Assembly (NCBI GenBank): GCA_025056305.1
Contig: JANWWJ010000031.1
Span: 66,861 to 130,860, forward strand
Length of the DNA stretch: 64,000 bases
Direction: 5' to 3'
Origin: Chitinophagales bacterium
GTDB lineage: Bacteria; Bacteroidota; Bacteroidia; Chitinophagales; UBA10324
Shown here piece by piece: positions 1-64,000 of the stretch (positions are counted from its first letter, which is position 1; the number at the start of each line of letters is the position of its first letter). The translations under genes and the position numbers were made by a program. Below the pieces are notes generated by a model, which had not been told where the DNA came from, ran no database searches, and saw only the letters and a list, made by a program, of their open reading frames with translations.

Positions 1-1
1 C

Positions 2-1678
2 AATCAGAAGATGCTGCCCACTTTTTCTCGTACCTGGTTTGCCGCACAAATACGGGCATGTAAGCCAGAAACCTTACCGCTGATGCCCAACCAGTCCGTT
101 CAGGAATTTATACAGTTCATCACGCCCATCCTTTTTGATCCCACCGTAGCCCCGAAACGGGTCAACAAAGACGCCGGAGCAGATCTGGTTGCCACCAGCG
201 CCGTCAACTTCTATGAAGGAGTGACGCAACAAGAGGTTTCCGATTATTACAAGAGCTTATATGAACGGGCCGGTGCAAATCCGCCATCCTTTGGCTTAAA
301 CAGTAAGTTGTTAAAAGAAAACAACAGGTTGGTAGAGAAAGTTTGGCGTTTGGGCGGTATGTACAGTCCTGCCATCGAACGGATCATCTATTGGCTTCAA
401 CAGGCGGAGCGTGTGGCCGAAAACGATCAGCAACGCAAAGTCATCTCTTTGCTCATCGAATACTACCGCACGGGTGATTTGCGCAAGTTCGACGAGTATT
501 CCATCGCCTGGCTGCAAGATACCAGTAGCATGGTTGATTTTGTAAACGGCTTTATTGAAGTGTATCACGATCCCATGGGCTATAAAGGATCATGGGAAGC
601 CTATGTGTCGATCAAAGACCTGGAAGCCACGCGACGCATTAAAGCCATCAGCGACCATGCAGCCTGGTTCGAGCAGCATTCCCCCATCATGGACGAGCAC
701 AAGAAAAAAGATGTTAAAGGCATTTCGGCAAAGGTGATCAATGTTGTAGTAGAAGCCGGAGATTTGGCCCCCCTCACGGCCATCGGCATTAACCTTCCCA
801 ATTCAGAATGGATTCGCGAACAGTATGGCAGCAAAAGTGTAACCTTGGGCAACATCACCTATGCCTATAGTCAGGATGGCCAGCACAGCGGCGTGTTGGA
901 AGAGTTTTACGCCGATGAAACTGTCATTCAACGACTCAAGACCTGCGGGCCTTTGGCCGAAAACGTGCATACCGACCTGCATGAGGTGTTGGGGCATGCC
1001 TCCGGTCAAATCAACAAAGGCGTAGGACCCTTTCATGAAACACTGAAAAGTTATGCCAGCACCTTGGAAGAAGTACGTGCGGATTTGGTAGCCTTATATT
1101 TCATCACTGATCCTAAGCTGATAGAAATTGGTGTATTACCTAATCCCGAATACGGTAAGGCAGCTTACGATCGCTATATCACCAATGGCTTAATGGTACA
1201 ACTTTCCCGCTTGTCGGCAACAGAAACGCAGTTGGAACAGGCGCATATGCGTTGCCGGCAGCTCATCGCTTCATGGGCGTATCAACAGGGTAGGGCTGAA
1301 AACATCATTGAAAAAAAAGTCGTCAACGGAAAAACCTATTTCGTCATCAACGACTATGAAAAACTACGTGCCTTGTTTGCTCGGCTGTTGCGCGAAGTAC
1401 AGCGCATCAAATCAGAAGGCGATTACGAAGCCGGAAAACAATTGGTGGAAAACTACGGTGTAAAAATTGACAAAAACCTGCACCGCGAAGTGTTGGACCG
1501 CTACGGTAAACTCGGTATCGCTCCCTACCGCGGCTTCATTCAACCCTTATTGCATCCCGTACGCGACGAGAAAGGCCAAATTGTAGATGTAAAAATTTCT
1601 TATCCAAAAGAATTTCTCCCTCAGATGATGTATTACGGTCGCCATTATTCGTTTTTGCCAGCAGTAGGAGGGCAGTAG
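2..1678 (+). CDS. M49 family zinc metallopeptidase (dipeptidyl-peptidase III-like); N-terminus probably cut by the window edge
   Basis: ORF track 11..1678, and the frame stays open back to nt 2. HEVLGH (HExxGH) is followed about 30 aa later by EEVRAD (EExRAE/D), the paired zinc motifs of family M49. The motif sits closer to the N-terminus than I recall for full-length bacterial homologues. Confidence 0.8.
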   Translation, partial: NQKMLPTFSRTWFAAQIRACKPETLPLMPNQSVQEFIQFITPILFDPTVAPKRVNKDAGADLVATSAVNFYEGVTQQEVSDYYKSLYERAGANPPSFGLNSKLLKENNRLVEKVWRLGGMYSPAIERIIYWLQQAERVAENDQQRKVISLLIEYYRTGDLRKFDEYSIAWLQDTSSMVDFVNGFIEVYHDPMGYKGSWEAYVSIKDLEATRRIKAISDHAAWFEQHSPIMDEHKKKDVKGISAKVINVVVEAGDLAPLTAIGINLPNSEWIREQYGSKSVTLGNITYAYSQDGQHSGVLEEFYADETVIQRLKTCGPLAENVHTDLHEVLGHASGQINKGVGPFHETLKSYASTLEEVRADLVALYFITDPKLIEIGVLPNPEYGKAAYDRYITNGLMVQLSRLSATETQLEQAHMRCRQLIASWAYQQGRAENIIEKKVVNGKTYFVINDYEKLRALFARLLREVQRIKSEGDYEAGKQLVENYGVKIDKNLHREVLDRYGKLGIAPYRGFIQPLLHPVRDEKGQIVDVKISYPKEFLPQMMYYGRHYSFLPAVGGQ

Positions 1679-1684
1679 CCTTAA

Positions 1685-3778
1685 TTATCGGATCAAAGTG
1701 ACCGTGCCTCGGTATACTTCCTCTTCGTTACGTTCCCTGCACGTAACGCTGATGTAGTACATGTACGTTTCCATAGCCTGAGGTTGCCCTAAAAATGTAC
1801 CATCCCATGGCACTCCACCGGCTCGTTCATAGTCATAAATAAGCATACCCCACCGATTCCACACTTTAACAGTATTGATTTTGTAGCAACTGTGCATCAT
1901 GATCTGCCACAAATCGTTGATGCCATCCCCGTTGGGCGTAAAGGCATTTGGAATATGTACCTTGGGCTCAGGAATCACAACCATCACATCCACGCAGGCA
2001 GTATCACGGCAACCATTGTATCCGGTAACAATCACACAATAGGTTATGGTGTCTTCGGGGTTTGCCACGGGGTTATGTATTGTGGCGTCACTGAGCCAAA
2101 GCGCTGGTTGCCAAAGAAATGATTGGATTCCGGTAGTATCGGCGTTTAAGTAAACAGGCTCCCATCCCTTTACAATACTGTCCGGATACGCATAGGCGGT
2201 GGTGCTGATCGACTTAACATCAACAGTCACGGTCTTGGTCAGAGAACAGCCCCGGCTATCGGTGACTGTGATTTGATACGTTGTCGGGCCGGTAGGATAA
2301 ACACTCGTTGTATCCGTTGTTGCGCCATTACTCCACTGATATGTTAATGTACCCGTACCCGTTGCCGTTGCTTTGAGTAAAGCAGGCGTACCGACGCAGA
2401 CGATGGTATCGTTTGATACCTGCAAGGTCAGTGGGGTGTAAGGTAGGGAAGGGGTTGCCAAAACCAAACCTGTAGCCGCAGTGCCATCGCTGCCTGCATT
2501 AGCATGATTGGTTGCATTGATGCAGGCAGCACCCGTGGTGATGCCCGCCGCTCCCCCGCTAACGTTTACGGGCGGCAGCGCTCCTGTCGATACCTGAATA
2601 AATCCTCCACCACCTCCACCACCCGGACCAAAACAAGAGTCTGCGGCAAAAGTGCTGTTGTTCACATCACCACCTTTACCGCCTCGCGCTTCGAGGACTA
2701 CGTTGTTTATCGTTCCTGCATCCAGTAGTACCATACCACCGCCGCCACCTCCCCCTGCGCCGTCCGCAACAGCAGGGGCAACAACATCAAGTCCGTTGGC
2801 ACGAATGGCAAAGCCATTGCCTTCTATAGCCTGTGCCTGTATGATGATGATTCCGCCTCCGTTTCCTCCACCTGTTGAGGCTCCGCTGTTGCCGTCGCCG
2901 GCACCACCACCTCCCCCAAGAAACACTCTGCCAACAGGCGGCAATGGATGCCCTCCTAGGCCGCCATACTGTCCTTGGCAGCCAGCGGAAGCGTTACTGC
3001 GTTGCCCACCCTGGCCTCCTGCCCCTACGTTTGAGCCACCGCCGCCTCCACAATTGCTGTCGTTGCCGCCCCCTCCGCCGTTCGCCGGTGCTCCGCGCCC
3101 GTAAGGTTCGGCGAGCGTGCCGCTGATGCTTTCGCCTTTCAGTGCACCATGGGCTGATGAAACTGCTCGGTAACCAGAAAAGCCGCTACCTCCTGCATAA
3201 CAACCGACATCATTCACTGCTGTCCCTCCTCGAAAGCCAACTCCACTGGCATCGATATCTGCCATCAGATGCACGGTGCCTGAAGCAATAAAAGCAATGA
3301 TTCCTCCCTTTGTACCATCCCATGGCTGAGCCTGCAAAGGCGCAGCTACAATAACGTTTCCACCATATTGGGGCACATGAATCAACTGCAATCGTGCCGA
3401 AGGATCAAAAGAGGTAGATATGGCCTCCTGAAAGGTAACATTGTTGAACGTTACGTCTTTTACGGTAAGCAACTCGTATAAGCCACTGCCTTTAAGATCA
3501 AGCACCGTTCCGTAGCCCGCGGCATCGTTCAGGTCCACTTCCGCACCGTCTATCTGTACTAGCAATACTTTGTCGCCGATAGTCAGATTATTCACCAAAA
3601 AGGGCACCGACACTCGGTTGTTGCAAATATCCAATGACATAACCGGGTAGTACGTATTGATGACCCCACCAATAAGCTGCTGCGCATTGCAGAATTCTTT
3701 TGCTCCTATTATGCTGACAAAAAATACGGCCAACCCCTTTAACAGATTGGCTGAAAAATGCATTAGAAAATATTTCAT
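1685..3778 (-). CDS. Glycine-rich secreted protein with gliding-motility/T9SS type-B C-terminal domain
   Basis: 697-aa ORF with an N-terminal signal-like segment. A long central region has poly-Gly runs alternating with short hydrophobic strands (GGGNGGGIIIIQAQAIEGNGFAIRANG), suggesting a beta-helix. Ig-like repeats (YQWSNGATTDT) follow. The C-terminus has IPNAFTPNGDGINDLW, typical of the CHU_C/type-B sorting domain. Confidence 0.75.
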   Translation of the reverse strand: MKYFLMHFSANLLKGLAVFFVSIIGAKEFCNAQQLIGGVINTYYPVMSLDICNNRVSVPFLVNNLTIGDKVLLVQIDGAEVDLNDAAGYGTVLDLKGSGLYELLTVKDVTFNNVTFQEAISTSFDPSARLQLIHVPQYGGNVIVAAPLQAQPWDGTKGGIIAFIASGTVHLMADIDASGVGFRGGTAVNDVGCYAGGSGFSGYRAVSSAHGALKGESISGTLAEPYGRGAPANGGGGGNDSNCGGGGGSNVGAGGQGGQRSNASAGCQGQYGGLGGHPLPPVGRVFLGGGGGAGDGNSGASTGGGNGGGIIIIQAQAIEGNGFAIRANGLDVVAPAVADGAGGGGGGGMVLLDAGTINNVVLEARGGKGGDVNNSTFAADSCFGPGGGGGGGFIQVSTGALPPVNVSGGAAGITTGAACINATNHANAGSDGTAATGLVLATPSLPYTPLTLQVSNDTIVCVGTPALLKATATGTGTLTYQWSNGATTDTTSVYPTGPTTYQITVTDSRGCSLTKTVTVDVKSISTTAYAYPDSIVKGWEPVYLNADTTGIQSFLWQPALWLSDATIHNPVANPEDTITYCVIVTGYNGCRDTACVDVMVVIPEPKVHIPNAFTPNGDGINDLWQIMMHSCYKINTVKVWNRWGMLIYDYERAGGVPWDGTFLGQPQAMETYMYYISVTCRERNEEEVYRGTVTLIR

Positions 3779-6540
3779 TACTGTGGTAACAGAACCATTT
3801 TGAAGGTCTGATGAAAGCCCGGATAGCTCATCTCGAGCAAATACATGCCGGCAGGCAGCCGCAATTCATTAAGACTAATCTCTATACGATGCTGACCGGG
3901 CTGCGTTAAAGAGGGATTCTCGGCCGTAAGATTGCGCAGCTCCAAACCTGAGGGGGTTAACAGCCGCATTTGTAATGGCTGCGGTTCCAGCAAGCGATAG
4001 GCCACGGTAAATCGGTCATGCGTCAAAGTCGGAAAGGCCATGACTTCCGTGAGCGTGCCATTGCTGATTCCGGTCGACTTTTCGAAATGTGCGATGATTT
4101 GATCGCTGCCAAACAAGGCAAAGGTGGCCGCTGCACTGGTGCTGTTGGGATTGAGGTAATGAACGTTGGCTGACCAGTAATCAAATTGATAGCCCGTAGC
4201 CGGTACGGCCTGAAGCTCCATATGCGTACCGCTAAGGTATGTGGCTGAGTAGGGGAAATTGCTGATGCTGGTTCCTTCTACGATCAATGTACCACTTCCG
4301 GCCGGCACAACGTCAAAGGTTACGGCAAATTCCGGCAGGTTAGTCTTAAATACTGCTGTGACTACATCGTCCGATGTAAGGTTTAAAAAGATGGAATCGA
4401 CGTTTGGACCCGGATTGATTACGTTGTTGTTGACCAGCCAATGGCTGAATACCATGTTGTTGTTGGGATATGCTTTGGCTTTGAAACCCAGATTAATGTT
4501 TCCGTAATACGACCCCGACCATGGGTAGGTTGTTGGTGTATAGGTGTTTATGGTTACCGTACCGGCTCCTGCTGGGTAAACATCAACGGTGATTTGGTAA
4601 GGCCCGGTTACCTGATAACAATCCACAATACCGGCAGCAATAGCCGCGCACCGCTGCAGCATAAAGTTTTCCAGATAACTCAAATTGTTCTGCCAGCCGG
4701 TGACCGATCCGCCCCACCGGGCAGTGTGGCCGGGCATTTCGGCAGAAAGCAGATCGACAAATTCCTGCTTTAATGCAATCATATTGTCGCAGGTAAATAC
4801 GGTATTGAGCAGCTCTGCATACCGGTTTACATACATGGCCTTAAACTCATCGTTCTTGAGCAGTTCATCCAGAATGTCCAAATGACCCATGCTGGGTCCC
4901 GCGTTGTTAAACACCGCATTCAAGTCGCAGGGATCGGCCGTGTAGCTGGTCGTAGGCCAGCCGGAATAGTTCTGTCCCAGCCCTAATACATTGTCTTCGT
5001 CCCAAAGCGAATAAGTCCATTTGGTGCGTCCTCCGGTCAGGTCACGGCCTCGCCACCACATCGTGTTCCAATTGATCCAGTCACAGTTGACCAGAAAGGT
5101 ATTGAGCATCATGTAGTCAATGACGCTTTGCAAATTGAGTCGTTGCTTGACATACTCGTAGTTGGCTTGTACCGCCATAGAATTATTCATAATAAAATTA
5201 TATAAATTAACCCACGCGGTATCGCTTCCGTACTTAACGTTCAACCCACCCCAATAGGCAAGGATGTCAATCTTATCTTCTTCTTGATCATAATAATATT
5301 CGGTAAAATCGGGCTCGTCCATTTTTTCACGCACCTCATAAATGCCCCAATATTGTCCGTTGATGTAAACAATGGCGTGTTCGTTGGCGCGCAGGTCCAT
5401 TTCCAGATTGTTGCGTAATGCCAACGTATGTACGAAGGCATCGCGCATATGGCAGGGAGCTGTACCCCAACTGAAAGGATAGTTGTCCGAAGCACCAGCT
5501 TTCAAAATCAAATGATCAAAGGAAGGCCGACTGCGGTCGGTGAAAATCTTATAGGGTATGTTGTGGGCGTAGCCGTAATCGTCCTCCATTTCAAAGTCAA
5601 TGCCCTTTTGGGGGAAGGCCCATGAGTCGTTGCCATGCGGGTCAACCTTTCCTTCTCCATCGCCTCGCAGAATTCGATCCTTATCGTAAAACTCCAGATA
5701 TGCATCAATGTCGAAAGTGCCCCAGCTGTTAAACAAAGCATTGAACTCACCGGAAGCAAGCGAAAGGATATAATAGCGCGGATCATGCGTTACGTTGATG
5801 AAATAAGTGTTGGCTACTTCGAAACTAGGCAGCAAGCCTGCGGCTGCATTAAAGGCCCGCGCCCGCAGAAACTTTGTTGAGGTGAGCGTGATGGGCCCTG
5901 TGTACACTGGAGATGATGTGGTGGGCCGAGAGCCGTCTAACGTATAGTGAATGGTCGCATTGGGATCGGAACACGTCAACGTTATGGTTACCGACCCGGA
6001 GTAAAAGCCTTCGGGCATGTCGGCAACTGGTTTGGCGACATAGCCTGGATATCCGGTGCCGTTGCTCTGGTTGGGTGTGGGAGAAGTAAATACCACCCAA
6101 TTAGATGACCCGTTGGGAGAGCGGCCGAAGGAGTGGTTTTTTTGTGTTAGGGTCAGAGCAACCTGATCTATCAGGTTACCAGAGGCATCGCTCAAAACGA
6201 TGTGCTCGTATTTGGTTTGAGTAAGCCTAAAGTTGGTATGAACATGGTTAGAGGTGTTCAGGTTACGATTCGATGCCCAAATAAGCTTAAACTGTCCAGC
6301 AGCTATGCTGACACCGTTGGGAATCTTGTATTTCAATGGATCGGCCGGATCATCTGAAATGTACCAACCCGACAGGTCAACTGTTGTAGTGCCTGCATTA
6401 TACAACTCAATGTAATCTTCGTAATCACCGAAGTTGTCTGCAATAATATTGCGGTTCGAACATGAGTATTCGTTAATGACTACCTGGGCTGAAGCTGTCA
6501 GGCAACACAATGAAACCAGCCACAGCGCAACCTGTTTCAT
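3778..6540 (-). CDS. CotH family protein with N-terminal lamin-tail-like domain and T9SS type-A C-terminal sorting domain
   Basis: 920-aa ORF with a signal peptide ending ASAQ. It has an LTD-like start (VVINEY...DYIELYN) and a CotH-like core (HMRDAFVHTLA...VYINGQYWGIYEVREKMDE, WDEDNVLG). The last roughly 80 aa (MAFPTLTHDRFTV...YLLEM...KMVLL) look like a Por/T9SS CTD. Its stop overlaps the start of the downstream gene (TAATG). Confidence 0.75.
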   Translation of the reverse strand: MKQVALWLVSLCCLTASAQVVINEYSCSNRNIIADNFGDYEDYIELYNAGTTTVDLSGWYISDDPADPLKYKIPNGVSIAAGQFKLIWASNRNLNTSNHVHTNFRLTQTKYEHIVLSDASGNLIDQVALTLTQKNHSFGRSPNGSSNWVVFTSPTPNQSNGTGYPGYVAKPVADMPEGFYSGSVTITLTCSDPNATIHYTLDGSRPTTSSPVYTGPITLTSTKFLRARAFNAAAGLLPSFEVANTYFINVTHDPRYYILSLASGEFNALFNSWGTFDIDAYLEFYDKDRILRGDGEGKVDPHGNDSWAFPQKGIDFEMEDDYGYAHNIPYKIFTDRSRPSFDHLILKAGASDNYPFSWGTAPCHMRDAFVHTLALRNNLEMDLRANEHAIVYINGQYWGIYEVREKMDEPDFTEYYYDQEEDKIDILAYWGGLNVKYGSDTAWVNLYNFIMNNSMAVQANYEYVKQRLNLQSVIDYMMLNTFLVNCDWINWNTMWWRGRDLTGGRTKWTYSLWDEDNVLGLGQNYSGWPTTSYTADPCDLNAVFNNAGPSMGHLDILDELLKNDEFKAMYVNRYAELLNTVFTCDNMIALKQEFVDLLSAEMPGHTARWGGSVTGWQNNLSYLENFMLQRCAAIAAGIVDCYQVTGPYQITVDVYPAGAGTVTINTYTPTTYPWSGSYYGNINLGFKAKAYPNNNMVFSHWLVNNNVINPGPNVDSIFLNLTSDDVVTAVFKTNLPEFAVTFDVVPAGSGTLIVEGTSISNFPYSATYLSGTHMELQAVPATGYQFDYWSANVHYLNPNSTSAAATFALFGSDQIIAHFEKSTGISNGTLTEVMAFPTLTHDRFTVAYRLLEPQPLQMRLLTPSGLELRNLTAENPSLTQPGQHRIEISLNELRLPAGMYLLEMSYPGFHQTFKMVLLPQ

Positions 6541-6622
6541 GAGCTATGAGTATTTTCAAATGGTTAAAATTAAGGAATGCCCGGCGGGCAGAAAATGAAT
6601 TTTCAAACTAAAATCCTTGAAC

Positions 6623-7231
6623 ATGTCCACCACCGAGGGTATGATACAGATCCAAAAGCCTGAACTTATTTACCTGGGCGGTGGGTGCTTTTGGTGTGTT
6701 GACGCCGTCTTTCGTCAGCTGCAGGGTGTGCTTCGGGTTCGCTGTGGGTACATGGGCGGTCAAATTGCTCATCCTACTTATCAACAGGTATGTAGCGGCA
6801 CTACCGGTCATGCTGAAGTAGTGGAAGTATTGTTTGATGCTCGAGAATTACCGCTGCATTCGGTTTTAGAAGTGTTTTTTTCGGCACACGATCCTACAAC
6901 ATTGAATCGCCAAGGTGCTGATGTGGGCACACAATACCGGTCAGTAATTTTTTATACCACTCTGAAACAAAAACAAGCTGTTGAAAAGTTTGTATGCGAT
7001 TTAGAAGCTAATAAAGTGTTTATGCGGCCTATAGTAACAGAAATTTCTAAGGCGGCGAGGTTTTATGAGGCAGAAGACTACCATCAAAACTATTTCAATA
7101 TGAATACACATACTGCTTATTGTCAATACGTTATATTACCGAAGCTAAAGCAGATTAAAAAGCTTTTCCCCGAACTACTGCGAGCGCCCTCTCCCGATCA
7201 CGAACCAGAAAATCGCTGCCATTTACCTTGA
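6623..7231 (+). CDS. msrA: Peptide-methionine (S)-S-oxide reductase MsrA
   Basis: GGGCFWC active-site motif near the N-terminus, plus GHAEVV and DPTTLNRQG..G.QYRS. The track ORF starts at TTG 6617; the first ATG is at 6623. Confidence 0.9.
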   Translation: MSTTEGMIQIQKPELIYLGGGCFWCVDAVFRQLQGVLRVRCGYMGGQIAHPTYQQVCSGTTGHAEVVEVLFDARELPLHSVLEVFFSAHDPTTLNRQGADVGTQYRSVIFYTTLKQKQAVEKFVCDLEANKVFMRPIVTEISKAARFYEAEDYHQNYFNMNTHTAYCQYVILPKLKQIKKLFPELLRAPSPDHEPENRCHLP

Positions 7232-8391
7232 GTGTAGCGCAATAAAAACACCCCTTTGTTTTCCCGGTACAATACGTTTTCGCCTTGCATTACAGGCACT
7301 ACCTTAAAGACAGAGGCCACAGGCGGTGAGGCCGGCGGCGGAAAAACTCCAAGCATCCATCGGCCAAATTGAGCTAACTGATTTCCGAAGTATTTGCCAT
7401 GATCATAGCCCCTTAGGGCATGTTCTGAGGGGGGAACCAGAAAGCGAGCCTGATAATTATTGCGAAAATGCTGGACTGCGCTATCGGTGCGCTCATAAAA
7501 AAACGAGGTAGAAATCAAACAATCGAAGCTATCTAATAAAGAAGGGGATATGCGCTCCAACGTTCTCCACCCGGGCATGCCAATTAGCTTTATGCTTTTT
7601 TCTGCATGTTTGGACAAATGATGCATGATTGAATTTATGAATTGGGCATCATTGGAAGCCAAAATCACCACGTTTGTAAGCAAGTGGCTTAAAGAGTCGG
7701 CAAGGTTTCGCAGAGCAAGTCGACCGGTATCCTGAAACACAATCCAGGGCAATGGATACAATCCTGCTTCTGTTTTTTTCTGGTTTAAGCTCTGGAAATA
7801 AGAAAGCACTTCCATTTCCTGAGCCACCTGTTTGCGGCCGACAAGCAACACCCGATCGCCAAAATGACGGCGGTAAACGTATTCAAACAGATACTCGCAG
7901 TGGCTCCGTAAGGTGGCAGAACCTAAGATGAAATATTGATTTCCGGAAACCGGCGATGTCAACGTGGGTAGGGCGTAAACAACCGGGATATGATTGGAAA
8001 ACGAAAGCTCGTTTATGGTTTTCAGCTCTTTTCCATGAAACATACCAAACAGCAAATGAGCATTACTTAACTGTTTAAGCCCACGGGAAAAATCCGTACT
8101 GTCTAAAATATCTACTATATGTAGCTGGGCTTTCATCCCCTTTGAGGCCAGCTCCTCAAAAGCAAGCATCAACCCTTGCGCATATTCAACAGCTATTTGA
8201 GCTTCTTCAGGGAAATAAAAGTCGTCTTTTGTGTTTAGAAAGATGCTCTTGCTATTGAGAGGTAAAAACAGGCCAACTTGAAATACAGTACCCTGTGTAC
8301 TAAACCTATCGCTAGGTTGAGCTGAAGCTGTAATACACCAACAGGCCGTCGATAGGATGACTACTGAGTGGAAGAACTTGCTTATTCCCAT
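7198..8391 (-). CDS. Secreted hypothetical protein, possibly type-1 periplasmic-binding-protein fold
   Basis: 397-aa ORF with a signal peptide (…ASAQ). The alternating beta-alpha pattern is reminiscent of LivK-like binding proteins, but this assignment is weak. Its ATG overlaps the guaA stop by 10 nt. Confidence 0.4.
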   Translation of the reverse strand: MGISKFFHSVVILSTACWCITASAQPSDRFSTQGTVFQVGLFLPLNSKSIFLNTKDDFYFPEEAQIAVEYAQGLMLAFEELASKGMKAQLHIVDILDSTDFSRGLKQLSNAHLLFGMFHGKELKTINELSFSNHIPVVYALPTLTSPVSGNQYFILGSATLRSHCEYLFEYVYRRHFGDRVLLVGRKQVAQEMEVLSYFQSLNQKKTEAGLYPLPWIVFQDTGRLALRNLADSLSHLLTNVVILASNDAQFINSIMHHLSKHAEKSIKLIGMPGWRTLERISPSLLDSFDCLISTSFFYERTDSAVQHFRNNYQARFLVPPSEHALRGYDHGKYFGNQLAQFGRWMLGVFPPPASPPVASVFKVVPVMQGENVLYRENKGVFLLRYTQGKWQRFSGS

Positions 8392-9920
8392 TCTATTGTG
8401 GCAGGAGGCTTGGAACTAATATCGTAAACAACTCTGTTTATACCTTTTACATTATTGATAATGTCGTTAGCCACTTTTGCCAATAGCTCATGAGGCAAGC
8501 GACTCCAGTCGGCAGTCATGCCGTCAGTGCTTTCTACAGCTCTGAGCGCTACCACATATTCATAAGTACGTTCATCACCCATGACGCCAACAGAGCGGGT
8601 GTCCAACAATATAGCACCGGCCTGCCATACCCGATTGTAAAACCCGGACTGCTTCAACACATCGATAAACAATGCATCGGCTTCCTGCACCAGACGTACT
8701 TTTTCAGCAGTGACTTCACCCACAATGCGAATGGCCAGCCCCGGTCCGGGAAAGGGGTGTCGCTCCAAGATTTCGGTAGGAATGCCCAATTCTTTTCCAA
8801 TTCGACGCACTTCATCCTTAAAAAACATGCGCAATGGCTCCACCACCTTGAGCTGCATGGTTTTAGGCAAGCCACCTACATTATGATGCGACTTGATGGT
8901 GGCCGATGGTCCATGTACCGGCCTAGATTCAATGACATCAGGATATATCGTTCCTTGCGCTAGCCATTGAACTTGGGCAAGACTTGCGGCCTGTTCTTCA
9001 AAAATGCGGACAAAAAGCTCCCCGATGATTTTGCGCTTTTGTTCCGGATCAGTAATGCCCTTCAGCGCATCCAAAAATCGTTGACGGGCATCAATACTTC
9101 TGACATTCAACTTCATGGAACGGTAGGCCTGCATTACTTGTTCAAATTCTCCTTTTCGCAACAGGCCGTTATCTACAAAAAAGCAGTGGAGCCGATCTCC
9201 GATGGCCTGATGCAAAAGGGCAGCCGCAACGGTGCTATCTACGCCGCCACTCAAGGCGAGCAAGACGTGATCTCGTCCAATGGTTTCACGCAGCTGTGCA
9301 ATGACCGTGGCGACAACCGAGGCTGCTACCCATTCACCTCGGCAGCGGCAGACTTCATAACAAAAATTTCGAAGAATTTGTTGACCATAAACGGAATGGA
9401 CCACCTCCGGGTGGAACTGCAGGCAATAGACGGGTTGAAGCCAACGGCCATTGTCGCTCCGATAGGCAGCTATGCCGGCATCATTTGTGCGGGCAATGAC
9501 GCTGAAACCTTCCGGAAGGCGTGTAATGGTGTCGGCATGGCTCATCCATACCTGGCTGTTTTGATGTACTTCCTTAAAAAGTACTTCATGCTCGTTCAAA
9601 ATATTTAGGTAGGAGCGGCCGTATTCGCGTGCCGTGGCCTTTTCTACCGTACCACCTAGAGTGTCGGCGATAAGCTGGGCACCATAACAGATGCCCAGGA
9701 CGGGCAGGCGGTTTAGCCAGGGCTGCAGGTTCAGGCGAGGGCTATTGGGGTCGTGCACTGAAGCCGGGCTTCCCGAAAGGATAAGTCCTTTGCACGTGTC
9801 ATCGGGTTGCGGAAGGTCATAATAGGGGTAGATTTCGCAATAAACATTCAGCTCGCGGATTTTGCGGGCAATGAGCTGGGTGTATTGCGAGCCAAAATCG
9901 GCAATGAGGATGCGTTCCAC
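8382..9920 (-). CDS. guaA: GMP synthase (glutamine-hydrolysing)
   Basis: GATase domain (ILIADFGSQYTQLIARKIRE, GICYG, QFHPEV) and ATP-PPase P-loop (ALSGGVDSTV), with C-terminus PPATIEWE. The track ORF extends to TTG 9965. GTG at 9920 (VERILIADF) fits the usual N-terminus better. Confidence 0.95.
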   Translation of the reverse strand: MERILIADFGSQYTQLIARKIRELNVYCEIYPYYDLPQPDDTCKGLILSGSPASVHDPNSPRLNLQPWLNRLPVLGICYGAQLIADTLGGTVEKATAREYGRSYLNILNEHEVLFKEVHQNSQVWMSHADTITRLPEGFSVIARTNDAGIAAYRSDNGRWLQPVYCLQFHPEVVHSVYGQQILRNFCYEVCRCRGEWVAASVVATVIAQLRETIGRDHVLLALSGGVDSTVAAALLHQAIGDRLHCFFVDNGLLRKGEFEQVMQAYRSMKLNVRSIDARQRFLDALKGITDPEQKRKIIGELFVRIFEEQAASLAQVQWLAQGTIYPDVIESRPVHGPSATIKSHHNVGGLPKTMQLKVVEPLRMFFKDEVRRIGKELGIPTEILERHPFPGPGLAIRIVGEVTAEKVRLVQEADALFIDVLKQSGFYNRVWQAGAILLDTRSVGVMGDERTYEYVVALRAVESTDGMTADWSRLPHELLAKVANDIINNVKGINRVVYDISSKPPATIEWE

Positions 9921-10028
9921 GGGGCGAAAATAGCATGTCAGCCTGTGCTCAACCAGCTGCTGCAAAGGGTTTTATCGTGAGGGATTTTGGATCATTAAAA
10001 TTTTGTATATTCGTAAAAAACAAGATAC

Positions 10029-10568
10029 ATGGTAAGAGCTTTTTTGATTCTCATTGGCGTTTCGGCCTCTTTGAGCTTTAAAGTGTTGGCGCACACGGCA
10101 TTTTTACAGCTGGATTTTTCAAACGGTCTAAAGCCGCCGGCGGCGTGCACCAGCGAAAGGGTTGCCGATGCCTCAGCTTCATCCGATACCGTTTTCATCT
10201 GCAACAGCCCATATGCCCGAAAATTTCACAAAACGCGGTTCTGTGAGGGTCTTCAAAGTTGTAAAGCAGCCATAACGGCAGTAAGTCGGTCTGAAGCAGT
10301 TGCCGCTGCAAGAACTGGCTGTCTTTTGTGTTATGGAAACAGCAGCTACAACAGGTCTATACCTCAGCCAGAGCGTCAAAACATTGTCGGTGGCGAAGGG
10401 GTAATTACCGGTGCCGATGGTGTATGGCTGTGTGAAGGCAATTATGCCACCCGTTACCATCGCTATCGAAATTGTCGGGGTTTAAGTAATTGCAAGGGTA
10501 CCGTTCGCCAGGTTTCGAAAAAGGATGCTATAGCCATAGGCAGAACTGCTTGCGGCTATTGCTATTGA
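10029..10568 (+). CDS. Hypothetical protein with two tandem 48-aa Cys/His modules
   Basis: 179-aa ORF with a hydrophobic N-terminus. Residues 55-102 and 132-179 are clear paralogous repeats with identical spacing: C-x8-H-x4-C-x5-C-x19-C-x2-C-Y. Confidence 0.6.
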   Translation: MVRAFLILIGVSASLSFKVLAHTAFLQLDFSNGLKPPAACTSERVADASASSDTVFICNSPYARKFHKTRFCEGLQSCKAAITAVSRSEAVAAARTGCLLCYGNSSYNRSIPQPERQNIVGGEGVITGADGVWLCEGNYATRYHRYRNCRGLSNCKGTVRQVSKKDAIAIGRTACGYCY

Positions 10569-10815
10569 AGTCTTTTTGGGGTTTATAACCCCCATGTGCC
10601 TATAATTGATATTATGTAAAGTATAGGCAATTAAAACTTAAGTTAGGTAGCTGCTTGTCGGTAAGGATGCTTAACTAGGCTGATGTGAGGGCTTCCCCTC
10701 CTTTTCACGTAAGCAGCCGCTTTAGGTCCAGGGCATGCCCTAAGGCAAAAACATTGCCGGTCTGTTTAAAGTCCAAAAAACAAATGGTTATTGTGCCTGC
10801 AGATCTTTTGGCCGG

Positions 10816-11979
10816 CTACTTTTTAAGCTCTTCCAGGAGAGCTTTCATCTGATTGCTTTTATCCATCATACCCAGGCGTGCATAAAGCTCTTTCAAAGCT
10901 AACACGGCATCGGGATCTTTCGGGTTGAGCTCAAAAGCTTTTTCTAGATAAGGGCGTGATGTGTGGAAATAGCCATCACGCTGCTTTTTAAGGGCATCGT
11001 AGAGTTTTTGCTGATCTAAATCCAGTTTGTTCATCTCATTATTAATATCCACGGCACGATTGTAATACATGGCACCAAGGCGGTAATACGCATCGAAGTT
11101 GGATGGATCTTTGCCGATAGCCTGTTTAAACGAAGTTGCAGCCGCTGCCGTGTCTTTAATGCGCTCGTACATGATGCCGAGCTGAATGTAAAGAGGTACA
11201 AAATCCGGGTCTTTTTTCACCGCCTCATTCAAGCGTGTGATTGCTTCCCGGGGATTACCCGAAAATAGATATACATTAAGCTGATCGATCATCAAATTTT
11301 TGTCGTTTGGGAACATAGCCACGGCCTGGTCTAAAATGGCTTTCGCGCTGACAGTGTCTTTTTGTTGCAGCTTTATTTCAGCCAAAGAACTATACATCTC
11401 AGGACGATGAATGTTCCGGCTTTGAAGCTGACGGATCAACTGCTCCGCTTCTTCGAACTTTTGCAATTTCAGGGCTGAGCGTGAGGCGTATAGTGTCGCA
11501 AACGTGTCAATGAGTTGCTGATTGAAGTATCTGTTGATAGACTCGTAAGTCTGCGATGAGAGCAAAAACCGCTGATATGCGGCCTGATAATTTTTTGTGT
11601 TAAAATAATTTACTGCTTCATTGTAAGCTTTTACGGCATGTTCGAAGAGCTGTAATTGAATTTCATCTTTCCACTGGTTTTTAGGGTCCAATTCCATAGC
11701 TTTTTGATAAGAACGGATCACCTGTTCTAATGCGTCGGGGTTTTGTTTGCGGAAGTTGCTGTCGGTGGCGTATAACTGACCATAGATGGCGGCACGATAA
11801 AACCATGTTTTTGCCTGGGCTGCGGTTTTAACATCTTTAATGGCTTCGTCAATAGCAATTCTTGCCAAATCAAATTCACCATTGCGCATGTAGTTGTAAG
11901 CCGATTGCACTTTAGCCGATTGGGCAAACACGTAGGTGATGGCAAAAAGCCCTGCTAACAGACAGAGTACACGTTTCAT
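10816..11979 (-). CDS. TPR-repeat protein (secreted)
   Basis: Repeated 34-aa TPR-like helices (AYYRLGAMYY, ALKELYARLG). The track ORF runs into gyrA. The ATG at 11979 (MKRVLCLLAGLFAITYVFAQ) gives a signal peptide and sits 8 nt after the gyrA stop. Confidence 0.8.
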   Translation of the reverse strand: MKRVLCLLAGLFAITYVFAQSAKVQSAYNYMRNGEFDLARIAIDEAIKDVKTAAQAKTWFYRAAIYGQLYATDSNFRKQNPDALEQVIRSYQKAMELDPKNQWKDEIQLQLFEHAVKAYNEAVNYFNTKNYQAAYQRFLLSSQTYESINRYFNQQLIDTFATLYASRSALKLQKFEEAEQLIRQLQSRNIHRPEMYSSLAEIKLQQKDTVSAKAILDQAVAMFPNDKNLMIDQLNVYLFSGNPREAITRLNEAVKKDPDFVPLYIQLGIMYERIKDTAAAATSFKQAIGKDPSNFDAYYRLGAMYYNRAVDINNEMNKLDLDQQKLYDALKKQRDGYFHTSRPYLEKAFELNPKDPDAVLALKELYARLGMMDKSNQMKALLEELKK

Positions 11980-11986
11980 GAATCCA

Positions 11987-14494
11987 CTAATTTTTACTGA
12001 AGATATCACCTTGCTTGGGTTCATCGTGCCGGTCTGATGCGTTGTTTTCTTCGTTTTCAATTCGGGCTATGGCGGCTATGTCGTCCTGATCGTCGAGACG
12101 GATAAGCCGGACCCCCTGGGTGTTGCGCCCCGTTATCCGGATTTCCGAAACCGGCATTCGAATGGCTACACCTGATTTTTTGATAATCATCAAATCGTCG
12201 TTATCGCTGACGTCTTTGATGGCCACCAACATCCCGGTTTTGGGAGTAATGTTTATAGTTTTGACGCCTTTAGCGCCTCTGTTGGTCAGGCGGTATTCAC
12301 TAAGCGGTGTGCGCTTTCCATAGCCTTTCTCACTGACAACGAGGATGGTTCGATTTTTGTCATTACGGCTGACGCACACCATGCCGATGACTTCGTCATT
12401 TTTCTCGTCCACATCAATGCCGCGCACGCCGGCTGCACTACGGCCCATAGGCCGAACTTTTTCCTCGTGAAAACGGATGGCTTTGCCCGAACGTACTGCG
12501 ATCAGCACATCGGATTTGCCATCGGTAAGCTTGACATCGAGCAATTGATCTCCTTCTTTGATGCTCAATGCAATAATGCCATTAGAGCGCGGCCGGCTAA
12601 ACTCTTCTAAAGTGGTCTTTTTGATTATGCCTTTTTTCGTGCAGAAGATCAAATAGTTATGAGTTATGTAATGCGGGTCGTCCAATTGCTTAACATTGAT
12701 GATGGCACGAATGCTGTCGTCGGCAGGCAGGTTAATGAGATTACGAATAGCGCGCCCTCGGACATTTTTTCCGCCCTCAGGAATTTCATAGACCCGCAGC
12801 CAGAAACAACGCCCATTTTCGGTAAAAAAGAGCAGGTAATTATGGTTTGAAGCGATGAACAGATGCTCTATGAAATCTTCGTCGCGGGCAACACTGGCCT
12901 GAGCGCCACGGCCGCCCCTGCTTTGGCGTCGATAGTTGGCTATAGGAGTTCGCTTAATGTAGCCCATGTGGCTTATGGTAATCACCATTTCTTCATCAGG
13001 GATAAGGTCTTCGACTTCTAATTCTTCAGCCACGGGTACGATTTCGGTGCGTCGCTTGTCGCCGTATTTTTTCTTAATCTCCAGGATTTCATCTTTCAAA
13101 ATTTCATACCGAAGCTTTTCATCACGAAGCACATCCTGATAATACTCGATGAGTCGCCGAACTTCCTTGTACTCTTCCCTGATTTTTTCGCGTTCCAATC
13201 CGGTCAGGCGCTGTAAGCGCATGTCCAGTATAGCTTTAGCCTGTATTTCTGTGAGCTGGAATTGACTCATAAGCCCCTGCTGGGCCTCTTCGGGGGAGCG
13301 TGAAGCACGGATCAGGGCAATTACTTCATCTAAATGATCCAAGGCCGTGAGCAGCCCTTCGAGGATATGGGCACGCTTTTCGGCTTCTTTTAATTCATAG
13401 TTGGTTTTACGAATGAGGACTTGATGGCGAAATTCCACATATACCTCAATCATTTGCTTGAGGCTGAGCAGCTTGGGGCGCCCGCCCACCAAGGCGATGT
13501 TGTTGATGCTGTAAGAGGTCTGTAATTGGGTATGCGTGAATAATTGATTCAATACGACGTTTGCATTAGCATCTTTTTTCAAGTCAATGACCAGGCGGAT
13601 GCCCTCACGATCGCTTTCGTCGCGGGCCTCGGCAATACCGTCAATAATTTTTTCATTGCTGAGCTCGACGATCTGTTTGTGTATGGCGGCTTTGTTAACC
13701 TGATAAGGGATTTCGGTGATGATTACGCGCTCGCGTCCGTTTTTGAGCTGTTCAATTTCGGCACGCGCTCTGACTACCACCTTACCTTTTCCGGTGAGCA
13801 TGCCTTGCCGGACGGGTTCATAGCCGTAGATGATGCCACCGGTTGGAAAATCGGGGGCTGGAATAATCTTTACTAATTCCTCATCGGAAATGTCCCGGTT
13901 GTCGATGTAAGCGGCAATTCCATCGCATACTTCCGAAAGATTGTGCGGCAGAATGTTAGTCGCCATTCCCACGGCAATACCAGAAGCACCGTTGATCAAC
14001 AAGTTCGGGATTCTGCTGGGAAGGACAGTAGGTTCCTGAAGGGTATCGTCGAAATTAAGCTGAAAGTCAACGGTATCTTTGTCAATATCGGCTAAAAGCT
14101 CTTCGCTGATGCGTTCGAGCCGAGCCTCGGTGTAACGCATGGCCGCCGGCGGGTCATCATCAATTGATCCGTAATTGCCTTGCCCATCGATAAGGGGATA
14201 GCGTAGCGACCAGGGCTGCGCCATGCGGACCATAGCTTCGTAAACAGCGCTATCACCATGAGGGTGGTATTTTCCCAGCACCTCCCCTACGATGCGGGCT
14301 GATTTTTTGTATGGCTTGTTGTATTGCAAGCCCAGTTCGTTCATGGCATAAAGGATGCGTCGTTGTACCGGCTTAAGGCCGTCACGGGCATCGGGAATGG
14401 CACGGGAAACGATGACCGACATAGAATAATCTATGTAGGCCGTTTTCATTTCCTCTTCGATGTTGACAGGGATAATTTTTTGACCGTTAGCCAC
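11987..14494 (-). CDS. gyrA: DNA gyrase subunit A
   Basis: [27 protein letters not shown] and [17 protein letters not shown] (QRDR region), active-site AAMRYTE, and C-terminal beta-pinwheel repeats. GTG start. Confidence 0.97.
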
Positions 14495-14702
14495 TTGACA
14501 AGTTTTTATGCAATTGATACCTCAAGAACTGTGAGGCGTAATTGCAAAGGTAGCTGTTGAACAGGCATGCCTTTGTCGTTTTTTCCTTTTTTTCAAACTG
14601 TGTTTGTGCATATTCATAGAAAGAGTATGCCATAGCCCTGGACATATATTCAGGCGTGCACAGTATTATTGCAGGTCTAATTATTTTGTAATTGTTTTGC
14701 CC

Positions 14703-16076
14703 ATGATGATCCAAATCGCAAATGTGTTATTGTGGTTCGTCATAATTTGTACTCTGGTCACAACTCAAACGAGGGCGCAAGGAGGAAGCCAACTGCTTCC
14801 CTCCATAGGGCTGAATGCCTATCCTGATGATACGGACAGCATTTGTGAAATTCCCCTTCGGATAACGAATGACTTTAATTCGATCGGATATCAAGCGGGG
14901 CAACCCCTTCACGACTTTACCCTGTATGACCTCGGGGGATCGGCCGTCAACTTAAAACAATTGTTGCAAGGGGGGAAACCTCTGGTTTTACTTACCTGCA
15001 GCTATTCATGTCCTGCATTTCGCGAACGTCTTCCGGAATTCAAAAACCTCAGCGTTTTGTATGCCGATTACTTAGATTTTTTGCTGGTTTATACCGTTGA
15101 AGCGCATCCCATTGACTCTGTAAGCCCATATTATGGTTATGTAAATGTGATGCAGCAAAACTTGTCCGAAGGCATTTTAATTGCTCAGGCAGTCACCTAT
15201 GGTCAACGAAAGCAGACGGCGCAGCAGATGGTTGATGCATTAGGCATTGACGTACCGCTGGTTATCGATGGGCCGTGCAATGAGTTCTGGATTGCTTCGC
15301 AGTGTGGTCCGGTGACGGCCTACGTCATCGATACCAGTGGAATACTTTATGCCAAACAGGGTTGGTTCAATCAGCCGGGAGAGCCGCTGGGGGAAACTCT
15401 GGATCAATTTCTGGGAATTGATCTGACCACTGATATAGGGTGTGGGGCTTCGATTGTGTACGATTTTTCTGTTGCCGACACCATCCAATATGGAGCCCCC
15501 GGAAGTGTGCTGTATTTTCAAACCAATTTGGTAAATGAAGATGATTCACTTTGTGCACACGTTTTGATTTCGAAAGAAAAGGAGTTATTGCCCGTTGGAT
15601 GGTCTGCAGCTATATGCCTTTCTATATGTTATTCGCCCTCTGTAAAAAAGGTTGATGCCGTGGTCATGCCTGAAACGAACCTTCCCTTCATTTTAGACTT
15701 ATACACCACCCCCGTTATTGACACGGCTTTTATCAGAGTTGGTTTCAAGAACATAATCAAGCCGTGGCAACAAACTTCGAAATGGTTCATAGGAATTACG
15801 AGCCAGGAAGCCGTTGCAACACACGCTATTGAAGTAAAAGATCTGGCGGTGTTTCCTCAACCAGCCTCTCATGATCTGTTTGTCTTATCACCCCTGACTC
15901 CAGCTGCAGGCGCAACTTTAGTGGTGGTCGATATTCAAGGTCGAGTGATTCATTATCAGCAATGGACTCAAGACGTCACGAAAATTGACGTAGCAAAATG
16001 GCCTAATGGCTGGTATGGTATAACAGCCGCAACCCCGCAGTCTCTCTTGCGACGTTCATTTATTGTCGCTCGATAA
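14703..16076 (+). CDS. Secreted thioredoxin-fold (redoxin / deiodinase-like) protein with T9SS C-terminal domain
   Basis: The ATG at 14703 gives a signal peptide (…TQTRAQ). KPLVLLTCSYSCPAFRERL resembles the redox-active motif of the thioredoxin-fold/iodothyronine-deiodinase-like family. The last roughly 80 aa (LAVFPQPASHDLFV...WPNGWY) look like a T9SS type-A CTD. Confidence 0.6.
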   Translation: MMIQIANVLLWFVIICTLVTTQTRAQGGSQLLPSIGLNAYPDDTDSICEIPLRITNDFNSIGYQAGQPLHDFTLYDLGGSAVNLKQLLQGGKPLVLLTCSYSCPAFRERLPEFKNLSVLYADYLDFLLVYTVEAHPIDSVSPYYGYVNVMQQNLSEGILIAQAVTYGQRKQTAQQMVDALGIDVPLVIDGPCNEFWIASQCGPVTAYVIDTSGILYAKQGWFNQPGEPLGETLDQFLGIDLTTDIGCGASIVYDFSVADTIQYGAPGSVLYFQTNLVNEDDSLCAHVLISKEKELLPVGWSAAICLSICYSPSVKKVDAVVMPETNLPFILDLYTTPVIDTAFIRVGFKNIIKPWQQTSKWFIGITSQEAVATHAIEVKDLAVFPQPASHDLFVLSPLTPAAGATLVVVDIQGRVIHYQQWTQDVTKIDVAKWPNGWYGITAATPQSLLRRSFIVAR

Positions 16077-16188
16077 ATCACAGCTCACAAGACTCACATC
16101 GTGTTTTTATTATAAACAGTCATTAACAACTGTTTGCAATAGTTATATATCTTAGTCAAGAAACTTTTCCCCTCAAAGGCTAATAGTC

Positions 16189-18564
16189 ATGAAAAAACTG
16201 TTTCTTCTTCCCTTAGCAATCGTCATGCTGTCGGGTGTTAGCCACGGACAGCGCAAGTGCGGTACCATGGAATACATGGAGTGGCTAATGGTGCAGGATC
16301 CTGCTTTGAAATCACGGCGTGAGGCAATTGAACAATTCACGCAAAAATGGATTGCCGAAAATGCCGGTGCTCCGCGTACGGTTTACACCATACCGGTAGT
16401 TTTTCATGTGGTTTACAACACCTCGGCACAAAACATCAGCGATGCGCAGATCATGGCACAGTTGGATCAACTCAATGCCGATTTTCGCCGCACCAACTCC
16501 GATGCCAGTAACACTCCTTCGGTATGGCAATCCACAGCCGCCGATTGTGAAATCCAGTTTTGTTTGGCGCAGCGTGACCCCAATGGCAACCCTACTAACG
16601 GAATCATCAGAAAGTCCACAACGGTGACTTCGTTTTCCAGCAACAACAATATCAAGTTCAACAGCACGGGAGGTTCTGATGCGTGGCCGGCTTCCAGTTA
16701 CCTCAATGTCTGGATTGGCAACCTCAGTGGTGGGCTGCTGGGCTATGCACAATTTCCCGGAGGCAATGCCTCAACAGACGGGGTTGTCGTTCATTACACG
16801 ACGGTGGGTAGTATTTCCAGTCCCGGAAGCGGAACGCCATTTCACCTAGGTCGTACCCTCACGCATGAAGTGGGTCATTGGCTCAACCTGTACCACATTT
16901 GGGGTGATGACGGCACCTCCTGCTCCGGCAGCGATCAAGTGTCCGATACCCCAAACCAAGCTGGTGCCACGAGCGGATGCCCTTCTTTTCCTAAAACGGA
17001 TGCATGTACAGGGGGACCTAACGGCATCATGTTTATGAATTACATGGATTACACCAATGATGCCTGCATGAACATGTTTACTGCGGGCCAAAAAACGCGG
17101 ATGCGGGCTGTGCTGGCAACAGGAGGTGCGCGTGCTTCGCTCGCATCTTCACTTGGCTGCACACCGCCTTCAACCAGTTGTGCCACCCCTACAGGTGTTA
17201 CTGCTTCATCCATCACCAGCTCATCTGCTACAATTTCATGGGGTGCCGTCAGTGGAGCTTCTAGCTACAATGTTCAATATAAGCCCTCTTCGAGCTCTAC
17301 ATGGACTACAATTTCCTCTTCCTCCACTTCAGTAACTCTAACGGGATTAACTGCCAGCACTACCTACAACGTACAGGTACAAGCTGTTTGCAGCGGCGGT
17401 TCTTCCGCCTATTCATCCCAAGTCTCCTTTACCACTTCATCTTCGGGAGGTGGGCCCTCCTACTGTGCCTCCAATGGTAACAGTCAGCAATACGAGTTTA
17501 TCGACTATGTAGCCATCGGAAGTATAGCGCGGACCAGCGGCGCTGAAGCAGGGGGCTATTATAACGGAACTTCTCTATCTACGACGGTAAATAAGGGTAT
17601 CAATTACACCCTCACGGTTAGTGCCGGCTTCACCGGAACGGTTTATACTGAGCAGTGGGCAGTATTCATCGATTGGAACATTGACGGTGACTTTGCCGAT
17701 GCCGGTGAGACCGCTGCTTCATTCAGCAGCTCTGGAAGCGGGAACGTTTCGGTTACAATCAGTGTTCCCTCAACTGCGGCCACGGGTACAACACGGATGC
17801 GCGTGAGCATGCGTTACGGCTCTGCACCTCCTTCTTGCGGATCTTTTGATTACGGCGAAGTGGAAGATTATTCACTCAACATTCAAACAGGAAGCTCTAC
17901 CTGTACCGATGTGGGCGAACCCGGCAACAACAGCAGCTCCACTCCTATGGCCATCACGGTGGGCACGACCCTCTCGGCACAGATCAGCAGCTCTACCGAC
18001 AAAGACTGGTATTCATTCAGCAACAGCAGCTCGGCAAAGCACATTAAGATCACCTTGACCAACCTGCCCGCTGACTACGATATCAAATTATACAATCCCA
18101 GCGGCACCAATGTCAAAACCTCCGAAAACAGCGGAACCACCAACGAAACGATCATCTATAACAATGGTCCGGTAGGTACATATAAAATTCAGGTTTATGG
18201 TTGGAACGGTGCACATAGCACCACGCAATGTTACAACCTGTTGGTACAAACCAGTTCCAGCCCATTCCGTTACGCTGAAGACGGGGAAACGGTAAACGAA
18301 TTTCCTGCTGAATCTCAGCTCGTGGTTTATCCGAATCCCGTTTCCGAACAACTCACCTTAAAGTTTACTGTTGCCGAAAAGGGACCTGCTCAAGTGCACG
18401 TCTATAACTTAATGGGGGAACGACTTTTTGCAGGCCAAGCGCTGGCAGTCCCAGGTTCCAATGTTTATCACATTCCGGTTTACAACTGGGCTCCGGCCTT
18501 GTACGTGATTGAAGTGGTAGTCGGGCAGCATGTTCTGCGCCAACCCTTCATGGTCAGCAAGTAA
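16189..18564 (+). CDS. M43 (cytophagalysin/pappalysin-like) zinc metalloprotease with FN3, GEVED, PPC and T9SS CTD domains
   Basis: Signal peptide. HEVGHWLNLYHIWGD is an extended HExxHxxxxxH-type motif of family M43. An FN3-like segment (SATISWGAVSGASSYNVQYK) is followed by a GEVEDY motif, a pre-peptidase-C-like segment (DKDWYSF) and a C-terminal sorting domain (LVVYPNPVSEQLTL). Confidence 0.85.
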   Translation: MKKLFLLPLAIVMLSGVSHGQRKCGTMEYMEWLMVQDPALKSRREAIEQFTQKWIAENAGAPRTVYTIPVVFHVVYNTSAQNISDAQIMAQLDQLNADFRRTNSDASNTPSVWQSTAADCEIQFCLAQRDPNGNPTNGIIRKSTTVTSFSSNNNIKFNSTGGSDAWPASSYLNVWIGNLSGGLLGYAQFPGGNASTDGVVVHYTTVGSISSPGSGTPFHLGRTLTHEVGHWLNLYHIWGDDGTSCSGSDQVSDTPNQAGATSGCPSFPKTDACTGGPNGIMFMNYMDYTNDACMNMFTAGQKTRMRAVLATGGARASLASSLGCTPPSTSCATPTGVTASSITSSSATISWGAVSGASSYNVQYKPSSSSTWTTISSSSTSVTLTGLTASTTYNVQVQAVCSGGSSAYSSQVSFTTSSSGGGPSYCASNGNSQQYEFIDYVAIGSIARTSGAEAGGYYNGTSLSTTVNKGINYTLTVSAGFTGTVYTEQWAVFIDWNIDGDFADAGETAASFSSSGSGNVSVTISVPSTAATGTTRMRVSMRYGSAPPSCGSFDYGEVEDYSLNIQTGSSTCTDVGEPGNNSSSTPMAITVGTTLSAQISSSTDKDWYSFSNSSSAKHIKITLTNLPADYDIKLYNPSGTNVKTSENSGTTNETIIYNNGPVGTYKIQVYGWNGAHSTTQCYNLLVQTSSSPFRYAEDGETVNEFPAESQLVVYPNPVSEQLTLKFTVAEKGPAQVHVYNLMGERLFAGQALAVPGSNVYHIPVYNWAPALYVIEVVVGQHVLRQPFMVSK

Positions 18565-18588
18565 AACCTTATTGATTAGGAAAAGTAC

Positions 18589-18608
18589 AGGCCGCTCTAC
18601 AGCGGCCT
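18589..18608. terminator. Bidirectional intrinsic terminator hairpin between convergent genes
   Basis: AGGCCGCT-CTAC-AGCGGCCT, a perfect 8-bp stem flanked by a T-run on the plus strand (18610-18613) and an A-rich/T-run context on the other strand. It lies in the 47-nt gap between the protease stop (18564) and the rluD stop (18612). Confidence 0.6.
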
Positions 18609-18611
18609 ATT

Positions 18612-19643
18612 TTATTTATTGTACTGTTGCAGATAATTGCGCCAGCGGTCAATAACTTGTTGCATGTCGGCAGGCAAGCTCACTTGAAAATTCATCTGCT
18701 GATGCGATCGCGGGTGGATAAAAGAAAGCTGCGCTGCATGCAAGGCCTGACGCGGACATAGGGCAAAACAGTTTTCTACAAACTGGCGGTAGCGTGGATA
18801 TAGAGTACCTTTTAAAATGCGATTGCCTCCATATGTAGCATCATTAAACACCGGATGGCCAATGTATTTCATGTGTACCCTAATCTGATGGGTGCGGCCC
18901 GTGTCTAGATGACACGACACGAGCGTGACGTAGTAAAATCGTTCTAATACCTGGTAGTGAGTAATCGCAGGTTTACCGATAAGTTCATCGTCATCGTACA
19001 CATCCATCAGCAGGCGATTCCGCTGACTGCGGCCGATGCGTCCGGTGATGGTGCCGCTGTCTTTTCGGAAATCGCCCCATACGAGTGCCAAATAGCTTCG
19101 TTTTACGGTATGTTGCGCAAACTGTCGTGCCAAATGCTGCATAGCCAACTCCGTTCGGGCTACAACCAACAAGCCACTGGTGTCTTTATCTAAGCGATGC
19201 ACTAAACCAGGCCGTTGCTCATTTCCGGGCACAGTGGGTAGCTGGCGAAAATGATACAACAATGCGTTTACCAGCGTGCCGCTTCGGTTGCCAGCCCCGG
19301 GATGGACCACCATTCCCGCGGGCTTGTTCACCACCAAAACATCATCATCCTCATAAACAATGTCTAATGGTATATTTTCCGGTTGGGCGGGTTGTTCCTC
19401 CAATTCCCGCGGCACCTTGATGATGACTTCGTCGCCGGGCCTCACTTTGTAATTGGCTTTGATCAAGCGATTATTGACCAGTACCCAACCGGCGTCAATG
19501 CCCTGTTGAATTTTAGTACGAGAAACCCCTTCTATGCGGCTCTGCAAAAAGCGATCTATGCGTACCGGTTTCTGGCCGGCGTCAACAACCAAGCGAAATT
19601 GTTGATTCACCAATTCGCGCGGCTCGGCACCTTTGCCCTTCAT
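18612..19643 (-). CDS. rluD: RluA-family 23S rRNA pseudouridine synthase (RluD-like)
   Basis: S4-like N-terminal domain (RIDRFL), catalytic HRLDKDTSGLLVVA, and GRTHQIRVH. The ATG at 19643 forms an ATGA overlap with the upstream gene's stop. The track start is GTG 19661. Confidence 0.9.
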   Translation of the reverse strand: MKGKGAEPRELVNQQFRLVVDAGQKPVRIDRFLQSRIEGVSRTKIQQGIDAGWVLVNNRLIKANYKVRPGDEVIIKVPRELEEQPAQPENIPLDIVYEDDDVLVVNKPAGMVVHPGAGNRSGTLVNALLYHFRQLPTVPGNEQRPGLVHRLDKDTSGLLVVARTELAMQHLARQFAQHTVKRSYLALVWGDFRKDSGTITGRIGRSQRNRLLMDVYDDDELIGKPAITHYQVLERFYYVTLVSCHLDTGRTHQIRVHMKYIGHPVFNDATYGGNRILKGTLYPRYRQFVENCFALCPRQALHAAQLSFIHPRSHQQMNFQVSLPADMQQVIDRWRNYLQQYNK

Positions 19644-20044
19644 CGGATCATGACGCCCCACCGATTTAACAACGGAATCAGCGTAAAGTTATCCGGTACC
19701 AGGCTGTCGGTAACAAAAACATATTTTTTATCATACAACGCTCCTTGATGCCAAAAGCTAACCCAGAATTCGTTGTTGAGGGGACATAGATTTTGGCGCA
19801 TCAATTCAATACCCACATATTGCCGTCCTTCTACTCTGCGAATGTATTGCCGCAAGGTGGACGTGATGACGTTCTTGCCGTTTACGACACCGTAGCCTTT
19901 ACTGGTAATGAGCACACCATCAATGGCGTCAGGCTTCAGATTGATCAGATACACGTACCAATCGCCTTGGCTGTTGCTATCGCTTTCCGGAACAATGGCC
20001 ACAGCAATATCCTCGACACGCAAGAAATCTATGTCTTTAAGCAT
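19640..20044 (-). CDS. Hypothetical protein
   Basis: In-operon ORF between lipB and rluD. The ATG at 20044 (MLKDIDFLRVED) overlaps the lipB stop by 8 nt, and its stop overlaps the rluD start. No motif recognised. Confidence 0.55.
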   Translation of the reverse strand: MLKDIDFLRVEDIAVAIVPESDSNSQGDWYVYLINLKPDAIDGVLITSKGYGVVNGKNVITSTLRQYIRRVEGRQYVGIELMRQNLCPLNNEFWVSFWHQGALYDKKYVFVTDSLVPDNFTLIPLLNRWGVMIR

Positions 20045-20807
20045 ACTGATGGAACACCTCTTGGTTTGCAGGTTGCGGAAAAACACGAAACAGCTTGCTA
20101 AACCATCTGAGCCATACCTTTTTGACTTCTTCCATAGGGATTTCCTTGCCCAACTCTTTTTGTAAAGAGGTTACGCCCTTGTTGGTAATACCGCACGGTA
20201 CAATCAAACGAAAGAACTGTAGATCCGTGTTGACGTTAAAAGCCAGTCCATGCATGGTTACCCAACGACTACAGCGAATGCCGATGGCGCAGATTTTTCT
20301 TGCCCGTGCAGGTGAGTTGGCATCCAGCCATACGCCAGTAGCACCAGCTGATCGGCCGGCAGTAACTCCGAAGTCAGCTAGCGTGCCAATGACGGTTTCT
20401 TCCAGCAGTCTTAAATAGCGACCGATATCGGTAAAAAACAGATCCAAATCCAGAATCGGATAACAAACCAACTGTCCTGGGCCATGATAGGTGATGTCGC
20501 CTCCACGGTTGATACGATAATAACTTATGCCACGTTCCTTCATCGCCTGCGGGCTGATCAATAAATGTTGTTCGTTGCCGTTTCGACCTATAGTAAACAC
20601 GTGTGGATGCTCACACGTGATTAAAAAGTGCAGAGGTTCGGTTTGGTTGCCCTCGCGCCGCTTCAGTTTGTTTTGAACGACTCTGGCAAAAAGCTGCTCT
20701 TGGAAATCCCAAACGCGTTTGTACTCCTGAAGTCCTAAGTCGTACCAGACTACCTGCTGGCGCGCATCGCCATCTTCATCCGTTGAAAAAAACTTTTCGC
20801 TTAGCAC
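20037..20807 (-). CDS. lipB: Octanoyltransferase (lipoyl(octanoyl) transferase) LipB
   Basis: LITCEHPHVFTIGRNG, RGGDITYHGPGQLV.YPI, KICAIGIR and HGLAFNV motifs typical of LipB. GTG start. Confidence 0.9.
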   Translation of the reverse strand: MLSEKFFSTDEDGDARQQVVWYDLGLQEYKRVWDFQEQLFARVVQNKLKRREGNQTEPLHFLITCEHPHVFTIGRNGNEQHLLISPQAMKERGISYYRINRGGDITYHGPGQLVCYPILDLDLFFTDIGRYLRLLEETVIGTLADFGVTAGRSAGATGVWLDANSPARARKICAIGIRCSRWVTMHGLAFNVNTDLQFFRLIVPCGITNKGVTSLQKELGKEIPMEEVKKVWLRWFSKLFRVFPQPANQEVFHQYA

Positions 20808-20870
20808 GCTGTTTGGTTCGTGAGTTGCAAATTACGGGATAAACCCCAAAGCGTCGTACTCAGCGGCCGT

Positions 20871-21191
20871 TTAAATACGCAGAGCCCTGAGTTGGCCTAC
20901 GTCAACCGTCCGCAGGTTTCGGTAAATCAACGTAATGATGGCCAAACCTACTGCCACTTCGGCGGCAGCCACAGCCATTACGAAGAAAACAAAAATCTGG
21001 CCGGCCGGGTCGTTGTGATAAGCCGAAAAAGCCACCAATAGCAAATTAACACTGTTGAGCATCAACTCTACACTCATGAAGATCACAATGGCATTGCGCC
21101 GGAACAACACCCCGAAAACGCCGATACTGAACAACACCACACTAAGCAGAATAAAATGATGTAGAGGGACTTGCTGAAATATTTGCGCCAT
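20871..21191 (-). CDS. nuoK: NADH-quinone oxidoreductase subunit K
   Basis: 106-aa, 3-TM protein, with AAAEVAVGLAI and position after nuoJ. Confidence 0.9.
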   Translation of the reverse strand: MAQIFQQVPLHHFILLSVVLFSIGVFGVLFRRNAIVIFMSVELMLNSVNLLLVAFSAYHNDPAGQIFVFFVMAVAAAEVAVGLAIITLIYRNLRTVDVGQLRALRI

Positions 21192-21193
21192 GA

Positions 21194-21739
21194 TTATGTA
21201 TTGCTTGTATGATGTTTGACGGCTTCAGCTTGAGCCAATGCCACATCTTTCCGCCCCAACACAACGGCACCGATGATGGCAACCAAAAAAAGTATGGAGG
21301 CAACCTCAAAGGGTAAAATGTATTGGGTGAAAAGCACTTGACCCAAAGCGCGCGCAGTGCCGATGGGCACGGCTTGTTGTAAATCCGATGTTTGCGCTGG
21401 CAAAAAATGTGTCGCTGTCGAGGTCAGCGTCAGCAGAAAAAGACCGGCAATCGCTGCTATACCGACCAAATGCATGCGCGAGGGCCGAGGTTCTCCCGTT
21501 TCATTCAGGTTCATCAACATGATTACATATAGAAAAAGCACCATAATTGCTCCAGCGTACACAATGATGTTGACCACGCCGACAAAGGATGCATCCAACA
21601 GCAACAGGTATATAGCAGAAATTCCAAAGAAGACCAGTACCAAAAACAAAACACTATGTACCGGATTACGCGCCAATATAACCATGAGCGCAAGTGCTAT
21701 GGTAGCTGCAGCTAAGGTGTAAAAGGTTAATGCCAGCAC
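21194..21739 (-). CDS. nuoJ: NADH-quinone oxidoreductase subunit J
   Basis: 181-aa polytopic membrane protein between nuoI and nuoK, with the typical VYAGAIMVLFLYVIM segment. Confidence 0.88.
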   Translation of the reverse strand: MLALTFYTLAAATIALALMVILARNPVHSVLFLVLVFFGISAIYLLLLDASFVGVVNIIVYAGAIMVLFLYVIMLMNLNETGEPRPSRMHLVGIAAIAGLFLLTLTSTATHFLPAQTSDLQQAVPIGTARALGQVLFTQYILPFEVASILFLVAIIGAVVLGRKDVALAQAEAVKHHTSNT

Positions 21740-21763
21740 AGCAGAAGTTTTGGACAGCAGCTT

Positions 21764-22297
21764 TTATGAAGTGAGGGGAGGTATGATTTCTTCACGCTTG
21801 CTCCCTTCCAGCAATCTGTCTTTGCCGTAAATAAAGTCGTTGCGGTCAAAGCCGGCCGGGGCAAAAGTGGGCTCCAAAAAGATAGCTTCCTTGGGGCAGG
21901 CTTCTTCACACAAGCCACAGAAGATGCACCGCAACATGTTGATCTCATATTTGATGGCGTATTTCTCTTCGCGGTACAGATGTTCTTCCCCTGGCTTTCG
22001 CTCGCCCGCCTCCATGGTAATGGCTTCTGCAGGGCAAGCTACAGCACATAAGCCACAGGCCGTGCAACGTTCGGCGCCATTTTCGTCGCGCTTCAATACA
22101 TGCAAACCTCTGTAACTTATCGGCACGGGTCGCTTTTGCTCTGGGAATTGAACGGTAGCCTTGCGGCGAAACAGGTGCTTAATGGTTACCGATAAGCCCC
22201 CTACGATTGCAGGCAAATACATTTTTTCTGCCCAGCTTAGTCGTGGCCGGTCCAGCACCTTTGCGCGACCCGTTAACAAATAACCTTGACCTTCCAT
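21764..22297 (-). CDS. nuoI: NADH-quinone oxidoreductase subunit I (2x[4Fe-4S])
   Basis: Two ferredoxin motifs: CTACGLCAVACP and CIFCGLCEEACP. The ATG is at 22297; the track begins at GTG 22303. Confidence 0.93.
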   Translation of the reverse strand: MEGQGYLLTGRAKVLDRPRLSWAEKMYLPAIVGGLSVTIKHLFRRKATVQFPEQKRPVPISYRGLHVLKRDENGAERCTACGLCAVACPAEAITMEAGERKPGEEHLYREEKYAIKYEINMLRCIFCGLCEEACPKEAIFLEPTFAPAGFDRNDFIYGKDRLLEGSKREEIIPPLTS

Positions 22298-22311
22298 GTA
22301 CACGTTTTAGA

Positions 22312-23334
22312 TTAAGGAACCAGCTTGAGAATTACTGCAGTGATAAAAATATTGAGCAGCGACAACGGCAGCAAACCTTTCCAACCCAACTTCATGAGCT
22401 GATCGTATCGGAAACGAGGCACCGTCCAACGGACCCACATGAAGAAAAAGATAAATAGGGCAATCTTGAGAAAGTAAACCAAAAAGCCAATGAGCGATCC
22501 CAAGATCGGCCCTACCCAAGCCTGTACCGCATCCATTCCCGGATAGTTGTAGCCGCCGAAGTACAAGGCAGCCATGACCGCCGATGAGATGAACATGTTG
22601 ATGTATTCGGCAAACAAGTAAAAGCCCAGCTTCATGCTGCTGTATTCGGTATGAAACCCTCCGATCAGTTCTGTTTCGCATTCGGGAAGGTCAAAAGGAG
22701 TACGGTTCGTTTCAGCAAAAGCGGTAACCAGAAAAATCAAAAAACCCAGAGGCTGATACCAGATGTACCAATTGAAGCCATGTTGTTGTGCGACGATTTC
22801 GCGCATGCTCAGAGTGCCGGCTACCATAACCAAAGCAATAATAGACAAGCCCATGCTGAGTTCATAGCTGATGACCTGCGAAGAGGCACGCAAAGCACCC
22901 ATTAAAGAAAACTTGTTGTTTGACGCCCATCCCCCGATCATGATGCCGTAAACGCCTATAGACACCACAGCAAAAACATATAAGATTCCAAAATCAGGAT
23001 CGGCCAGTTGCAAGCGGTAGCTGTGTCCCCCAAGATTCAGATCAGGCCCCCATGGGATCACGACGCCGGCCATCAAAGCACAGATCATCGCTACGGCCGG
23101 GCCCAACACGAAAAGAAACCGGTTAGAGCTGACCGGAATCAGTTCTTCTTTCATGATCATCTTGATGCCGTCGGCCAGGGGCTGCAACAGTCCGCCCGGG
23201 CCTGCTCGGTTGGGTCCCAGCCGGTCTTGGAGAAAAGCAGCCACTTTGCGCTCGGCATAGGTGGAATACAAGGCCACCAACATGGTTAGTGCGAAGATGG
23301 CCAGCATTAAAATAATCGTAGGCAACAAGGTCAT
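22312..23334 (-). CDS. nuoH: NADH-quinone oxidoreductase subunit H
   Basis: RKVAAFLQDRLGPNR, TNRTPFDLPECETEL and EYSSMKLGFYLFAEY, classic NuoH/ND1 motifs. Confidence 0.95.
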   Translation of the reverse strand: MTLLPTIILMLAIFALTMLVALYSTYAERKVAAFLQDRLGPNRAGPGGLLQPLADGIKMIMKEELIPVSSNRFLFVLGPAVAMICALMAGVVIPWGPDLNLGGHSYRLQLADPDFGILYVFAVVSIGVYGIMIGGWASNNKFSLMGALRASSQVISYELSMGLSIIALVMVAGTLSMREIVAQQHGFNWYIWYQPLGFLIFLVTAFAETNRTPFDLPECETELIGGFHTEYSSMKLGFYLFAEYINMFISSAVMAALYFGGYNYPGMDAVQAWVGPILGSLIGFLVYFLKIALFIFFFMWVRWTVPRFRYDQLMKLGWKGLLPLSLLNIFITAVILKLVP

Positions 23335-23357
23335 GGCCTAGTTAAGAGCTTTTCGGA

Positions 23358-24347
23358 TTAGTTGACACCTTCAAACTCGTTCCACCGTTCATTATCCAGT
23401 TTGGAATACAGAGTATGCGGCAGCTCTTTGGTATTTGCATGATACTTATTGGCATTGATTACGCTCCAGGGTTGGAAAGCTCGGGGGCCTTCTACCACCC
23501 AATCGTTAAGGTTGTAGTGTTCCCATCGGCACTCGTTACAGATGAACTCATGTACTTCGCCATATTCATCCTTACGCGCTGTGACGCGATATATTTCTTT
23601 CCCCCGTAACCACAAGACCACTTTTCCGCAACATTTGGCGCAATTACGGTGGGCGTCCATGGGGATAAGAAACCAGACGCGGTTGCGAAACCGAAAGTGC
23701 TTATCGGTAAGGGCGCCTACCGGGCAAACATCAATCATGTTGCCAGAAAATTCATGGTCAATAGCTTTTTGGATGTAGGTAGAAATCTCACTGACTTCGC
23801 CCCGCCATAAAATGCCGTGCACGCGGTCATTGGAAAGCTGGTCGGCAACCAGGGTGCAGCGGTAGCACAGGATGCAGCGGGTCATGTGCAATTGGATGTG
23901 CGGGCCGATATCGATGGGATCAAAAGTGCGGCGCGGAAATTCATATCGTGTTTTCTCTAATCCATGCTCATAGGCAAAGTTCTGCAGGTCGCATTCTCCG
24001 GCCTGATCGCAGATCGGGCAATCCAGCGGATGGTTGATGAGCAACAATTCGACCACTCCGCGCCGGGCCTCCAGCACCTCGGGCGAGGTGATGTTGCGCA
24101 CCACCATGCCGTCTTGAGCTGGCGTACAGCACGAAGCCACCAGCTTGGGCATCGGCCTCGGATCGCGTGCCGATGCTTGCTCCACTTTTACCAGACAGGC
24201 CCGACATTTGCCGCCACTGCCTTTTAATGAGCTGTAGTAACACAGGGCGGGCGGTACAATCTTGCCTCCGATCTTACGGGCGGCATTAAGGATGGTGGTC
24301 CCCTCTTCTACCTGCGTTTCAATATCGTCGATGGTGATTCGGATCAT
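23358..24347 (-). CDS. nuoG: NADH-quinone oxidoreductase subunit G (short form, Fe-S domains only)
   Basis: N-terminal 2Fe-2S fold (CRACLVKV), HPLDCPICDQAGEC, and CILCYRC. At 329 aa it lacks the molybdopterin-like C-terminal domain. ATGA overlap with the nuoF stop. Confidence 0.9.
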   Translation of the reverse strand: MIRITIDDIETQVEEGTTILNAARKIGGKIVPPALCYYSSLKGSGGKCRACLVKVEQASARDPRPMPKLVASCCTPAQDGMVVRNITSPEVLEARRGVVELLLINHPLDCPICDQAGECDLQNFAYEHGLEKTRYEFPRRTFDPIDIGPHIQLHMTRCILCYRCTLVADQLSNDRVHGILWRGEVSEISTYIQKAIDHEFSGNMIDVCPVGALTDKHFRFRNRVWFLIPMDAHRNCAKCCGKVVLWLRGKEIYRVTARKDEYGEVHEFICNECRWEHYNLNDWVVEGPRAFQPWSVINANKYHANTKELPHTLYSKLDNERWNEFEGVN

Positions 24348-25696
24348 GCGATTTCAACAGATGCATTTGCAAAAACAAAGGAGGCGCGTCGCCGGAACAG
24401 GCATTGCTGGGGCTGATGTACATGGGCTTCAAACTCCTGACGGAAATGACGCAGGGCTGAGGCCACCGGCCAAGCAGCAGCATCGCCCAGCGGGCAAATG
24501 GTATTGCCTTCTATTTTCTTTTGTACATCCCAGAGCAAATCAATATCGTGGAGCGTGCCATGGCCTTCTTCAATTTTATGGAGCAAGCGTTCTAACCAAC
24601 CTGTGCCTTCACGGCAGGGGCTGCATTGACCGCAACTTTCGTGGTGGTAGAAGCGGGCAAAATTGTAGGTATTGCGCACGATGCATTGTGCTTCGTCATA
24701 TACGATAAAACCTCCGGAGCCTAACATCGATCCTGTTTCGAAGCCGCCGTCAGCCATCGATTCATAACTCAATAAGCGCGGCTGTCCTGATGCGGTTTTC
24801 AACGCCAGATGCGCCGGTAAAATCGGTACACTGGAACCTCCCGGCACAATGGCCTTTAGTCCATATTCCCCTTCCATTCCCCCACACCACTCATCGGAAT
24901 ACAAAAACTCTTCTACTGAAAGGCCCAACTCCACTTCATACACGCCAGGCTTTTTGATGTTGCCGCAAGCCGAGATCAGTTTCGTACCCGTGCTTTTACC
25001 TATACCAATAGAAGCATAAGCATCGCCTCCATTCAGAACGATCCAGGGCACTGCAGCCAAAGTTTCAACGTTATTGACCACAGTAGGCATACCATACAAG
25101 CCCACTACGGCCGGAAACGGAGGTTTAACGCGCGGCAGACCGCGCTTGCCTTCCAATGATTCGAGCAAAGCCGTTTCTTCCCCACAGATGTAAGCCCCTG
25201 CACCTGGATGTACCACGATGTCTAAATCAAAGCCGCTGCCCAAAATATTTTTGCCCAACCAACCGGCAGTGCGCGCTTCTTCAATAGCCCGTTCCAAAAT
25301 TTTGATAATCCATTTGAATTCTCCCCGAACATAAATAAAGGCACGGTTTGCTTCTAAGGCATAGCTACTGACAATCAGGCCTTCAATCAGCAGATGAGGC
25401 AGTTTTTCCATCAAGTAGCGGTCTTTGAAAGTGCCTGGTTCGCTTTCATCGGCATTACAAACCAGGTAGCGGGGCCGCCCTGATTTCTTGTCTAAAAAGG
25501 ACCATTTTAATCCCGTAGGAAAGCCGGCTCCCCCCCTTCCACGCAAGCCGCTCTTCTTGACTTCTTCCACCACTTCCTGTGGCGACATGCTTTTCAACGC
25601 CTTTTCAACGGAGGTATAGCCCCCCTCTCGCCGATAGATGTCATACCGGTCTATTTCTTCGATATGAGCCTTCTCTAAAAGCAATAAGCGTCGCAT
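24344..25696 (-). CDS. nuoF: NADH-quinone oxidoreductase subunit F
   Basis: GLRGRGGAGFPTG, CNADESEPGTFKDR and ESCGQCSPCREG motifs. The ATG at 25696 lies 9 nt after the nuoE stop. The track's longer N-terminus overlaps nuoE and is rejected. Confidence 0.95.
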   Translation of the reverse strand: MRRLLLLEKAHIEEIDRYDIYRREGGYTSVEKALKSMSPQEVVEEVKKSGLRGRGGAGFPTGLKWSFLDKKSGRPRYLVCNADESEPGTFKDRYLMEKLPHLLIEGLIVSSYALEANRAFIYVRGEFKWIIKILERAIEEARTAGWLGKNILGSGFDLDIVVHPGAGAYICGEETALLESLEGKRGLPRVKPPFPAVVGLYGMPTVVNNVETLAAVPWIVLNGGDAYASIGIGKSTGTKLISACGNIKKPGVYEVELGLSVEEFLYSDEWCGGMEGEYGLKAIVPGGSSVPILPAHLALKTASGQPRLLSYESMADGGFETGSMLGSGGFIVYDEAQCIVRNTYNFARFYHHESCGQCSPCREGTGWLERLLHKIEEGHGTLHDIDLLWDVQKKIEGNTICPLGDAAAWPVASALRHFRQEFEAHVHQPQQCLFRRRASFVFANASVEIA

Positions 25697-25704
25697 AACA
25701 GCCT

Positions 25705-26226
25705 TCAGGTTATGGCGTTTTGTCTGAGCTGTTCCAACAATGCATCTACTTTTTCTTCCGTGTCTAAAAATTCGTAGTACCGCTCTCCGCATTGCAACAT
25801 GGGAGCATAACCGCAGGCGGCTAAACACTCCACTCTGCGAAGCGTAAAGAGGCCGTCAGCGGTGGTTTCCCCTTCCTGAATACCTAATTTTTTCTTTAAT
25901 GTTTGGATTAACCACTCAGCGCCTTTGATTTCACATGGACCAGTATGACATACTTCCAACACGTAACGCCCTACTGGTTTTAGATGAAACATGCTGTAGA
26001 AAGTGGCTACTTCATATACTTCTATGGGCTTCAAATGCAACAACTCGGCTATGTAATCCATAGCCTCGACCGAGAGGTAGCCGCCAAACTGTTCCTGAGC
26101 CAGGTGTAAGAGAGGAATGAGTGCTGACTTTTGCTGCCCTTCCGGATACCGACGAATAATTTGTTGCGCCTGCTCTAAAACTTCAGGGCTGAATTCAACT
26201 TTTTTACCCCTGCGAACGGCCAGCAT
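25705..26226 (-). CDS. nuoE: NADH-quinone oxidoreductase subunit E
   Basis: Thioredoxin-like 2Fe-2S subunit with C.T.PC ... VECLAACG motifs. Confidence 0.93.
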   Translation of the reverse strand: MLAVRRGKKVEFSPEVLEQAQQIIRRYPEGQQKSALIPLLHLAQEQFGGYLSVEAMDYIAELLHLKPIEVYEVATFYSMFHLKPVGRYVLEVCHTGPCEIKGAEWLIQTLKKKLGIQEGETTADGLFTLRRVECLAACGYAPMLQCGERYYEFLDTEEKVDALLEQLRQNAIT

Positions 26227-26359
26227 GCCTGCTTATTGCTGCGGCGAAAATAAGAAAAGAACCTCCAGCAGCTTGCTGGATCAAACAGACAAGTTCATCT
26301 TTCATGCAATTCGTTCATGAGCACACAGCTTGTCGGTGCTTGTTTGTATAACAGGTGGT

Positions 26360-27583
26360 TCAAGCATCCAGTTCGCCCGCAATCACGTTCAAACTGCTCA
26401 GCGTGATGATGGCGTCGGAAACTAACTGCCCTTGAACCATTTCGGGAAATGCCTGATAATAAATGAAGCAGGGTCGGCGGAAATGCAAGCGGTAGGGCGT
26501 GCGACCGCCTTCGCTGATCAGGTAAAAACCGAGCTCTCCATTGGCGCCTTCCACAGCCTGGTAAATCTCCCCCTTAGGCACGGGAATCTCTCCCATGACA
26601 ATTTTGAAATGATAGATGAGGGCCTCCATGCTGGTGTATACCTCTTCTTTGGGCGGCAAGTAATAGTGAGGCGTGTCGGCATGGAAGCTGGTTTTATCGG
26701 GTAATTGCTCCAGCTTTTGGACAGCTTGCTTGATGATGGAAAGCGACTGCCACATTTCTTCATTGCGTACGATGAACCGGTCGTAGGTGTCGCCGTGGCG
26801 CCCCACCGGGATCTGAAAGTCAAAATCCTCGTAAGAGCTATAAGGATTGAAGACACGAACATCGTAATCGACGCCACAAGCGCGCAGGTTGGGCCCGGTG
26901 AAACCATAATTCAGCGCGCGCTCAGCCGAAATGGCTCCTACCCCTACGGTCCGGTCCAGAAATATGCGGTTGCGGGTGAACAGCTTTTCAAAGTCGCGTA
27001 GAGTGCGGGGAAATTCTTTTAAAAATTCGTCCAGCTTGCGCCATGCAATATCGTTAAAGTCACGTTCCAGGCCCCCGATGCGGCCGATGTTAGTGGTCAG
27101 GCGCGATCCACATATCTCTTCCCATATCTCATATATCTTTTCTCTAAACTGAAACAGATACAAATAGCCCGAGTAAGCCCCGGTGTCCACGCCCAAAATA
27201 GAATTGCAGATGATGTGGTCGGCAATTCGGGCCAGCTCCATGATGATGACGCGCAGATAGTCCACCCGCTTTGGAATGCGGATGCCCAGCAGTTTTTCAC
27301 ACGTGATGTGCCAGCCCATGTTGTTGATGGGCGCACTGCAATAATTCAGCCGGTCGGTAAGGGGCGTAATTTGATAATAGGGCCGGTGTTCGGCAATTTT
27401 TTCAAATGCCCGATGAATGTAGCCAATGGTGGCTTCCCCCTTGATGATGCGTTCGCCATCCACCTCCACAATGTTTTGAAACACGCCGTGCGTGGCAGGA
27501 TGGGTTGGCCCAATATTTAACGTGATGGTCTCTTTTTCAAGGGAACCCTCTTCCAGGCGTATATGTTGGCTGCCGGTAAGCAT
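26360..27583 (-). CDS. nuoD: NADH-quinone oxidoreductase subunit D
   Basis: LNIGPTHPATHGV, RIADHI, and C-terminal ITLSSLNVIAGELDA (equivalent to the usual D.V.GE.DR). Confidence 0.95.
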   Translation of the reverse strand: MLTGSQHIRLEEGSLEKETITLNIGPTHPATHGVFQNIVEVDGERIIKGEATIGYIHRAFEKIAEHRPYYQITPLTDRLNYCSAPINNMGWHITCEKLLGIRIPKRVDYLRVIIMELARIADHIICNSILGVDTGAYSGYLYLFQFREKIYEIWEEICGSRLTTNIGRIGGLERDFNDIAWRKLDEFLKEFPRTLRDFEKLFTRNRIFLDRTVGVGAISAERALNYGFTGPNLRACGVDYDVRVFNPYSSYEDFDFQIPVGRHGDTYDRFIVRNEEMWQSLSIIKQAVQKLEQLPDKTSFHADTPHYYLPPKEEVYTSMEALIYHFKIVMGEIPVPKGEIYQAVEGANGELGFYLISEGGRTPYRLHFRRPCFIYYQAFPEMVQGQLVSDAIITLSSLNVIAGELDA

Positions 27584-27590
27584 GGTTGCA

Positions 27591-28115
27591 TTAAAGGTCT
27601 GCTCGGATCAATGCAGGATCACGTCCAAACATTTCGTCGTTTTTGTCTTTGCGCGTGTTGTCTTCCAATGGATATTCCTTGCGCATTGGGAAAATGGTCA
27701 TTTCATCAACGTTCAAGATACGTTTCAAATTAGGATGTCCTTCGAAAATAATCCCGTAAAAGTCGTACGTTTCCCGCTCCATCCAGTTTGCGGCCGACCA
27801 CAAAGGAGTAAGCGATGGGCAACGGGGCGGATCGCCGGCCAAGGGAGTCTTTATACGCAATCGCAAGTTGCTGCGCAAATTATGCAAATGATAGACCACC
27901 TCGAATTTCTTTTCGCGGTCAGGCCAATGCACACCACACAGGTCGGTCAGAAAGGTAAATTGAAGGGCTTCATCTTCTTTCAGCAAACGCATGGCTTCCA
28001 TCAGTACGCTGACATCCAGCGTTACGCTCATCATGCCGTACTGTACTCGTGCGTCAAGAACCTTGTCTCCAAAACGCTCTGTGAGCCGTTGCAAAACTTT
28101 TTCGTTAGTGAGCAT
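27591..28115 (-). CDS. nuoC: NADH-quinone oxidoreductase subunit C
   Basis: 30-kDa subunit motif ANWMERETYDFYGIIFEGHP. The ATG is at 28115; the track starts at TTG 28121. Confidence 0.92.
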   Translation of the reverse strand: MLTNEKVLQRLTERFGDKVLDARVQYGMMSVTLDVSVLMEAMRLLKEDEALQFTFLTDLCGVHWPDREKKFEVVYHLHNLRSNLRLRIKTPLAGDPPRCPSLTPLWSAANWMERETYDFYGIIFEGHPNLKRILNVDEMTIFPMRKEYPLEDNTRKDKNDEMFGRDPALIRADL

Positions 28116-28138
28116 GGCCAACGATCAGCCGTGTTTGT

Positions 28139-28720
28139 TCAATTGGCTTCAACGGTCTGAATTCCGTAACGTTGCAGCAAGGCTTTGTACTGAGGAGAGT
28201 AACGACGTCGAAGAGGCTCGTTTTGTACCAACTCCTGAATTTTAAGGATGCCGTCAATGATTTGTTCTGGTCGAGGTGGACATCCCGGCACATATACATC
28301 AACCGGAATAATCTGGTCAATGCCTTGCAAAACAGAGTAGGTATCAAAGATGCCCCCGCTGCTGGCACAGGCGCCTACTGCCATCACCCACTTGGGTTCG
28401 GCCATCTGTTCATAAACCTGCTTTAGGATGGGCCCCATCTTTTTGGCAATCGTACCCATGACCATCAGCAGATCAGCCTGACGCGGGCTGAAACTAAGTC
28501 GCTCGCTGCCGAAGCGGGCCAAGTCATAGTGCGACGCCATCGTGGCCATAAATTCAATGCCACAGCACGAGGTCGCAAAAGGCAAAGGCCATATCGAGTT
28601 TTTTCTGGCCAACCCTACAACTTTATCTAAAGTGGTCAAAAAAAATCCCTCTCCCTGATAACCAGGTGGAGGGTCAACAATCTTGATGCTTCTCTTACCG
28701 CTTTGCTGCTCTTTACTCAT
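28139..28720 (-). CDS. nuoB: NADH-quinone oxidoreductase subunit B
   Basis: SCCGIEF, GACASSGG and VPGCPPRPE cysteine motifs of the N2 cluster subunit. Confidence 0.95.
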   Translation of the reverse strand: MSKEQQSGKRSIKIVDPPPGYQGEGFFLTTLDKVVGLARKNSIWPLPFATSCCGIEFMATMASHYDLARFGSERLSFSPRQADLLMVMGTIAKKMGPILKQVYEQMAEPKWVMAVGACASSGGIFDTYSVLQGIDQIIPVDVYVPGCPPRPEQIIDGILKIQELVQNEPLRRRYSPQYKALLQRYGIQTVEAN

Positions 28721-28783
28721 GTCTGCTGGTTGTCAATGAGGAATTGCCTGCACTGGCTATGGGTAAAAGTACGACACGAACGC

Positions 28784-29146
28784 TTACTCCCATTCTAAGG
28801 CCTGTTTGCGCAAAATGTACCAAAAGCCAACGAGCAGCAAGGCTATAAAAAGACCCATGCTGATTAAGCCAACTGTTCCTAATTCACGAAAGTTGATGGC
28901 CCAGGGATAAAAGAAAATGATTTCCACGTCAAAGAGCACGAACAGGATTGCAGTAAGGAAGTAGTGTACGGCAAAGGGCTGACGGGCGTCGCCTATGGAC
29001 TTGATGCCGCACTCAAAAGATTTGAGCTTCTTTTTGGTGAGGACCCGGGGGCCGAGCACATGGGTCAAGAAAAGTGTAATGGCAACGAAAGTTATTGCTA
29101 GTAACAGTTGCAACAGAATGGGCAAATAGGTCGAAAAGGTATCCAT
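28784..29146 (-). CDS. nuoA: NADH-quinone oxidoreductase subunit A
   Basis: The ATG at 29146 ([12 protein letters not shown]) gives a roughly 120-aa, 3-TM protein with the FECG and [12 protein letters not shown] motifs. The track's longer N-terminus is rejected. Confidence 0.9.
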
Positions 29147-29290
29147 CTCACGCGAGGTGCAGCAAAGATGCAATGCTTCTTTCGGCACACCAAAGTGCAC
29201 CCGGCCCCTTTTAGGGCTGTTTTTTTGATCCATCGAAATTTAGCATCATCTTTCGCAGATCTATTTGAGAATCCGATTCACCACCCCATT

Positions 29291-30817
29291 ATGGCGACAG
29301 CACAAAAACAAAATCTTACCGATAAGTTGTTGCGCTTTATAGAGCGTGTGGGCAATAAGTTGCCACATCCGGCAACTCTGTTTGCCCTGCTGGCTGTGCT
29401 TACGCTTTTCATGAGCTGGTGGGTAAGCGCTTTAGGCATCACGGTGCAGCATCCCGGCACCGGTGAGGTGATAAAACCGGTAAACCTGCTCAACCGCGAG
29501 GGATTGCACCGCATCATCACCATGTTGGTAAAAAATTTTACTGACTTTGCCCCGCTGGGTACTGTTTTGGTTGCCCTTCTGGGCATTGGCATTGCTGAAG
29601 GAAGCGGATTAATCGGCACAGCCCTGCGCGTGTTGGTATTAAAAGCGCCACCTCGGCTACTCACCTTCGTGGTGGTATTTGCCGGCGTCATTTCCAACAC
29701 AGCATCCGAAGTGGGCTATGTTTTATTGGTTCCTTTAGGTGCCATGATTTTTTTAGCCGTTGGCCGGCATCCCGTAGCAGGGTTGGCAGCATCCTTTGCC
29801 GGGGTTTCTGGTGGCTATAGCGCCAACCTCTTGCTGGGCACCATCGATCCACTGCTGGCGGGCATCTCTGAAGAAGCTGCGCGCATCGTGGACCCCAATT
29901 ATTCCGTCAATGCAGCCTGTAATTACTACTTCATGTTTGCCTCCACGTTCGTTATTGCCGGCGTTGGTACATGGGTTACCGAACGAATTGTGGAGCCCCG
30001 TTTGGGTGTTTATCAAGGAGCAGAGCGCGCCGTAGAGCTCAAACCTCTGGTGGCGGCTGAGCGGCGCGGCCTGGTGTGGGCTGCTGTGGCTGCCATTGCC
30101 CTTACAGCTATCATCCTTTGGGGCTTGATCCCTGAAGAAGGTTTCTTACGCGATCCGCAAACCGGCAGCGTTTTGAAATCGCCGTTCATGAAAGGAATTG
30201 TTGCCTTCATTTTTTTAACGGCCGCCGTCTGTGGCATTGCCTATGGCATCGGTGCTGGCGCCTATAAAAATGATGCCGATGTGATAAAAGGCATGGCAAA
30301 AGCCATGGAAACTTTAGGAGCGTATATCGTATTAGTATTTTTTGCCTCTCAGTTCGTCGCCTATTTCAACTGGACCAATATAGGCTTGATCACTGCGGTA
30401 AAAGGAGCTGCCTGGCTCAAAGCAAGTGGCATGGGTCCCATTCCTCTTATGCTCGCTTTCATCCTGGTTTCAGCTACCATCAACCTGTTCATGGGCAGCG
30501 CTTCGGCTAAATGGGCCATTATGGCCCCTGTGTTTATTCCCATGTTCATGTTGCTGGGCTTTTCCCCTGAAATGGTGCAAGCGGCCTATCGCATCGGCGA
30601 CAGTTCTACCAACATTATCTCGCCTATGATGTCTTATTTCGCATTGATAATTGCTTTCGTACAACGCTACGACAAACAGGCCGGCCTGGGTACCCTTATC
30701 GCAACCATGCTTCCTTATTCGGTGTTGTTTCTCATGGCTTGGTCGCTCTTGTTTGTGCTGTGGCTCGTCTTTGATCTTCCTTTTGGTCCGGGAGCCCCTA
30801 CCTTTATCGGCACCTGA
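29291..30817 (+). CDS. AbgT-family (p-aminobenzoyl-glutamate type) transporter
   Basis: Starts at ATG 29291 ([31 protein letters not shown], the characteristic AbgT N-terminus), followed by many TM helices. It is divergent from nuoA. Confidence 0.85.
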
Positions 30818-30962
30818 AGATCTGCCTGCACATTTATTCGCAGGTGGCTTATGAATTTTCGAGAGTTTAAAATTCATGTAGGAAGTCCTATAGCTCTTTA
30901 AAAAATTTTATTTGCGCAATCCAACGCAGCAAACTTTTCGTATATGTTTTTGAGTGTTTAAA

Positions 30963-31355
30963 ATGAGAAAAGCTTTTTGGATTAGCGCGGCCGTGCTGGT
31001 GGCTTTGTTTGCTGCAGCATTGAAGCTTGCCCACTACATCAGGCCTTTGGGTAATCCGCCTCAACCCTACGTACGTTTTTGCCGCATCGCCGTTGAGGGA
31101 TTAAATGCCTCATCCGCATCTGTAATTCAAAAGACCATGAAACAACTGCCAGGCATTCGAGCCATAAACCTCAACGCAGAGCAAGGCACTGTGGCTATCG
31201 CTTTTGAAGATGCCAAAGTGTCTGAAAAAGATTTCTTGCATTTGCTCAGTGCGTCAGGATTTTCGGGTGCCTTGATCGAAGCTGGGCCGGGCGAATGTCC
31301 TGTTCCCCACGGCTGGCTGCATGAGTACCGAAGCTGGTTCGACTTCCTGCATTAA
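30963..31355 (+). CDS. Membrane-anchored protein with HMA-like (ferredoxin-fold) domain lacking the CxxC metal site
   Basis: N-terminal TM segment (AFWISAAVLVALFAAAL). The following segment, RIAVEGLNASSASVIQKTMKQLPGIRAINLNAEQGTVAIAFED, aligns by eye with the heavy-metal-associated fold, but GMTCxxC is replaced by GLNASSAS. The ATG is at 30963; the track start is GTG 30954. Confidence 0.5.
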   Translation: MRKAFWISAAVLVALFAAALKLAHYIRPLGNPPQPYVRFCRIAVEGLNASSASVIQKTMKQLPGIRAINLNAEQGTVAIAFEDAKVSEKDFLHLLSASGFSGALIEAGPGECPVPHGWLHEYRSWFDFLH

Positions 31356-31385
31356 TACATAAACAATCTTAAAACCTCACAAAAC

Positions 31386-31853
31386 ATGAAAACGACCAAA
31401 CTGCTTACGTTGCTGCCGCTGATCGCAGCACTTTTTTTTCTTTCTTGTAAAAAAGAAGAGCCTGAACTCGAACCAACATTGTACGAACGTTTGGGGGGAA
31501 TCAGTGCAATCACAGCCGTAGTAGATCAATTTCTCGTTAATGTGATTAACGATCCGGTCATAAACCACCGCTTTACTACGGCTAACGGCGAGGCCTTGCG
31601 CCTGCATCTGATTGACCAGATCTGTGAAGCCACCGGTGGCCCCTGTATCTATAAAGGATTATCTATGAAAGAAGCCCACAGCACAGCCACCAACCCCGGC
31701 GCCAACGTAGCAAACATTACGGATGAGGAATTCAACGCTCTGGTTGGCGATTTGGTCATGGCCATGAACACATTAAACGTACCAGCCGACTTGCAAAATG
31801 AGTTGTTGGCAATCCTGGCTCCGATGAAGGATGACATTGTGGGCAACCCCTGA
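31386..31853 (+). CDS. glbN: Group I truncated haemoglobin with lipoprotein signal peptide
   Basis: LYERLGGISAITAVVDQF...DP.INHRF, and later MKEAH...ITDEEFNALVGDL, the trHbN pattern. The N-terminus MKTTKLLTLLPLIAALFFLSC has a lipobox-like LSC. Confidence 0.8.
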   Translation: MKTTKLLTLLPLIAALFFLSCKKEEPELEPTLYERLGGISAITAVVDQFLVNVINDPVINHRFTTANGEALRLHLIDQICEATGGPCIYKGLSMKEAHSTATNPGANVANITDEEFNALVGDLVMAMNTLNVPADLQNELLAILAPMKDDIVGNP

Positions 31854-31892
31854 AGAAAATAAACATAACGTTTTTATTTAATGCTACTCCAT

Positions 31893-31915
31893 GCGGGCCT
31901 ATAGGCCGCTTTTTT
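31893..31915 (+). terminator. Intrinsic terminator after glbN
   Basis: GCGGGCC-TATA-GGCCGC hairpin immediately followed by TTTTTT. Confidence 0.6.
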
Positions 31916-31966
31916 AACTTATAATCTGGTTCTGCTGCACAGTCTGATGCCTAAAAGGTTGGGCTC

Positions 31967-31998
31967 AAAAAAAATCCCGATGCCTGAGCACCGGGATT
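31967..31998 (-). terminator. Intrinsic terminator after the transaldolase gene
   Basis: On the minus strand, AATCCCG-(12 nt)-CGGGATT followed by a run of 8 T (the plus-strand A-run at 31967-31974). Confidence 0.6.
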
Positions 31999-32037
31999 TA
32001 CCTCCTAACTATGGCTACGTTAGAGTCGGAGGGATTA

Positions 32038-32697
32038 TTAACTCTGCTGACTTTTTCGGTAATCGGCCAAAAAGCGTTCCAGACCTATATCGGTCATGGG
32101 GTGTTTAAGCAAACCCAGAATGCTTTCCAACGGACAGGTACAAACATCGGCACCGGCTTCGGCACATCGCACGATGTGCAATGGATTTCTGATGGAAGCT
32201 GCCAGCACTTGCGTACGAAAATCGTAGTTGCGGAAGATGTGAACGATTTGCTCGATAAGCTGAATGCCGTCCCAGTTTGAATCATCGATTCGGCCGATGA
32301 ACGGCGAAACATAATTGGCCCCTGCTTTAGCAGCAACTATAGCCTGGCCTGCACTGAACACCAGCGTACAGTTGGTTTTTATGTTGTTGTCACTACACCA
32401 CTTTAATGCTTTTACTCCTTCAGTAGTCATCGGAATTTTAACGATGATGGCAGGGTGAAGTGCCGATAGCCGCTTGGCTTCGTTAGTCATGCCGTCGAAG
32501 TCAGTAGAAATCACCTCGGCACTGACGTTTTTGCCCACCAGCTCGCAAATGGCCAGGTAATGCTTCCGGATGTTTTCCTCGCCTTTTATACCCTCTTTGG
32601 CCATTAAGGTGGGGTTTGTGGTAACCCCGTCCAGAATACCAAGCGCTAATGCCTGGCGAATCTGGTCAAGATTGGCAGTATCAATGAAAAACTTCAT
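32038..32697 (-). CDS. fsa: Fructose-6-phosphate aldolase / short-type transaldolase
   Basis: The MKFFIDTANLDQIR start, GVTTNPTL, VKIP.T.EG, and the 219-aa length are typical of the Tal/FSA subfamily. Confidence 0.9.
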   Translation of the reverse strand: MKFFIDTANLDQIRQALALGILDGVTTNPTLMAKEGIKGEENIRKHYLAICELVGKNVSAEVISTDFDGMTNEAKRLSALHPAIIVKIPMTTEGVKALKWCSDNNIKTNCTLVFSAGQAIVAAKAGANYVSPFIGRIDDSNWDGIQLIEQIVHIFRNYDFRTQVLAASIRNPLHIVRCAEAGADVCTCPLESILGLLKHPMTDIGLERFLADYRKSQQS

Positions 32698-32709
32698 GAC
32701 AAAAAAATT

Positions 32710-32808
32710 AGGGCAAGTGACTTTTATCGCACCGCTACAACCGCCTACCCTTGCTGCCTTCCGACCCTGGGGGTGTTCAGCAGGAGCTGGTCGTAAAAGG
32801 CTTGCCCT
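32710..32808 (-). ncRNA. ffs: Signal recognition particle RNA (small, 4.5S-type)
   Basis: The minus-strand transcript contains CAGGGUC-GGAA-GGCAGCAAGGGUAG. This matches the conserved SRP domain IV (GGAA tetraloop closed by GUC/GGC, with the AGCA symmetric-loop motif), as in E. coli CAGGUCCGGAAGGAAGCAGCCAAGGCAG. The terminal helix AGGGCAAG/CUUGCCCU encloses about 99 nt and is followed by a U7 run. The ends are approximate. Confidence 0.8.
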
Positions 32809-32921
32809 GTTGCAAATGTAAAAGGTGCATGCATTTGACCCATGAGATTTTTCGAAAAATAGTTTTGAACAAATCCTTGGGTATTTTTCTTCGAAAAAGA
32901 CATGAAAGAAATAAAGAGGCT

Positions 32922-34154
32922 TTAGACCATAAGTAGCTCAAAAACAGTAATTTCTGGCTTTATCCCTACTCTACCGCTGTAACCTACGAATCCTATGCCC
33001 CGGTTTACATATAAATACTTGTCATCCTGCTGATACAGGCCGGCCCATCGCGGGTAAAGCCACTGGGCAGGGCTCCAGCGAACTCCGGCTGTTTCCACCC
33101 CGAATTGAAAACCGTGGGTATGTCCACTGCAGGTGACTGCAATCGGAAGGGCAGCGCTTAGTATTTCAGCATCCCAATGCGTTGGGTCATGTGACAGCAA
33201 CAGCCTTACGGCAGCCTGCTCTGTACCTTTTAATGCCTTATTCAAATCTCCGTAGCGGCGAAAGCGTTTGTGTACACTCCAATTGTCCACACCCACCACA
33301 GCAATGCATTCGTCTCCCCTGCTGATGAGTGCATGTTCGTTTATCAGCAGCCGCCAACCCAATTGCCGGTAGGCATCAATCAAAGCCAGCTCGTCATGCT
33401 TGCGGTGTTGTTCATCGGGCCAGTTGTAGTAATCCCCAAAATCGTGGTTGCCCCGAACCGCATAAACGCCCAAGGGCGCCTGTATTTGTTTCAGTGCAGA
33501 TAAATAGGGGAAAATTTCATTGCTGCGGTTGTTGACCATATCGCCGGTGAAAAAGATCACGTCCGGTTTGAGTTCATTCAGTTTTTCAACCATCGTTTCT
33601 ACCGGTTTCAGACTCATGAAGCTACCCAGGTGTAAATCGCTGATCTGGGCGACCATCAATCCCTGAAAGGCTTTAGGTAAGCCACGCAGGCGCAGGGGCT
33701 GCCGCACAATGCGGATGTCATAAGCGGTGCGCACCATGCCATAGATGAATTGAACCGTCAACAGCCCGCCGCCAATCACGGCAAGTTGCGACAAGAATTT
33801 TTTTCGCGACAGCGAAACCGGTCCATTGGTTTTTGACGGGAAAACCTTTTCGCTAAGCCACCGCAACAAACGATACACATCTTCCATAATCATTAAACCC
33901 GCCACCGCAATGCGCGGCACATAATGGATAACCATCCAGCTCAACATTAAATTGCGCCATACTGAACCCAGGCGCTCCCATCCGTAGAAATAGAACACCA
34001 AGGGCACGGCTATTCCTGAAAGCGCCAAGAGCCAATAAAAGGCCCGGATTGTCTTGCCCCACGACCGCTTCCCTCTCAGAAGCGTGGCTACCGATTGATA
34101 GGCATATACATCGGTGGCCAACAACAATGCCACAGTAAGCAACAGGGCCATCAT
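32922..34154 (-). CDS. Membrane-anchored metallophosphoesterase (calcineurin-like)
   Basis: N-terminal TM helices, then the motifs ISDLHLG, FTGDMVN, GNHD and GHTHG. Confidence 0.85.
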   Translation of the reverse strand: MMALLLTVALLLATDVYAYQSVATLLRGKRSWGKTIRAFYWLLALSGIAVPLVFYFYGWERLGSVWRNLMLSWMVIHYVPRIAVAGLMIMEDVYRLLRWLSEKVFPSKTNGPVSLSRKKFLSQLAVIGGGLLTVQFIYGMVRTAYDIRIVRQPLRLRGLPKAFQGLMVAQISDLHLGSFMSLKPVETMVEKLNELKPDVIFFTGDMVNNRSNEIFPYLSALKQIQAPLGVYAVRGNHDFGDYYNWPDEQHRKHDELALIDAYRQLGWRLLINEHALISRGDECIAVVGVDNWSVHKRFRRYGDLNKALKGTEQAAVRLLLSHDPTHWDAEILSAALPIAVTCSGHTHGFQFGVETAGVRWSPAQWLYPRWAGLYQQDDKYLYVNRGIGFVGYSGRVGIKPEITVFELLMV

Positions 34155-34211
34155 AAGGCGTCAGCTGCAGCAAAGTTGAACCATCAACAAATACGACCAA
34201 ATTTGTCCGTG

Positions 34212-35858
34212 ATGAACAAATTGCTGTTGCCGCTTATTCTCAGTAGCCTAATGGTCTCTTCTAGTGAGGCGCAAGTCAACTCACCCACACCCGACCAGCT
34301 TTTACGAGGAGGCAACAACCCTCTACGCTCATGCTATGATGTTCACTCTTACTATCTTGACCTGAAAATCGACATTGGCCGCCGCTACATCACGGGCAGC
34401 AATCGCATCAGCTTCAAGGTGCTTAACGATTTTGACAGCCTTCAAATAGATCTGTTTTCCAATTTCACGGTGGACAGTATTGTCGGCATCCGCCAGCGTT
34501 TGGCTTATCGCCGTTTGCATAATTCAATCATCGTTTTTTTTCCAACAAGGCAACATACCGGGCAGCGGGATAGCCTGACGGTGTATTATCGAGGCACACC
34601 CCAAACCGCAGCAAAGCCTCCCTGGCAGGGAGGCTTTGTTTGGAAGAAAGACGCTCAGGGCCGCCCATGGGTAGGTGTGGCTTGCCAAGGGGTGGGAGCT
34701 TCTGTCTGGTTTCCCTGTAAAGACCAACTTGCCGACGAGCCTGCTGTTGTGTGGTTGAAATTTACGGTCCCCGCTGCACTTATTTGTGTAGCCAACGGTC
34801 GTTTGCTTTTTCGCGAGCAGACAGATAGCGTTTCAACCTGGTTGTGGCATGTTTCATATCCAATCAACACATATAATATTACCGTAAACCTTGCTCACTA
34901 TGCTCATTGGAGAGATGTATTACTTTTCAACTCCGACACACTCACTTTAGACTATTACGTTTTGGACTATAACCGTGCTGTTGCCGAGCCTCATTTGCAG
35001 CAAACACGGTCGCTGCTCACCTGCTTCAGTAGTTATTTCGGCACATATCCTTTTTTGCGTGATGGATTCAAACTTGTGGAAACGCCCTATTGGGGCATGG
35101 AACATCAAAGCGCAATCAGCTATGGCAATGAGTTCATCAACAACAAATGGGGATTTGATTTCATACTGGTTCATGAAACGGCGCATGAGTGGTGGGGCAA
35201 CCACGTTTCGGCTGCCGATTATGCCGACTTATGGCTGCACGAAGGGTTGGGAACCTATGCCGAAACTATCTACCTGGAGTGCCTGTCGGGCGACAGCTTA
35301 GCGCGTGAATACCTAAATCAGCAAGCGTTGCAAATTCGAAATCAGGTGCCCCTTGTCGGCCCTCGGGGCATCAACTACCGTTTTCCCGACAACGACATTT
35401 ATTATAAGGGCGCGTGGGTGATCCACACCTTTCGCAATGCCCTGAACAATGATGTTGTGTTCTTTCAGCTTTTGCAGAAGCTGCAGGAAACCTACGGAAT
35501 GCGCACCTTACTTACAGAGGATTTCATCGCTTTCGTCAATCAATTTACCGGCAACGATTGGACTGCATTTTTTCGTCAGTACCTCTGGCACGCACAGCCT
35601 CCCCGATTGCTGTATAGCGTGCACAAAAAGCGCAGGGGTACGCTGGTCCGGCTGCGTTGGAACAGCTCGGAAAACGGCTTTTCCCTACCGGTTGCCATCG
35701 CCGATTCCTATCGTTACGAGTGGGGGAAAATCTACCGCACCTTTCGTAGGGTTCCAGTCACTACCTCCTGGACACAACATTACCTGCCACACATCAAGCC
35801 CCATCAGTTTGAGATTCAACGAAACGGATATTTTTTAGTAGAAAAAATAAAAGATTGA
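34212..35858 (+). CDS. M1 family metallopeptidase (aminopeptidase N-like), secreted
   Basis: HETAHEWWGNHV (HExxHx18E with WLHEGLGTY) and a GMEHQS exopeptidase-like motif. The ATG at 34212 gives a signal peptide (…SSEAQ). The track N-terminus overlaps the divergent gene and is rejected. Confidence 0.85.
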   Translation: MNKLLLPLILSSLMVSSSEAQVNSPTPDQLLRGGNNPLRSCYDVHSYYLDLKIDIGRRYITGSNRISFKVLNDFDSLQIDLFSNFTVDSIVGIRQRLAYRRLHNSIIVFFPTRQHTGQRDSLTVYYRGTPQTAAKPPWQGGFVWKKDAQGRPWVGVACQGVGASVWFPCKDQLADEPAVVWLKFTVPAALICVANGRLLFREQTDSVSTWLWHVSYPINTYNITVNLAHYAHWRDVLLFNSDTLTLDYYVLDYNRAVAEPHLQQTRSLLTCFSSYFGTYPFLRDGFKLVETPYWGMEHQSAISYGNEFINNKWGFDFILVHETAHEWWGNHVSAADYADLWLHEGLGTYAETIYLECLSGDSLAREYLNQQALQIRNQVPLVGPRGINYRFPDNDIYYKGAWVIHTFRNALNNDVVFFQLLQKLQETYGMRTLLTEDFIAFVNQFTGNDWTAFFRQYLWHAQPPRLLYSVHKKRRGTLVRLRWNSSENGFSLPVAIADSYRYEWGKIYRTFRRVPVTTSWTQHYLPHIKPHQFEIQRNGYFLVEKIKD

Positions 35859-36563
35859 TTATGGTGAAAAATAATGCTCATACACCGACCAGTCGTACGG
35901 CAGAAATTCCAACCGATAAGCACGGTGTTGGCCGGCGTCCAAGCCATGATGCGACAAGATCAGCTTTTTAACGCCGTCGTATCCGCCGAAATCACCGTTG
36001 TACCAATTGAATATAGACGAAGCATAGATGGTGCACTCGTTGGTATCAACCCGCGTTTCGGTATCCAGAAAAAAGGAAGTGGCCAACTGCAAGTCTTGTT
36101 CCAGGGTACTGTCTGAAAAACATCTAATGGGCGGACAACTGGCGGCACCGCAGTTTAGGGCGAAATGAATGCGATAATCCAAAGGCACACGTAGCCGCCG
36201 TTGCCAACGGTCCGGAAAGGGATCTGTTAGGTATCCCCCACTCCACCAAACTTTAGAGTAGCGAAGCATGCCATGCTCGATATCATTCAACGATAGGTGT
36301 AACCCAGCAATGGTGATAACGCGTTGCTGGAAAAACGTGCGGCGGATGTCGTCTCGGGTCAGATCGGGCTTGTGTTGTTGGAGTAAGATCTGCACAAAGG
36401 CGTTGTAACAATTCAGCCAGAAGGCACGGCGGGCCACCTCGTCGCGAAGTTCAGCGGCCAGAACGTGGATATCGTAGTTTGCCAGTTGGTGCATGATGGG
36501 CTTTACGTCGCTGCCTTCACGAACCCCTGTAAGCAACGCTATGGATAATGCCAATGCTTTCAT
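35859..36563 (-). CDS. DUF547 domain protein
   Basis: [22 protein letters not shown] and [13 protein letters not shown] are the characteristic DUF547 motifs. ATGA overlap with the ltaE stop. Confidence 0.75.
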
Positions 36564-37591
36564 GCCGCAACCGGTTTAAATGCTTCCAAAGCTTCGACGA
36601 CATGAGTGACCATATCGTCTGTGATGTCCAAATGCGTAACCATGCGCACCTGCTGCGGGCCCGTTGCAACACATAAGATATTTTGCGATGCAAGATAACG
36701 GACCAATGTTGTGGCCGACAACGACTCAGCGAGCTCAAACAGGATGATGTTGGTATCCACCGGCCAGATGGTGCGCACCCAGCTTTGGCGTTGCAAGGCC
36801 TCGCCGATGTGACGGGCCCGCCGGTGGTCGTCGCGCAGTCGTTGCACATGATGATCCAAAGCGTAGATGCCGGCAGCTGCCAGGATGCCCGACTGACGCA
36901 TGGTTCCTCCAAACAGCTTTCGGTACCGCTTGGCCTTGAGGATGAATTCGGTACTTCCCAGCAGCACGGTTCCGGCCGGACAGCCCAATCCTTTCGATAG
37001 GCAAAACGAAATAGAATCGAAAAGCGGCCCTAATCGTTGTGGGGCCAGGTCTAATTCTACCAATGCATTAAAAATGCGGGCACCGTCTAAGTGAATCCAC
37101 AGGCCTGCTTTGCGGGCTGCGTCGCTTACGGCTTGCATCTGCTCCAGAGAATAAAAGCTGCCGCCTCCTCGGTTGCAAGTGTTTTCGATGACAACCAGCC
37201 TTGTGATGGGATGATGATCGTTTCGCATGTTGACGTTGGCCAAAACTTGTTCAGGCCGCAGTCGTCCCCGATCGCCCTGAACCGGACGTACCGAACAACC
37301 CGAATGGAATGCCATGCCGCCCGACTCCAATAAGTAAGTGTGGCTACTGGCTTCTACGATTATTTCATCACCGGGCTGCGTATGCGTCTTGATCGCTACT
37401 TGGTTGCTCATGGTGCCCGTAGGAAAAAACAAGCCCGCCTCCATACCAAAGAGGTCTGCAGCCTTCTGTTGCAGGGCATTCACTGTAGGATCATCGCCAA
37501 AAACATCATCCCCTAAGGGTGCTGCCATCATCGCTGCCTTCATGGCCGCCGTAGGCCGCGTTACTGTGTCGCTGCGCAAATCAATAACCAT
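36560..37591 (-). CDS. ltaE: Low-specificity L-threonine aldolase
   Basis: The [11 protein letters not shown] start, [12 protein letters not shown], and a CLSKGLG PLP-lysine region. Confidence 0.85.
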
Positions 37592-37618
37592 GAGTAAAAA
37601 ATTGCATGAGCAAAATTC

Positions 37619-38230
37619 CTAATAGCCCAACAACTTACGCAAAAACTCTTCCATGAAGGCTGGCCGCAACATTGCCGTGAAGGCCAAACCAAACACGGCT
37701 CCGGTAAAGTGGGCGCTGTGGTTGATGTTGTCACCCCCGCGATAGCTCATGATGTGCGAATACGCCAAATACAGCACCCCCCAAACGATGGCAGGCATAG
37801 GCAGCATACCCATGAGAAATATGGTGTTGCGCGGGTCGATCAGCACAAAAGCAAACGTTACGGCCGACACCGCCCCTGAGGCACCCAAACTGGCGTACCA
37901 GCTCACGTGCCGGTAACGGAAATACGTGGGCAGGTCGCTCACAACTATGCCAGCGACATATAGCAAAATAAACAATGCCGTGCCCCAGGGATCAAAATAC
38001 AACTGGTAGTAACGGAGCACCACCGTTCCGAATGAATAAAGCACTAACATGTTAATGAGCAGATGCGGCCAGTTGGCATGAATCAAGCCAGAGGTGATAA
38101 AGCGCCACCATTCACCATGGTGGGCTATGGCATAAGGCCTCATGGCCATGCGTTCCAACAACAAAGGCTGTCGAAACCCCGAATAGGAAAACAACACGGT
38201 TATCAGGATAATGATCAGAACTACGGACAT
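37619..38230 (-). CDS. Rhomboid family intramembrane serine protease
   Basis: WRFITSGLIHANWPHLLINM, the catalytic GASGAV, and a distal H in HFTGAVFG, with 6 TM helices. Confidence 0.85.
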   Translation of the reverse strand: MSVVLIIILITVLFSYSGFRQPLLLERMAMRPYAIAHHGEWWRFITSGLIHANWPHLLINMLVLYSFGTVVLRYYQLYFDPWGTALFILLYVAGIVVSDLPTYFRYRHVSWYASLGASGAVSAVTFAFVLIDPRNTIFLMGMLPMPAIVWGVLYLAYSHIMSYRGGDNINHSAHFTGAVFGLAFTAMLRPAFMEEFLRKLLGY

Positions 38231-38313
38231 GAGCAGGGCGCCAAAGTATGCTAAAGAACCCGCACTTTAAGCCCCCCGGGGGAAGTGGGCTGATCAACAA
38301 TAATAGTGCCAAC

Positions 38314-38334
38314 AAAATAGCGAGATTTCGCTAT
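38314..38334. repeat. 21-nt repeat copy 1 (AAAATAGCGAGATTTCGCTAT) containing an 18-nt hairpin palindrome
   Basis: Read directly. ATAGCGA-GATT-TCGCTAT is a 7-bp-stem palindrome, and there is an identical 21-mer at 38720-38740. Confidence 0.85.
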
Positions 38335-38336
38335 TG

Positions 38337-38679
38337 GCATACCATACACGGCTATATTCTTTTGTATCCGCCATGATACCCAAATATGATGAAGCACAAC
38401 GATGGCAGCTCAAAGCTGTCCGTCGGTTTATATGGAGGCTTCAGGCGCTTCGGGGTCATGGGTATGCTATATACTTCAGGTTTGTGCCGGCGGAAAGACG
38501 GACGTGTGGAATATCAACTCATGGGGTGAGGCGAGGGCTAAATATCAATCCCAGCAGGCACCACATGTCTGGTTCCGCCGGCCCTGAAGGCTAAGCAGCG
38601 CAAGGGAAAAACAAACGAAACAACCCTATCGTATCCTAAGGCTGCCCGAATAAAAGGGCAGTTTATTTTTCTTTTTTTT
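38337..38679 (+). ncRNA. Candidate unclassified structured RNA (boundaries uncertain)
   Basis: Long-range complementary segments: GCATACC 38337-43 with GGTATGC 38461-67; GCCGGCGGAA 38486-95 with TTCCGCCGGC 38573-82; AGAC 38496-99 with GTCT 38567-70; GTGTGG 38504-09 with CCACAT 38561-66. The region ends in a strong terminator and has no convincing ORF. No known RNA family recognised. Confidence 0.3.
38642..38679 (+). terminator. Intrinsic terminator (plus strand) with no protein gene upstream
   Basis: CTGCCC-GAATAAAA-GGGCAG followed by TTTATTTTTCTTTTTTTT. Confidence 0.65.
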
Positions 38680-38719
38680 ATTCAATAAAAATTCATTTGT
38701 CTGCAAAATTCATACCGAA

Positions 38720-38740
38720 AAAATAGCGAGATTTCGCTAT
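38720..38740. repeat. 21-nt repeat copy 2 (AAAATAGCGAGATTTCGCTAT)
   Basis: Perfect match to 38314-38334, 406 bp downstream. Confidence 0.85.
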
Positions 38741-39071
38741 GGTGCCGCTGTGCTGCCTCTTGTTTTTTTACGGGTACTATGATGCTCTGTGGCACAGCAA
38801 GAGCCCCAATGAGCAATTAATGCTGCCATGAATCATTGTGTTCTGTTGTGCTGCTGTGCACGTAGTTATAAAGTATGGATCAGGAAATGTAGGTGAAAGG
38901 CAACCCAGGCGACGAGAAGAGGCGCTGTGCATACGCCCCTGATGTTGCCCATCTTTTTGGTGTTGCCTTTCACTTTTCCTGATGTAAGGAATTGGGGTTA
39001 CACCGCTTCCGCAGGCCTTCACGACCATTATAAAATGGCCAGATTACTTCTGTTATTATGAAAAGTTGTGC

Positions 39072-39500
39072 TCAATGTTCCAGATGATATGGATGACCAT
39101 GCATGATGGTAAAAGCACGGTACAATTGTTCAGCCAATACGACACGTGCCAGATGATGCGGCAGGGTCATGGGTGATAACGATAGCTTCCAATGGGCCTG
39201 TTGCAGCAAACGATCATCTATCCCATCGGGACCACCGATGACAAAAACCAAGTTTCGCCCCTCATTTATGCGTTGCTGTAGCCATTGAGCCAACTGATCG
39301 GAACTCATGCTCACGCCTCGCACGTCCAGGGCAACCACGACATCAGAACGGTTCAGCCAAGCTTGCTTTCCCGACTTCTTTTCCGCTAAAACACGGCTTT
39401 CTATGTTACAATACTTCCGTAGCCGCAACACATAGCGATTGTACAATTCCGTTGCCTGTGGATCTTTGGTTGTGGAAAGCAACACGATGCTGATCAACAT
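39072..39500 (-). CDS. rlmH: 23S rRNA (pseudouridine1915-N3)-methyltransferase RlmH
   Basis: SPOUT family. FVIGGPDG and C-terminal LSLSPMTLPHHLARVVLAEQLYRAFTIMHGHPYH match the RlmH pattern. Confidence 0.85.
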   Translation of the reverse strand: MLISIVLLSTTKDPQATELYNRYVLRLRKYCNIESRVLAEKKSGKQAWLNRSDVVVALDVRGVSMSSDQLAQWLQQRINEGRNLVFVIGGPDGIDDRLLQQAHWKLSLSPMTLPHHLARVVLAEQLYRAFTIMHGHPYHLEH

Positions 39501-39645
39501 GAGTCATGGCTGTTGCCAGTTGAAAAGTTAGGTGCTTTGTAAACCTGTTCCTTGACGCGGAAATGGGAAGTTGCACATAGTACCTGCGTGAAATGCGCCT
39601 TTGTAAGTTTTGAAAAGGCTAGTCAGTACTCCATCAGCGACTTAA

Positions 39646-40317
39646 CTATTTCATGTAGCGATAAAGCTGACCCGCCAGATAGCCTCCGGCCAGCGGCGCT
39701 ACGATGAACAGCCAAAGTTGGGCCAGCGCCCAGTCGCCTACAAATACGGCCTGACTGATACTGCGTGCCGGATTTAATGAGGTGTTGGTAATCGGTATGG
39801 TGATGAGGTGAATGGCCGTAAGAGCCAAGCCTATGGCTATCCCTGCAAACTCGCGGGGCGCACGCTCATCGGTAACGCTGAGCACAATGAACACAAACAA
39901 AAAGGTGAATACCAGCTCCGCGATCAATGCAGCCAATAGACTATATCCGCCGGGCGAATGTGTACCATAACCGTTGGCGGCAAAGGTGCCGATATCGCGG
40001 CCTGCCTGCGTCAACAGCACATAGAGCATGGTGGCAGCCACCAAGGCGCCGGCCACCTGAGCAGCTACATAAGGCAAGAGGTCGCGACTATTCAAGCGGC
40101 CGCCGGCCCATGCGCCGAGCGTAACGGCAGGGTTAAAGTGCGCGCCGGAAATGTGCCCCACAGCATAGATCATGGCCATGACAGCCAGTCCCACAGACAA
40201 CGATACCCCCAGAAATCCGATGCCCAGATCATCGAAACGACCGGAAATCAAACCACTGCCACAACCGGCCAACACCAGCCAAAATGTTCCGATAAATTCA
40301 GCAATGTTTTTTTTCAT
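39646..40317 (-). CDS. aqpZ: Aquaporin Z / MIP family channel
   Basis: Two NPA boxes (HFNPAVT and SLNPARS), 6 TM helices, and an AEFIGTFWLV start. Confidence 0.9.
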   Translation of the reverse strand: MKKNIAEFIGTFWLVLAGCGSGLISGRFDDLGIGFLGVSLSVGLAVMAMIYAVGHISGAHFNPAVTLGAWAGGRLNSRDLLPYVAAQVAGALVAATMLYVLLTQAGRDIGTFAANGYGTHSPGGYSLLAALIAELVFTFLFVFIVLSVTDERAPREFAGIAIGLALTAIHLITIPITNTSLNPARSISQAVFVGDWALAQLWLFIVAPLAGGYLAGQLYRYMK

Positions 40318-40579
40318 AACAATTTAAAAAATGCGTTAAACCAACAAACTTTTCCTTTTTTTAAGCACAGCGGTAATGAAGCAAAGTCGGCAGCAAACCC
40401 GATTGCAAGCAGAATGACCACCGCCATTGCCAAACCAACCACACAATGATTGTTCATCATCATTACTCATTTTTGGATCAAGAGAGCCTGCTCTATCCAA
40501 AATGACTTTTGGTACTGTTTGCTCGAACGAAGCGTTTTTCATCGCATTTAATTTCTGCTAAAAATAATAGGCTTTCTTT

Positions 40580-41515
40580 TTATCTGAATGTCACTGATTT
40601 GATGAGAAACAAGGCATACAAACAGAGGAACAGCATTCCTTCCCATGCCGAAACTTTTTTATCCTGCGTAAGCAGGTAAAACAACAGTCCGCTGGCCGCC
40701 ATCAGCGGCAGTGAAAACCCGACGATATCGTCCGTTATGTGCAGCGGACCGAACATCGTAGCTATGGGAATGATCATAGCTGAGTTGAAAATACACGAAC
40801 CCAGCACATTACCGATTGCCAGTTCTGCACGGCCCTGCCGCAAAGCCTGAATGTTAACGGCAAGCTCCGGCAGCGTTGTGCCCAGCGATAACATTGTCAC
40901 GGCCACCAAGGTGGCCGGCACTCCCAGGCCCAGGGCCACTTCCTGCAGTGCGCTGATGGCAAATTCGGCACTGAAGTAAATGCCGATGCAGGCCAGCACT
41001 AAAAGGCCCAAAGCACCGCTTGGAAAAGCTTTTTCTTCCGGCACTTCTTCGGCGCGGTTGGCCTCGCCCCGTACAATGTAAAGGGTGTACACGGCAAAAA
41101 TCACCATGCCGATAAACGATTCCAGAAATGTGATGGCTCCGTCATAAGCCAGAACCGACAGGAAAACGATACTGCCTATCATAAAATGCAGGTCAATATA
41201 CAGATAGCCGCTGCCCAGATATATGGTGCTGCCAACTAGAGCCGCCACCAGTCCGGTAATCAGCAAGAGATTAGCAATGTTGGCCCCCACCACATTGGCG
41301 GCCACCAACTCACTAACGCCCCGCTGGACACTCAGAACAGCCGTGACCAGTTCAGGCAATGATGTGCCCATGCCCACGATGAAGATGCCGGTGACCAACG
41401 GCGGCAATTGCAACCAATTGCCCAAGCGTGTAGCACCATGCATGAAGCCCCGTGCAGCATACACCAACACCACCAGTGCCGATGCGAAAACCACAAAGTC
41501 GAACAACAACTCCAT
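40580..41515 (-). CDS. Sodium/calcium exchanger family (CaCA, YrbG-like) membrane protein
   Basis: Two alpha-repeat motifs, GTSLPELVTAV and GTTLPELAVNI, in a 311-aa polytopic protein. Confidence 0.8.
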   Translation of the reverse strand: MELLFDFVVFASALVVLVYAARGFMHGATRLGNWLQLPPLVTGIFIVGMGTSLPELVTAVLSVQRGVSELVAANVVGANIANLLLITGLVAALVGSTIYLGSGYLYIDLHFMIGSIVFLSVLAYDGAITFLESFIGMVIFAVYTLYIVRGEANRAEEVPEEKAFPSGALGLLVLACIGIYFSAEFAISALQEVALGLGVPATLVAVTMLSLGTTLPELAVNIQALRQGRAELAIGNVLGSCIFNSAMIIPIATMFGPLHITDDIVGFSLPLMAASGLLFYLLTQDKKVSAWEGMLFLCLYALFLIKSVTFR

Positions 41516-41612
41516 AGGTGTTTGTTACAGGCATAAATAAGGATTTGTAGCGGGCCGAAGAAAAAAATGTAGCGCACGTCCCTTTGTAACCGTACTATCT
41601 TTGCGTGCCCAC

Positions 41613-42092
41613 ATGGCCTGGTGGCACATCGTTTTGATCTTGCTTTTAGGCTGGCTGCTGGTAATGCTGGAAGTGTTTTTGATTCCGGGCATCACGCTGT
41701 TAGCCATCGTGGGCTCGCTGACCATGCTGGCCGGTGTAGTGCTGGCCTACAGCCACTTCGGCGCGCTGTGGGGCACCGTAACGCTGTTGGGCACGGCCGT
41801 GGTCACGTTGCTGAGCATCATTTACGGCTTTCGCAGCGGCCTGTTGGGCTGGCTGACCCTCAAAAGCAAGGTGGAAGGCCGCATGAACGTCATTGATGAA
41901 ACGCGCATTCATGTGGGGGACCGTGGCCTGGCCCTCTCTAAGATCGCTCCGGCAGGCAAGGCCCTCTTCGGTAACGATACCTATGAGGTACATTCGCACC
42001 ACGAATGGATTGAAGAAGGCTCGGAAGTGGAAGTTACCCGCATCGGCCTGGGAAAGATTTATGTAAAACAAATTCATAAAAATAATTCGTAA
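41613..42092 (+). CDS. NfeD family membrane protein
   Basis: N-terminal TM helices plus a C-terminal OB-like soluble domain ([30 protein letters not shown]). Its stop overlaps the floA start (TAATG). The ATG is at 41613; the track starts at TTG 41601. Confidence 0.8.
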
Positions 42093-43072
42093 TGGATCTA
42101 ATCGTTCTGGGCATTTTCATTCTGCTGATTCTCGGCGCCATTTTTCTGTTCCTGTATTTTGTGCCGCTGGGCCTGTGGGTCACGGCACTGGTAGCCGGCG
42201 CGCCGGTCAGCATCGGGCAGTTGATAGCCATGCGCATCCGCAAGGTTCCGCCGGGGCTGGTGGTCAATGCCCTGATCAATGCCACCAAAGCCGGGCTCAA
42301 GGTTACGGCCAACGACATCGAAACCCATTATCTGGCCGGCGGGAACGTCAACCAGGTGATCCGGGCTATGATTTCGGCCGACAAGGCCAACATACCGCTC
42401 GACTGGAAAATGGCTACGGCCATCAACCTGGCCGGCCGCGATGTGTTTGAAGCCGTGCAGATGTCGGTTAACCCCAAGGTGATTGACACGCCCCCGGTTA
42501 CTGCTGTTGCCAAAAATGGCATTCAGCTCATCACGCGCGCCCGCGTCACTGTGCGTACCAACATCAACAAGCTGGTTGGGGGCGCCGGTGAAGAAACCGT
42601 ACTGGCCCGCGTAGGGGAAGGCATTGTTTCCAGCATTGGTTCAGCCAACGACCACAAATCTGTTCTGGAAAACCCCGACTCCATTTCCAAGGTGGTTTTA
42701 GCCAAAGGCCTGGATGCAGGTACCGCTTTCGAAATCCTTTCTATTGACATTGCCGATATCGATGTAGGCAAAAACATCGGTGCCTACCTGCAGATGGATC
42801 AGGCCAATGCCGACAAAAACATTGCTCAGGCCCGGGCTGAGGAACGCCGCGCTATGGCCGTGGCCTTAGAACAGGAAATGAAAGCCAAGGCCGAAGAGAT
42901 GCGCGCCAAGCTCATCGAAGCTGAAGCACAGGTGCCTATAGCCATTGCTGAAGCCTTCCGCAACGGTAACCTGGGAATTATGGACTACCACCGAATACGA
43001 AACCTGCAGGCCGACACTCAAATGCGCGAATCCCTGGCCAAAGGGCCGGAAACACCTCCGCCTACACCTTAG
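42092..43072 (+). CDS. floA: Flotillin-like protein FloA (UPF0365/YqfA family, SPFH domain)
   Basis: N-terminal TM hairpin, then [19 protein letters not shown]...VNALI.A.KAGL and an Ala/Glu-rich coiled coil ([29 protein letters not shown]). Paired with nfeD as in B. subtilis yqeZ-yqfA. Confidence 0.85.
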
Positions 43073-43169
43073 CGTAAATGGTGGATTATTCACAGGCAGC
43101 AGGGAAATAATCCTATTTTTTTTCGTTTCTTTGCAGTACCTAATTACATCATAAATTTTTCACGCGCAC

Positions 43170-45197
43170 ATGCTAAAAAAATTCGTGGTGTGCGGCAGCT
43201 TCATTCTAAGCTGCACTACCGCATTAGCACAAGCCACTTACTATGAAATGGTTCCCGGCACGATAAACCTGACCTGCCCACCACCCATCGGAGTTACTTA
43301 TTACGTCATTGACCCGGATATTTCCATTGCACCCCCGGGCCCGGGAGGCGATGCTCTATGCCCACCCAACAGCAACAGCGCACTGAATTATCAGAACAGC
43401 CTGGACATGATAACTACGGTCACCAATGCTCAGGGGTACTGCTTTCAGCTTAGCTTTCCGCTCAATGCAATGGGTTATTGCCCGAATGATACCTTGTGGA
43501 TCCACAATGGCCCCAGCACGGCCTCTCCGCTCTTGACCAGTCTGGTATGGGGCGCCAATGCCGGTTTTTGCACAAATAGCAACAGCAATCCTGCCGGCGC
43601 GCCCGCTACCACCACCGGCACCAGCGTTACGTTCCGGGTAAAAAGCGACGGCATCGACTCGCGCCGCGGGCATAACATTCAGTTAAGCTGCGTTACCTGC
43701 CCTTCGGCTCCGGCCAATAACGAATGCGCTGGAGCCATTCAACTTTCCCCTTCAGCAAACTGCGTTTATACCTCAGGAACTACCTTTTTGGCCACGCAAA
43801 GTTTACCGGGTTGCACCGGAACGGCCAACGACGATGTCTGGTATCGGTTCACGGCAAACAACACTACTCAAACCATTACGGTAGCGCCCACAACTGCTAC
43901 CATGGACCCTGTCATCCAGCTTTATAGCGGCAGTTGTAGTGCCTTGACCTCATTGTATTGCCAAAATGCCGGTGGGGTTAATGTAACCGAAACGCTCACA
44001 GCCACCGGTCTTAGTATAGGTGCCACCTACTACATTAGGGTTTATGATTTTGGAAACAATCCTAACACCAACAATTACAGTTTCAACATCTGTGTTGTAG
44101 GAGCATCAATCACTGACTGTGCAGGATCGGCACAAGTATGCGGCACGAGCAGCTTCTCTATGACCAACAGCGGCGTAGGACAGCAGGAACATAACGGAGC
44201 AACCTGGGGCTGTCTTGTAAGCGGCGAACACAGCTCGGCTTGGTATTGGTTCTCCTTTGCCACTGGTGGCACTTTTGAGTTTAATGCCGCCAGTGTCGGA
44301 GGCGTCTTCCAAGACGCTGACTTTGCCATCTGGCAGCCCACGAATTGTACCAATAAATGTGGAACCATAAATGTTGCTCCCACACGTTGCTCGTATGCCA
44401 CAGCTGCTGCCAACCCTCATCCTGCTCTGCCTCCTTATTCTACAGGCTGCTCTTTGTATGAAACCGCAGTTCAGACCACAGAAACAGCTGCAGGTGGTGG
44501 CGTGGTGCATGCCTATGTGAATGCATTGCCCGTAACAGCCGGCCAATGCTACGTGCTGCTGTTGGATATCTTCTCTGGCTCTGCTTCCTACACTATGAAC
44601 TGGACCTTAAGCGGTGGCGCCTCCTTCCAATCCTGCGTGCTGCCCATTGACCTGCTGTACTTTAACGGAGAAAACGTCGGCGGCATCAACCACCTATCGT
44701 GGGCTACGGCCACCGAACACAACAACGATTACTTCACCTTAGAGCGTTCGGCCGATGGAGAAGAGTTTACCGAAATTGCCCGCATCAGCGGCGCAGGCAC
44801 CAGCGTGGCCGTTACCCGTTATCAATGGCAGGATCGCTTCCCGTTGCCGGGTCTGAACTATTATCGCTTGCGCCAAACCGACAAAGACGGAGCCTATCAG
44901 TACACCGGTGTCATCCAAGTATATAACCCGAGAGCTTTGCCTTTGGCGCCGGTCATCTACCCCAACCCCAATGATGAAGGCATATATTATGTCAACCTGA
45001 AGACGGAAGATCCCACGCCGGTGCTGTTGACCGTCACCGATGCCTTAGGTCGCCTGCTGGAACAGCGCGAAACCACCTTCTGGGGCAGCGATGTGGAGCA
45101 GATCAACGTATCCGATCTGCCTTCGGGCACCTACTACCTCACGCTCACCGACCTGTACACAGGCATGCGCTACACCAGCCGGCTGGTGCGGTTTTGA
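43170..45197 (+). CDS. Secreted multi-domain protein with T9SS type-A C-terminal sorting domain
   Basis: Signal peptide (…ALAQA). Cys-rich modules with NNECAGAIQL...DDVWYRFTA (PPC-like pattern). The C-terminal roughly 90 aa (VIYPNPNDEGIYYV...LPSGTYYLTL) form the sorting domain. Confidence 0.7.
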   Translation: MLKKFVVCGSFILSCTTALAQATYYEMVPGTINLTCPPPIGVTYYVIDPDISIAPPGPGGDALCPPNSNSALNYQNSLDMITTVTNAQGYCFQLSFPLNAMGYCPNDTLWIHNGPSTASPLLTSLVWGANAGFCTNSNSNPAGAPATTTGTSVTFRVKSDGIDSRRGHNIQLSCVTCPSAPANNECAGAIQLSPSANCVYTSGTTFLATQSLPGCTGTANDDVWYRFTANNTTQTITVAPTTATMDPVIQLYSGSCSALTSLYCQNAGGVNVTETLTATGLSIGATYYIRVYDFGNNPNTNNYSFNICVVGASITDCAGSAQVCGTSSFSMTNSGVGQQEHNGATWGCLVSGEHSSAWYWFSFATGGTFEFNAASVGGVFQDADFAIWQPTNCTNKCGTINVAPTRCSYATAAANPHPALPPYSTGCSLYETAVQTTETAAGGGVVHAYVNALPVTAGQCYVLLLDIFSGSASYTMNWTLSGGASFQSCVLPIDLLYFNGENVGGINHLSWATATEHNNDYFTLERSADGEEFTEIARISGAGTSVAVTRYQWQDRFPLPGLNYYRLRQTDKDGAYQYTGVIQVYNPRALPLAPVIYPNPNDEGIYYVNLKTEDPTPVLLTVTDALGRLLEQRETTFWGSDVEQINVSDLPSGTYYLTLTDLYTGMRYTSRLVRF

Positions 45198-45315
45198 ATT
45201 TCGATTGGATTGATTTTTTCAGCTTCACTAAGTCCTTTCTTGAGGTACTCGTGAACAAAAACTTTCGCATACGGGGGACTTCTCGTCCTTGGTTACCTTG
45301 CAAAATTCAATAAAC

Positions 45316-45333
45316 GAAGGCTTTTAAGCCTTC
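45316..45333 (-). terminator. Hairpin directly after the last gene of the island
   Basis: GAAGGCTT-TT-AAGCCTTC abuts the TAA stop (45334-45336). On the minus strand it is followed by GTTTATT. The U-tract is modest. Confidence 0.45.
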
Positions 45334-46359
45334 TTATGTTTGAGATAAGCCTTCTTTTGCAGGAAGATACTTTTCGCTTGTTTGATTCGTAAGCAATTCC
45401 ATCCTTTTAATAAAAACTTCTCTCTGGCGCGATACAATCACATCGTAATCATCCTGCTGGTCAGCATATTTATTTACTAAAACAAATAATTCTATTGCAA
45501 AAAAAAATAAAAATAAGAAGAACCAAATAAATAAAGCGACAGCATTTGAGAGTAAAATCGAAAATAACACAATCAATTCGTCTAAAAAACCGGTTTTTGA
45601 TTTCAGCTCAGCCTCCAGGTTCTCCCGGATGGCAAAAAGTCTGTTTTCTGACTCTAACTTTTTATCACGTAGGATTTGTATTTGTTTTTCTAAATCATTC
45701 AGTCGTGCAATGTTTGGGTTTTCTATGTGTCGCGATTTTACGCGTCTTTCCGTAGCTACTCGTTTTCCGGCTGTGTCAATCACGTATTGTTGATCGACTT
45801 CATAAATTATTCTTGTAGGATTTTTCTCAATATCTTCACTTAATAATCTAACCTCGGCTTCTTTGATCATGATGGTCGAATCCAGGCTATTAATCTGAGC
45901 AACAAGTTCCTGGGTTTTTTGTGGAAGAATTTTATTGACCTCTTCTTGTATGTTGGAAATTTTTTTCTTTTCAACGTCCTCCTTGAAAAGCATCTGATCA
46001 ATGATTACCGAACCAATCACGGCCATGACAACACCAATTAATCCTCTGAATAAACCCGATATACTCGACCAAAACTTTTTTTGAGTAGATAGAATAATTT
46101 GTCTTTCGATGCTAATTACAATTATAATCATGATTAAAGCAACAGCCACGGATGTATATAAGTCTTCACGTAAGTATCTTTGCGCAAACGTGTAGCCAAT
46201 AAATCCCCATATGATACTAATTATAAGAATAGCAGCAAAATATTTTTTCACCGATTTAACGCTTGCCTCGCTACAGTTTTGTAGAATAAGGTAATTACGC
46301 CCCGTAATAAAGCAGCTTAGCCACAGAATAAAATCATTAATATATTTAGACATTTTCAT
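45334..46359 (-). CDS. DUF4407-like membrane protein (N-terminal TM helices, long central coiled coil, C-terminal TM segment)
   Basis: 341 aa. The N-terminus FILWLSCFITGRNYLILQNCSEAS..KKYFAAILIISIIWGFIGYTFA and SIERQIILS resemble my recollection of the DUF4407 signature. Hydrophobic stretches lie at about residues 40-60, 67-85, 102-124 and 268-300. Residues 125-265 have a heptad-like charged pattern (EEVNKILPQKTQELVAQINSLD...LEKQIQILRDKKLESENRL). Confidence 0.65.
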   Translation of the reverse strand: MKMSKYINDFILWLSCFITGRNYLILQNCSEASVKSVKKYFAAILIISIIWGFIGYTFAQRYLREDLYTSVAVALIMIIIVISIERQIILSTQKKFWSSISGLFRGLIGVVMAVIGSVIIDQMLFKEDVEKKKISNIQEEVNKILPQKTQELVAQINSLDSTIMIKEAEVRLLSEDIEKNPTRIIYEVDQQYVIDTAGKRVATERRVKSRHIENPNIARLNDLEKQIQILRDKKLESENRLFAIRENLEAELKSKTGFLDELIVLFSILLSNAVALFIWFFLFLFFFAIELFVLVNKYADQQDDYDVIVSRQREVFIKRMELLTNQTSEKYLPAKEGLSQT

Positions 46360-46368
46360 AAAACGTTA

Positions 46369-46935
46369 TTATGCCAATTCTGATTTTGTAATTGCAATCA
46401 ATCCTTGTTTAAAACCTCGCTCATACGATAGGATGACGTTTTCAAATAGCCCTGAATCGTTATTAATCTGATCTTCAATTTCTTTAATTCTGTTGATGTC
46501 TATCATTATTTTCTCTTTGTTCTTTTTAAGGTCTTGTACCGTATTATCTAAACCAGCCTTAGCCAACAAATCTATTTTAAGATCGATATCCTTTATTGCT
46601 TTTTCATATTCGCTAATTTCTTTCATTATTATGATTTTCACATTGTTCTTAAGAATCTTTATTCCATTTGCCATGTTACTTAAGTCTGAGTTAGTCAGAG
46701 CATCATGATATCCCATTGATTCGTAATTTCTATTAAGAAATGAATAAATTTTATCAATGCCTTTCGATTCTTCATTTGAAGAACTTATTGGTGGTAGTTC
46801 CTGAGGATCTCTTTTTTCAACAAAAACGTCCTCAGGGATACCGTTTTCTGCCGCGTTTCTTGTGATGTTATTTGCATTGTTATCGACAACGGTCTGGGGC
46901 TTATTTCTATTAAAAATCAGGTCAAAAAGTTTCAT
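46369..46935 (-). CDS. Hypothetical soluble protein: low-complexity N-terminus plus C-terminal coiled coil
   Basis: 188 aa with no TM segment. The first roughly 60 aa are N/P/E/S-rich. Residues about 95-165 are heptad-like (EISEYEKAIKDIDLKIDLLAKAG...KEKIMIDINRIKEIEDQI). No family recognised. Confidence 0.55.
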   Translation of the reverse strand: MKLFDLIFNRNKPQTVVDNNANNITRNAAENGIPEDVFVEKRDPQELPPISSSNEESKGIDKIYSFLNRNYESMGYHDALTNSDLSNMANGIKILKNNVKIIIMKEISEYEKAIKDIDLKIDLLAKAGLDNTVQDLKKNKEKIMIDINRIKEIEDQINNDSGLFENVILSYERGFKQGLIAITKSELA

Positions 46936-46957
46936 TATTTTAAATTTACGTTAATGA

Positions 46958-47269
46958 TTATTTTACATATTTAATGGGGACACTGTATAGTTTGTGTCCT
47001 TTGTAATGGCAGGTTTCGCAAAGGGTTATTAATAAGCGGTTGTCGTAATCCCATGGATGCTTAAACGTATTCAACGACATTGAAAAATGGTATTGCCTAT
47101 GATGAATATGCAAGCGCTGATCTGACTTACAAATTACACATTGATGGTTATCTCTGGCCAAAATCTCACTTCGCTTTGCTTTCCACCTTGGGTCAAGCAA
47201 AATTGTATCATAATTCTCGCGATAAAGGGGGCCCTGTTTAATAGAATCTAAGTAAAAATCGGTGTTCAT
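46958..47269 (-). CDS. Small stand-alone HNH endonuclease
   Basis: 103 aa. WKAKRSEILARDNHQCVIC(C44,C47)...LHIHH(H56,H57)...DN(N77)RLLITLCETCH(C84,C87,H88). This gives the full CxxC...HH...N...CxxCH zinc-finger HNH signature. Confidence 0.75.
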   Translation of the reverse strand: MNTDFYLDSIKQGPLYRENYDTILLDPRWKAKRSEILARDNHQCVICKSDQRLHIHHRQYHFSMSLNTFKHPWDYDNRLLITLCETCHYKGHKLYSVPIKYVK

Positions 47270-47379
47270 GATAAAAGGTGTTTGCTAATATAAAAACTTT
47301 ACTCAGTGCACTCGCCTCAAATGCACTTGTGTTAATGAAAATAAATCAGCTCCGCCCAAAAATTCGTTGATCATCATGC

Positions 47380-47850
47380 TCAGGCTTTCTTCAGCTCTTC
47401 CTCCCAATCGTCTTTTTCGGGATGACTTTTCATATAGGCATCCATAGACCAAGGCCCTGAACCTTCCACCAGGAAGAAAAGCAACAGAAACAGCACCATG
47501 ATGGAAAACCACAGCTCTGTGGAATTAGCCGAGAAAAAGCCGGTTTTGGCGTTAACAAATACTACGGCGCCGATCAGGATGGGCAACTGGAATAAGATGG
47601 CCAAGCGCGTCAGCAAGCCTAAGGCAATCATGGCGCCGCCGATCAAGTGGGCAAACACCACGTAGTGAGCCAGCCAGAAGGAAACCTGACCGAAGCGACT
47701 GTTTTCGATGATCTGCTTCACCCCTTCAGTGTTGCTGATGAAAACATATCCTTTGCCTAAGATGATAAGTCCCAGCAAAATGCGCAGCAGATCGAGCCAT
47801 TTGGGGTGATGGCGGTCGCCCCACTCTTCGATGCGTTTAATGAGGTTCAT
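47380..47850 (-). CDS. DoxX family membrane protein
   Basis: 156 aa, 4 TM helices, with LLRILLGLIILGKG and HLIGGAMIALGLLTRLA typical of DoxX. Confidence 0.7.
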   Translation of the reverse strand: MNLIKRIEEWGDRHHPKWLDLLRILLGLIILGKGYVFISNTEGVKQIIENSRFGQVSFWLAHYVVFAHLIGGAMIALGLLTRLAILFQLPILIGAVVFVNAKTGFFSANSTELWFSIMVLFLLLFFLVEGSGPWSMDAYMKSHPEKDDWEEELKKA

Positions 47851-48103
47851 GGCCGAAACGTTTTAGTTGTCTGACCGAAGTTAACCAAACGCTTCGGCTT
47901 TTTTCCGAAAAACCTTTAGCTATGGCAGCCGGCAATCAGCGGGTACCTGCTTGTCCGGGCTCAACTGTTGAACAGTGGATGGCTTCGCCCTGAACCACTG
48001 TTTCACAAATCTTGGTTTCCATCATTGACCCCTTTGCTCCATACAAAACGAAGATTATGCCAGATTCGTCAGTGCACAGGGGCCTTGTCAACGCACCCTT
48101 GTC

Positions 48104-50347
48104 TTACTTGAATGAAACCTGATGCAGCCTGCACTCTTCGGCATAGCTGCTTCCCAGCACGTGGGTCTGCTCGGGCCAACTCGGCTCTGCCTGGCCGTAT
48201 TCCAGTTCTACGGCACCGTTGGTTTTGTGCAGGCGCAACAAACCTTCATCAGGTATGGAGGGAGCAATTACCAAACTGACAATCGACATAAGCTTGATCA
48301 GAATGTTCATACTCGGTCCGCTGGTGTCTTTGAACGGATCACCCACGGTATCGCCGGTGACTGAGGCTTTATGCGGCTCGCTGCCTTTGTAATAAACCTG
48401 CCCTTCGATTTCTATGCCTTTTTCGAATGATTTCTTTGCATTATCCCAGGCACCGCCGCTGTTGCTTTGGAACAGGCCCATGAGCACCCCTGACACGGTG
48501 GCTCCGGCCAGAAAACCGCCCAACACCTCGGGACCCAGCAAATAGCCGATAATGACCGGCGACAGCAGAGCAATTGAACCCGGAGCCATCATGCGACGGA
48601 TGGAAGCATTGGTCGAAATGGCAACACAACGATCGTATTGAGGCGTGGCTTTTCCTTCCATGATGCCCGGAATTTCCCGAAACTGGCGGCGTACTTCCTG
48701 AACCATACTCATGGCCGCCTGCCCCACGGCTGAAATGGCTAAAGATGAAAAGATGAAGGGGATCATGCCCCCGATGAACAGGCCGGCCAATACGTCTGCT
48801 TTGTAGATGTCGATGCGGTCGATACCTGCCAAACCCACGAAAGCCGCAAACAAGGCCAGGGCTGTCAAGGCAGCCGAAGCGATGGCAAACCCCTTACCGG
48901 TCGCCGCCGTAGTGTTGCCTACCGCATCGAGGATGTCGGTCTTTTGGCGCACCTCTTTAGGCAGCTCACTCATTTCGGCAATGCCACCGGCATTGTCGGC
49001 AATAGGTCCAAAAGCATCGATGGCCAATTGCATGGCAGTGGTGGCCATGAGCCCGGCAGCAGCAATGGCTACGCCGTATAAACCTGCCAGCTGGTACGAA
49101 CCGAAAATGCCGGCAGCCAGCACAATTACCGGCAACATGGTGCTTTCCATACCCACGGCCAGGCCACCGATGATGTTCGTTGCATGGCCAGTCAGCGACT
49201 TTCGCACTATGGAATTCACAGGCCTGCGGCCCATAGCTGTGTAGTATTCGGTGATCATACTCATCAACCCGCCTATTACCAGCCCCAACATGGTGGCAGC
49301 AAAAACGCCGTATTTGGTAAATGTTTCGCCACGAAGTGTCAATTGCTGGGGCAAAAGCCAGTCCACTAAAAACCATGTGGCCAATGCCGTCAGGATGATG
49401 GCTAACCAGTTACCGGTGTTGAGGGCGCGCTGGACGTCGGCGGCGGAGGCTTCGGCGCGGTCGCGGATGCGCACAAAAAATGTTCCGACGATTGAAAAGA
49501 CGATGCCGATGCCGGCAATCATCATAGGCAGTAAGATGGGTGCTAAACCGTTGAAATTGTCGTTAGAAACGACCTCCCGACCCAACACCATAGTAGCCAA
49601 CACGGTAGCCACGTAAGAACCAAAGAGGTCGGCGCCCATACCTGCCACATCCCCCACATTATCGCCTACGTTGTCGGCAATAGTAGCGGGGTTGCGTGGG
49701 TCGTCTTCGGGAATACCGGCCTCAACTTTTCCAACCAAATCGGCCCCTACATCGGCTGCTTTGGTATAGATGCCCCCACCTACGCGGGCAAACAAGGCTA
49801 TGCTTTCGGCCCCCAGTGAAAAGCCGGTTAACACTTCCAGAGCAATAACCAAACCTTTGGGCTCGCCGGGTTGAACATATAAGTGGTAAAAAACAATAAA
49901 CAGGGAACCGAGGCCCAACACAGCCAAGCCTGTGACGCCTAAGCCCATAACGGAACCTCCGTTGAAAGAAACGGCAAGAGCGCGGGCCAAACTGGTTCGG
50001 GCTGCATGTGCCGTACGCACATTAGCACGCGTGGCAATGCGCATACCCACAAAGCCGGCAAAGGCCGAAAACACTGCCCCTGTAATGAATGACAGGGCTA
50101 TGAGCCAATCCGATTCCGGATTGCTGTATCCGAGTAAAGCCAGCAAAAGGGCCGTGATGGCGACGAAGTAGGCCAGGATGCGCCATTCTGTTTTTAGGAA
50201 AGCCATTGCACCCTGAGCCACGTAACGGGCAATTTCTTGCATGCGTTCGGTGCCGGCTTCCTGACGGCTCACCCACCAGGCTCGGTACATCGTAAATAAC
50301 AATCCCACTCCACCCAACAAGGGCACTGCGTAAAACCATGAGCTCAT
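48104..50347 (-). CDS. hppA: Membrane-bound (K+-dependent-type) ion-translocating pyrophosphatase
   Basis: [28 protein letters not shown] and [16 protein letters not shown]. Ala, not Lys, in GNTTAA marks the K+-stimulated subfamily. Also [15 protein letters not shown]. Confidence 0.95.
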
Positions 50348-50410
50348 ATGCCGTTGATTAAGGGCGTCAAAAATAGATGGCAGGCGCTCTTTTAGGTAGG
50401 GTTTTATCGA

Positions 50411-51262
50411 TCAGTTTCCCCCAATGCGAAGCAGCCGCATGTGACCCGAAAAGTCGCGACGAAATTCATAGGGCAATTTTTGAAGCGTCAACCACTGATT
50501 CAGGGGCTCATACAGTCTGGGGTTGATTTCAAAAAACAGCACTGCCTTGTTTTCACTTGCAATGAAAAACTTTTCGGCAACATGTCGGTAAAAGATCAAA
50601 GGGTCAGGGGCAGGGGCAAACAATGCCACATGAGGTTCGTGTTTCATTACATGTTCATCCAGGGTGTGCTGCTCTGCGGCCAATACATAGGGTGGGTTGC
50701 AAACCACACAATCGAAAGAAATATGCGGGAAAGGACGTTCTGCTGATAGCAGGTCGTGTTGGGCAAAGGTGATGTCAAGGCCATGTGCGTTGGCATTGTG
50801 TCGGGCTATTTCTAAGGCTGCTTGGCTGATGTCAACGGCAAAAATGTGCAGGTGGGGTAACCGACGTTTTAAGGCCAGCGCAATGCAACCAGAGCCGGTG
50901 CCGGCATCAAGCACATGGGCAGCAGTCTTTGTGTGAAGTTCATCAGCAACCCAATGCACCAGCTCTTCTGTTTCGGGTCGAGGGATGAGCACGGCTGGCG
51001 AAACCCGCAGCTTCATGCCGTCGAAATGGGCATAGCCGATTACATACTGGACCGGTTCTCCCCTTTGCAGCCGGATGAGGGCCTTAACTGCGGCATCCGC
51101 TTGGTGAGGCAAGATGGGCCGATTGCCATGAATCGATGGGATGAATGGCTCGATCCCACTGACTGCCTCAACCACCAGCCTGCCGATGGCTGCAGCTTCG
51201 CCTTCGGCATAGAGGGATTGCAAATGTTTGCGTAGGCTATGATAAACCTCTGCAACAGTCAC
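50411..51262 (-). CDS. prmC: Release-factor glutamine N5-methyltransferase PrmC (HemK)
   Basis: EPVQYVIGYAHF, LIPRPETE, SAM motif VLDAGTGSGCIAL, and catalytic NPPY. Confidence 0.85.
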   Translation of the reverse strand: MTVAEVYHSLRKHLQSLYAEGEAAAIGRLVVEAVSGIEPFIPSIHGNRPILPHQADAAVKALIRLQRGEPVQYVIGYAHFDGMKLRVSPAVLIPRPETEELVHWVADELHTKTAAHVLDAGTGSGCIALALKRRLPHLHIFAVDISQAALEIARHNANAHGLDITFAQHDLLSAERPFPHISFDCVVCNPPYVLAAEQHTLDEHVMKHEPHVALFAPAPDPLIFYRHVAEKFFIASENKAVLFFEINPRLYEPLNQWLTLQKLPYEFRRDFSGHMRLLRIGGN

Positions 51263-51637
51263 AACAGGAAATTACGGGTGGATTTTTTACACACATATCC
51301 CAAGGCGCCGAATGGCATGTTGACGAAGTCAGAATCAAGATTTTCGGTTTATACATTTTTGAGGGATCAAGGCGCTTTTGCTATTTGTTTGTGGAAAAAT
51401 ATTTCTGTCTTGAGAGAAAATTCAAAAATTCAGAAGGCGCATAATTTGTGTAGGGATAGCCGACAGAATTTTATTTTGATCGGTGAATTGATCTCTGCAT
51501 CTTCATTACGTTGAGATCTAGCACGGAGAAGTTTCATTAGTGATTTCTTCATAAATCATTTGTCACGACATCAGGTTATTTTTTCCGAACCGTTGCGCAA
51601 AATGCTTTCAGCTTAAGCGCCAACCTACATTTGCTGC

Positions 51638-52657
51638 ATGCATGAGCTGTTTTTGCGCCGATGTCTGCAATTAGCCCTTCGGGCAGCCGGCCATACGGCT
51701 CCCAACCCTATGGTGGGGGCTGTTATCGTGTACGACGGACGGATCATAGCCGAAGGTTGGCATCGGCGTTACGGAGGGCTCCACGCCGAAGTTGAGGCTA
51801 TTGAGTCGGTAAGCCACCGAACTGTCTTGCCTCAGAGCACCCTTTACGTAAATCTGGAACCGTGCTGTCATTACGGTAAAACACCTCCTTGTACCGATCT
51901 GATTCTTCGCAGTGGAATACGCCACATTGTGACCGGCCCCGCCGACCCCTCGCCAGAAGTAGGCGGAAAAGGTTTTGAGCAGTTACGTCGGGCAGGCTGT
52001 ACGTTGTTGACCGATGTACTGGCTCAGGAATGCAAACAGCTCAATTGCCGCTTTTACACTTTTCATGAGAAAAAAAGACCTTATGTAGTGTTAAAGTGGG
52101 CTCAGTCGGCTGATGGTTTTATAGGCAAAATGGGTAAGCGCACGACTATAAGTGGCATGGTGGCTCAAATCATGGCCCATCGCTGGCGCAGTGAAGAAGC
52201 CGCCGTGATGGTCGGCACACAAACCGCGTTGGTGGACAACCCCCGACTGACGGTCCGCCTGTGGAAAGGTCATCAACCCTTACGCATTGTGGTGGACCGC
52301 CAAGGCCGACTGCCACATACTCTCAACCTTTTTGACGGCAGTGCCAGCACCTTGTTGATCACCGAAAACCCGATGGCGCGGCCGCCCCATGCTGAAGTGC
52401 TCCAAATGGCATTCGGCTGCTTGCTTCCCGACCTGATGAAAGAGCTTTGGCAGCGGCGCATCCTTTCACTGCTGGTTGAAGGTGGCGCACGTTTGCTACA
52501 ATCTTTCATCGACATGAACTTATGGGATGAAGCCCGTGTTCTCGTGAGTCCCGTCCGTTTAGGAAATGGAATAGCTGCACCGCGAATCTTGAATGCTGTG
52601 CATAGTGAGCATGCCCTGTATCCCGACAAATTATTGATCTATAAAAATCCGCTATGA
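51638..52657 (+). CDS. ribD: Bifunctional riboflavin biosynthesis protein RibD (deaminase/reductase)
   Basis: PNPMVGAVIV, HAEVEAI and the LEPCCHYGKTPPC zinc motif, plus a C-terminal reductase domain (VVLKWAQSADG, LLVEGGARL). Confidence 0.9.
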   Translation: MHELFLRRCLQLALRAAGHTAPNPMVGAVIVYDGRIIAEGWHRRYGGLHAEVEAIESVSHRTVLPQSTLYVNLEPCCHYGKTPPCTDLILRSGIRHIVTGPADPSPEVGGKGFEQLRRAGCTLLTDVLAQECKQLNCRFYTFHEKKRPYVVLKWAQSADGFIGKMGKRTTISGMVAQIMAHRWRSEEAAVMVGTQTALVDNPRLTVRLWKGHQPLRIVVDRQGRLPHTLNLFDGSASTLLITENPMARPPHAEVLQMAFGCLLPDLMKELWQRRILSLLVEGGARLLQSFIDMNLWDEARVLVSPVRLGNGIAAPRILNAVHSEHALYPDKLLIYKNPL

Positions 52658-53529
52658 TCGACCTGCTGCTGAGCATTATCCTGACTACTTATTTGGTCTT
52701 GTGCTTTCGTTATTATGAGCGTTTTCGCATTTCAAATTTTCATGCAATTGTTTTTAACTACTGGACCTGCGTAGCGACGGGTATGCTGGTAGCACCGCAG
52801 GGCCGGCCCGAAGAGGTGTGGCTTCATCAAGCATGGTTTCCTATAGCCGCTGTGTTGGGCCTGTTGTTTTTCGTCATATTCAATATTATGGGATATGTAG
52901 CGCGCCACATCAGCACCACCTTGACATCGTTGGCCAGCAAGCTGTCGTTGGTGATACCGGTAAGCATAGCCATGATCTTTTTCGGTGAAGGCATCAACGC
53001 ATTGAAGGCAATCAGCCTGCTGCTTGCCGTTATTGCTGTAGTGCTGTATTCGTGGGACACCGAAGCTGCCGGTTCCTTTTCCTGGACCCATGCCATCTTT
53101 CCGGCATTGGTAATCTTTTTGGGCTCTGGCGCAAACGACACGCTGGTCAACTACGCCGTACAACGCTGTCTTACCAGCGATGAGCTGCATGATTTTTCAA
53201 TCGCAGTTTTCCTGTCGGCATCTGTATGGGGGGCGGTTGCGCTCCTGGCCCATATGCTGTGGCGACGACGCCTACCCCCAGGCCGTTCGTTACTTGCCGG
53301 CTTGTTGCTCGGCGTTCCCAACTATTTTTCGCTCTACTTCCTCACCCGCGCACTGGGTGGGCCAATGTTGCCCAGCAGTTCGGTCATCATCATCAATAAT
53401 GTGGGCATCGTCGTATTGACGGCTTTGGCCGCAGCAATCTTGTTTCGGGAGCGGTTTGGTCGAATTAAGCAAATGGGGATGTTCGCAGCACTGATGGCTA
53501 TGGTTTTGCTTTATGTAGCCAAACAATAG
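52654..53529 (+). CDS. Polytopic membrane protein, possibly DMT/EamA-like
   Basis: 291 aa with about 10 hydrophobic helices. ATGA overlap with the ribD stop. The family assignment is tentative. Confidence 0.45.
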   Translation: MIDLLLSIILTTYLVLCFRYYERFRISNFHAIVFNYWTCVATGMLVAPQGRPEEVWLHQAWFPIAAVLGLLFFVIFNIMGYVARHISTTLTSLASKLSLVIPVSIAMIFFGEGINALKAISLLLAVIAVVLYSWDTEAAGSFSWTHAIFPALVIFLGSGANDTLVNYAVQRCLTSDELHDFSIAVFLSASVWGAVALLAHMLWRRRLPPGRSLLAGLLLGVPNYFSLYFLTRALGGPMLPSSSVIIINNVGIVVLTALAAAILFRERFGRIKQMGMFAALMAMVLLYVAKQ

Positions 53530-53705
53530 ATGTATTCTGGCCGCAAAGTTGTATTGTAAGGTTGTTTGTCATATAGATAAAAATTCTATAACATTCATTA
53601 CGGGCGCTAACAAAATTTGCTGCTTGTTCAAAAGTTCCTCCACAATTTGCTCAAGTGTTTTTGGCTGGTGTGGCATGTGCATTTTGGAGCATTGTTGTGG
53701 GGCAT

Positions 53706-53741
53706 AAAAAGGCGAGGCCGGCACAACGTGCCGGCCTCGCC
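53706..53741 (-). terminator. Intrinsic terminator after tRNA-Arg
   Basis: GGCGAGGCCGGCAC-AAC-GTGCCGGCCTCGCC, a 14-bp perfect stem followed on the minus strand by TTTTT. Confidence 0.75.
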
Positions 53742-53743
53742 TG

Positions 53744-53817
53744 TGATCCCGTCAGGATTCAAACCTGAAACCTTCTGATCCGTAGTCAGATGCTCTATTC
53801 AGTTGAGCTACGGGATC
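53744..53817 (-). tRNA. tRNA-Arg (anticodon ACG)
   Basis: Manual cloverleaf of the reverse complement: acceptor GAUCCCG/CGGGAUC, D arm GCUC-AACUGAAUA-GAGC, anticodon arm UCUGA-CUACGGA-UCAGA (anticodon ACG), variable AGGUU, T arm UCAGG-UUUGAAU-CCUGA, discriminator A. 74 nt, CCA not encoded. Confidence 0.9.
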
Positions 53818-53936
53818 ATCACAGCCCCGAACGGACTGCAGCACAAAATTACTGTACGCAAAAAAATGACCAAAAGCTGCCGTGAAGCCGTGCACGACCG
53901 TGCTTGGCGTACATCACTTCGTGAGGTATTTTAGCC

Positions 53937-54497
53937 ATGCAACACCGTATGCGACCTCCAGCCGGTAGCTTGCTCATCGCCGAACCGTTTATGGAAGATC
54001 CTAACTTCCGCGGTTCTGTTGTTTTGTTGTGTGAAAGCCGCGAGGATGGTGCTTTTGGGCTTATTCTCAACCGCCCGCTTGAGGAAAAAGTCTGCAATCT
54101 GATCGAAGATTTTCCGGCCATCGACAATAAAGTTTTCTACGGGGGGCCTGTACAGCCCAACACGCTGCATTTCTTGCATCAGCGAGGGGATTTGTTTACC
54201 GACAGCATTCAGATTGCCGAGGGCGTTTACTGGGGCGGCGACTTTCAGCGGCTCATCACCGCGTTGGATACCGGTCAGATGAGCGGTGATGAAGTCCGCT
54301 TTTATGTGGGTTACTCGGGTTGGGACGGCCAGCAAATCCTCGATGAACTTAAAGAGCAGGCCTGGTTTGTAAGTCGCGTGCAGGCAAGCTATGTTTTTGA
54401 AGAAGACCCCAAGCGGCTATGGCGCACCGTATTGCGCCACATGGGCTCCCGTTACAAGCTTATAGCTAACCTTCCCGACAATCCTCGTTTAAACTGA
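53937..54497 (+). CDS. YqgE/AlgH family protein (UPF0301)
   Basis: GSLLIAEPFMEDPNFRGSVVLLCESREDGAFGLILNRP and GGPV...YVGYSGW are the family hallmarks. Confidence 0.85.
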   Translation: MQHRMRPPAGSLLIAEPFMEDPNFRGSVVLLCESREDGAFGLILNRPLEEKVCNLIEDFPAIDNKVFYGGPVQPNTLHFLHQRGDLFTDSIQIAEGVYWGGDFQRLITALDTGQMSGDEVRFYVGYSGWDGQQILDELKEQAWFVSRVQASYVFEEDPKRLWRTVLRHMGSRYKLIANLPDNPRLN

Positions 54498-54504
54498 CCG
54501 CCGG

Positions 54505-54735
54505 TTAACCTTTACTGATCCAGCGCCATAGCCACGCCAATAAGGTGAGTACAGCACTGAGCAACAGCATGGTCGTGATGGGAAAGTAAAACGTGAAATT
54601 TTCCTTTTTGATTACGATATCGCCGGGTAGGCGGCCGAGCCAGCCGAACTTGTTACCCAGTAAATAGATAATGCCCCCGACCACTACCAACAACAGACCA
54701 GCCACGATAAGCCATTTCCCAAGAGTCTGGTGCAT
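54505..54735 (-). CDS. DUF2905 family small membrane protein
   Basis: 76 aa with GRLPGDIVIKKENFTFYFPITT flanked by two TM helices. Confidence 0.7.
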   Translation of the reverse strand: MHQTLGKWLIVAGLLLVVVGGIIYLLGNKFGWLGRLPGDIVIKKENFTFYFPITTMLLLSAVLTLLAWLWRWISKG

Positions 54736-55391
54736 GAGCGTTCAGTTGAAATTTAATTGCTACAGCGAAGTGCTTTAGGATTCAAAGCTGTATGAGCAAA
54801 AGTTTGACAAAGAAACGAGAAAACTTTACGTCAGCGCATCTCAAAAAAGTAAAGGCCTGATGGCAGGACATTAGGGTCTATCCGAGCCAAGGCTCCGTGC
54901 AGCCTGCTTGTAGGCAATGATAATATATATTAGTAAATGAATTAACAGCGTTGACCAGCGCCTGCGCGGCATCGGTAGCGGCGTAGTCCAAGGTGGATGC
55001 CAGCACGGTCAGGGCATGGCTTGTTTACACCCATTGAAAGCAAACGGAGGCACTCTTGCTTGAGTGGATATATGATCCGGTAATTTGAGGAAAAGTATAA
55101 TCAGAATTATTCCAGGCCGGAATGGTGAACACCAGCTTTTTTTAATCAAAGTGTTTCAAAATAACCCGACGTCTCTCTGCCTTGACTTGTGATGTTATGG
55201 AGCTAGATAGAGTTCGGTTTTCCCTTTGACTTAACAAACATGCAGCAGCATTGTGCCAGTATAAACATTAAATAATTCTCCTGAAAAGTATTGGTGTTTT
55301 TTGGAGAATTACTAACGGTTGTTTTACCCGTAAAATCCTTATCGTTCTGTTAAATACCACACTACCGAAGCGGAGGTAAGCAAAATTGTTT

Positions 55392-55724
55392 TCACTGTTC
55401 AGGGGCCGGAACCGGAGCATTTTCTGGTGCGGGCAGCACAGGTTCTCCTCCTAAATCCACTTGTTCAAGTTCGGAGCGTGGCCCCTCGTTTTCAGCTGGT
55501 TTGGGATGAAAGAAGTAGGTAGCGATGCTTAGTCCTGCAATGACGGCCATGAGCGTCCAAGAGGCTTTTTCCAGAAAATCGGTCGTTTGCTGAACGCCAA
55601 AAAACTGATTTGACAGGCCACCGAAGGTCTGACCCAGACCCCCACCCTTGGGGTTCTGAATCAACACCACAATCATCAGCAAAATGCAGGCAATGATGAT
55701 GAGGATGATGAGAAAGGTGTACAT
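55392..55724 (-). CDS. secG: Preprotein translocase subunit SecG
   Basis: MYTFLIILIIIACILLMIVVLIQNPKGGGLG, a second TM helix, and a Pro/Glu-rich tail. TAATG overlap with the upstream gene. Confidence 0.85.
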   Translation of the reverse strand: MYTFLIILIIIACILLMIVVLIQNPKGGGLGQTFGGLSNQFFGVQQTTDFLEKASWTLMAVIAGLSIATYFFHPKPAENEGPRSELEQVDLGGEPVLPAPENAPVPAPEQ

Positions 55725-56761
55725 TATCGCTTTTTCTGCTTGAGTTCGCGAATGCGGGCTGCAAAGAACGAAACTTTTTCAGGAAACTTCAAACTGAGCT
55801 TGACGTACTGGCGGATGGCTTGCTCCCATAAGCCCTGACTTTCGTAAATGGCCGCCAGCGTTTCGCTGACAATGTCATCACGCAATTGCGCACTTTGACG
55901 CGAAAGTTCCTCCACAGAAGGGATGGATTGCTGGCGCGGCGGCTGCTGTTGATAGGTAGCTACAAAATGATCAATGAGCAACAATTCCTGCTCATGTTGC
56001 CGAGCAAAACGTCGTTCGGCTTCTTCGTCGGCAGGGCCTGGTGTCTGAGGCGTTTGTGTCGGTTGGGTAGGTTGAGGTTGCGCGGCGAAAAGTTTCAACC
56101 ATTGCTGAAAAGGCATAACCTTATCGGGCAAAAATTGGCCGGGTGGTGGTGACTGTTCTGCTGCATAGGACTGCTCAGCCGATGCTTTACTTTCGTTTAT
56201 GTGTTCTTCCAGCAACAAAGCAGTGCGGGGCTCAACATCGTCGGAGTAGTCGTCCAGCACTGGTTCCTGCACTTGTTCTTCCAGCGTTATCGGCAGGTAT
56301 TCGGCGCCTCCGCCAGCCGTCTCATTAACCAACAACATTTCTTCTTGTCGCTCGTAAGAAGCTTCCTCGGCAAACTCTTCTTCAAGAAGCATAATTGCCT
56401 GTTGTTCGGCAATATCTTCGACCGGATCGGTGTTCATTGGTGTTTCCTCTACGTGCACCTGAGGCGTGATTCCCCCTTCGGGCAATGCCGAAGCCGTAAC
56501 AAGAACCTCTGTCCAATAAGAGGCGCCAGTATTTTCCAAAAATTTTTCCATAAAATCTTTTAAACATCCACGGTCGGCAGCCATCAAAGAGGCATGAGCG
56601 AGCTGGCGCTCGTAGCTCTCGGAGCCTTTAAGCCTTGCAGCCAACAAGGTTTGCGCTAAAAAACATGCCGGCAGCTGCCGGGCCCAGGCTTCCAACTGTG
56701 GCAAGGGAATGGTGTGCAGCAAGCGTGGATCCTCAAGTAAGCGCAGAAGGTCAACATTCAT
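55724..56761 (-). CDS. Hypothetical protein (acidic, Q/P-rich middle, TPR-like C-terminal helix pair)
   Basis: 345-aa in-operon ORF between the lptE-like gene and secG. No catalytic motif recognised. Confidence 0.55.
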   Translation of the reverse strand: MNVDLLRLLEDPRLLHTIPLPQLEAWARQLPACFLAQTLLAARLKGSESYERQLAHASLMAADRGCLKDFMEKFLENTGASYWTEVLVTASALPEGGITPQVHVEETPMNTDPVEDIAEQQAIMLLEEEFAEEASYERQEEMLLVNETAGGGAEYLPITLEEQVQEPVLDDYSDDVEPRTALLLEEHINESKASAEQSYAAEQSPPPGQFLPDKVMPFQQWLKLFAAQPQPTQPTQTPQTPGPADEEAERRFARQHEQELLLIDHFVATYQQQPPRQQSIPSVEELSRQSAQLRDDIVSETLAAIYESQGLWEQAIRQYVKLSLKFPEKVSFFAARIRELKQKKR

Positions 56762-56762
56762 G

Positions 56763-57284
56763 CTACCAATTTGCCAAGGCTTTGTTAAAGATATCCTCTA
56801 CCAGTTGGTCAACGATTTCTGTAATGAGCCGATCCTGAACGGCCGTCAAGTCGGCCGAGCTGCTATAGTCGGCATAACGGGTGAATGAGGCTGACCAGCT
56901 AAGGTTGTCGTCGGCCCGGTTGGTGAAATCCACCTGGACGGTGATAAGCAGTCGATTAACGGCTGCAATCTCATTGGCAGATGCGGCCTGCGGTTGAATC
57001 CGGTAGTCGGTAATTGCACCACTAAACTCCAAGTCGCCATTGGATGAAACCAAGGTGAGATTAGTCGTGGACTGAATTTTGTTTTTGAGTGCCTCAGTAA
57101 ACTGTTGACTCAGGGCAGGCACGACGATGGGGGCATGATTAGGGAAAAACTGCACGGTAGCAGTTTGGGCTGAGGGCGGCACCGAAGCGCCGGTGAAAGA
57201 ATAGATACCACAAGCGCAAAAGCCTGCGACCATATAGATCAAGGCAGCGGCAAGGGCCAAAGGGTTGCTGCAACAACAGCTCAC
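56763..57284 (-). CDS. Putative LptE-family lipoprotein
   Basis: 173 aa. The hydrophobic N-terminus ends in a Cys-containing lipobox-like GFCAC. I recall the context (sigma-54 activator upstream, secG downstream) as conserved in Bacteroidota. GTG start overlapping the upstream stop (GTGA). The assignment is by context only. Confidence 0.45.
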   Translation of the reverse strand: MSCCCSNPLALAAALIYMVAGFCACGIYSFTGASVPPSAQTATVQFFPNHAPIVVPALSQQFTEALKNKIQSTTNLTLVSSNGDLEFSGAITDYRIQPQAASANEIAAVNRLLITVQVDFTNRADDNLSWSASFTRYADYSSSADLTAVQDRLITEIVDQLVEDIFNKALANW

Positions 57285-58459
57285 TTGATGTCGTGCAGGT
57301 TGTATTCTTTAACTTTTCGATAAAGGGTACGGTCGGAAATGCCCAACTCACGTGCTGCATCTTTCCGCCGGCCTTTATGGCGACGCAAAGCCTTGATGAT
57401 GGCATCCCTTTCTATTTCCTGCAGCGAGCGGATTTCTTCCACCTCTATAGCCTTGGCGTGATGGTTGGCGGCCATCAGAGGCGGTTCGATGGTCCGATGA
57501 GCGGCCGTCGGTGTGGCGGCAGTGGGCTCTTCGGGCAAAACGCTAAAGTTGAAAACGATCTTTTTCAGTTCATTGATATCTTGTCTCATATCAAACAAAA
57601 CTTTATATAAGATTTCGCGCTCAGAGAGTTCATTTGCCGACGGCAATAAGGCGGGCAAGTGGGTTCCTGTGTCTTCTGGAAGAAAAGAGCGTAAAATGTC
57701 GGCGGTAACTACTTTTTGGGGAGATAAAAGAGAAACCTGCTCGGCCAGGTTTTTAAGCTCCCGTACATTGCCCGGGAACCGATAATTCATCAGCAGCTGT
57801 TGGGCTTCTTCATCCAGCGTTACCGGTGTGGTTCGGTATTTTTCGGCGAAGTCCAGGCAAAAACGCCGGAACAGCAGTGGGATGTCTTCTTTTCGTTCGC
57901 GCAAGGGGGGCACGCGGATGGGCACGGTGCTGAGTCGGTAATACAGGTCTTCGCGGAAGCGGCCCATTTTGACCTGCTCCAACAGGTTTACATTGGTGGC
58001 GGCGATAACCCGCACATCGGTCTTCTGCACTTTTGAAGAGCCGACGCGGATGAATTCTTGGGTTTCCAGAACACGCAGCAAGCGGGCCTGCGTGCCGTGC
58101 GGCAACTCTCCTACTTCATCCAAGAAAATGGTGCCGCCATTTACGGTTTCAAAATAACCTTTGCGCGCCTCGTGGGCACCGGTGAATGACCCTTTTTCGT
58201 GACCGAACAGTTCGCTGTCGATAGTGCCTTCGGGAATAGCTCCGCAGTTTACGGCAATAAACGGATTATGCTTGCGGGCCGAAAGCTGATGAATGACCTG
58301 TGAAAAAATTTCTTTGCCCACACCGCTTTCACCGATGATGAGGGTTGTGAGATCGGTGGGAGCTACCTGAACGGCAATGCTAAGGGCATGGTTCAGCGCT
58401 GGCGCATTGCCGATGATGTTGAAGCGGTTCTTTATGGTTTGCAGATCTGGAATAGCCAT
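57281..58459 (-). CDS. Sigma-54-dependent transcriptional activator (AAA+ plus Fis-type HTH, no receiver or sensor domain)
   Basis: Walker A GESGVGKE, DSELFGHEKGSFTGA (GAFTGA-type loop), Walker B IFLDEVGEL, RVIAATN, FREDLYYRL, and C-terminal HTH AARELGISDRTLYRKV. The AAA+ domain begins within about 15 aa of the N-terminus. Confidence 0.9.
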   Translation of the reverse strand: MAIPDLQTIKNRFNIIGNAPALNHALSIAVQVAPTDLTTLIIGESGVGKEIFSQVIHQLSARKHNPFIAVNCGAIPEGTIDSELFGHEKGSFTGAHEARKGYFETVNGGTIFLDEVGELPHGTQARLLRVLETQEFIRVGSSKVQKTDVRVIAATNVNLLEQVKMGRFREDLYYRLSTVPIRVPPLRERKEDIPLLFRRFCLDFAEKYRTTPVTLDEEAQQLLMNYRFPGNVRELKNLAEQVSLLSPQKVVTADILRSFLPEDTGTHLPALLPSANELSEREILYKVLFDMRQDINELKKIVFNFSVLPEEPTAATPTAAHRTIEPPLMAANHHAKAIEVEEIRSLQEIERDAIIKALRRHKGRRKDAARELGISDRTLYRKVKEYNLHDIK

Positions 58460-59883
58460 CAATTGGTGCTGGGTGTTGAGGTGGGAGACAAAGTTCCCAA
58501 TAAGGTAGCAGAGGTACAGCCGGTTACCTGTACGAATACATATTCACCTTTACGGGCCTGGCCTGCATCGAAAACGATCATCTGGTTCTGGCTGTTGCGA
58601 CCGGCTAATTGATTTGCCGAGCGGCGCGACGGCCCTTCAACAAGCACTTCGTGAATTTTTCCGATTTGTTCGCGGTTGCGCTGGAGCTGGTGCTGGTTTT
58701 GTAGCTGAATGACTTCCTGGAGGCGACGGGCTTTGACATCGTCGGGCACGTCATCAGCAAAATGACGGGCAGCATAGGTGCCGGGTCGTTCGGAGTATCG
58801 AAACATGAAAGCCTGATGATAACGTACATAGTCCATCATCTCCAAGGTTTTTTGATGGTCGTCTTCGGTTTCGCCGCAGAAACCCACAATGATGTCCGTA
58901 GACAAAGCGCAATCGGGGAGCACTTCACGGATGCGGTCCACCTTTCGCCGATACCATTCGGCATCGTAGTTACGGAACATACGTTGCAATACTGCAGAGC
59001 TTCCCGACTGCACAGGCAAGTGAATATACCGGCAAATGTTGGGGTGGTCGGCCATGGTAAAAAGCACGTCATCAGTGATGTCTTTGGGATGAGACGTGCT
59101 AAACCGAATACGCAGTTTTGGGCTGATGGCCGCTACCTGAGCCAGCAATTGAGCGAAGGTGACGACGGTATGGGTGGCAGGATCTTCCCAGCGGTAACTA
59201 TCTACGTTTTGACCCAGCAAGGTGACTTCGCGGTAGCCAAGGTCAAAAAGTTCGCGGGCTTCGCGAAGAATAGAAGCCGGCGGTCGACTACGCTCACGGC
59301 CCCTGGTGAAAGGAACCACGCAGAAAGAGCACATGTTGTTGCAGCCGCGCATGATGGAAATGAAGGCGTTGACGCCATTAGACGCCAACCTTACAGGGCT
59401 GATGTCGGCATAAGTCTCTTCACGCGACAACAACACATTTATTGCTTTCTGCCCACTTTCCGCTTGAGCTATGAGGGCCGGTAGGCTACGATAGGCATCA
59501 GGGCCGATCACCAAATCAACGATGTGCTCTTCTTCCAATAACTTGGATTTGAGCCTTTCGGCCATGCAGCCTAATACGCCAATGAGGAGGCCCGGCCGCC
59601 GACGCTTTATAGCATGAAATTCACCTAGGCGAGCACGTACCCGCTGCTCGGCGTTTTCCCGTATGCTGCATGTGTTCAAAAGGATGAGATCAGCCAAATG
59701 AAAGTCTTCTGTTGGATGATATCCATGCTTGGTTAAAATGGCTGCTATGATTTCCGAGTCGTTGAAATTCATCTGGCAGCCATAGGTTTCAATGTAAAAA
59801 CGAGGGGTTGATCCACCGACCCGATGGTCCTCGGCGACGGCTGCCAATCCGATTTCTCTTTCTAAATTCGGGACGAATGCCAT
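58459..59883 (-). CDS. miaB: tRNA-2-methylthio-N6-dimethylallyladenosine synthase MiaB
   Basis: FYIETYGCQMN, the radical-SAM motif CNNMCSFCVVP, and a C-terminal TRAM domain (EVLVEG...GRN). Confidence 0.92.
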   Translation of the reverse strand: MAFVPNLEREIGLAAVAEDHRVGGSTPRFYIETYGCQMNFNDSEIIAAILTKHGYHPTEDFHLADLILLNTCSIRENAEQRVRARLGEFHAIKRRRPGLLIGVLGCMAERLKSKLLEEEHIVDLVIGPDAYRSLPALIAQAESGQKAINVLLSREETYADISPVRLASNGVNAFISIMRGCNNMCSFCVVPFTRGRERSRPPASILREARELFDLGYREVTLLGQNVDSYRWEDPATHTVVTFAQLLAQVAAISPKLRIRFSTSHPKDITDDVLFTMADHPNICRYIHLPVQSGSSAVLQRMFRNYDAEWYRRKVDRIREVLPDCALSTDIIVGFCGETEDDHQKTLEMMDYVRYHQAFMFRYSERPGTYAARHFADDVPDDVKARRLQEVIQLQNQHQLQRNREQIGKIHEVLVEGPSRRSANQLAGRNSQNQMIVFDAGQARKGEYVFVQVTGCTSATLLGTLSPTSTPSTN

Positions 59884-60007
59884 TGTTGAGGCAAAGATAG
59901 CAGTTCAATCAGTGGGAGCTTCATTGCGCAGCATGTCAAAAAGCGATGTGGTGAATTTGAACTTCATTAAATCATTTTCTTTTACTTTGGCTACGTGATC
60001 AGATGCC

Positions 60008-62392
60008 ATGAACACTAAACAAGGGGTTCTGCTGTGCCTGCTGCTGAAAAGCACCTTTTTTTGTTTTGGCCAAAATTTCAATCTAACGTTTCGCGATCAG
60101 GTTACTTATCCCTACACATGCGCCAGTATTTGGGGTTATTACACTAACGGACGGGAATATGCCTTAGTGGGGACTTACGAGGGAATTTCGATTGTCGACG
60201 TTACCGACCCCGACAATGCTGTGGTCTTATTTGACGTGAAACATAATGGGGCATTCAGCTTCTGGCGTGAGGTAAAAACATGGCAGCATTATGCCTATGC
60301 TACCAATGAGGAAAACAATGGCTTGCTGATCGTTGACCTTCAAAACCTGCCGAATTCTATCCAACAATATCAGTTTATTTACCAGGACGCCAACGGCAAA
60401 AAGCAAACTACCGGCCATACCTTATGGATTGATGAAAAAGGCAGATTGTTTGTTTTCGGAGGTAACTATGCACAAGGTTATACCTGTTTTGACCTTACGG
60501 CCGACCCGCTCAATCCAACATATTTGGGCAAGTACAGCCAACATTATATCCATGATGGATTTGTGAGAGGTGATACGTTGTGGGCTTCCGAAATATACGA
60601 TGGCATATTGCGCATTATGGATGTAAGCAATCCCGCAGCACCTGTGGTGTTAGCCGATGTGCCTACGCCAGGAGCATTTACGCACAATGCATGGCCAACT
60701 TCTGACAACCGATATGTATTTACCACCGACGAGGTGACCAACAGCTATATCACGGCCTACGACGTCAGCGATTTGAGCAACATCACCGAGGTAGATCGGG
60801 CTCAAGCGCATCCGGGAACCGGCAGCATCGTACACAATGTTCATTTGTATAACGATACTTTTCTCGTAGCGGCTTATTACCGTGACGGCGTGGTTATTTA
60901 TGATGTCAGCGATCCGTCGAACATGGTTAAGGTAGCCGAATACGACACATATGCGGGTTCGGGCAGCGGATTTAATGGCACCTGGGGGGTATATCCGTGG
61001 TTTCCTTCAGGAACTATTGTTGCCTCCAACATTGAAGATGGTTTATTTGTGCTAACCCCCCAATACATACCTGCAGCACGGCTCCAAGGCACTGTTATGG
61101 ATGCAAACAGCGGGGCTCCTTTATACAATGCTACCGTAAGCATTTTAGGTGCTTCGATCACTGAAACCACCGACCTGAGTGGATTTTACAAAACAGGCGT
61201 CGCTGGCAGCGGAACATTTACAGTCGAAGTGTGGCGTTCAGGCTATCAAACGACTACCATTTCCAATGTGGTGCTTTCAGCCGGCAGCACGACTGTGTTG
61301 AATGTGGCTCTAGTGCCCGTAGCCACAGCTCTGGTAAGCGGTTGGGTGCTGGATTCGGTTACCAATCAACCTATTGCTTCGGCCAGCGTACGCTTGAGTG
61401 GCACTGCAGGAACTAACTACGAGACAACGACTGATGCTTCAGGTGCTTTTTCCGTATTCGCGTTGTACGACACTTATAGCATCTATGCTGGGAAGTGGGG
61501 CTACCGGGAAAAAGGAATTTACACTTACGTGGCTGATGCCAACAGTCAGCCGGTGACCTTATTGTTGCGGAAAGGATACTACGACGACTTTGTGGTGGAT
61601 CAAGGATGGTTGGTAAGCGGTGGAGCAACTACCGGCAAATGGGTTCGGACGAAGCCTATTGGTACTTATTTGTTCAATGTGCCTTATAATCCCGACAAAG
61701 ACATTGATGGCGATTGGGGAGATGACTGTTATGTTACCGGAAACAATGTCAGCGATCCTAATTCCATAGGAGAAGATGACGTCGATAACGGCATAGTTAA
61801 CCTCACTTCTCCTGTTATGAACCTGAGCAATTATGGCGATCCGGTGATTCGCTTCTATGCATGGTTTGCCAATGGTGGGGGCATGAGCCTCCCTAATGAC
61901 ACGCTGCGCGTCTCTTTATCAGACGGAACGCAAATGATTCATGTATTGAAAATCCATGCCAACAACTTTCCGATGCATCAATGGAACTATCATGAAATTC
62001 ATGTTGCAAATTATTTGAATGCATGGGACAATGTTACCATTCGTTTTCAGACCAGCGATCTACAAAGCAGCGGTCATGTTGTAGAGGCAGGCATTGATTA
62101 TTTCGGCGTGTACGATGCCTTGGCCGTTGGTCAACAGCTTACCACCAGCGCCACAGTTCGAATTTATCCAAATCCTGCCGACCGGTTTTGCAGGATCGTC
62201 AGCGGTCCTCATCAGAAAATAAAATCGATTCGGTTGTATGATTTATGGGGCCGAAGGGTAGCCCATGTGGTTTGTGACCACAGCCAACCCGCATTATCTA
62301 TACCCTTACAGGGTTTATCTGCTGGTAGTTACGTTTTGGAATGCGAAACAGAGGAGGAACTCGTACGGCATCCGCTGTTGATTTGCCGGTAA
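60008..62392 (+). CDS. LVIVD-repeat / choice-of-anchor-B-like secreted protein with carboxypeptidase-regulatory-like domains and T9SS CTD
   Basis: Signal peptide. A beta-propeller-like N-terminal half carries LLIVDLQN and ISIVDVTDP (LVIVD repeats). It has two CarbopepD_reg-like segments (GTVMDANSGAPLYNATVSI; GWVLDSVTNQPIASASVRL) and a C-terminal VRIYPNPADRFCRI...LSAGSYVLE sorting domain. Confidence 0.75.
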   Translation: MNTKQGVLLCLLLKSTFFCFGQNFNLTFRDQVTYPYTCASIWGYYTNGREYALVGTYEGISIVDVTDPDNAVVLFDVKHNGAFSFWREVKTWQHYAYATNEENNGLLIVDLQNLPNSIQQYQFIYQDANGKKQTTGHTLWIDEKGRLFVFGGNYAQGYTCFDLTADPLNPTYLGKYSQHYIHDGFVRGDTLWASEIYDGILRIMDVSNPAAPVVLADVPTPGAFTHNAWPTSDNRYVFTTDEVTNSYITAYDVSDLSNITEVDRAQAHPGTGSIVHNVHLYNDTFLVAAYYRDGVVIYDVSDPSNMVKVAEYDTYAGSGSGFNGTWGVYPWFPSGTIVASNIEDGLFVLTPQYIPAARLQGTVMDANSGAPLYNATVSILGASITETTDLSGFYKTGVAGSGTFTVEVWRSGYQTTTISNVVLSAGSTTVLNVALVPVATALVSGWVLDSVTNQPIASASVRLSGTAGTNYETTTDASGAFSVFALYDTYSIYAGKWGYREKGIYTYVADANSQPVTLLLRKGYYDDFVVDQGWLVSGGATTGKWVRTKPIGTYLFNVPYNPDKDIDGDWGDDCYVTGNNVSDPNSIGEDDVDNGIVNLTSPVMNLSNYGDPVIRFYAWFANGGGMSLPNDTLRVSLSDGTQMIHVLKIHANNFPMHQWNYHEIHVANYLNAWDNVTIRFQTSDLQSSGHVVEAGIDYFGVYDALAVGQQLTTSATVRIYPNPADRFCRIVSGPHQKIKSIRLYDLWGRRVAHVVCDHSQPALSIPLQGLSAGSYVLECETEEELVRHPLLICR

Positions 62393-62808
62393 CCTCTGAG
62401 CAATCAACAAAATAAAATCGGTGGAAAGACACTCATGTGCGTGGGTGGATATTCAGATAATATGAGGTGGGCATAGCATGTGAATCAATGCCTGTAAAAA
62501 GCAAGAGATAAATTTTTTCTATCATCCTCAAAGTGCTTTAAATGAATGCTGACGATTAGTTAAAATCGGATTAATATTCCGGCTTGTAAAATCATTGCCC
62601 GCTTATGCAAGTAACTTGTTTTGGAACTGTCAACCCTGCCCAACTAAGCCGTTGAATTGCTCAGTGCGCGCACACAGTTCACAGATAATTAGGTGTGCAC
62701 TAATCGATGGCTTAAATGGCATCCAGAGTCTGTATCCTGGCAACAAACAGATTTAAGTTTTTCATTAAACAAGCTTATCCTTTATTCGGTTTAACGTATC
62801 TCACTCAT

Positions 62809-63564
62809 TCAGCCATAATTTTCGGAGACCTGCTGCCAGTTGACTACCTGCCACCAATCTTTAAGGTAGTCAGCACGGCGGTTCTGATGTTTGAGGTAAT
62901 AGGCGTGTTCCCATACATCTACGCCAAGAATGGGCTTACCTTGTTGCGCAACTATATCCATCAATGGATTGTCCTGATTAGGTGTAGTGGTGATCATCAG
63001 TCGGCCATTTGCGTCTTTAATGAGCCATGCCCAACCCGAACCAAAGATGCCCAGAGCCGCCTTGTTAAACTCTTCTTGAAATCGCTCCACGGACTCCCAG
63101 GTTGCCAGGAGGGCATCGCGCAGGCGACCTTGGGGTGCCGTTCCGCGTTGCGGGGACATGACCTTCCAGAAGAAAGAATGATTCCAGTGACCTCCACCAT
63201 TGTTACGTACTGCAGTGAAAATGTTTTCCGGAACCTTACTCAAGTTATTCATCAGATGATCGATGGAACTGTGCTGCCATTCCGGTGCATTGAGGAGGGC
63301 CTTATTTAAATTATCTACATAAGATCGGTGATGCCGATCATGGTGGATCCGCATGGTTTGTGAGTCTATATAGGGCTCCAAAGCTTCGTAGGCATAAGGT
63401 AAGGCTGGCAACTGAAAGTGAGGGTGATGTTCGTGTGCATGTATGTCTTCGTTCTGAAAGGGGCGAGCGGGCCATTTTGCCGAGATAGCTGGAACGGCCA
63501 CCGCCAATAATGCTGAACTTTGCTTGAGAAAAGCGCGACGTGTGAAGGATTTTGCCGTTTTCAT
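62809..63564 (-). CDS. sod: Fe/Mn superoxide dismutase with twin-arginine signal peptide
   Basis: N-terminal TRRAFLKQSSALLAVAV (Tat motif). The SOD motifs are LPYAYEALEPYID..TM.IHH.RHH, GGGHWNHSFFW and DVWEHAYYL. Confidence 0.92.
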   Translation of the reverse strand: MKTAKSFTRRAFLKQSSALLAVAVPAISAKWPARPFQNEDIHAHEHHPHFQLPALPYAYEALEPYIDSQTMRIHHDRHHRSYVDNLNKALLNAPEWQHSSIDHLMNNLSKVPENIFTAVRNNGGGHWNHSFFWKVMSPQRGTAPQGRLRDALLATWESVERFQEEFNKAALGIFGSGWAWLIKDANGRLMITTTPNQDNPLMDIVAQQGKPILGVDVWEHAYYLKHQNRRADYLKDWWQVVNWQQVSENYG

Positions 63565-63635
63565 GTTTTAAAAATAAGCTGGTGTAAAGCTAAAGCATGG
63601 GCTTCATTACCAGCGAGGTTGTGCAAGCTTAGGGC

Positions 63636-64000
63636 ATGTCAAAGAACCACTACGAAGAGGCGACGAAACAGAAAACCGTATGGGAAGTTGAAGGCATGAC
63701 GTGTTCCGCCTGTGCGCACACGATTACCAGGTATCTGGAGAAGAAAGGTTTCAACAATGTAAAATCGGATTACCTAACGGGTCGCGTATCATTTGAGGGT
63801 GACATCCGTGATGAGGATGAATTAAGGCGAGGGTTAGCCCTGCTGGGTTATCCTGTAAAAGAGCGGCAACGTAGGAAAAATAAAATCCCTGTTACCATCA
63901 ACAGTCTTGAAGGTCGCTTTTTAATAGCTGCCGTCCTTACGTTGCCCCTGCTTTTGCATATGTTTTTTCCTATACCCCTACTCCATCAAGCATGGCTGCA
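63636..64000 (+). CDS. copA: Heavy-metal (copper-type) P1B ATPase, 5' portion, running off the window
   Basis: The ATG at 63636 is preceded by an in-frame TAG. The HMA domain has GMTCSACAHTITRYLEKKG, and the first TM helix begins (FLIAAVLTLPLLLHMF). The frame is open to nt 64000, so it is absent from the ORF track. Confidence 0.85.
   Translation, partial: MSKNHYEEATKQKTVWEVEGMTCSACAHTITRYLEKKGFNNVKSDYLTGRVSFEGDIRDEDELRRGLALLGYPVKERQRRKNKIPVTINSLEGRFLIAAVLTLPLLLHMFFPIPLLHQAWL

Follow-up and report, generated by a model that had tools for sequence, protein, structure and literature searches.

PrrF1/PrrF2 of Pseudomonas, which are under Fur, and AbcR1/AbcR2 are tandem duplicated sRNA genes with one type of operator-controlled promoter, and their products are Hfq-dependent, base-pairing sRNAs of 100-150 nt. 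A near-universal regulator that binds RNA polymerase, 6S RNA forms a single rod of ~180 nt whose ends pair and whose middle opens into a bubble. Finally, Chlorobi-1, Flavo-1, Acido-1, and Bacteroidales-1 are reportedly lineage-restricted orphan structured sRNA motifs that came out of the comparative genomics of Weinberg et al. in 2010, and all of them are said to be in Rfam.

We analyzed a 64-kb stretch of a Chitinophagales genome (the whole of which is referred to as the window). The spacer between its rhomboid and rlmH genes is made up of two tandem units on the plus strand, at ~38311-38679 and 38716-39071. These units are probably paralogous genes, antisense to the flanking ones, and would encode a structured small RNA of ~300 nt that has not been described before.

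Like the motifs of Weinberg et al., each unit resembles a stand-alone intergenic RNA with its own predicted promoter and terminator, covarying hairpins, and conserved unpaired segments, is associated with no gene, and is narrowly distributed among taxa. Unlike them, it matches none of 4227 Rfam families, is larger (~300 nt with two long rods), and is known so far from four genomes. The arrangement recalls PrrF1/PrrF2 and AbcR1/AbcR2 in that the paralogous genes lie head-to-tail, each with its own palindrome and predicted promoter, and unit 1 with its own terminator; however, the RNAs predicted here are twice as long and highly structured, and the palindrome is not Fur-box-like. With 6S RNA the units share a long irregular rod-like hairpin with conserved unpaired nucleotides, whereas here there are two rods and a linker within a recent lineage-specific insertion. 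Identity with 6S RNA was rejected on the basis of this two-rod architecture and the lack of a match to the 6S-type models of Rfam.

Two tandem units in the rhomboid-rlmH spacer

The spacer (38231-39071, 841 bp) is gene-free and is bounded by two genes on the minus strand.

37619-38230, minus strand: rhomboid-family intramembrane protease (ORF; Pfam PF01694, E 8e-24), left boundary
39072-39500, minus strand: rlmH (RlmH/SPOUT, 23S rRNA pseudouridine-1915 methyltransferase; ORF; Pfam PF02590, E 7e-43; homologues), right boundary

The rhomboid protein is 100% identical to a protein of a Chitinophagales MAG. A first-pass annotation had called this spacer the longest non-coding stretch of the window, and this was borne out: the runner-up, 54498-55391 (no ORF of ≥110 aa), contains a 76-aa membrane-protein ORF, leaving 656 bp. 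The other elements listed in that annotation were likewise present in the sequence. These are ORFs of 86, 61, and 83 aa; a 21-nt palindromic repeat, AAAATAGCGAGATTTCGCTAT, identical at 38314-38334 and 38720-38740, with both of its copies in the 64-kb window located in the spacer (2 versus 0.00 expected); nested helices, in which GCCGGCGGAA (38486-38495) pairs with TTCCGCCGGC (38573-38582) inside an outer CTTCAGG/CCTGAAG helix; a plus-strand terminator with its stem at 38639-38664 and a T-run ending at 38679; and a perfect 12-bp inverted repeat (38893-38904 and 38962-38973) with a spacer of 57 nt.

Each unit consists, in order, of a palindrome with a promoter, a rod (D1) closed by helix P1, a linker, a long hairpin (D2, helices P2-P5), and a variable tail. 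The two units were assigned as follows.

38314-38335, no strand: palindrome 1, AATAGCGA-GATT-TCGCTATT preceded by an A-tract (repeat search)
38334-38364, plus strand: predicted unit-1 promoter, TTG at 38334-38336, a 20-nt spacer, and TTCTTTTG within the conserved TATATTCTTTTG (38353-38364)
38371-38461, plus strand: unit-1 D1 rod; P1 is CCAUGAUaCCC (38371-38381) paired with GGGGUCAUGG (38452-38461)
38462-38473, plus strand: unit-1 linker GUAUGCUAUAUA, apparently unpaired (alignments)
38474-38589, plus strand: unit-1 D2, a long hairpin; P2 is 38474-38480 paired with 38583-38589, P3 is 38486-38495 paired with 38573-38582, with P4 and P5 further inside
38519-38538, plus strand: G-rich motif UCAUGGGGUGAGGCGAGGGC at the apex of unit-1 D2, the most conserved RNA segment; UGGGG pairs with a downstream CCCA as P5
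38590-38679, plus strand: unit-1 variable 3' tail and intrinsic terminator, a stem at 38639-38664 followed by a T-run
38720-38741, no strand: palindrome 2, the same 21 nt as copy 1; terminator-like on the minus strand (38740 to 38723, then TTTTTCGGTA)
38742-38776, plus strand: unit-2 promoter region, degenerate, with CTCTTGTTTTTTTAC in place of TATATTCTTTTG
38777-38878, plus strand: unit-2 D1 and linker; P1 is CUAUGaUGC (38777-38785) paired with GCACGUAG (38858-38865), and the linker is UUAUAAAGUAUGG (38866-38878)
38879-38983, plus strand: unit-2 D2 hairpin; P2 is 38879-38887 paired with 38975-38983, and P3 (38893-38904 paired with 38962-38973) is the perfect 12-bp inverted repeat
38984-39071, plus strand: unit-2 3' tail with small hairpins and no canonical terminator, adjoining the rlmH stop codon

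Units were found in the same spacer in three relatives, which makes four uncultured Chitinophagales genomes so far, with six units and one fragment. In L001 (GCA_033583955.1), the rlmH-rhomboid spacer measures 984 bp and holds two units. A second organism, represented by L003, L007, and L008, carries two units, with contig breaks at the repeat. The single unit of L009 (GCA_053487875.1) lies in a spacer of 436 bp.

The core of the units is 213-261 nt long. Across units, P1 follows the pattern CUAUG.../...CAUAG, the linker between D1 and D2 has the consensus UAUGCUAUAUAC, and D2 carries the G-rich motif with the consensus UCAUGGGGUGAGGCGNGGGC. Window unit 1, the two units of L001, and L003 unit 2 carry this motif in near-identical form; in unit 2 of the window it is degenerate. 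The linker is 12-14 nt long in five units and, by alignment, 2-4 nt long in L009, and the interior of unit-1 D1 is not conserved in sequence. As in window unit 1, a hairpin and U-run end both L001 units and L003 unit 2, giving plus-strand terminators in four of the six units.

A riboswitch or other cis-regulatory leader was rejected, because unit 1 runs into a terminator with unit 2 beyond it, and unit 2 faces the 3' end of rlmH; unit 2 and the minus-strand rlmH are convergent. As far downstream as 41515, the annotated genes (Pfam-supported or >200 aa) are all on the minus strand, and the plus-strand ORFs are short and overlapping.

Palindrome and predicted promoter

The 20-bp palindrome of each unit (AATAGCGA-N4-TCGCTATT) overlaps a promoter predicted to be of the Bacteroidetes sigma-A type (TTG-N20-TTnnTTTG). 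In unit 1, the right end of the palindrome supplies the -33 TTG, and transcription is predicted to start near 38368-38371. Boxes of the form TAnnTTTG likewise lie upstream of the tRNA and SRP RNA genes of the window. In five copies, the end of the palindrome and the TATATT box are separated by 18 nt; in these units the gap varies in sequence, and the promoter box and all distances are kept. This box is missing in window unit 2, which lacks a good -7 box, yet the stretch 38718-38788 is still recognized (E 1.5e-5) by a sequence-only model of four other units.

Five copies of the palindrome from three genomes share the same arms, ATAGCGA/TCGCTAT, and L001 unit 1 departs from them at one base. In L009, both arms are altered symmetrically, in a compensatory manner, a change compatible with a plain hairpin as well as with a co-evolved factor. 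The palindrome is thus an inverted repeat at a fixed promoter position, with arms that are kept while its spacer and the RNA helices vary, as in an operator. Because the arms stay constant where the RNA helices are free to change, a protein-binding site fits better than a mere hairpin. With its center ~44 bp upstream of the predicted start, the palindrome is most likely a putative site for a dimeric transcription factor, and it may also halt antisense transcription arriving from rlmH. A search of the conserved neighborhood for a gene encoding a DNA-binding regulator found none.

On the minus strand, each palindrome takes the form of a hairpin, with a free energy of about -8 to -9 kcal/mol, and a T-run behind it. 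One of the two is called terminator-like, and the A-tract that gives rise to this T-run is kept in 5 of 6 palindrome copies. These features would suit a different reading, in which the spacer would work in cis, as a module within the rlmH-rhomboid transcription unit, through structures on the minus strand or through sense/antisense pairing. Read-through from rlmH would then be terminated by the palindromes, and convergent plus-strand transcripts would pair with a long rlmH 3' UTR or with rlmH-rhomboid read-through RNA, uncoupling or tuning both genes in an excludon-like manner. The units do sit in a junction that is only 19-140 bp long in outgroups, their minus-strand fold is almost equal to that of the plus strand, and unit 2, without a terminator of its own, reaches the rlmH stop codon. 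However, the promoter boxes with their fixed spacing are directed rightward, and four units finish in a hairpin and U-run terminator on the plus strand. Moreover, a pure antisense or insulator role needs neither a conserved unpaired linker nor the G-rich motif nor five compensated helices, and the invariant arms beside variable helices again fit a protein-binding site over a mere hairpin. We therefore regard the cis-acting reading as unlikely and structured RNA genes as the better account of the spacer.

Folding and covariation

The plus strand folds much more stably than shuffled sequences, with z-scores of -5.3 (unit 1) and -4.5 (unit 2). P1/D1, the linker, and P2-P3/D2 were formed in the minimum free energy folds of all six units. 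The minus strand folds almost as well, the helices being nearly strand-symmetric, and the plus strand is the more stable one in 4/6 units.

RNAalifold on a plain, unfitted MAFFT alignment of four units recovered P2-P5, with compensation in 13 of 32 pairs. We also prepared a curated alignment of the six related units, 132 columns hand-fitted to the structure, in which 97.7% of cells were paired, 20/36 pairs had changes on both sides, and P1 covaried as well. None of 500 shuffles was as good, and slid controls reached 34-45% paired cells with at most 6 double-changed pairs. Formal covariation statistics have little power because the units are few and related. The conservation and covariation in relatives for which a comparative alignment of the spacer had been proposed are thus present among these units, and the compensatory changes show that the predicted fold is under selection.

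A covariance model of D2 was built from four units, and its training copies scored 90-100 bits (99 bits for window unit 1). In the whole window, the best match outside the training set was unit 2, at a weak 14 bits (E 0.07), and the D2 of L009 was not found by this model. The cores of these two units went unrecognized by sequence or covariance models built without them, and the sequence-only model sees just their palindrome, promoter, and 5' end.

The first-pass annotation had proposed either at least one non-coding RNA gene or a small element in decay. Our data favor the former, in the form of two candidate genes, on the grounds of the promoter-like boxes, the covarying fold, the plus-strand terminators in 4/6 units, and the recurrence in the same spacer of three related genomes. 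Decay found no support, as P1, P2, and P3 are fully paired (with one G-U) even in the divergent unit 2.

The Rfam scan suggested in the same annotation gave no match at gathering thresholds within 38100-39200. At E ≤ 10, Rfam 15 (4227 families) returned noise only, the best hit scoring 19 bits against a threshold of 86 bits, and the homologous spacers of L001, L003, and L009 matched nothing. Our literature search found no description of this RNA. Together, these data point to a candidate RNA family that would be new, narrowly distributed, and tandemly duplicated.

Coding potential of the units

We noticed that a stop-free frame from the AUG of P1 runs through 4-5 of the 6 units, which was unexpected and speaks against the reading as RNA genes.

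The AUG within CUAUG could be a start codon. In that case each unit would encode a small basic protein of ~55-76 aa on a near-leaderless message, or its RNA would have a dual function. In five of six units this frame runs without a stop for 73, 73, at least 76, 55, and 66 codons, with shuffle P values of 0.014-0.14 (~0.001 for all six combined); the AUG lies 8 nt past the -7 box in five units, and a gene caller annotated a 71-aa ORF on the same strand in L009. On the other hand, homologous nucleotide blocks are read in different frames across units, the frame of window unit 2 stops after 13 codons, and the translations align poorly, sharing only those residues that the conserved RNA motif imposes. 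The AUG is itself one strand of the covarying helix P1, and the copies in the L003/L008 organism differ by mostly non-synonymous substitutions. No homologues were found when an alignment of the ORF translations was searched against 5.8 billion clustered proteins (E ≤ 10) or in a full HMMER scan of 1.84 billion representatives (E ≤ 1e-3), and a Pfam search of the 86-, 61-, and 83-aa ORFs gave no match. A conserved small protein gene, the outcome that would have told against the non-coding RNA proposal, was therefore not what we found, given the differing frames and missing homologues, and we consider a coding function for the units very unlikely beside that of structured RNA genes.

Distribution and origin

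In outgroup relatives, whose rhomboid proteins are 57-62% identical, the rlmH-rhomboid spacer measures 19-140 bp and has no unit; a search for homologues with a rhomboid identity between 62% and 69% found none. The short, unit-free spacer of these distant relatives indicates that the units are a lineage-specific insertion, and their syntenic position in four genomes argues for vertical inheritance. Each gene would be a self-contained cassette of palindrome, promoter, an RNA starting at P1, and a tail; such a cassette would have entered an ancestral, tightly linked rlmH-rhomboid pair and would have been duplicated later.

Neither the 64-kb window nor ~100 kb of related loci contained further copies. 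When GTDB genomes were scanned for an rlmH peptide pattern, no relative came up. Scans of GTDB species genomes and JGI metagenomes with a palindrome and promoter pattern produced chance matches only (L004-L006), and two pattern scans of IMG/VR gave one chance match, in a high-GC phage. As these scans added no further copies, no link could be drawn between the RNA and a partner gene.

Least probable of all is an origin from a mobile element (MITE- or REP-like) that landed between rlmH and rhomboid and survives as a remnant or non-autonomous copy, with palindromes that are recombination or transposase sites and structures that are incidental: the absence of units from outgroup spacers does indicate an insertion, the number of units varies between one and two, palindromes bound each unit, and metagenome assemblies break at the repeat, but there are just two tandem copies in 64 kb and none more in ~100 kb of related loci, the ends of the array showed neither terminal inverted repeats nor target-site duplications, no transposase or recombinase is encoded nearby, the GTDB, JGI metagenome, and IMG/VR scans gave chance matches only, the position is syntenic in all four genomes, and the compensatory changes indicate a selected fold. 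The units were accordingly not assigned to the MITE/REP mobile repeats.

Possible function and significance

We infer that the units would be transcribed from the predicted start site and regulated through the palindrome. It is possible, and we propose it tentatively, that the RNA is a trans-acting regulator under the control of a palindrome-binding factor. The covarying helices would serve as a scaffold, and the unpaired linker and the G-rich apical motif would contact a protein or a target RNA. When the neighboring genes were examined for possible sRNA-target pairing, the linker 8-mer GTATGCTA turned up again 12-19 nt upstream of the rhomboid start (38246-38253). We dropped this site as a candidate sRNA target, and as a probable chance occurrence, because the repeat is not conserved in L001 or L007.

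The combination of a conserved scaffold (D2) with segments that diverge freely from copy to copy (the interior of D1 and the 3' tail) is shared with the guide and scaffold RNAs of RNA-guided systems, such as the omega RNA of TnpB/IscB and the dCas12f-sigmaE guides of Bacteroidetes (PMC13472631). Unlike those RNAs, the units have no gene for TnpB, IscB, Cas12f, or sigma-E beside them in the four genomes and no transposon end, and their variable parts are themselves folded and then followed by a terminator. That the cassette is the RNA part of an undescribed RNA-guided or RNA-scaffolded system is very unlikely. In such a system, D2 and the G-rich motif would be the protein-binding scaffold, the D1 rod or the 3' tail would confer copy-specific specificity, the promoter-RNA-terminator module would insert and duplicate, and a partner protein encoded elsewhere would also recognize or control the palindrome.

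If the units are transcribed, they would add a structured RNA family to the Chitinophagales (Bacteroidota). To our knowledge, this lineage lacks the classical Hfq/ProQ small-RNA machinery, and we know of few regulatory RNAs in it. The locus would also provide an evolutionary case in which a conserved gene pair received an antisense RNA-gene cassette that was later duplicated, with copies that have drifted almost to random sequence identity and kept the same helices. Finally, the invariant palindrome may offer a direct route to the regulator and to the conditions of expression.

Two tandem units in the rhomboid-rlmH spacer

The 841 bp at 38231-39071 contain no ORF with a Pfam match. As the first-pass annotation had claimed, no other gene-free stretch in the window is as long, the next measuring 656 bp (54736-55391). 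This second stretch is flanked by an ORF for a 76-aa membrane protein and a secG-like ORF, and its Rfam search at E ≤ 1 gave zero matches. The flanking rhomboid and RlmH proteins are 100% identical to those of one Chitinophagales metagenome-assembled genome. The spacer probably comprises a tandem pair of genes for a structured small RNA that is new and narrowly distributed, arranged as follows:

37619-38230, minus strand: rhomboid protease gene (ORF and Pfam), one spacer boundary
about 38311-38679, plus strand (predicted): unit 1, in tandem with unit 2
38462-38473, plus strand: conserved linker UAUGCUAUAUAC of unit 1 (alignment, fold)
38474-38589, plus strand: long hairpin D2 of unit 1 (P2, 5-nt bulge, P3, P4, P5)
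38519-38538, plus strand: conserved G-rich motif UCAUGGGGUGAGGCGNGGGC at the D2 apex of unit 1
about 38716-39071, plus strand (predicted): unit 2, in tandem with unit 1
39072-39500, minus strand: rlmH (ORF and Pfam), the other spacer boundary

The repeats reported in the first pass could be assigned to parts of these units. The 21-nt repeat AAAATAGCGAGATTTCGCTAT occurs at 38314-38334 and 38720-38740; these are the window's sole two palindrome copies, against none predicted by chance. The perfect inverted repeat of 12 bp (38893-38904 and 38962-38973) is P3 of unit 2, the nested helices correspond to P2 and P3 of unit 1, and a plus-strand terminator is present at 38639-38679. Plus-strand folding was much more stable than that of shuffled sequence (z = -5.3 and -4.5).

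In its general form, a unit has an A-tract followed by the palindrome AATAGCGA-N4-TCGCTATT, the final bases of which make TTG. Twenty nucleotides past TTG lies TTCTTTTG, within the conserved block TATATTCTTTTG. The Bacteroidetes primary-sigma promoter has the form TTG-N19/20-TAnnTTTG, and good TAnnTTTG boxes precede the window's own SRP RNA and tRNA genes, whose -7 boxes served as promoter references:

32707-32814, minus strand: SRP RNA gene (Bacteroidales small SRP model, 100 bits), -7 box TACATTTG upstream
53744-53817, minus strand: tRNA gene, TAnnTTTG -7 box TAATTTTG upstream

Eight nucleotides beyond the unit's box is CUAUG. The predicted transcript begins at the base of helix P1, which forms when 5' CUAUG and its extension pair with an extension and CAUAG lying ~80 nt farther on. 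The interior of D1, the rod closed by this helix, lacks sequence conservation; the 3' part of the unit is a variable tail, to which unit 1 adds the terminator. In D1 of unit 1, GGCUUCAGG (38437-38445) repeats the 5' strand of P2 and could pair with CCUGAAGGCU (38583-38592) as an alternative 10-bp helix, a feature of this unit only.

The plus strand is predicted because the promoter boxes point rightward with fixed spacing and because hairpin-plus-U-run terminators occur on that strand in window unit 1, both units of the related locus L001, and unit 2 of L003. The helices alone do not decide, plus being favored in four of six units and the strands being about equal in the rest.

Related genomes and origin of the units

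The closest homologues of rlmH and rhomboid, looked up by exact protein sequence, led to three related genomes with the gene order of the window:

L001 (L002 identical), GCA_033583955.1: rhomboid 84% identity, spacer 984 bp, two units
L003 and L007/L008, Logan SRR27730020/21: rhomboid 80% identity, contigs break at the palindrome, two units
L009, GCA_053487875.1: rhomboid 69% identity, spacer 436 bp, one diverged unit

Because the next relatives (rhomboid 57-62% identity) have an rlmH-rhomboid spacing of 19-140 bp and no unit, we infer that an ancestral rlmH-rhomboid pair received an insertion specific to this lineage, which was duplicated later. No further copies were found in the rest of the window, at the other loci compared here, or in IMG/VR, and a pattern scan of GTDB species genomes and JGI metagenomes returned chance matches only.

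The Logan contigs begin or end exactly at the palindrome and unit (L003, 6749-6767; L007, 1-25; L008, 1-105), which fits assembly breakage at a tandem repeat. The two units of this organism are ~84% identical over 44 comparable nt, much closer than the window or L001 pairs, which suggests that gene conversion took place there or that the duplication is more recent.

Several observations concern the neighboring genes. L001 carries an additional 260-aa gene (4989-5771) with no Pfam match between an aquaporin gene and rlmH; it is missing from the window, where that gap is 145 bp. On the minus strand, ~11 nt ahead of the rhomboid ATG, ATACTTTG (38240-38252) closely matches the Bacteroidetes -7 box consensus, and GCCAAAGTA is kept in L001; this suggests that, once the insertion was in place, rhomboid acquired a promoter of its own and a very short leader. 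The linker 8-mer GTATGCTA (38462-38469) also occurs at 38246-38253, where 12-19 nt separate it from the start codon of rhomboid, and the linker could pair with a rhomboid leader bearing UAGCAUAC. This repeat is probably due to chance, as L001 and L007 lack it.

A shared, covarying fold

When the six units were folded separately, all six gave the same architecture of P1/D1, linker, and P2-P3/D2, with cores of 226, 226, 230, 218, 213, and 261 nt. Core sequence identity between units barely exceeds that of shuffled controls, yet the fold is shared. In a hand-fitted 132-column helix alignment, 97.7% of cells hold standard pairs and 20 of 36 pairs changed on both sides, a count that 0 of 500 shuffles matched. 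Sliding the partners by 1-3 columns lowered pairing to 34-45%, with at most 6 double-change pairs. As an independent check, four units were aligned simply with MAFFT, and RNAalifold recovered P2-P5 from that alignment, with 13 of 32 pairs compensated. Rfam gave no match at any threshold, and literature searches turned up no account of this RNA. Together with the promoter boxes and the syntenic relatives, the shared fold and covariation back the first-pass proposal of noncoding RNA, and the units are likely to be structured RNA genes.

The palindrome, unit 2, and alternative readings

Five palindrome copies, found in three genomes, have identical arms, and L001 unit 1 differs by one base, although the RNA helices of the same units differ at most positions. 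The distance to the -7 box is fixed, with the center ~44 bp ahead of the inferred start, and in L009 both arms are altered symmetrically to AATAACTA-N4-TAGTTATT. With modest confidence, we prefer to read the palindrome as an operator for a dimeric regulator. On the minus strand, it forms an 8-bp hairpin (~-9 kcal/mol) followed by a T-run, and one copy was flagged as terminator-like; a terminator or insulator against rlmH read-through is a less likely second reading, compatible with the operator.

The first-pass annotation also considered a decayed element. Unit 2 is diverged: its -7 box and G-motif are degenerate, and it lacks a canonical terminator. Models from which it was left out match no more of it than the palindrome, promoter, and 5' end (E = 1.5e-5) and recognize its D2 only weakly (14 bits). 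Simple decay is disfavored because P1, P2 (9 bp), and P3 (12 bp) are fully paired, with one G-U, and the z-scores (-4.5; core, -5.9) are among the strongest.

A small conserved protein is likewise disfavored. The frame from the AUG in CUAUG (38373-38594, plus strand, with equivalents in L001, L003, and L009) is open for 73, 73, at least 76, 55, 13, and 66 codons (combined P ~0.001), stops being depleted in four to five of six units. However, that AUG is one strand of the covarying P1. Homologous conserved blocks occupy different frames among units, translations align only at residues dictated by the RNA motif, and the unit 2 frame ends after 13 codons. Zero relatives were found in a 5.8-billion-protein index or when all of 1.84 billion representatives were searched with HMMER.

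The units are not riboswitches, since no co-oriented gene lies downstream, nor are they 6S-like, since their architecture differs and zero model matches were obtained; they are also not recognizable as a mobile repeat.

Possible mode of action

No gene for an RNA-guided protein lies beside the units. In kind, they resemble orphan sRNA motifs of restricted lineages that comparative genomics has uncovered. PrrF1 and PrrF2 are tandem sRNA paralogues sharing an operator, and the window units, as tandem paralogues with a common putative operator, resemble them. Tentatively, the RNA may be a trans-acting regulator that would use its linker and G-rich motif under palindrome-dependent control.

Follow-up and report, generated by a model that had tools for sequence, protein, structure and literature searches.

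A palindromic repeat best described as the putative upstream promoter element of two tandem structured-RNA genes in an uncultured Chitinophagales lineage

What is the role of two identical, palindrome-bearing repeats that lie a few hundred base pairs apart in a noncoding spacer of an uncultured Chitinophagales bacterium? The initial annotation of the 64-kb window (the whole stretch of DNA analyzed here) had described them as bracketing a segment and had offered three readings: an operator present twice, the ends of a mobile or recombination cassette, or hairpins for RNA processing. We found the two copies of AAAATAGCGAGATTTCGCTAT where they had been reported, at 38314-38334 (copy 1) and 38720-38740 (copy 2), 406 bp apart from start to start and with 385 bp between them. 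The claim that the repeat is unique in the window held as well, with no third match even when 3 mismatches were allowed; the number of matches expected was 0 (100 shuffles), and a relaxed pattern, TAGCGA-N2-6-TCGCTA, retrieved the same two sites only. The core, ATAGCGA-GATT-TCGCTAT, is indeed a perfect 7-bp inverted repeat around GATT (termed 7-4-7), and its arms reach 8 bp each in several of the copies described below. Copy 1, read on the plus strand, consists of an AAAA tract followed by the palindrome, and copy 2 is identical to it on the same strand. The similarity extends to the left, giving a 37-nt direct repeat (38298-38334, plus strand) that is 81% identical to 38704-38740 and that includes a conserved T.CC.A.AAAA leader 5' of the palindrome.

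The source of the window was recognized as an uncultured Chitinophagales bacterium through a protein match of 100% in an NCBI MAG. The repeats sit in an 840-bp spacer between a gene for a rhomboid-family protease (37619-38230) and rlmH, encoding a SPOUT methyltransferase (39072-39500), both on the minus strand. Copy 1 is located 84 to 104 nt upstream of the rhomboid start codon, between the divergent rhomboid gene and the first of two RNA units, and copy 2 heads the second RNA unit, with which rlmH is convergent. In relatives whose rhomboid protein is 57 to 62% identical to that of the window, rlmH and the rhomboid gene are adjacent, 19 to 140 bp apart, and neither the palindrome nor the RNA is present. 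The clade with a long spacer comprises the window, L014/L015 (rhomboid 84% identical; 984-bp spacer), G3 (a Logan-assembled genome made up of contigs L016 to L018 and L066; rhomboid 80% identical), and L019 (rhomboid 69% identical; 436-bp spacer). A long spacer in this small clade only, and a short one in distant relatives, makes the region a clade-specific insertion into an old rhomboid/rlmH gene pair. The carriers of the locus in the databases are these four metagenomic lineages only, and all the statistics given here come from few sequences.

Seven instances of the palindrome are available from three related genomes and the window. The layout of L014/L015 is collinear with that of the window, with both palindromes at the same places and in the same orientation, and G3 (L016/L018 and L066) has the palindrome on the rhomboid side as well as on the rlmH side. 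L019 contains a single palindrome and a single unit, which corresponds to the second unit of the window and has TTGACAACGG in common with the second unit of L014, within an otherwise variable spacer. The presence of the bracketed unit, which the initial annotation had proposed to check in related strains, therefore varies among relatives, L019 having a counterpart of the second unit only.

The surroundings of the insertion showed several other features. RlmH is 54 to 58% identical in the two closest genomes, compared to 80 to 84% for the rhomboid protein encoded 840 bp away, so that rates are strikingly unequal across the insertion. L014/L015 carry an extra gene for a 260-aa protein with no Pfam match (L014:7573-8355) between an aquaporin gene and rlmH, which is absent from the window. 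Between copy 1 and the rhomboid start codon, 83 nt apart, there is a run of G and C, CCCCCCGGGGG (38266-38277), which is itself palindromic. The rhomboid gene may have its -7 box in a conserved ACTTTGGC, which the window, L014, and G3 all carry about 12 to 20 nt upstream of the rhomboid ATG.

We then looked for the palindrome beyond the locus. Neither the window nor the flanks of the relatives (about 40 kb) contained a further site. The exact 18-mer core, with the loop GATT of the window (relatives carry GAAA), gave 13 singletons in unrelated taxa among 185,579 species genomes, about the number expected by chance (roughly 17). One of these, in a Saprospiraceae MAG (L003:5270-5310), has the identical core inside a longer palindrome that is followed by TTTTTTTG; it looks like a chance occurrence in an ordinary terminator of an unrelated Bacteroidota genome. 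A scan of viral contigs with a degenerate loop yielded 3 matches in unrelated contexts, two in which a longer palindrome, with a T-rich run behind it, contains the core (L067/L068) and one with the core only (L069). BLAST of the whole spacer against plasmids and phages returned no match.

Evaluation of the seven instances revealed a common layout in all of them: a T.CCAAAAAA leader, the palindrome, a variable stretch, a TATATT-N-TTTTG box, and the motif ACTATG. The distance from the end of the palindrome to the last G of the TTTTG box is exactly 30 nt in 7/7 instances, and that from the box to ACTATG is 8 nt (4 nt in L019). The window contains 10 perfect 7-4-7 palindromes, none of the others having this layout. 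Copy 1 heads one unit of this kind and copy 2 heads another; the arrangement is therefore a tandem duplication and not a pair of cassette ends. The 385-bp segment that had been seen as bracketed is unit 1 of this duplication, and copy 2 heads a paralogous unit 2 that extends toward rlmH.

The sequence that follows each palindrome resembles a promoter. Bacteroidetes promoters have a -33 element, TTG or TTTG, and a -7 box ending in TTTG (PMC7366714). The last T of the palindrome begins a TTG in 6/7 instances, including copy 1, in which it is the first base of the -33-like TTG at 38334-38336; copy 2 is followed by GG, not TG. In unit 1 of the window, the -7-like box is TATATTCTTTTG (38353-38364, plus strand), whose final G lies at the 30-nt distance, and the same 12-mer is present in unit 1 of L014 and unit 2 of G3. 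A TTG, a 20-nt spacer, and a box ending in TTTG fit the Bacteroidetes -33/-7 geometry (PMC7366714), and the -7 box of the units has a T at the position where the consensus has an A. As internal references for promoter geometry, we used two noncoding RNA genes located on the minus strand of the window, each preceded by a canonical TAnnTTTG box: that of a small SRP RNA of the Bacteroidales type (32707-32814; 100 bits), with TACATTTG upstream, and that of tRNA-Arg(ACG) (53743-53817), with a TTTG, 19 nt, and the box TAATTTTG. A sigma-54 or sigma-70-type reading of the TTGGCA/TTGACA found after the palindrome was rejected by inspection on the basis of spacing. Each repeat is thus best described as a conserved element that would lie upstream of the putative promoter of one of two tandem, diverged structured-RNA genes.

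The initial annotation had placed a putative structured RNA and its terminator between the copies. Both are present, in that the segment between the copies folds strongly as RNA (z = -5.4) and contains a plus-strand terminator; the idea of bracketing is misleading. The core of RNA unit 1 (38370-38590, plus strand, 221 nt) scored 116 bits with a covariance model that had this unit in its training set. It consists of a 5' hairpin domain closed by a helix termed P0 (38371-38461) and a long 3' hairpin domain (38463-38590) that carries CAUGGGGUGAGGC, of about 90 and 125 nt, respectively, with a conserved single-stranded linker, UAUGCUAUAUAC, between the two. An intrinsic terminator follows at 38639-38680 (plus strand) and is composed of GGCTGCCC-loop-GGGCAG (hairpin at 38639-38664) and a T-run, about 40 nt beyond which copy 2 is found. 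L014 has a hairpin of another sequence and a T-run in the same place. RNA unit 2 (core at 38776-38985, plus strand, 210 nt) is strongly diverged and likewise composed of two hairpins; ACTATG lies at its 5' end, and it contains a perfect 12-bp helix (38893-38904/38962-38973).

The core is 210 to 225 nt long in six of the six units, and in 5/6 of them folding favors the plus over the minus strand, with a tie in L014 unit 2 (-78.5 versus -78.3 kcal/mol). Compensatory changes were found at 12 of the 28 consensus pairs of the four best members. ACTATG opens the 5'-end helix P0, which is part of the minimum-energy fold of 5/6 units and covaries, being CTATG/CATAG in most units and CCATGA/TCATGG in unit 1 of the window. 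By eye, a plus-strand terminator hairpin followed by a T-run could be recognized after 4/6 full-length units (window unit 1, both L014 units, and G3 unit 2), and the sequence of these hairpins is completely different from unit to unit. Unit 2 of the window ends in a weak, imperfect hairpin only, and inspection of the L019 unit by eye found no plus-strand terminator.

A search of the spacer with 4227 Rfam models (including 6S, 6S-Flavo, Bacteroidales-1, Flavo-1, HEARO, and RAGATH) gave no match above the gathering threshold, and at E values up to 10 only noise was obtained for the window, L014, and L019, the best scores being 13 to 20 bits compared to gathering scores of 33 to 100. R1, a covariance model built to find more copies, recovered only its four training sequences, and neither window unit 2, at 4.6 bits, nor L019, at 7 bits, reached significance. 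The homology of these two units to the family is suggested by their position, by the identity of their promoter regions, and by an architecture in common with the other units. When metagenomes were scanned with TCATGGGGTRAGGCNNGGGC, a conserved block of the RNA, 39 matches were obtained, all without the flanking helices and hence attributed to chance. The folds and comparisons of the units show that the RNA, a previously undescribed one, is real and encoded on the plus strand.

Unit 2 of the window looks degenerate, with TTG changed to TGG, the G of the -7 box gone, and the conserved apical motif absent; its counterpart in L014 is a strong family member. The palindrome of copy 2 is perfect despite the degenerate-looking promoter and RNA of its unit. 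Either copy 2 has a role that is independent of unit 2, for example as a terminator or through a joint action of both copies on unit 1, or its identity has been kept by conversion.

To what extent is the palindrome itself conserved? In the set made up of the window, L014, and G3 (six copies; L019 was left out), the arms had a mean pairwise identity of 0.97 and ACTATG one of 0.88; the values for the A-tract and the -7 box were 0.76 and 0.77, and the two intervening spacers had identities of 0.27 and 0.23, which is the random level. The palindrome feature, an island of conservation, is real and under selection. Since the terminator hairpins of the same units drift in sequence, structure alone does not fix sequence here, and the palindrome arms are nevertheless constant. 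The invariance of the arms, together with the fixed 30-nt phase, therefore indicates a sequence-specific promoter element acting at the DNA level. We propose, at about an even chance, that the palindrome is the operator or activator site of a dimeric DNA-binding protein, centered near -44.5 and touching the TTG of the -33 element. Of the three readings offered initially, that of an operator present twice fits best, with invariant arms amid randomized DNA and a spacing that never varies.

Two observations on the palindrome sequence bear on this proposal. In L019 this position is occupied by ATAACTA-AAAT-TAGTTAT, a symmetric variant that fits a dimer site coevolving with its protein and fits a conserved hairpin equally well. 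The 4-nt center is GATT in both copies of the window and GAAA in all four copies of L014 and G3. Dimers usually do not read the 4-nt center of their site, and a center that is the same within a genome but different between genomes needs gene conversion or another constraint, which counts against an operator. No regulator gene is encoded within 10 kb of the locus, and since no further site exists in the window or in the flanks of the relatives, no regulon is visible there. These points count against an operator, as do the T in the -7 box, the perfect palindrome of copy 2 in front of a unit that looks degenerate, and the likeness of the palindrome to a minus-strand terminator, with T-runs in 6/7 instances.

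According to the model that we favor, the plus strand of the spacer would carry a tandem pair of paralogous genes for structured RNAs of about 300 nt, each with its own 21-nt upstream promoter element. Each unit would be read in the order A-tract, 7-4-7 palindrome, TTG (-33), 20-nt variable spacer, TTnTTTTG (-7), and a transcription start near ACTATG, and the RNA in the order 5' hairpin domain, single-stranded linker, long 3' hairpin domain, and terminator. The palindrome, about 44.5 bp upstream of the inferred start, would bind a dimeric activator or repressor that touches the -33 element, and both RNA genes, possibly with the divergent rhomboid gene, would come under one control.

The alternative that survives best, although we regard it as unlikely, is that the palindromes are intrinsic terminators of the minus strand, at which antisense read-through from rlmH would stop, at copy 2 and then at copy 1, so that the RNA genes and the rhomboid promoter would be insulated from it. 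Read on the minus strand, the palindrome does resemble an intrinsic terminator, a short hairpin (ATAGCGA-AATC-TCGCTAT) followed by TTTTTTCGG in copy 2 and by TTTTGTTGG in copy 1, with a stem energy of about -8 kcal/mol and a T-run on this strand in 6/7 instances. A simple terminator scan flagged copy 2, and no obvious minus-strand terminator was seen between the rlmH stop codon and copy 2, which lies 330 nt past that stop with nothing coding between. The chance matches in L003 and L067/L068, where the same core is part of longer palindromes with T-rich runs as in ordinary terminators, also favor this possibility, and the compensatory arm changes of L019 fit a structural constraint. However, a terminator needs neither invariant arms, which here are 97% identical while the identified terminator hairpins of the same units all differ, nor a constant distance of 30 nt to a promoter box on the plus strand. 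With 3 G-C pairs of 7 and A-U pairs adjoining the U-tract, the stem is weak and A-U-closed, and in L019 it reaches only -4.2 kcal/mol, with TGAC between stem and T-run. Copy 1 was not flagged by the scan and follows no minus-strand gene, and a terminator reached only 330 nt past rlmH, beyond the antisense of an RNA gene, would leave that gene unprotected. The functions of operator and of minus-strand terminator are not mutually exclusive.

There is a small chance that the units are instead leaderless genes for small basic proteins of about 57 to 76 aa, in which case the palindrome would be the operator of a protein-coding gene. A conserved ATG is found 8 nt past the -7 box, and the frames open from there in 5/6 units have 73, 73, 76, 66, and 57 codons. 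When compared to shuffles, four of these frames were longer than expected (P = 0.03, 0.10, 0.016, and 0.035), and the L019 frame was annotated by a gene caller. Yet the reading frame of the conserved nucleotide blocks changes from genome to genome, the two G3 units differ mostly by nonsynonymous changes and at first codon positions, and the frame in unit 2 of the window has only 13 codons. Compared as proteins, unit 1 of the window and unit 1 of L014 are 33% identical, against 84% for the neighboring rhomboid. The open frames had no Pfam match, a search of 5.8 billion proteins found only the ORF of L019 itself, and the conserved ATG is accounted for by helix P0. The coding hypothesis, whether the frames are taken from the palindrome or from the conserved ATG, was thus rejected for its inconsistent frames and its lack of homologues, and we treat the open frames (38373-38594 in the window and those in the units of L014, L019, and L066) as an unexplained coincidence.

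The chances are slimmer that the palindromes serve a site-specific recombinase as crossover sites, or form the end hairpins of an IS200/IS605-like element, the 406-bp unit being excisable, amplifiable, or mobile. They repeat, in direct orientation, a dyad-symmetric site whose asymmetric center is matched within a genome and differs between genomes, as in recombination sites that need matched overlap regions, and the copy number varies: L019 has a single unit, the more distant relatives have none, and the other genomes have two. In G3, the palindrome is the exact endpoint of three Logan contigs (L016:1-20, L017:1-20, and L066:6912-6932), which implies that the repeat has at least the k-mer length of the assembler; from these breaks, at least 31 identical nt around the palindrome were deduced for the G3 units. 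Downstream of the palindrome, these two units share about 85% identity, which suggests gene conversion between them. Against such a mobile or recombining unit stand arms of 7 to 8 bp, short for known recombinase core sites, and the absence of recombinase, transposase, or integrase genes within 10 kb of the locus in L014, which has the gene order of the window. The cassette reading of the initial annotation finds no support either in additional copies, of which the window and the flanks of the relatives had none, or in similarity to plasmids, phages, or viral contigs. Moreover, the two-unit state has been kept in the same orientation since the split of the window and L014 while the interior diverged to saturation, unlike what is seen in a recent mobile element, and an ordinary tandem duplication with short gene conversion explains the same facts. 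We found nothing of an inverton, as the orientation is the same in the window and L014/L015, the asymmetric centers are direct, and no recombinase is nearby. A more specific form, to which we give even less credence, has crossover sites whose 4- to 6-nt center must match and a recombinase encoded elsewhere, so that the RNA would be an excisable or amplifiable cassette; if true, this would represent a recombination-driven copy number switch for a noncoding RNA.

The weakest explanation, that the palindromes are RNA hairpins in a long plus-strand precursor covering both units and act as processing or stability signals at the mature 5' ends, appears very improbable: the plus-strand hairpin is stable (-8 to -8.7 kcal/mol), the GAAA loop of L014 and G3 fits the GNRA tetraloop pattern, and the arm changes in L019 are compensatory, but the palindromes, upstream of the inferred transcription start, precede both a properly spaced TTG/TTTTG pair and P0, the closing 5'-end helix of the RNA, a strong terminator ends unit 1 before copy 2, no promoter-like motif was recognized by eye upstream of copy 1 in the 83 nt that separate it from the divergent rhomboid start codon, and the GATT loop of the window is not GNRA.

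We therefore return to the palindrome as a site for a dimeric protein and compare it to known systems. Dimeric helix-turn-helix proteins, Crp/Fnr or Rex-like, use 7-4-7 sites either as class II-type activators or as repressors that overlap the -35 element. The present site resembles these in being an 18-bp dyad (7-4-7) placed about 44.5 bp upstream of the putative start, abutting the -33 element in a fixed phase; we know of no operator consensus that resembles the half-site ATAGCGA. In Pseudomonas, PrrF1 and PrrF2 are tandem paralogous sRNA genes, each with its own Fur box. The likeness lies in two adjacent, duplicated RNA genes on the same strand, each with the same palindromic promoter element, which implies coregulation. 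In contrast to PrrF1/PrrF2, the palindrome described here is unrelated to the Fur box, the RNAs, of about 300 nt and with two large hairpin domains, are far longer and have diverged from each other much further, and the promoter would belong to the Bacteroidetes -33/-7 class.

REP/BIME elements, IS200/IS605-derived palindrome-associated elements (PATEs), invertons, and integron attC sites likewise involve short palindromic repeats on either side of a few hundred base pairs. Unlike these, the repeats showed no multicopy distribution in the window or the relatives' flanks, have no transposase or recombinase gene within 10 kb in L014, and are found in one orientation in all genomes; they are direct copies of one site and not a left-end/right-end pair, and they occupy a fixed place around a diverged interior. 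Rfam families also include structured noncoding RNAs of Bacteroidota, but neither unit was matched by any of them in three genomes.

Duplicated sRNA genes with one common operator are an architecture already familiar from other bacteria, and the significance of the present case is local, the family occurring in four metagenomic lineages only. If our reading is right, the insertion would be a compact regulatory module in a poorly studied, uncultured lineage of Chitinophagales, made up of an undescribed two-domain RNA of about 300 nt in tandem and of an 18-bp operator-like site phase-locked to a Bacteroidetes-type promoter. The site would then offer a handle for finding the regulator, and the single-stranded linker of the RNA would offer one for finding its targets.

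Follow-up and report, generated by a model that had tools for sequence, protein, structure and literature searches.

A tandem pair of predicted structured RNA genes between rlmH and a rhomboid protease gene in uncultured Chitinophagales

An intrinsic terminator that follows no protein-coding gene raises the question of which transcript it ends. In the window, i.e. the whole 64-kb stretch of DNA that was analysed, such a terminator lies within an 840-bp gene-free spacer (38231-39071) between a rhomboid protease gene and rlmH. In an initial annotation it was proposed to close a novel structured RNA, about 200-350 nt long and encoded on the plus strand. This proposal is supported by the predicted fold, by homologues, by the strand and by a predicted promoter, while the suggested 5' boundary, one helix and one hairpin had to be given up. 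Judged from its sequence, the region 38313-38679 probably constitutes a self-contained plus-strand unit from which a non-coding RNA of about 300 nt is transcribed, and it is the first of two tandem units, termed W1 and W2. The rhomboid protease and RlmH encoded next to them are 100% identical to NCBI proteins from a Chitinophagales metagenome assembly. The spacer and its flanks comprise the following features.

37619-38230, minus strand: rhomboid protease gene, one flank of the spacer, divergent from the units
38313-38334, minus strand: A tract and palindromic hairpin ATAGCGA-GATT-TCGCTAT, 5' edge of unit 1 (W1)
38335-38364, plus strand: predicted sigma-AB-type promoter of W1, with the -33 TTG at 38335-37, a 20-nt spacer and the -7 box TATATTCTTTTG at 38353-64
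38370-38679, plus strand: predicted ncRNA W1, ~300 nt, presumably starting just before CCAUG and ending with the U tract of the terminator
38723-38740, minus strand: palindromic hairpin, second exact copy, bordering unit 2 (W2) on its 5' side, called by the terminator scan
38776-39060, plus strand: W2, putative diverged tandem paralog, with P1 at 38776-85/38858-66 and the linker UAUAAAGUAUGG
39072-39500, minus strand: rlmH, other flank of the spacer, convergent to the units

Downstream of W1, its own terminator is followed by W2 and the convergent rlmH, and a plus-strand gene is absent. No credible plus-strand protein gene was found in the flagged stretch either, in agreement with the original description of the terminator as an orphan. 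A riboswitch or another cis-regulatory leader is ruled out by the presence of this terminator and the absence of a plus-strand gene downstream.

The predicted RNA of W1 consists of a 5' domain, a linker, a long hairpin domain, a tail and the terminator, all on the plus strand.

38371-38461, plus strand: 5' domain closed by helix P1 (38371-77/38455-61 and 38379-81/38452-54)
38462-38473, plus strand: conserved single-stranded linker GUAUGCUAUAUA, family consensus GCUAUAYRC
38474-38589, plus strand: long hairpin domain of ~116 nt with H1, a 5' bulge, H2, H3 and an apical region
38474-80/38583-89, plus strand: H1, CUUCAGG/CCUGAAG
38481-85, plus strand: 5' bulge between H1 and H2
38486-95/38573-82, plus strand: H2, GCCGGCGGAA/UUCCGCCGGC, perfect 10 bp
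38499-509/38561-71, plus strand: H3, 11 bp including two G.U pairs in the MFE structure
38510-60, plus strand: apical region, tip of the long hairpin
38519-38538, plus strand: most conserved block, UCAUGGGGUGAGGCGAGGGC, located apically in the long hairpin and unique in the window
38590-38638, plus strand: variable, weakly structured A/C-rich tail, unconserved among homologues and mostly unpaired in the MFE structure
38639-38679, plus strand: intrinsic terminator with the stem 38639-47/38656-64, an 8-nt loop and a U-rich tract

The region 38337-38679 folds with an MFE of -127.5 kcal/mol (z = -5.55), and none of 100 shuffles was as stable. The perfect 10-bp helix reported at the outset, now H2, is present in the sequence; taken alone it is at chance level, because the window contains 20 inverted repeats of 10 bp versus about five in shuffles. 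The pairings described inside it (38496-99/38567-70 and 38504-09/38561-66) exist as well, and the MFE prefers the neighbouring register 38499-38509/38561-38571. The 5' domain holds a hairpin at 38400-38425, which includes the CAGC-UCAAA-GCUG element already recognised in the initial annotation (38406-18). The terminator at 38639-64 with its T tract, likewise noticed before, was called by a terminator scan and has a fold of -15.1 kcal/mol. Inspection by eye for a pseudoknot of the linker with apical or tail sequences revealed nothing consistent. H1, P1, the promoter, the flanking palindromes and the second unit W2 had been overlooked earlier.

Relatives of the locus were found by a protein search with the neighbouring rhomboid, and all carriers of the element are metagenome assemblies. 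Only three lineages encode a rhomboid with at least 69% identity. In L001 (rhomboid 84%) the rlmH-rhomboid spacer measures 984 bp and contains two tandem units, L1a and L1b; L008, which belongs to the same species, is the sole match of the core DNA pattern among GTDB genomes. In species 3 (rhomboid 80%, Logan assemblies) both contigs end exactly at the repeated palindrome, so that the rhomboid-side contig contributes a unit start only (S3a), and the rlmH-side contig a complete unit (S3b). L004 (rhomboid 69%) has a 436-bp spacer with a single distant unit, L4. W1 matches its homologues both by nhmmer and by covariance model, and the model of the hairpin domain (R2) scores 90-100 bits on all four homologues. 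Neither R2 nor the model of the 5' domain (R1) detected further copies when the window and 115 kb of loci were searched.

Four of these sequences (W1, L1a, L1b and S3b) can be aligned. They come from three genomes and are related to each other, so that statistics derived from them are thin. RNAalifold predicts 39 pairs for the four sequences, 14 of which show compensatory changes. In P1, 92.5% of the cells are paired and four of ten pairs are changed on both sides; its covariation score was reached by one of 500 shuffles, and only 17-45% of cells were paired when the partner strand was slid by 1-3 columns. The long hairpin has 32 consensus pairs with 90.6% of the cells paired, 13 of them with changes on both sides, compared with 33-50% paired cells in the slid controls and a score reached by none of 500 shuffles. 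P1 and the long hairpin together thus contain 17 pairs that are changed on both sides. The homologous spacers thus contain the element, and its helices are supported by compensatory changes; the maintenance of helices by such changes argues for selection on the RNA. The same comparison corrects a hairpin of the initial annotation, CUCA-UGGGG-UGAG, which is broken in L1b (UCA/UAA). Instead, both the consensus and the MFE pair the G run of the apical block, UGGGG (38522-26), with UCCCA at 38549-53 (helix 5, 95% paired). The apical block is near-invariant in W1, L1a and L1b and recognisable in S3b, and the linker (GCUAUAUAC) is conserved in all four sequences and unpaired in every MFE structure. 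Terminators are found in L1a, L1b and S3b at the same place as in W1 with different stem sequences, so that a plus-strand terminator closes every alignable unit.

Upstream of the folded region, seven unit starts from four genomes can be aligned without gaps apart from one 4-nt gap in L4. The alignment shows, in this order, an A tract, the palindrome, TTG, a 20-nt spacer, TATATTnTTTTG, 8 nt and CACTATG. TTG and TATATTnTTTTG are conserved at fixed spacing in all seven units, with 8 nt leading on to the start of P1. For Bacteroidota, a sigma-AB promoter consensus with TTTG at -33 and TAnnTTTG at -7 has been published (PMC7366714), and the TTG and the T-rich box of the units match it. The promoter segment of the distant unit L4, ATTGACAACGG, is identical to that of L1b. 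Accordingly, the predicted start of the RNA is near 38370 and not at 38337, where the 5' boundary had originally been placed. This also affects the 7-bp pairing of 38337-43 with 38461-67 that had been described as enclosing the CAGC-UCAAA-GCUG hairpin. The pairing exists in the sequence, and of the other units only L1a has a counterpart. Because the -7 box conserved at 38353-64 lies downstream of the 5' arm of this helix, the arm is probably not transcribed.

The palindrome occurs in two exact copies in the 64-kb window, one at each unit, and nowhere else in it, with 0.05 copies expected. In the relatives it precedes every unit in the general form ATAGCGA-GAWW-TCGCTAT. In L4 the sequence is ATAACTA-AAAT-TAGTTAT, in which two arm positions are changed on both sides in a compensatory manner. 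Read on the minus strand, the palindrome forms a hairpin followed by a U tract, which is UUUUGUU at unit 1, with a fold of -7.7 to -14.5 kcal/mol, and the second copy was called as a minus-strand terminator by the terminator scan. The palindrome may serve as an insulator that blocks minus-strand transcription, whether this originates from rlmH or is antisense to the unit. An identical hairpin was found in L013, the one match in JGI metagenomes, where it is an ordinary bidirectional terminator of an unrelated AT-rich genome; L013 was rejected as a carrier, and the identity of the palindromes was attributed to chance.

Minus-strand terminators at the edge of each unit raise the question of whether the functional transcript could be encoded on the opposite strand, as a long structured 3' UTR of rlmH or a leader of the rhomboid gene that ends at the palindromes. 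The minus strand of the region does fold beyond shuffles (z = -3.5). In the helices, however, 21 G.U and five A.C combinations are counted on the plus strand; the 21 G.U pairs would become C.A mismatches on the minus strand, against five in the other direction, and this excess points to the plus strand as the RNA. The plus-strand MFE is moreover lower in four of the six units, and the conserved promoter and the terminators are on the plus strand. A minus-strand function is hence scarcely probable.

The plus-strand reading is extended by the units that are too diverged for alignment. Independent MFE folds of six units (W1, L1a, L1b, S3b, W2 and L4) share one plan, which consists of the P1-closed 5' domain, the linker, a hairpin built from H1, a bulge, H2 and H3, the apex, the tail and the plus-strand terminator. 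At the very 5' end, CUAUG pairs with CAUAG some 80 nt further on and thereby closes a 5' domain of about 90 nt; P1 was found in all six units with differing sequences. It is followed by a 12-nt unpaired linker, which reads GCUAUAYRC in four units. The bulge between H1 and H2 is A/U-rich, 4-5 nt long and located on the 5' strand only, and the G run of the apex block UCAUGGGGUGAGGCGNGGGC pairs with a downstream (U)CCCA. The helices of the individual units are as follows.

W1: P1 CCAUGAU-CCC/GGG-GUCAUGG; H1 CUUCAGG/CCUGAAG; H2 GCCGGCGGAA/UUCCGCCGGC
L1a: P1 CUAUG..CCUCUG/CAGGGGCAUAG; H1 CAUCAGGG/CCCUGAUG; H2 with one A.C mismatch
L1b: P1 CUAUGUUGCAG/CUGCAACAUAG; H2 GCCGGU-UGCAGAAG/CUUCUGCACCGGC
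S3b: P1 CUAUGCUGCU/AGCAGCAUAG; H1 CGUCAGAGG/CCUCUGACG; H2 GGCCGGCGAC/GUCGCCGGCC
W2: P1 ACUAUG-UGC/GCA-CGUAGU; H1 AUCAGGAAA/UUUUCCUGAU
L4: P1 AUGUUUUA/UAAAACAU; H1 UCGGGC/GCCCGA

Across the six units, the 5' domain and linker together span 98-103 nt; the length of the hairpin domain is 105-122 nt, although it reaches about 155 nt in the whole-unit fold of L4. Core z-scores are -5.0 for W1, -3.4, -2.8 and -4.9 for three further units, -7.8 for W2 and -1.8 for L4, so that five of the six units fall between -2.8 and -7.8. W2 is the most stable of them. Its long hairpin (38879-38983, 105 nt) has a 24-bp stem with a 4-nt 5' bulge in the same H1-bulge-H2 design as W1, its domain lengths (102 and 105 nt) match those of the other units, and its palindrome, spacing and ACTATGAT start are as in the other units. 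W2 has only a weak 3' hairpin and degenerate -33 and -7 elements, and it has neither the conserved linker nor the G-rich block. With filters off, W2 was missed by the 5'-domain model R1 and reached only a marginal 13.7 bits with the hairpin model R2 (E = 0.039 in 5 kb); L4 was not detected by the covariance models. The assignment of W2 as a diverged paralog of W1 is thus suggested by its position, the homology of its promoter and its architecture, and on the same grounds L4 is a probable distant member.

The conserved unit start contains an ATG, which makes it conceivable that the transcript is a leaderless mRNA for a peptide of about 73 amino acids or a dual-function RNA. In W1, an ORF of 73 codons extends from the AUG at 38373 (38373-38594). 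ORFs at or near the conserved ATG have, as called, 73, 73, 76 and 71 codons in W1, L1a, L1b and L4, respectively, so that an ORF of 71-76 codons from the conserved AUG is kept in four of six units; the ORF of L4, which has 66 codons if counted from the ATG conserved among the units, was annotated by a gene caller. The ORF stops after 58 codons in S3b, where another frame is used at the conserved block, and after 13 codons in W2. Neither the source assembly nor L001 has a gene annotated for it, and a comparison of the W1 ORF with 5.8 billion protein clusters revealed no shared words and no homologue. The translations of the units align poorly, pairwise comparisons show a common codon phase, relative to the shared ATG, in no more than 36-81% of the columns, and conserved nucleotide blocks fall into different frames in different copies. 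A third-position excess is absent, as the proportions of variable columns at codon positions 1, 2 and 3 are 0.65, 0.78 and 0.72. Furthermore, all three frames are largely open in W1, and 23 of 150 dinucleotide shuffles yielded an ORF of this length. The conserved AUG itself is accounted for by the 5' strand of P1 (CUAUG/CAUAG). A gene for a small protein or a type I toxin was rejected because of the missing homologue, the inconsistent frame and an ORF length within the range of shuffles, and the peptide reading as a whole is highly improbable.

The non-coding units have a narrow distribution. In six remoter relatives (rhomboid 54-62%), the gap between rlmH and the rhomboid gene is 20-140 bp in five cases and synteny is lost in one. 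In these relatives without the element, rlmH and the rhomboid gene are on the same strand in an operon-like arrangement. Given these short spacers, the units are a lineage-specific gain, and before the insertion the rlmH-rhomboid pair was compact and probably co-transcribed. The known carriers are four uncultured Chitinophagales species, and none was found outside this small clade in the collections searched, in which large-scale DNA scans covered exact patterns only. When GTDB genomes were scanned with a protein pattern of the rhomboid, no relative emerged; the core DNA pattern had no match in JGI metagenomes or viral contigs, and blastn against phage and plasmid collections gave no match to the element. 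With carriers confined to one small clade, the genomic context provides no functional association. In L015, a 1.1-kb repeat-rich gap upstream of the rhomboid gene with a palindrome and a T-rich box looks superficially like an array; it was judged unrelated, since its unit is unstructured (z = +0.35) and does not match the models.

A sequence that has entered an otherwise compact spacer, whose units are bordered by the same palindrome and duplicated in tandem, and which turns over rapidly (about 50% nucleotide identity between units, versus 80-84% for the adjoining rhomboid protein), could also be a selfish or decaying repeat, i.e. a MITE- or cassette-like sequence with an outward promoter and no cellular function. 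Such repeats would be expected to leave traces that are missing here: neither the palindrome nor the core has a further copy in the 64-kb window beyond the tandem units, there is no phage, plasmid or viral match, and no transposase, integrase or other mobile-element genes are located near the locus. The palindrome is present once per unit and not as terminal inverted repeats with a target duplication, and the compensatory changes in the helices indicate selection on the RNA. A MITE or IS-derived repeat was rejected on account of the single palindrome per unit, the lack of other copies in 64 kb and the missing phage, plasmid or viral match, and the selfish reading in general is very unlikely.

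It has also to be considered that the insertion acts only on its neighbours in cis. The convergent plus-strand RNA and the minus-strand terminators could uncouple or tune rlmH and rhomboid expression by interference or antisense, without any target in trans. This would fit the operon-like, same-strand arrangement with gaps of 20-140 bp in relatives without the element, the minus-strand hairpin and U tract just upstream of the promoter of every unit, and the short distance to rlmH, since at most about 40 nt separate the rlmH-side unit from the rlmH stop in S3b and unit and gene are directly adjacent in L4. However, a cis role of this kind needs no conserved two-domain fold, linker or apical motif, yet these are maintained by compensatory changes. 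The constant location reflects vertical inheritance and therefore cannot be counted as independent evidence. This explanation is unlikely, and an RNA gene whose product acts as a folded molecule is the preferred reading.

The predicted RNA matches no known family. Rfam 15 comprises 4227 models, including RNase P, tmRNA, 6S, 6S-Flavo, riboswitches, ribozymes and Bacteroidota motifs. At gathering thresholds, a search of the window with these models found only SRP RNA and a tRNA, both elsewhere, and at E<=10 the only plus-strand overlap with W1 was Pinc with 15.2 bits against a gathering threshold of 60, which is noise. Nothing was found inside the units of L001, L012 and L004, so that the Infernal check gave no family match to the element, the window or three relatives. 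ARAGORN detected only a tRNA-Arg (53743-53817) and no tmRNA in the window. The initial search by eye, in which RNase P, tmRNA and riboswitch cores had been absent, thus agrees with Rfam, both at its thresholds and at E<=10, and with ARAGORN.

The 6S RNA is a single long hairpin with a central bubble and paired 5' and 3' ends, which acts by protein binding. W1 is likewise predicted to be stable and highly structured, to be transcribed independently and to measure a few hundred nucleotides; in contrast to 6S RNA, it consists of two independent domains followed by an unpaired tail. A 6S RNA was rejected because the MFE structures of six units show two separate domains and a tail, and no 6S match was obtained at E<=10. 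Sibling or tandem sRNAs such as PrrF1/PrrF2, OmrA/OmrB and the Qrr family are short, Hfq-dependent RNAs of Proteobacteria that act by seed pairing and have conserved seeds. Like W1 and W2, they are adjacent paralogs, each with a promoter and a terminator, whereas the paralogs W1 and W2 retain architecture and not sequence. To our knowledge, non-coding RNAs of Bacteroidota are little known outside gut Bacteroides and a few flavobacteria, and we know of none for Chitinophagales.

Canonical intergenic sRNAs have been operationally defined by an intergenic location, their own sigma-AB transcription start site with a detectable transcript, and a Rho-independent terminator (PMC7366714). W1 is intergenic and has a Rho-independent 3' terminator, and the promoter motif is conserved in seven units. 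Intergenic sRNAs of Bacteroidota such as GibS and the high-confidence set of B. thetaiotaomicron likewise stand alone with a sigma-AB-type promoter and a terminator (PMC7366714). W1 has no sequence or Rfam relationship to GibS or this set, and in comparison to the B. thetaiotaomicron sRNAs it is a predicted gene from Chitinophagales instead of Bacteroidales, with a product of about 300 nt that is almost fully base-paired. In B. thetaiotaomicron, long unfolded stretches are reported for several intergenic sRNAs, and GibS acts through a conserved single-stranded seed (PMC7366714). Orphan ncRNAs such as the raiA motif, OLE, ROOL/GOLLD and the IGR motifs of the Breaker laboratory resemble W1 in their elaborate covarying structure and in having no adjacent gene to regulate in cis (PMC10861870, PMC11109978). 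W1 is smaller than OLE, ROOL and GOLLD. The raiA motif is reported to occur in more than 2,500 species (PMC10861870, PMC11109978), while the W1 family is present in four uncultured species only and is matched by no Rfam 15 model.

From these comparisons, W1 and W2 are best described as a predicted new RNA family of an ordinary kind, i.e. an intergenic, terminator-ended bacterial sRNA gene in a tandem pair. Transcription would start about 6-8 nt after the Bacteroidota-type -7 box, and the 5' end would be locked at once into P1, closing a domain of about 90 nt. The unpaired linker GCUAUAUAC would lead to an irregular hairpin of about 116 nt with the G-rich apex UCAUGGGGUGAGGCGNGGGC, before the variable tail and the intrinsic terminator finish the RNA. 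The palindrome upstream of each promoter would act as a terminator for the other strand and stop read-through from rlmH or antisense transcription before it reaches the next promoter and the rhomboid gene. The product would presumably be a free, stable, structured RNA that acts as a folded molecule.

A role in protein or ligand binding or as a scaffold appears more likely for such an RNA than classic seed pairing, as domain lengths, P1 and the H1-bulge-H2 design persist in W2 and L4 despite near-total loss of sequence, and as the units share only about 50% nucleotide identity while the rhomboid proteins are 80-84% identical. The linker and the G-rich apex, which are conserved in the four alignable copies, would be the obvious candidates for contact sites. 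Complementarity of the G-rich block to the start region of the rhomboid gene or to the 16S 3' end was looked for by eye, and nothing consistent was found. A more far-reaching proposal, tentative and on balance doubtful, is that the units represent a new class of mid-sized (~300 nt) two-domain RNAs, in which architecture and not sequence is selected, and which arose recently in one Chitinophagales clade and diversifies by tandem duplication. If it were correct, a ribonucleoprotein scaffold, a ligand-binding or a catalytic role would be implied.

The locus may show an RNA gene family early in its history, with insertion, tandem duplication and fast evolution during which the fold is kept by compensation, and, if expressed, it would be a compact case for how new structured RNAs arise and diversify. 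The locus is also a clear illustration of how promoters, terminators and insulators are arranged in Bacteroidota. Its narrow distribution limits the wider impact for now. As a peculiarity of the W1 copy, AAUAUCAA occurs twice in its apical region (38510-17 and 38541-48), just as the initial annotation had noted.

The W1-type RNA unit, a predicted non-coding RNA in the rlmH-rhomboid spacer, is followed in the window by a tandem second copy, W2, which is strongly diverged and was absent from the initial annotation. Its elements are as follows.

38723-38740: palindrome of W2
38776-39060, plus strand: W2 RNA unit
38879-38983: W2 stem, 24 bp, near-perfect

The core fold of W2 has a z-score of -7.8, and its predicted promoter is degenerate.

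Tandem units were also found in a third species, in which the two copies share approximately 85% identity across the first 46 nt. These copies are far closer to each other than are L1a and L1b, the two units of the relative L001, which suggests a recent duplication or gene conversion. The short-read assemblies of this species break off precisely where the palindrome or promoter is repeated, as in the Logan contigs L002 (position 1) and L012 (position 4767), both from SRR27730020, and in L003. Since contigs break at these repeats, tandem RNA units of the W1/W2 kind are likely under-represented in metagenome assemblies.

A hairpin identical to the palindrome, AAAAAATAGCGAGAAATCGCTATTTTTT, is located between two convergent ORFs in the JGI metagenome contig Ga0102814_10006015 (L013, 2872-2892). 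The genome is AT-rich and unrelated, and the identity is a matter of chance. By its appearance, this hairpin looks like an ordinary bidirectional terminator, and it supports the reading of the unit palindrome as a terminator.

In the Chitinophagaceae MAG GCA_016717285.1 (L015), the orthologous rhomboid gene is preceded by a gene-free stretch of 1.1 kb (863-2000). This stretch contains a direct repeat of 176 nt (94% identity, 393-bp spacing), in which the palindrome CACCCGATTGAAATCGGGTG and a T-rich box come first, as well as three copies of a GC-rich repeat of 50-80 nt (GGCCCCTCAAGGGGC...). The repeat unit showed no significant structure (fold z = +0.35) and no match to R1 and R2, the covariance models built from the RNA units.

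About 14 nt before its ATG, the rhomboid gene retains a conserved TACTTTGG box of its own (window 38231-38316, minus strand; L001 3940-4000), which in L001 sits inside a hairpin (CCCTGCCA...TGGCAGGG). A leader this short would fit an independent promoter that arose or was kept once the RNA units had split rhomboid from rlmH.

Two other RNA genes are encoded in the window.

32707-32814, minus strand: small SRP RNA (Bacteroidales small SRP model, 100.4 bits, E = 8e-20)
53743-53817, minus strand: tRNA-Arg (ACG), on which ARAGORN and Rfam agree

The hit to the Bacteroidales SRP model is clear, and it lies in a genome of the Chitinophagales.

Follow-up and report, generated by a model that had tools for sequence, protein, structure and literature searches.

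What brought a stretch of sharply divergent composition to lie between two genes of a Chitinophagales bacterium, and what does it carry? The question arises from the 64,000 nucleotides of contig analyzed here, which we refer to as the window. Two convergent host genes end on either side of the island, which fills the interval from one stop codon to the other; its cargo is one minus-strand operon of three genes:

45198..47379, no strand assigned: low-GC island of 2182 nt, defined by its composition and by the empty site in relatives L086, L087 and L090/L091
43170..45197, plus strand: gene for a T9SS C-terminal-sorting-domain protein, host left flank, with 88% DNA identity to L086 up to the stop codon
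47380..47850, minus strand: doxX, host right flank, with 89% DNA identity to L086 up to the stop codon
46958..47269, minus strand: gene 1, small HNH endonuclease of 103 aa, recognized by PHROG 119 and by its motif
46369..46935, minus strand: gene 2, helical protein of 188 aa with no Pfam family, for which we coin the name MID
45334..46359, minus strand: gene 3, DUF4407 (PF14362) membrane protein of 341 aa (Pfam E=6.8e-40)

The island has a G+C content of 34.5%, compared with 49.5% for the remaining window (z = -7.0 relative to all other 2182-nt windows), and its tetranucleotide distance is also distinctive (z = 11.9). Its three genes have GC3 values of 0.31-0.41, versus 0.53-0.66 for neighboring genes, and in a sliding scan of the 64-kb window no other region holds a G+C below 42% over more than 700 nt. 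By sliding-window, k-mer and codon measures alike, the island therefore lies outside the normal variance of the window, and the compositional island described in an earlier, sequence-only reading of this DNA is real. The hand counts on which that description was based proved exact on recounting (35% at 46381-46440, 30% at 46501-46560 and 56.7% at 44701-44760). That reading also placed the limits within about 100 nt of 45197 and near 47300. The drop is indeed sharp, beginning directly after the TGA at 45195-45197, but its measured end is the doxX stop at 47380. Comparably sharp cases occur among other loci that carry related genes, as in L054 (0.30 versus 0.52, confined to the operon), L162 and L121, although the G+C content of these modules usually equals that of the host (mean difference -0.01).

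The comparison with close relatives that had been suggested for this junction was carried out, and the junction is empty. Three relatives whose DoxX proteins are 96%, 86% and 71% identical to that of the window (L086, L087 and L090/L091) retain the same gene order, PPase-DoxX on one side and T9SS-FloA-NfeD on the other, with spacers between doxX and the T9SS-cargo gene of 118, 76 and 110 nt. Because the junction in these relatives spans only 76-118 nt, the 2.2 kb present in the window represents a gain. L086 lacks the island even though it shares 88-89% DNA identity with the window across the flanking genes. Moreover, the DUF4407 protein of the window groups with Bacteroidales-type modules and away from those of Chitinophagaceae. 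Very probably, then, this lineage acquired the island horizontally, as one operon that entered the short spacer separating doxX from the T9SS-cargo gene. The sequence-only reading had proposed an old or unconventional horizontal insertion. Insertion is strongly supported, but an old date for it is not, since the composition is unameliorated and the island is absent from a relative with 88-89% identity. The insertion is fairly recent.

Several short sequence features lie near the edges of the island and could be taken for the ends of an element:

45316..45333, minus strand: intrinsic terminator hairpin GAAGGCTTTTAAGCCTTC, abutting the DUF4407 stop codon
47305..47327, minus strand: hairpin AGTGCA...TGCACT, 52 nt downstream of the doxX stop and followed by a T-run
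47270..47314, minus strand: putative promoter and 5′ leader of the operon, weakly aligned with the counterpart in L002
45257..45265 (left copy) and 47292-47300 (right copy), plus strand: 9-mer AAAAACTTT, shared at chance level

Both hairpins had been noticed earlier as marking the borders. They exist, but they belong to genes rather than to the ends of an element. The GAAGGCTTTTAAGCCTTC hairpin, with a 7-bp stem, a 4-nt loop and T-rich tails on both strands (-11.8 kcal/mol, z = -3.1), is the terminator of the operon itself, as judged from the T-run that follows its stem, and the AGTGCA...TGCACT hairpin (-11.8 kcal/mol, z = -2.1) is probably the terminator of doxX and may be either host or inserted DNA. 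The 45 or so nucleotides preceding the HNH start codon align weakly with the same stretch of L002, the nearest cassette, over a length too short for a significance test, and may hold the promoter and 5′ leader. The 9-mer AAAAACTTT is present at both of the positions originally reported and, as was then suspected, could well be a chance match. Flank shuffling gives P ~0.045 for its sharing between the two flanks, but when 200-nt flanks of other loci are mismatched, approximately 26% of the pairs share a 9-mer or longer, which places the match at chance level. AAAAACTTT also has four copies in the window, and we reject it as a target-site duplication. Across 70 loci, matched pairs of flanks hardly differ from mismatched pairs (8.13 versus 7.92, p=0.046).

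Scans of open reading frames, tRNAs and repeats bear out the reported absence of an integrase, transposase, tRNA or long terminal repeat. No tRNA lies within 6 kb of the island, the nearest being 6 kb away; no Rfam family matches the island flanks; and no long terminal, inverted or direct repeats border it. The accompanying claim that the island has no mobility gene, however, overlooks the intact HNH endonuclease encoded by its first gene. We found no conserved element end, in that no sequence is common to the regions upstream of the HNH gene in 38 loci, and no target sequence is common to the insertion sites of different lineages. The spacers of L086 and L087 align neither with the window flanks nor with each other (z<1.3), and the borders of the insertion are therefore not placed at the nucleotide level.

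These observations also narrow the choice of vehicle. The earlier suggestion that the island is cargo left by a decayed element is unsupported, as it contains no integrase, transposase or IS remnant and is a single intact, tightly packed operon. Like classical genomic islands and composite transposons, the island is foreign in composition and varies in occurrence between relatives, but the window has no integrase, no tRNA target, and neither the direct repeats nor the IS remnants that characterize them. A classical integrase-borne island can be rejected, because there is no integrase or recombinase, no tRNA or att site, and no direct repeat beyond the chance 9-mer. As for an integron gene cassette, which would be defined by an attC site and a nearby intI/attI, the hairpin at the 3′ end looks to the eye like an ordinary terminator with a 7-bp stem, and no open reading frame of the window encodes an integrase. 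In L089, inverted IS copies enclose a related cassette, but neither the end nor the transposase of that IS has a match in the window, which contains no transposase open reading frame, and an IS vehicle or composite transposon is thus rejected. Contigs matching the island do show a bump in length at 2.0-2.3 kb, yet none has the terminal overlaps of a small circular element. A plasmid origin was likewise rejected, the sole match being a distant one to a Persicobacter replicon of 1 Mb. As independent confirmation of the junction, the 26-mer spanning 47277-47302 was sought in JGI metagenomes, where it has no exact match, and neither the island proteins nor the T9SS-cargo protein were identical to proteins on any further contig. 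Perhaps the operon travels as bare DNA equipped with its own promoter and terminator and, having no recombinase of its own, would be inserted by illegitimate or break-repair recombination.

The sequence-only reading took the island for a horizontal insertion, but missed the identity of its cargo, which is the more interesting aspect. Gene 1 encodes a small HNH protein with an intact zinc-finger ββα-Me motif (CxxC...HHRQYHF...PWxY...TLCxxCHxxGH). It matches PHROG 119 (HNH, E=4e-14), 14 further HNH PHROGs and the NCBIfam model for the IscB HNH region (E=3e-5), while remaining below threshold for the Pfam HNH models. The protein is 61% identical to the copy in L002, and its zinc and catalytic motif is invariant across 40 loci. 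MID, the product of gene 2, matches nothing in Pfam or NCBIfam, but hmmsearch recovers 318 cluster representatives. In the family alignment its disordered N-terminus opens with a conserved MGLFxFF, and residues 60-187 are predicted to form a five-helix bundle (AF2 pLDDT 97-99). Gene 3 encodes a full-length member of PF14362, scoring 137.6 bits, where the gathering threshold is 31.3, over profile positions 2-296 of 297. An AF2 model of moderate confidence (pLDDT 71, pTM 0.40) predicts approximately four transmembrane helices and an antiparallel coiled coil of about 130 residues capped by a β-hairpin. Invariant polar residues (E85-R86-Q87 and D121-Q122) fall at predicted helix ends, and an invariant carboxylate, E290, lies inside TM4. 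Hydropathy and the positive-inside rule place the N-terminus inside and the stalk outside.

Neither MID nor DUF4407 has a sequence-profile match in the PDB or a significant match among PHROGs, and Foldseek searches of the PDB with both AF2 models found no fold match. The window proteins match PADLOC-DB v2.0.0, including its Zorya, Kiwa, Rex and PDC/HEC candidate models, only at E>0.006, and 50 MID and 33 DUF4407 family members gave no consistent match to PADLOC. The family descriptions of PF14362 that we found report no function, no MID partner and no linkage to HNH genes, and the literature searched contains no paper characterizing DUF4407 or the HNH-MID-DUF4407 trio. In that literature, DUF4407 is mentioned in three papers, in each case within a gene list.

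Linkage among the three genes extends far beyond this island. DUF4407 is immediately preceded by MID in 146 of 148 loci (79/81 from genomes and 67/67 from metagenomes), and proteins in which the two are fused also occur, one of them a natural fusion of 495 aa (P0055), so this pair is the obligate core of the Bacteroidota module. The HNH gene is present in 40 of 81 genome loci and 31 of 55 metagenome loci, and the median intergenic gaps within the module are only 10 and 4 nt. The same trio is carried by Persicobacter, with overlapping stops and starts, although its DUF4407 is only 28% identical to that of the window. The HNH gene looks like an ancestral component that has often been lost; in several Bacteroidales clades the pair without HNH occupies a conserved gene order, as a stable gene would. 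It is quite likely that HNH, MID and DUF4407 form a module whose three members function together.

The genes that surround the module may hint at what this function is. Within two genes of it are found Cas10 (3 loci), type I restriction endonucleases (2), HSDR_N (5-8), Cas6b (4) and WYL (4) proteins, as well as AriA/NsnB-like AAA_15 ATPases and a type I S subunit. Near neighbors match 236 PADLOC families, compared with 123 for a control set taken from beyond 7 kb, in a count that includes some related loci and has no genome-wide background. The top Pfam families near the module concern restriction, CRISPR and HTH proteins, whereas those of the far set are mostly housekeeping. Nevertheless, the enrichment for defense genes is modest, since housekeeping genes make up most of the immediate neighbors of the module and defense genes turn up in the far set too. 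Abi-type genes also occur near the module, alongside those of CRISPR-Cas and restriction.

We regard HNH-MID-DUF4407 as a candidate conflict or anti-phage defense system, a proposal drawn from sequence and gene context whose chances we judge to be a little short of even. If it is correct, DUF4407 would be an inner-membrane protein whose coiled-coil stalk, probably periplasmic, might sense a disturbance of the envelope or membrane such as the entry of phage DNA. Its polar transmembrane core could then signal to the cytosolic helical partner MID, and the small HNH nuclease would respond by cleaving DNA; in variants without HNH, the response might instead be abortive infection at the level of the membrane. 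This particular sequence of sensor, adaptor and nuclease is speculative, and we think it rather unlikely to be right as it stands. The topology of DUF4407 follows from the positive-inside rule, and its AF2 model is of moderate confidence.

Known membrane-based systems offer partial parallels. Zorya type II combines a ZorA/ZorB membrane complex, bearing a long coiled-coil tail, with the ZorE HNH nuclease. The trio resembles it in uniting within one operon a small HNH protein and an inner-membrane protein that has acidic residues within the membrane and an extended coiled coil, in occurring beside defense genes at some loci, and in apparently moving horizontally without its own recombinase. However, the trio has no sequence match to the PADLOC models of ZorA, ZorB or ZorE and lacks a MotB/OmpA-like peptidoglycan-binding partner, its second protein being a soluble helical bundle. 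Moreover, where the Zorya tail is cytoplasmic, the DUF4407 stalk is an antiparallel hairpin with a β-hairpin cap and is predicted to be periplasmic. RexAB and Kiwa (KwaA/KwaB) are two-gene defense systems that pair a membrane protein with a cytosolic partner. In a similar manner, the module has an obligate multi-pass membrane protein with a soluble partner encoded just upstream, and MID-DUF4407 stands alone in many genomes as HNH-less variants. In contrast to RexAB and Kiwa, it has an ancestrally attached HNH nuclease and shows no homology to them in PADLOC searches, and DUF4407 differs from RexB and KwaA in possessing a long coiled-coil ectodomain. Taken as a whole, the explanation we favor, and consider somewhat better than an even bet, is that the island is a gained operon, that the operon is a three-gene module, and that the module has a role in defense or conflict.

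A different role is conceivable. The module may be an accessory for envelope or membrane maintenance (membrane stress, transport or the envelope itself) that has nothing to do with defense and to which HNH is an incidental neighbor. The HNH-less pair does lie in conserved order beside housekeeping genes in several Bacteroidales and Chitinophagaceae clades, where its neighbors are a thioredoxin, an AMP-binding enzyme, an aminotransferase and a MacB-type permease. Likewise, a DUF4407 gene appears in a list of PhoP-regulated genes in Riemerella, and the G+C content of the module mostly matches that of its host, as noted above. We nonetheless consider such a role improbable, because the tight linkage to HNH, with about 10 nt between genes, is ancestral, defense genes recur close by, and close relatives differ in whether they carry the module, which has been transferred between orders.

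Less probable in our view is a selfish homing or addiction cassette, in which a free-standing HNH homing endonuclease would cut empty sites and break repair would copy the operon in, with MID and DUF4407 as passengers or as a stabilizer resembling a toxin-antitoxin pair. The island is a clean intergenic insert between conserved genes without repeats, recombinase or target-site duplication, which is the signature of intron-less homing; the HNH protein belongs to phage HNH families; and the module is patchy in distribution and compositionally foreign in several hosts. In its small phage-type HNH, its intergenic and repeat-free position and its absence from close relatives, the island thus resembles free-standing phage HNH homing genes, but it is chromosomal and has kept two fixed partners over deep divergence. 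Selfish homing endonuclease genes usually decay and change neighbors, whereas this HNH is found with the same two partners and strong motif conservation from Persicobacter to Bacteroidales. Half of the modules persist without HNH, which is therefore not required for maintenance. Insertion sites vary by lineage with no common target sequence, and homing would leave unexplained how the cassette first came from a donor whose flanks are unrelated. The simpler case of a lone nuclease gene that often decays and resides in a phage, an intron or an intein was rejected, as the HNH is always linked to MID/DUF4407, its motif is conserved, and the trio is absent from phage collections.

It is very unlikely that the locus is ancestral and was deleted in relatives, or that the island is a chimeric join in a metagenome-assembled contig. 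The source is indeed a metagenome-assembled genome, and L001, the only independent contig that matches a flank exactly, ends 18 nt short of the HNH gene without crossing the junction. Yet a chimera would need two precise mis-joins within one spacer, with conserved host order resuming on both sides, while deletion must contend with the short spacer in three relatives at increasing distance, including the outgroup with 71% DoxX identity; composition and phylogeny both indicate a foreign origin. Finally, a prophage or lysis-cassette remnant that joins a holin-like membrane protein to a phage HNH has a weak, sub-threshold match of DUF4407 to a holin PHROG (E=0.089) and the HNH matches to phage PHROGs in its favor, but is exceedingly improbable and effectively refuted by the absence of DUF4407 relatives from 2.9 million IMG/VR contigs (single-protein and profile searches) and 50,697 phage genomes (INPHARED), and by an intact operon flanked by host genes and no phage genes.

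As a small insert without an integrase, the island itself is ordinary. Its cargo is not, for two of the three proteins are functionally unannotated, lack relatives with a solved structure or a similar fold and are missing from PADLOC, and the pairing of MID with DUF4407 is among the tightest gene linkages in this analysis. The filled junction of the window and the empty ones of its relatives provide a concrete case of how defense operons may move without a recombinase. The most far-reaching possibility, which we advance tentatively and regard as doubtful, is that the trio is an unrecognized immune system found throughout Bacteroidota, in which a four-pass inner-membrane sensor with a periplasmic stalk of coiled coil and β-hairpin would perceive phage entry at the envelope and act through a MID adaptor to license HNH or, where HNH is lacking, abortive infection at the membrane, all encoded in a recombinase-free operon of about 2 kb. 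If so, an envelope-anchored sensor of new fold would join the few known membrane-based defenses, such as Zorya, Kiwa and Rex, in a phylum that is important to gut and environmental microbiomes and in which defense is under-explored.

Between a gene for a T9SS cargo protein on the plus strand and doxX on the minus strand, the window carries a stretch (45198-47379) of 34.5% G+C, compared with 49.5% in the remainder of the 64 kb. This value lies 7.0 sd below all other window stretches of the same length, the tetranucleotide profile is 11.9 sd off the window norm, and third-codon-position G+C is 0.31-0.41 in the three island genes versus 0.53-0.66 in six neighbouring genes. The sharp compositional island described in the sequence-only reading is thus borne out, and the 60-nt hand counts behind it (35%, 30% and 56.7% G+C) were reproduced exactly. 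The drop begins directly 3′ of the T9SS-cargo stop (45195-45197) and ends at the doxX stop (47380), and no other window stretch longer than about 700 nt falls under 42% G+C. Shorter dips to 41-42% occur at 40201-40800, 51201-51700, 62301-63000 and in five other 500-nt stretches, none near the depth or length of the island; the first two, which were examined, coincide with gaps between long ORFs.

The island contains only three ORFs, all on the minus strand and separated by gaps of 22 and 9 nt. The middle product, which we label MID, matched no family in Pfam, NCBIfam or PADLOC; a Chitinophagales MAG encodes a protein 100% identical to it. The genes and the two hairpins are as follows.

46958-47269, minus strand: gene 1, small HNH endonuclease, 103 aa (PHROG 119, E=4e-14)
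46369-46935, minus strand: gene 2, MID, 188 aa (no family match)
45334-46359, minus strand: gene 3, full-length DUF4407 protein, 341 aa (PF14362, E=6.8e-40)
45316-45333: hairpin with T-rich tail, directly 3′ of the DUF4407 stop (-11.8 kcal/mol, z=-3.1)
47305-47327: hairpin followed by a T-run, 52 nt past the doxX stop

Another 14 HNH PHROGs and the HNH portion of the IscB model also match the HNH protein, whose zinc/catalytic motif (CxxC...HHRQYHF...TLCxxCHxxGH) is intact. Both hairpins exist where they had been reported, but not as borders of an element. The first, lying just past the DUF4407 stop with its T-rich tail, is the terminator of the operon, and the location and T-run of the second make a doxX terminator the simplest reading, such that both are transcription-unit marks rather than element ends.

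Relatives found by a search with the flanking DoxX protein reveal an empty junction. The spacer between doxX and the T9SS-cargo gene is only 118 nt in GCA_033583955.1 (DoxX identity 96%), 76 nt in GCA_053487875.1 (86%) and 110 nt in GCA_035638255.1 and a JGI contig (71%). As in the window, PrmC, H+-PPase and DoxX lie on one side and T9SS-cargo gene(s) on the other, with doxX and the T9SS-cargo gene convergent in all three relatives and with FloA and NfeD next after the T9SS-cargo gene(s) in the two closest. The window and its closest relative share 88% DNA identity in the T9SS gene and 89% in doxX, each to its stop, and the 2182 nt of the island have no counterpart there. Because the outgroup junction is empty as well, the island was gained in the lineage of the window. 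Loss by deletion in the relatives, or a MAG chimera, is very improbable. We are highly confident of horizontal gain, as had been proposed at the outset and as the empty junction and foreign composition both indicate. The suggestion that the insertion is old finds no support, since the composition has not ameliorated and a close relative lacks the island; nor does the suggestion of cargo left by a decayed element, as the operon is intact and no integrase, transposase or IS remnant was found. In a neighbour-joining DUF4407 tree, which is approximate and carries no support values, the window copy clusters with two unplaced metagenomic copies, L002 and L089 (65% identity), and this group then joins Bacteroidales copies, far from the clades of Chitinophagaceae genomes. 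The placement indicates transfer between orders from a low-GC donor.

The three genes recur together well beyond this locus. A word-indexed search returned only one other MID homologue, on 1-2-kb contigs with the same three genes in the same order; an exhaustive profile search returned 318 MID cluster representatives, and a DUF4407 profile scan of one genome per species gave 80 loci, essentially all in Bacteroidota. DUF4407 is directly preceded by MID in 79 of 81 loci, and MID by an HNH gene of the window type in 40 of 81. For 80 further JGI metagenome loci, counting those with enough upstream sequence, the corresponding ratios are 67/67 and 31/55. Median intergenic gaps are 10 nt (HNH-MID) and 4 nt (MID-DUF4407). 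The trio also occurs, its stop and start codons overlapping, on a 1-Mb replicon of Persicobacter at a DUF4407 identity of only 28%, and in a tree with this copy as outgroup the presence of HNH looks ancestral, with at least three clade-level losses. Two clusters of 495-aa proteins from JGI metagenomes (P0042 and P0055) are natural MID-DUF4407 fusions with MID N-terminal, consistent with a DUF4407 N-terminus in the cytoplasm and with the two proteins interacting directly. The identities between the window and L002 (HNH 61%, MID 57%, DUF4407 65%) argue for co-inheritance. Conserved linkage, fusions and co-inheritance together point to a functional unit, and we consider it probable, with good confidence, that these genes form a co-functioning module. 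MID and DUF4407 are its obligate core and HNH a conserved yet dispensable third part. The lengths of contigs with DUF4407 homologues show a bump at 2.0-2.3 kb (15 of 120, versus 5 and 4 in the adjoining 300-nt bins), and small DUF4407 contigs are binned into implausible taxa such as Nitrosotenuis, Methanosarcina, Saccharibacteria, Chloroflexota and Gammaproteobacteria, a pattern that fits mis-binned assembly fragments of cassette size.

Module G+C mostly follows host G+C (mean difference -0.01), yet sharp low-GC islands in higher-G+C hosts turn up at several further loci. At L054 (0.30 versus 0.52) the island is the operon alone, between PPK2 and thioesterase genes; a human-gut metagenome contig (L162:4548-8148) has 0.31 versus 0.46, and L121, L146 and L116 are further sharp islands carrying the operon. 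About 440 nt of low-GC DNA with no long ORF lie upstream of HNH at L054, and some of these five islands have a further 1-2 kb of low-GC cargo. Module loci share no conserved terminal sequence or inverted repeat, and flanking direct repeats are not a general feature of them. No tRNA gene lies within 6 kb of the island itself, and its surroundings hold neither an Rfam match nor a long direct or inverted repeat, in accord with the earlier observation of no flanking tRNA or long terminal repeat. The 9-mer AAAAACTTT, which the sequence-only reading had noted in both flanks as possibly due to chance, is indeed present at 45257-45265 and 47292-47300, but its sharing is at chance level and it was rejected as a border mark. 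The doxX/T9SS spacers of relatives are too diverged for border placement. Over about 45 nt 5′ of the HNH ATG there is a weak alignment with the nearest cassette, which suggests that the promoter may have moved with the operon and that the right border may lie at about 47314 to 47379.

The L089 cassette, the closest relative of that in the window and 88% identical to L002, has two inverted IS copies on either side, visible as a perfect 138-nt inverted terminal repeat that encodes a DDE-transposase C-terminus (L089:1-138 and L089:2122-2259). The repeat comprises the 3′ end of the transposase gene (...YNYHRPHKALNYQTPIDLL*) plus the IS end, and one copy truncates HNH, cutting off its first ~16 codons. 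The arrangement either resembles a composite transposon or results from assembly collapse on the IS; the bracket implies that IS-mediated mobilisation occurs in this cassette family. The exact 15-mer CCCGCCTTTCTTTGC (L002:3-17 and L089:2097-2111) is part of a ~30-nt segment that lies 76-45 nt upstream of HNH in L002 and ~125 nt downstream of DUF4407 in L089; candidate explanations are a flanking direct repeat, a tandem copy and a permutation. Independent assemblies break near the cassette borders: a Logan contig identical to the window (L001) stops 18 nt before the HNH ATG (window 47288), the contig of a relative (L088) ends within the 3′ end of doxX, and nearest-cassette contigs from three samples (L002, L004 and L005) all begin at the same position. 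Such breaks may come from strains that differ in island presence, or from a loss of coverage over AT-rich DNA; considered with the placement of the CCCGCCTTTCTTTGC segment, they may point to population heterogeneity or to a flanking repeat in the nearest-cassette lineage. The window shows no trace of the L089-type IS, and none of the homologue contigs checked for circularity was circular. With no element ends, no IS trace and no circular contig, the most likely route of entry is illegitimate or break-repair insertion of the bare operon into a neutral terminator-to-terminator spacer.

An AF2 model of DUF4407 (33 sequences; pLDDT 71, pTM 0.40) is all-helical, with predicted membrane helices at about 31-62, 67-91 and 98-122. 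The third extends as a helix to residue 179 and is followed by a β-hairpin (182-213), a return helix (216-254), a long hydrophobic helix (258-299) and a C-terminal helix. Family-averaged net charge is +4.2 for the N-terminus, +1.2 for loop 2 and -1.5 for the segment after the third membrane helix, and by the positive-inside rule this charge and hydropathy pattern leads us to favour an N-in, C-in topology in which the coiled-coil stalk would be periplasmic. Invariant polar residues in or at the membrane helices of the alignment (E85-R86-Q87, D121-Q122, D260-E261 and E290) would be typical of ion-coupled or gated membrane proteins. Foldseek against PDB gave nothing below E=0.03 for this model, the matches being only generic coiled-coil plus β-hairpin proteins such as V-ATPase subunit D and prefoldin. 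For MID (AF2, 50 sequences), residues 60-187 form a very confident five-helix bundle (pLDDT 97-99) after a disordered N-terminus with a conserved MGLFxFF start; no PDB fold matched below E=0.29, and sequence-profile searches of PDB returned nothing for either protein.

When the neighbours of 80 genome loci were clustered and annotated, defence-type genes recurred one or two positions from the module.

HSDR_N nuclease-like proteins: 5-8 loci
Cas6b, immediately downstream of the module: 4 loci
Cas10: 3 loci
WYL regulators: 4 loci
648-aa AAA_15/AAA_21 ATPase with a small partner, also matching AriA, NsnB and HEC models: 4 loci
Type I restriction R and S subunits

At E<=1e-5, 150 random near neighbours matched 236 PADLOC families, versus 123 for 150 control genes more than 7 kb away at the same loci, an enrichment that is suggestive but not decisive, since the majority of module neighbours are housekeeping genes, the control is no genome-wide background and some loci are related. 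Pfam annotation is led by restriction, CRISPR and HTH families in the near set, and by kinase, TPR and housekeeping families in the far set. At 12-13 loci in three families, the operon makes up one unit in an array of small variable genes, all transcribed in one direction, that starts after a TPR histidine kinase and response regulator pair; the arrangement resembles a conserved variable island with a two-component system as its anchor. These arrays (L048, L049, L051, L052, L053, L055, L056, L064, L065, L070, L079, L081 and L085; hosts in Sphingobacteriaceae, Flavobacteriaceae and Chitinophagaceae) span from ~8 kb upstream up to the module. A divergent 247-aa gene of no known family accompanies the kinase/regulator pair, and array genes include a zinc-ribbon protein, DUF4236, a 109-aa family and HSDR_N nuclease-like proteins.

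The best-supported functional reading, which we hold tentatively, is a conflict or anti-phage system. On this view DUF4407 would be a membrane sensor or effector whose stalk faces the envelope, working with MID as its cytosolic partner and with HNH as a nuclease effector. In architecture the module comes nearest to type II Zorya, which pairs a membrane coiled-coil complex with an HNH, and to membrane protein-partner systems such as Rex and Kiwa. The module fails the HMM test for membership in all three, and so resembles them in design, not in family; members of the MID and DUF4407 families gave no consistent match to PADLOC models, and none of the literature searched describes a function. A non-defence envelope function is unlikely but is supported by HNH-less pairs that are stable and syntenic in some clades. 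A selfish homing or addiction cassette would fit the clean insertion signature and is more doubtful still, because HNH is deeply conserved with the same partners and many modules lack it. IMG/VR viral contigs and GenBank phage genomes yielded no DUF4407 relative, and a phage remnant is highly improbable. What this analysis adds is the identity of the cargo, an unnamed and tightly linked Bacteroidota operon, HNH-MID-DUF4407, which makes a reasonable, though unproven, candidate for a new defence system anchored in the membrane.
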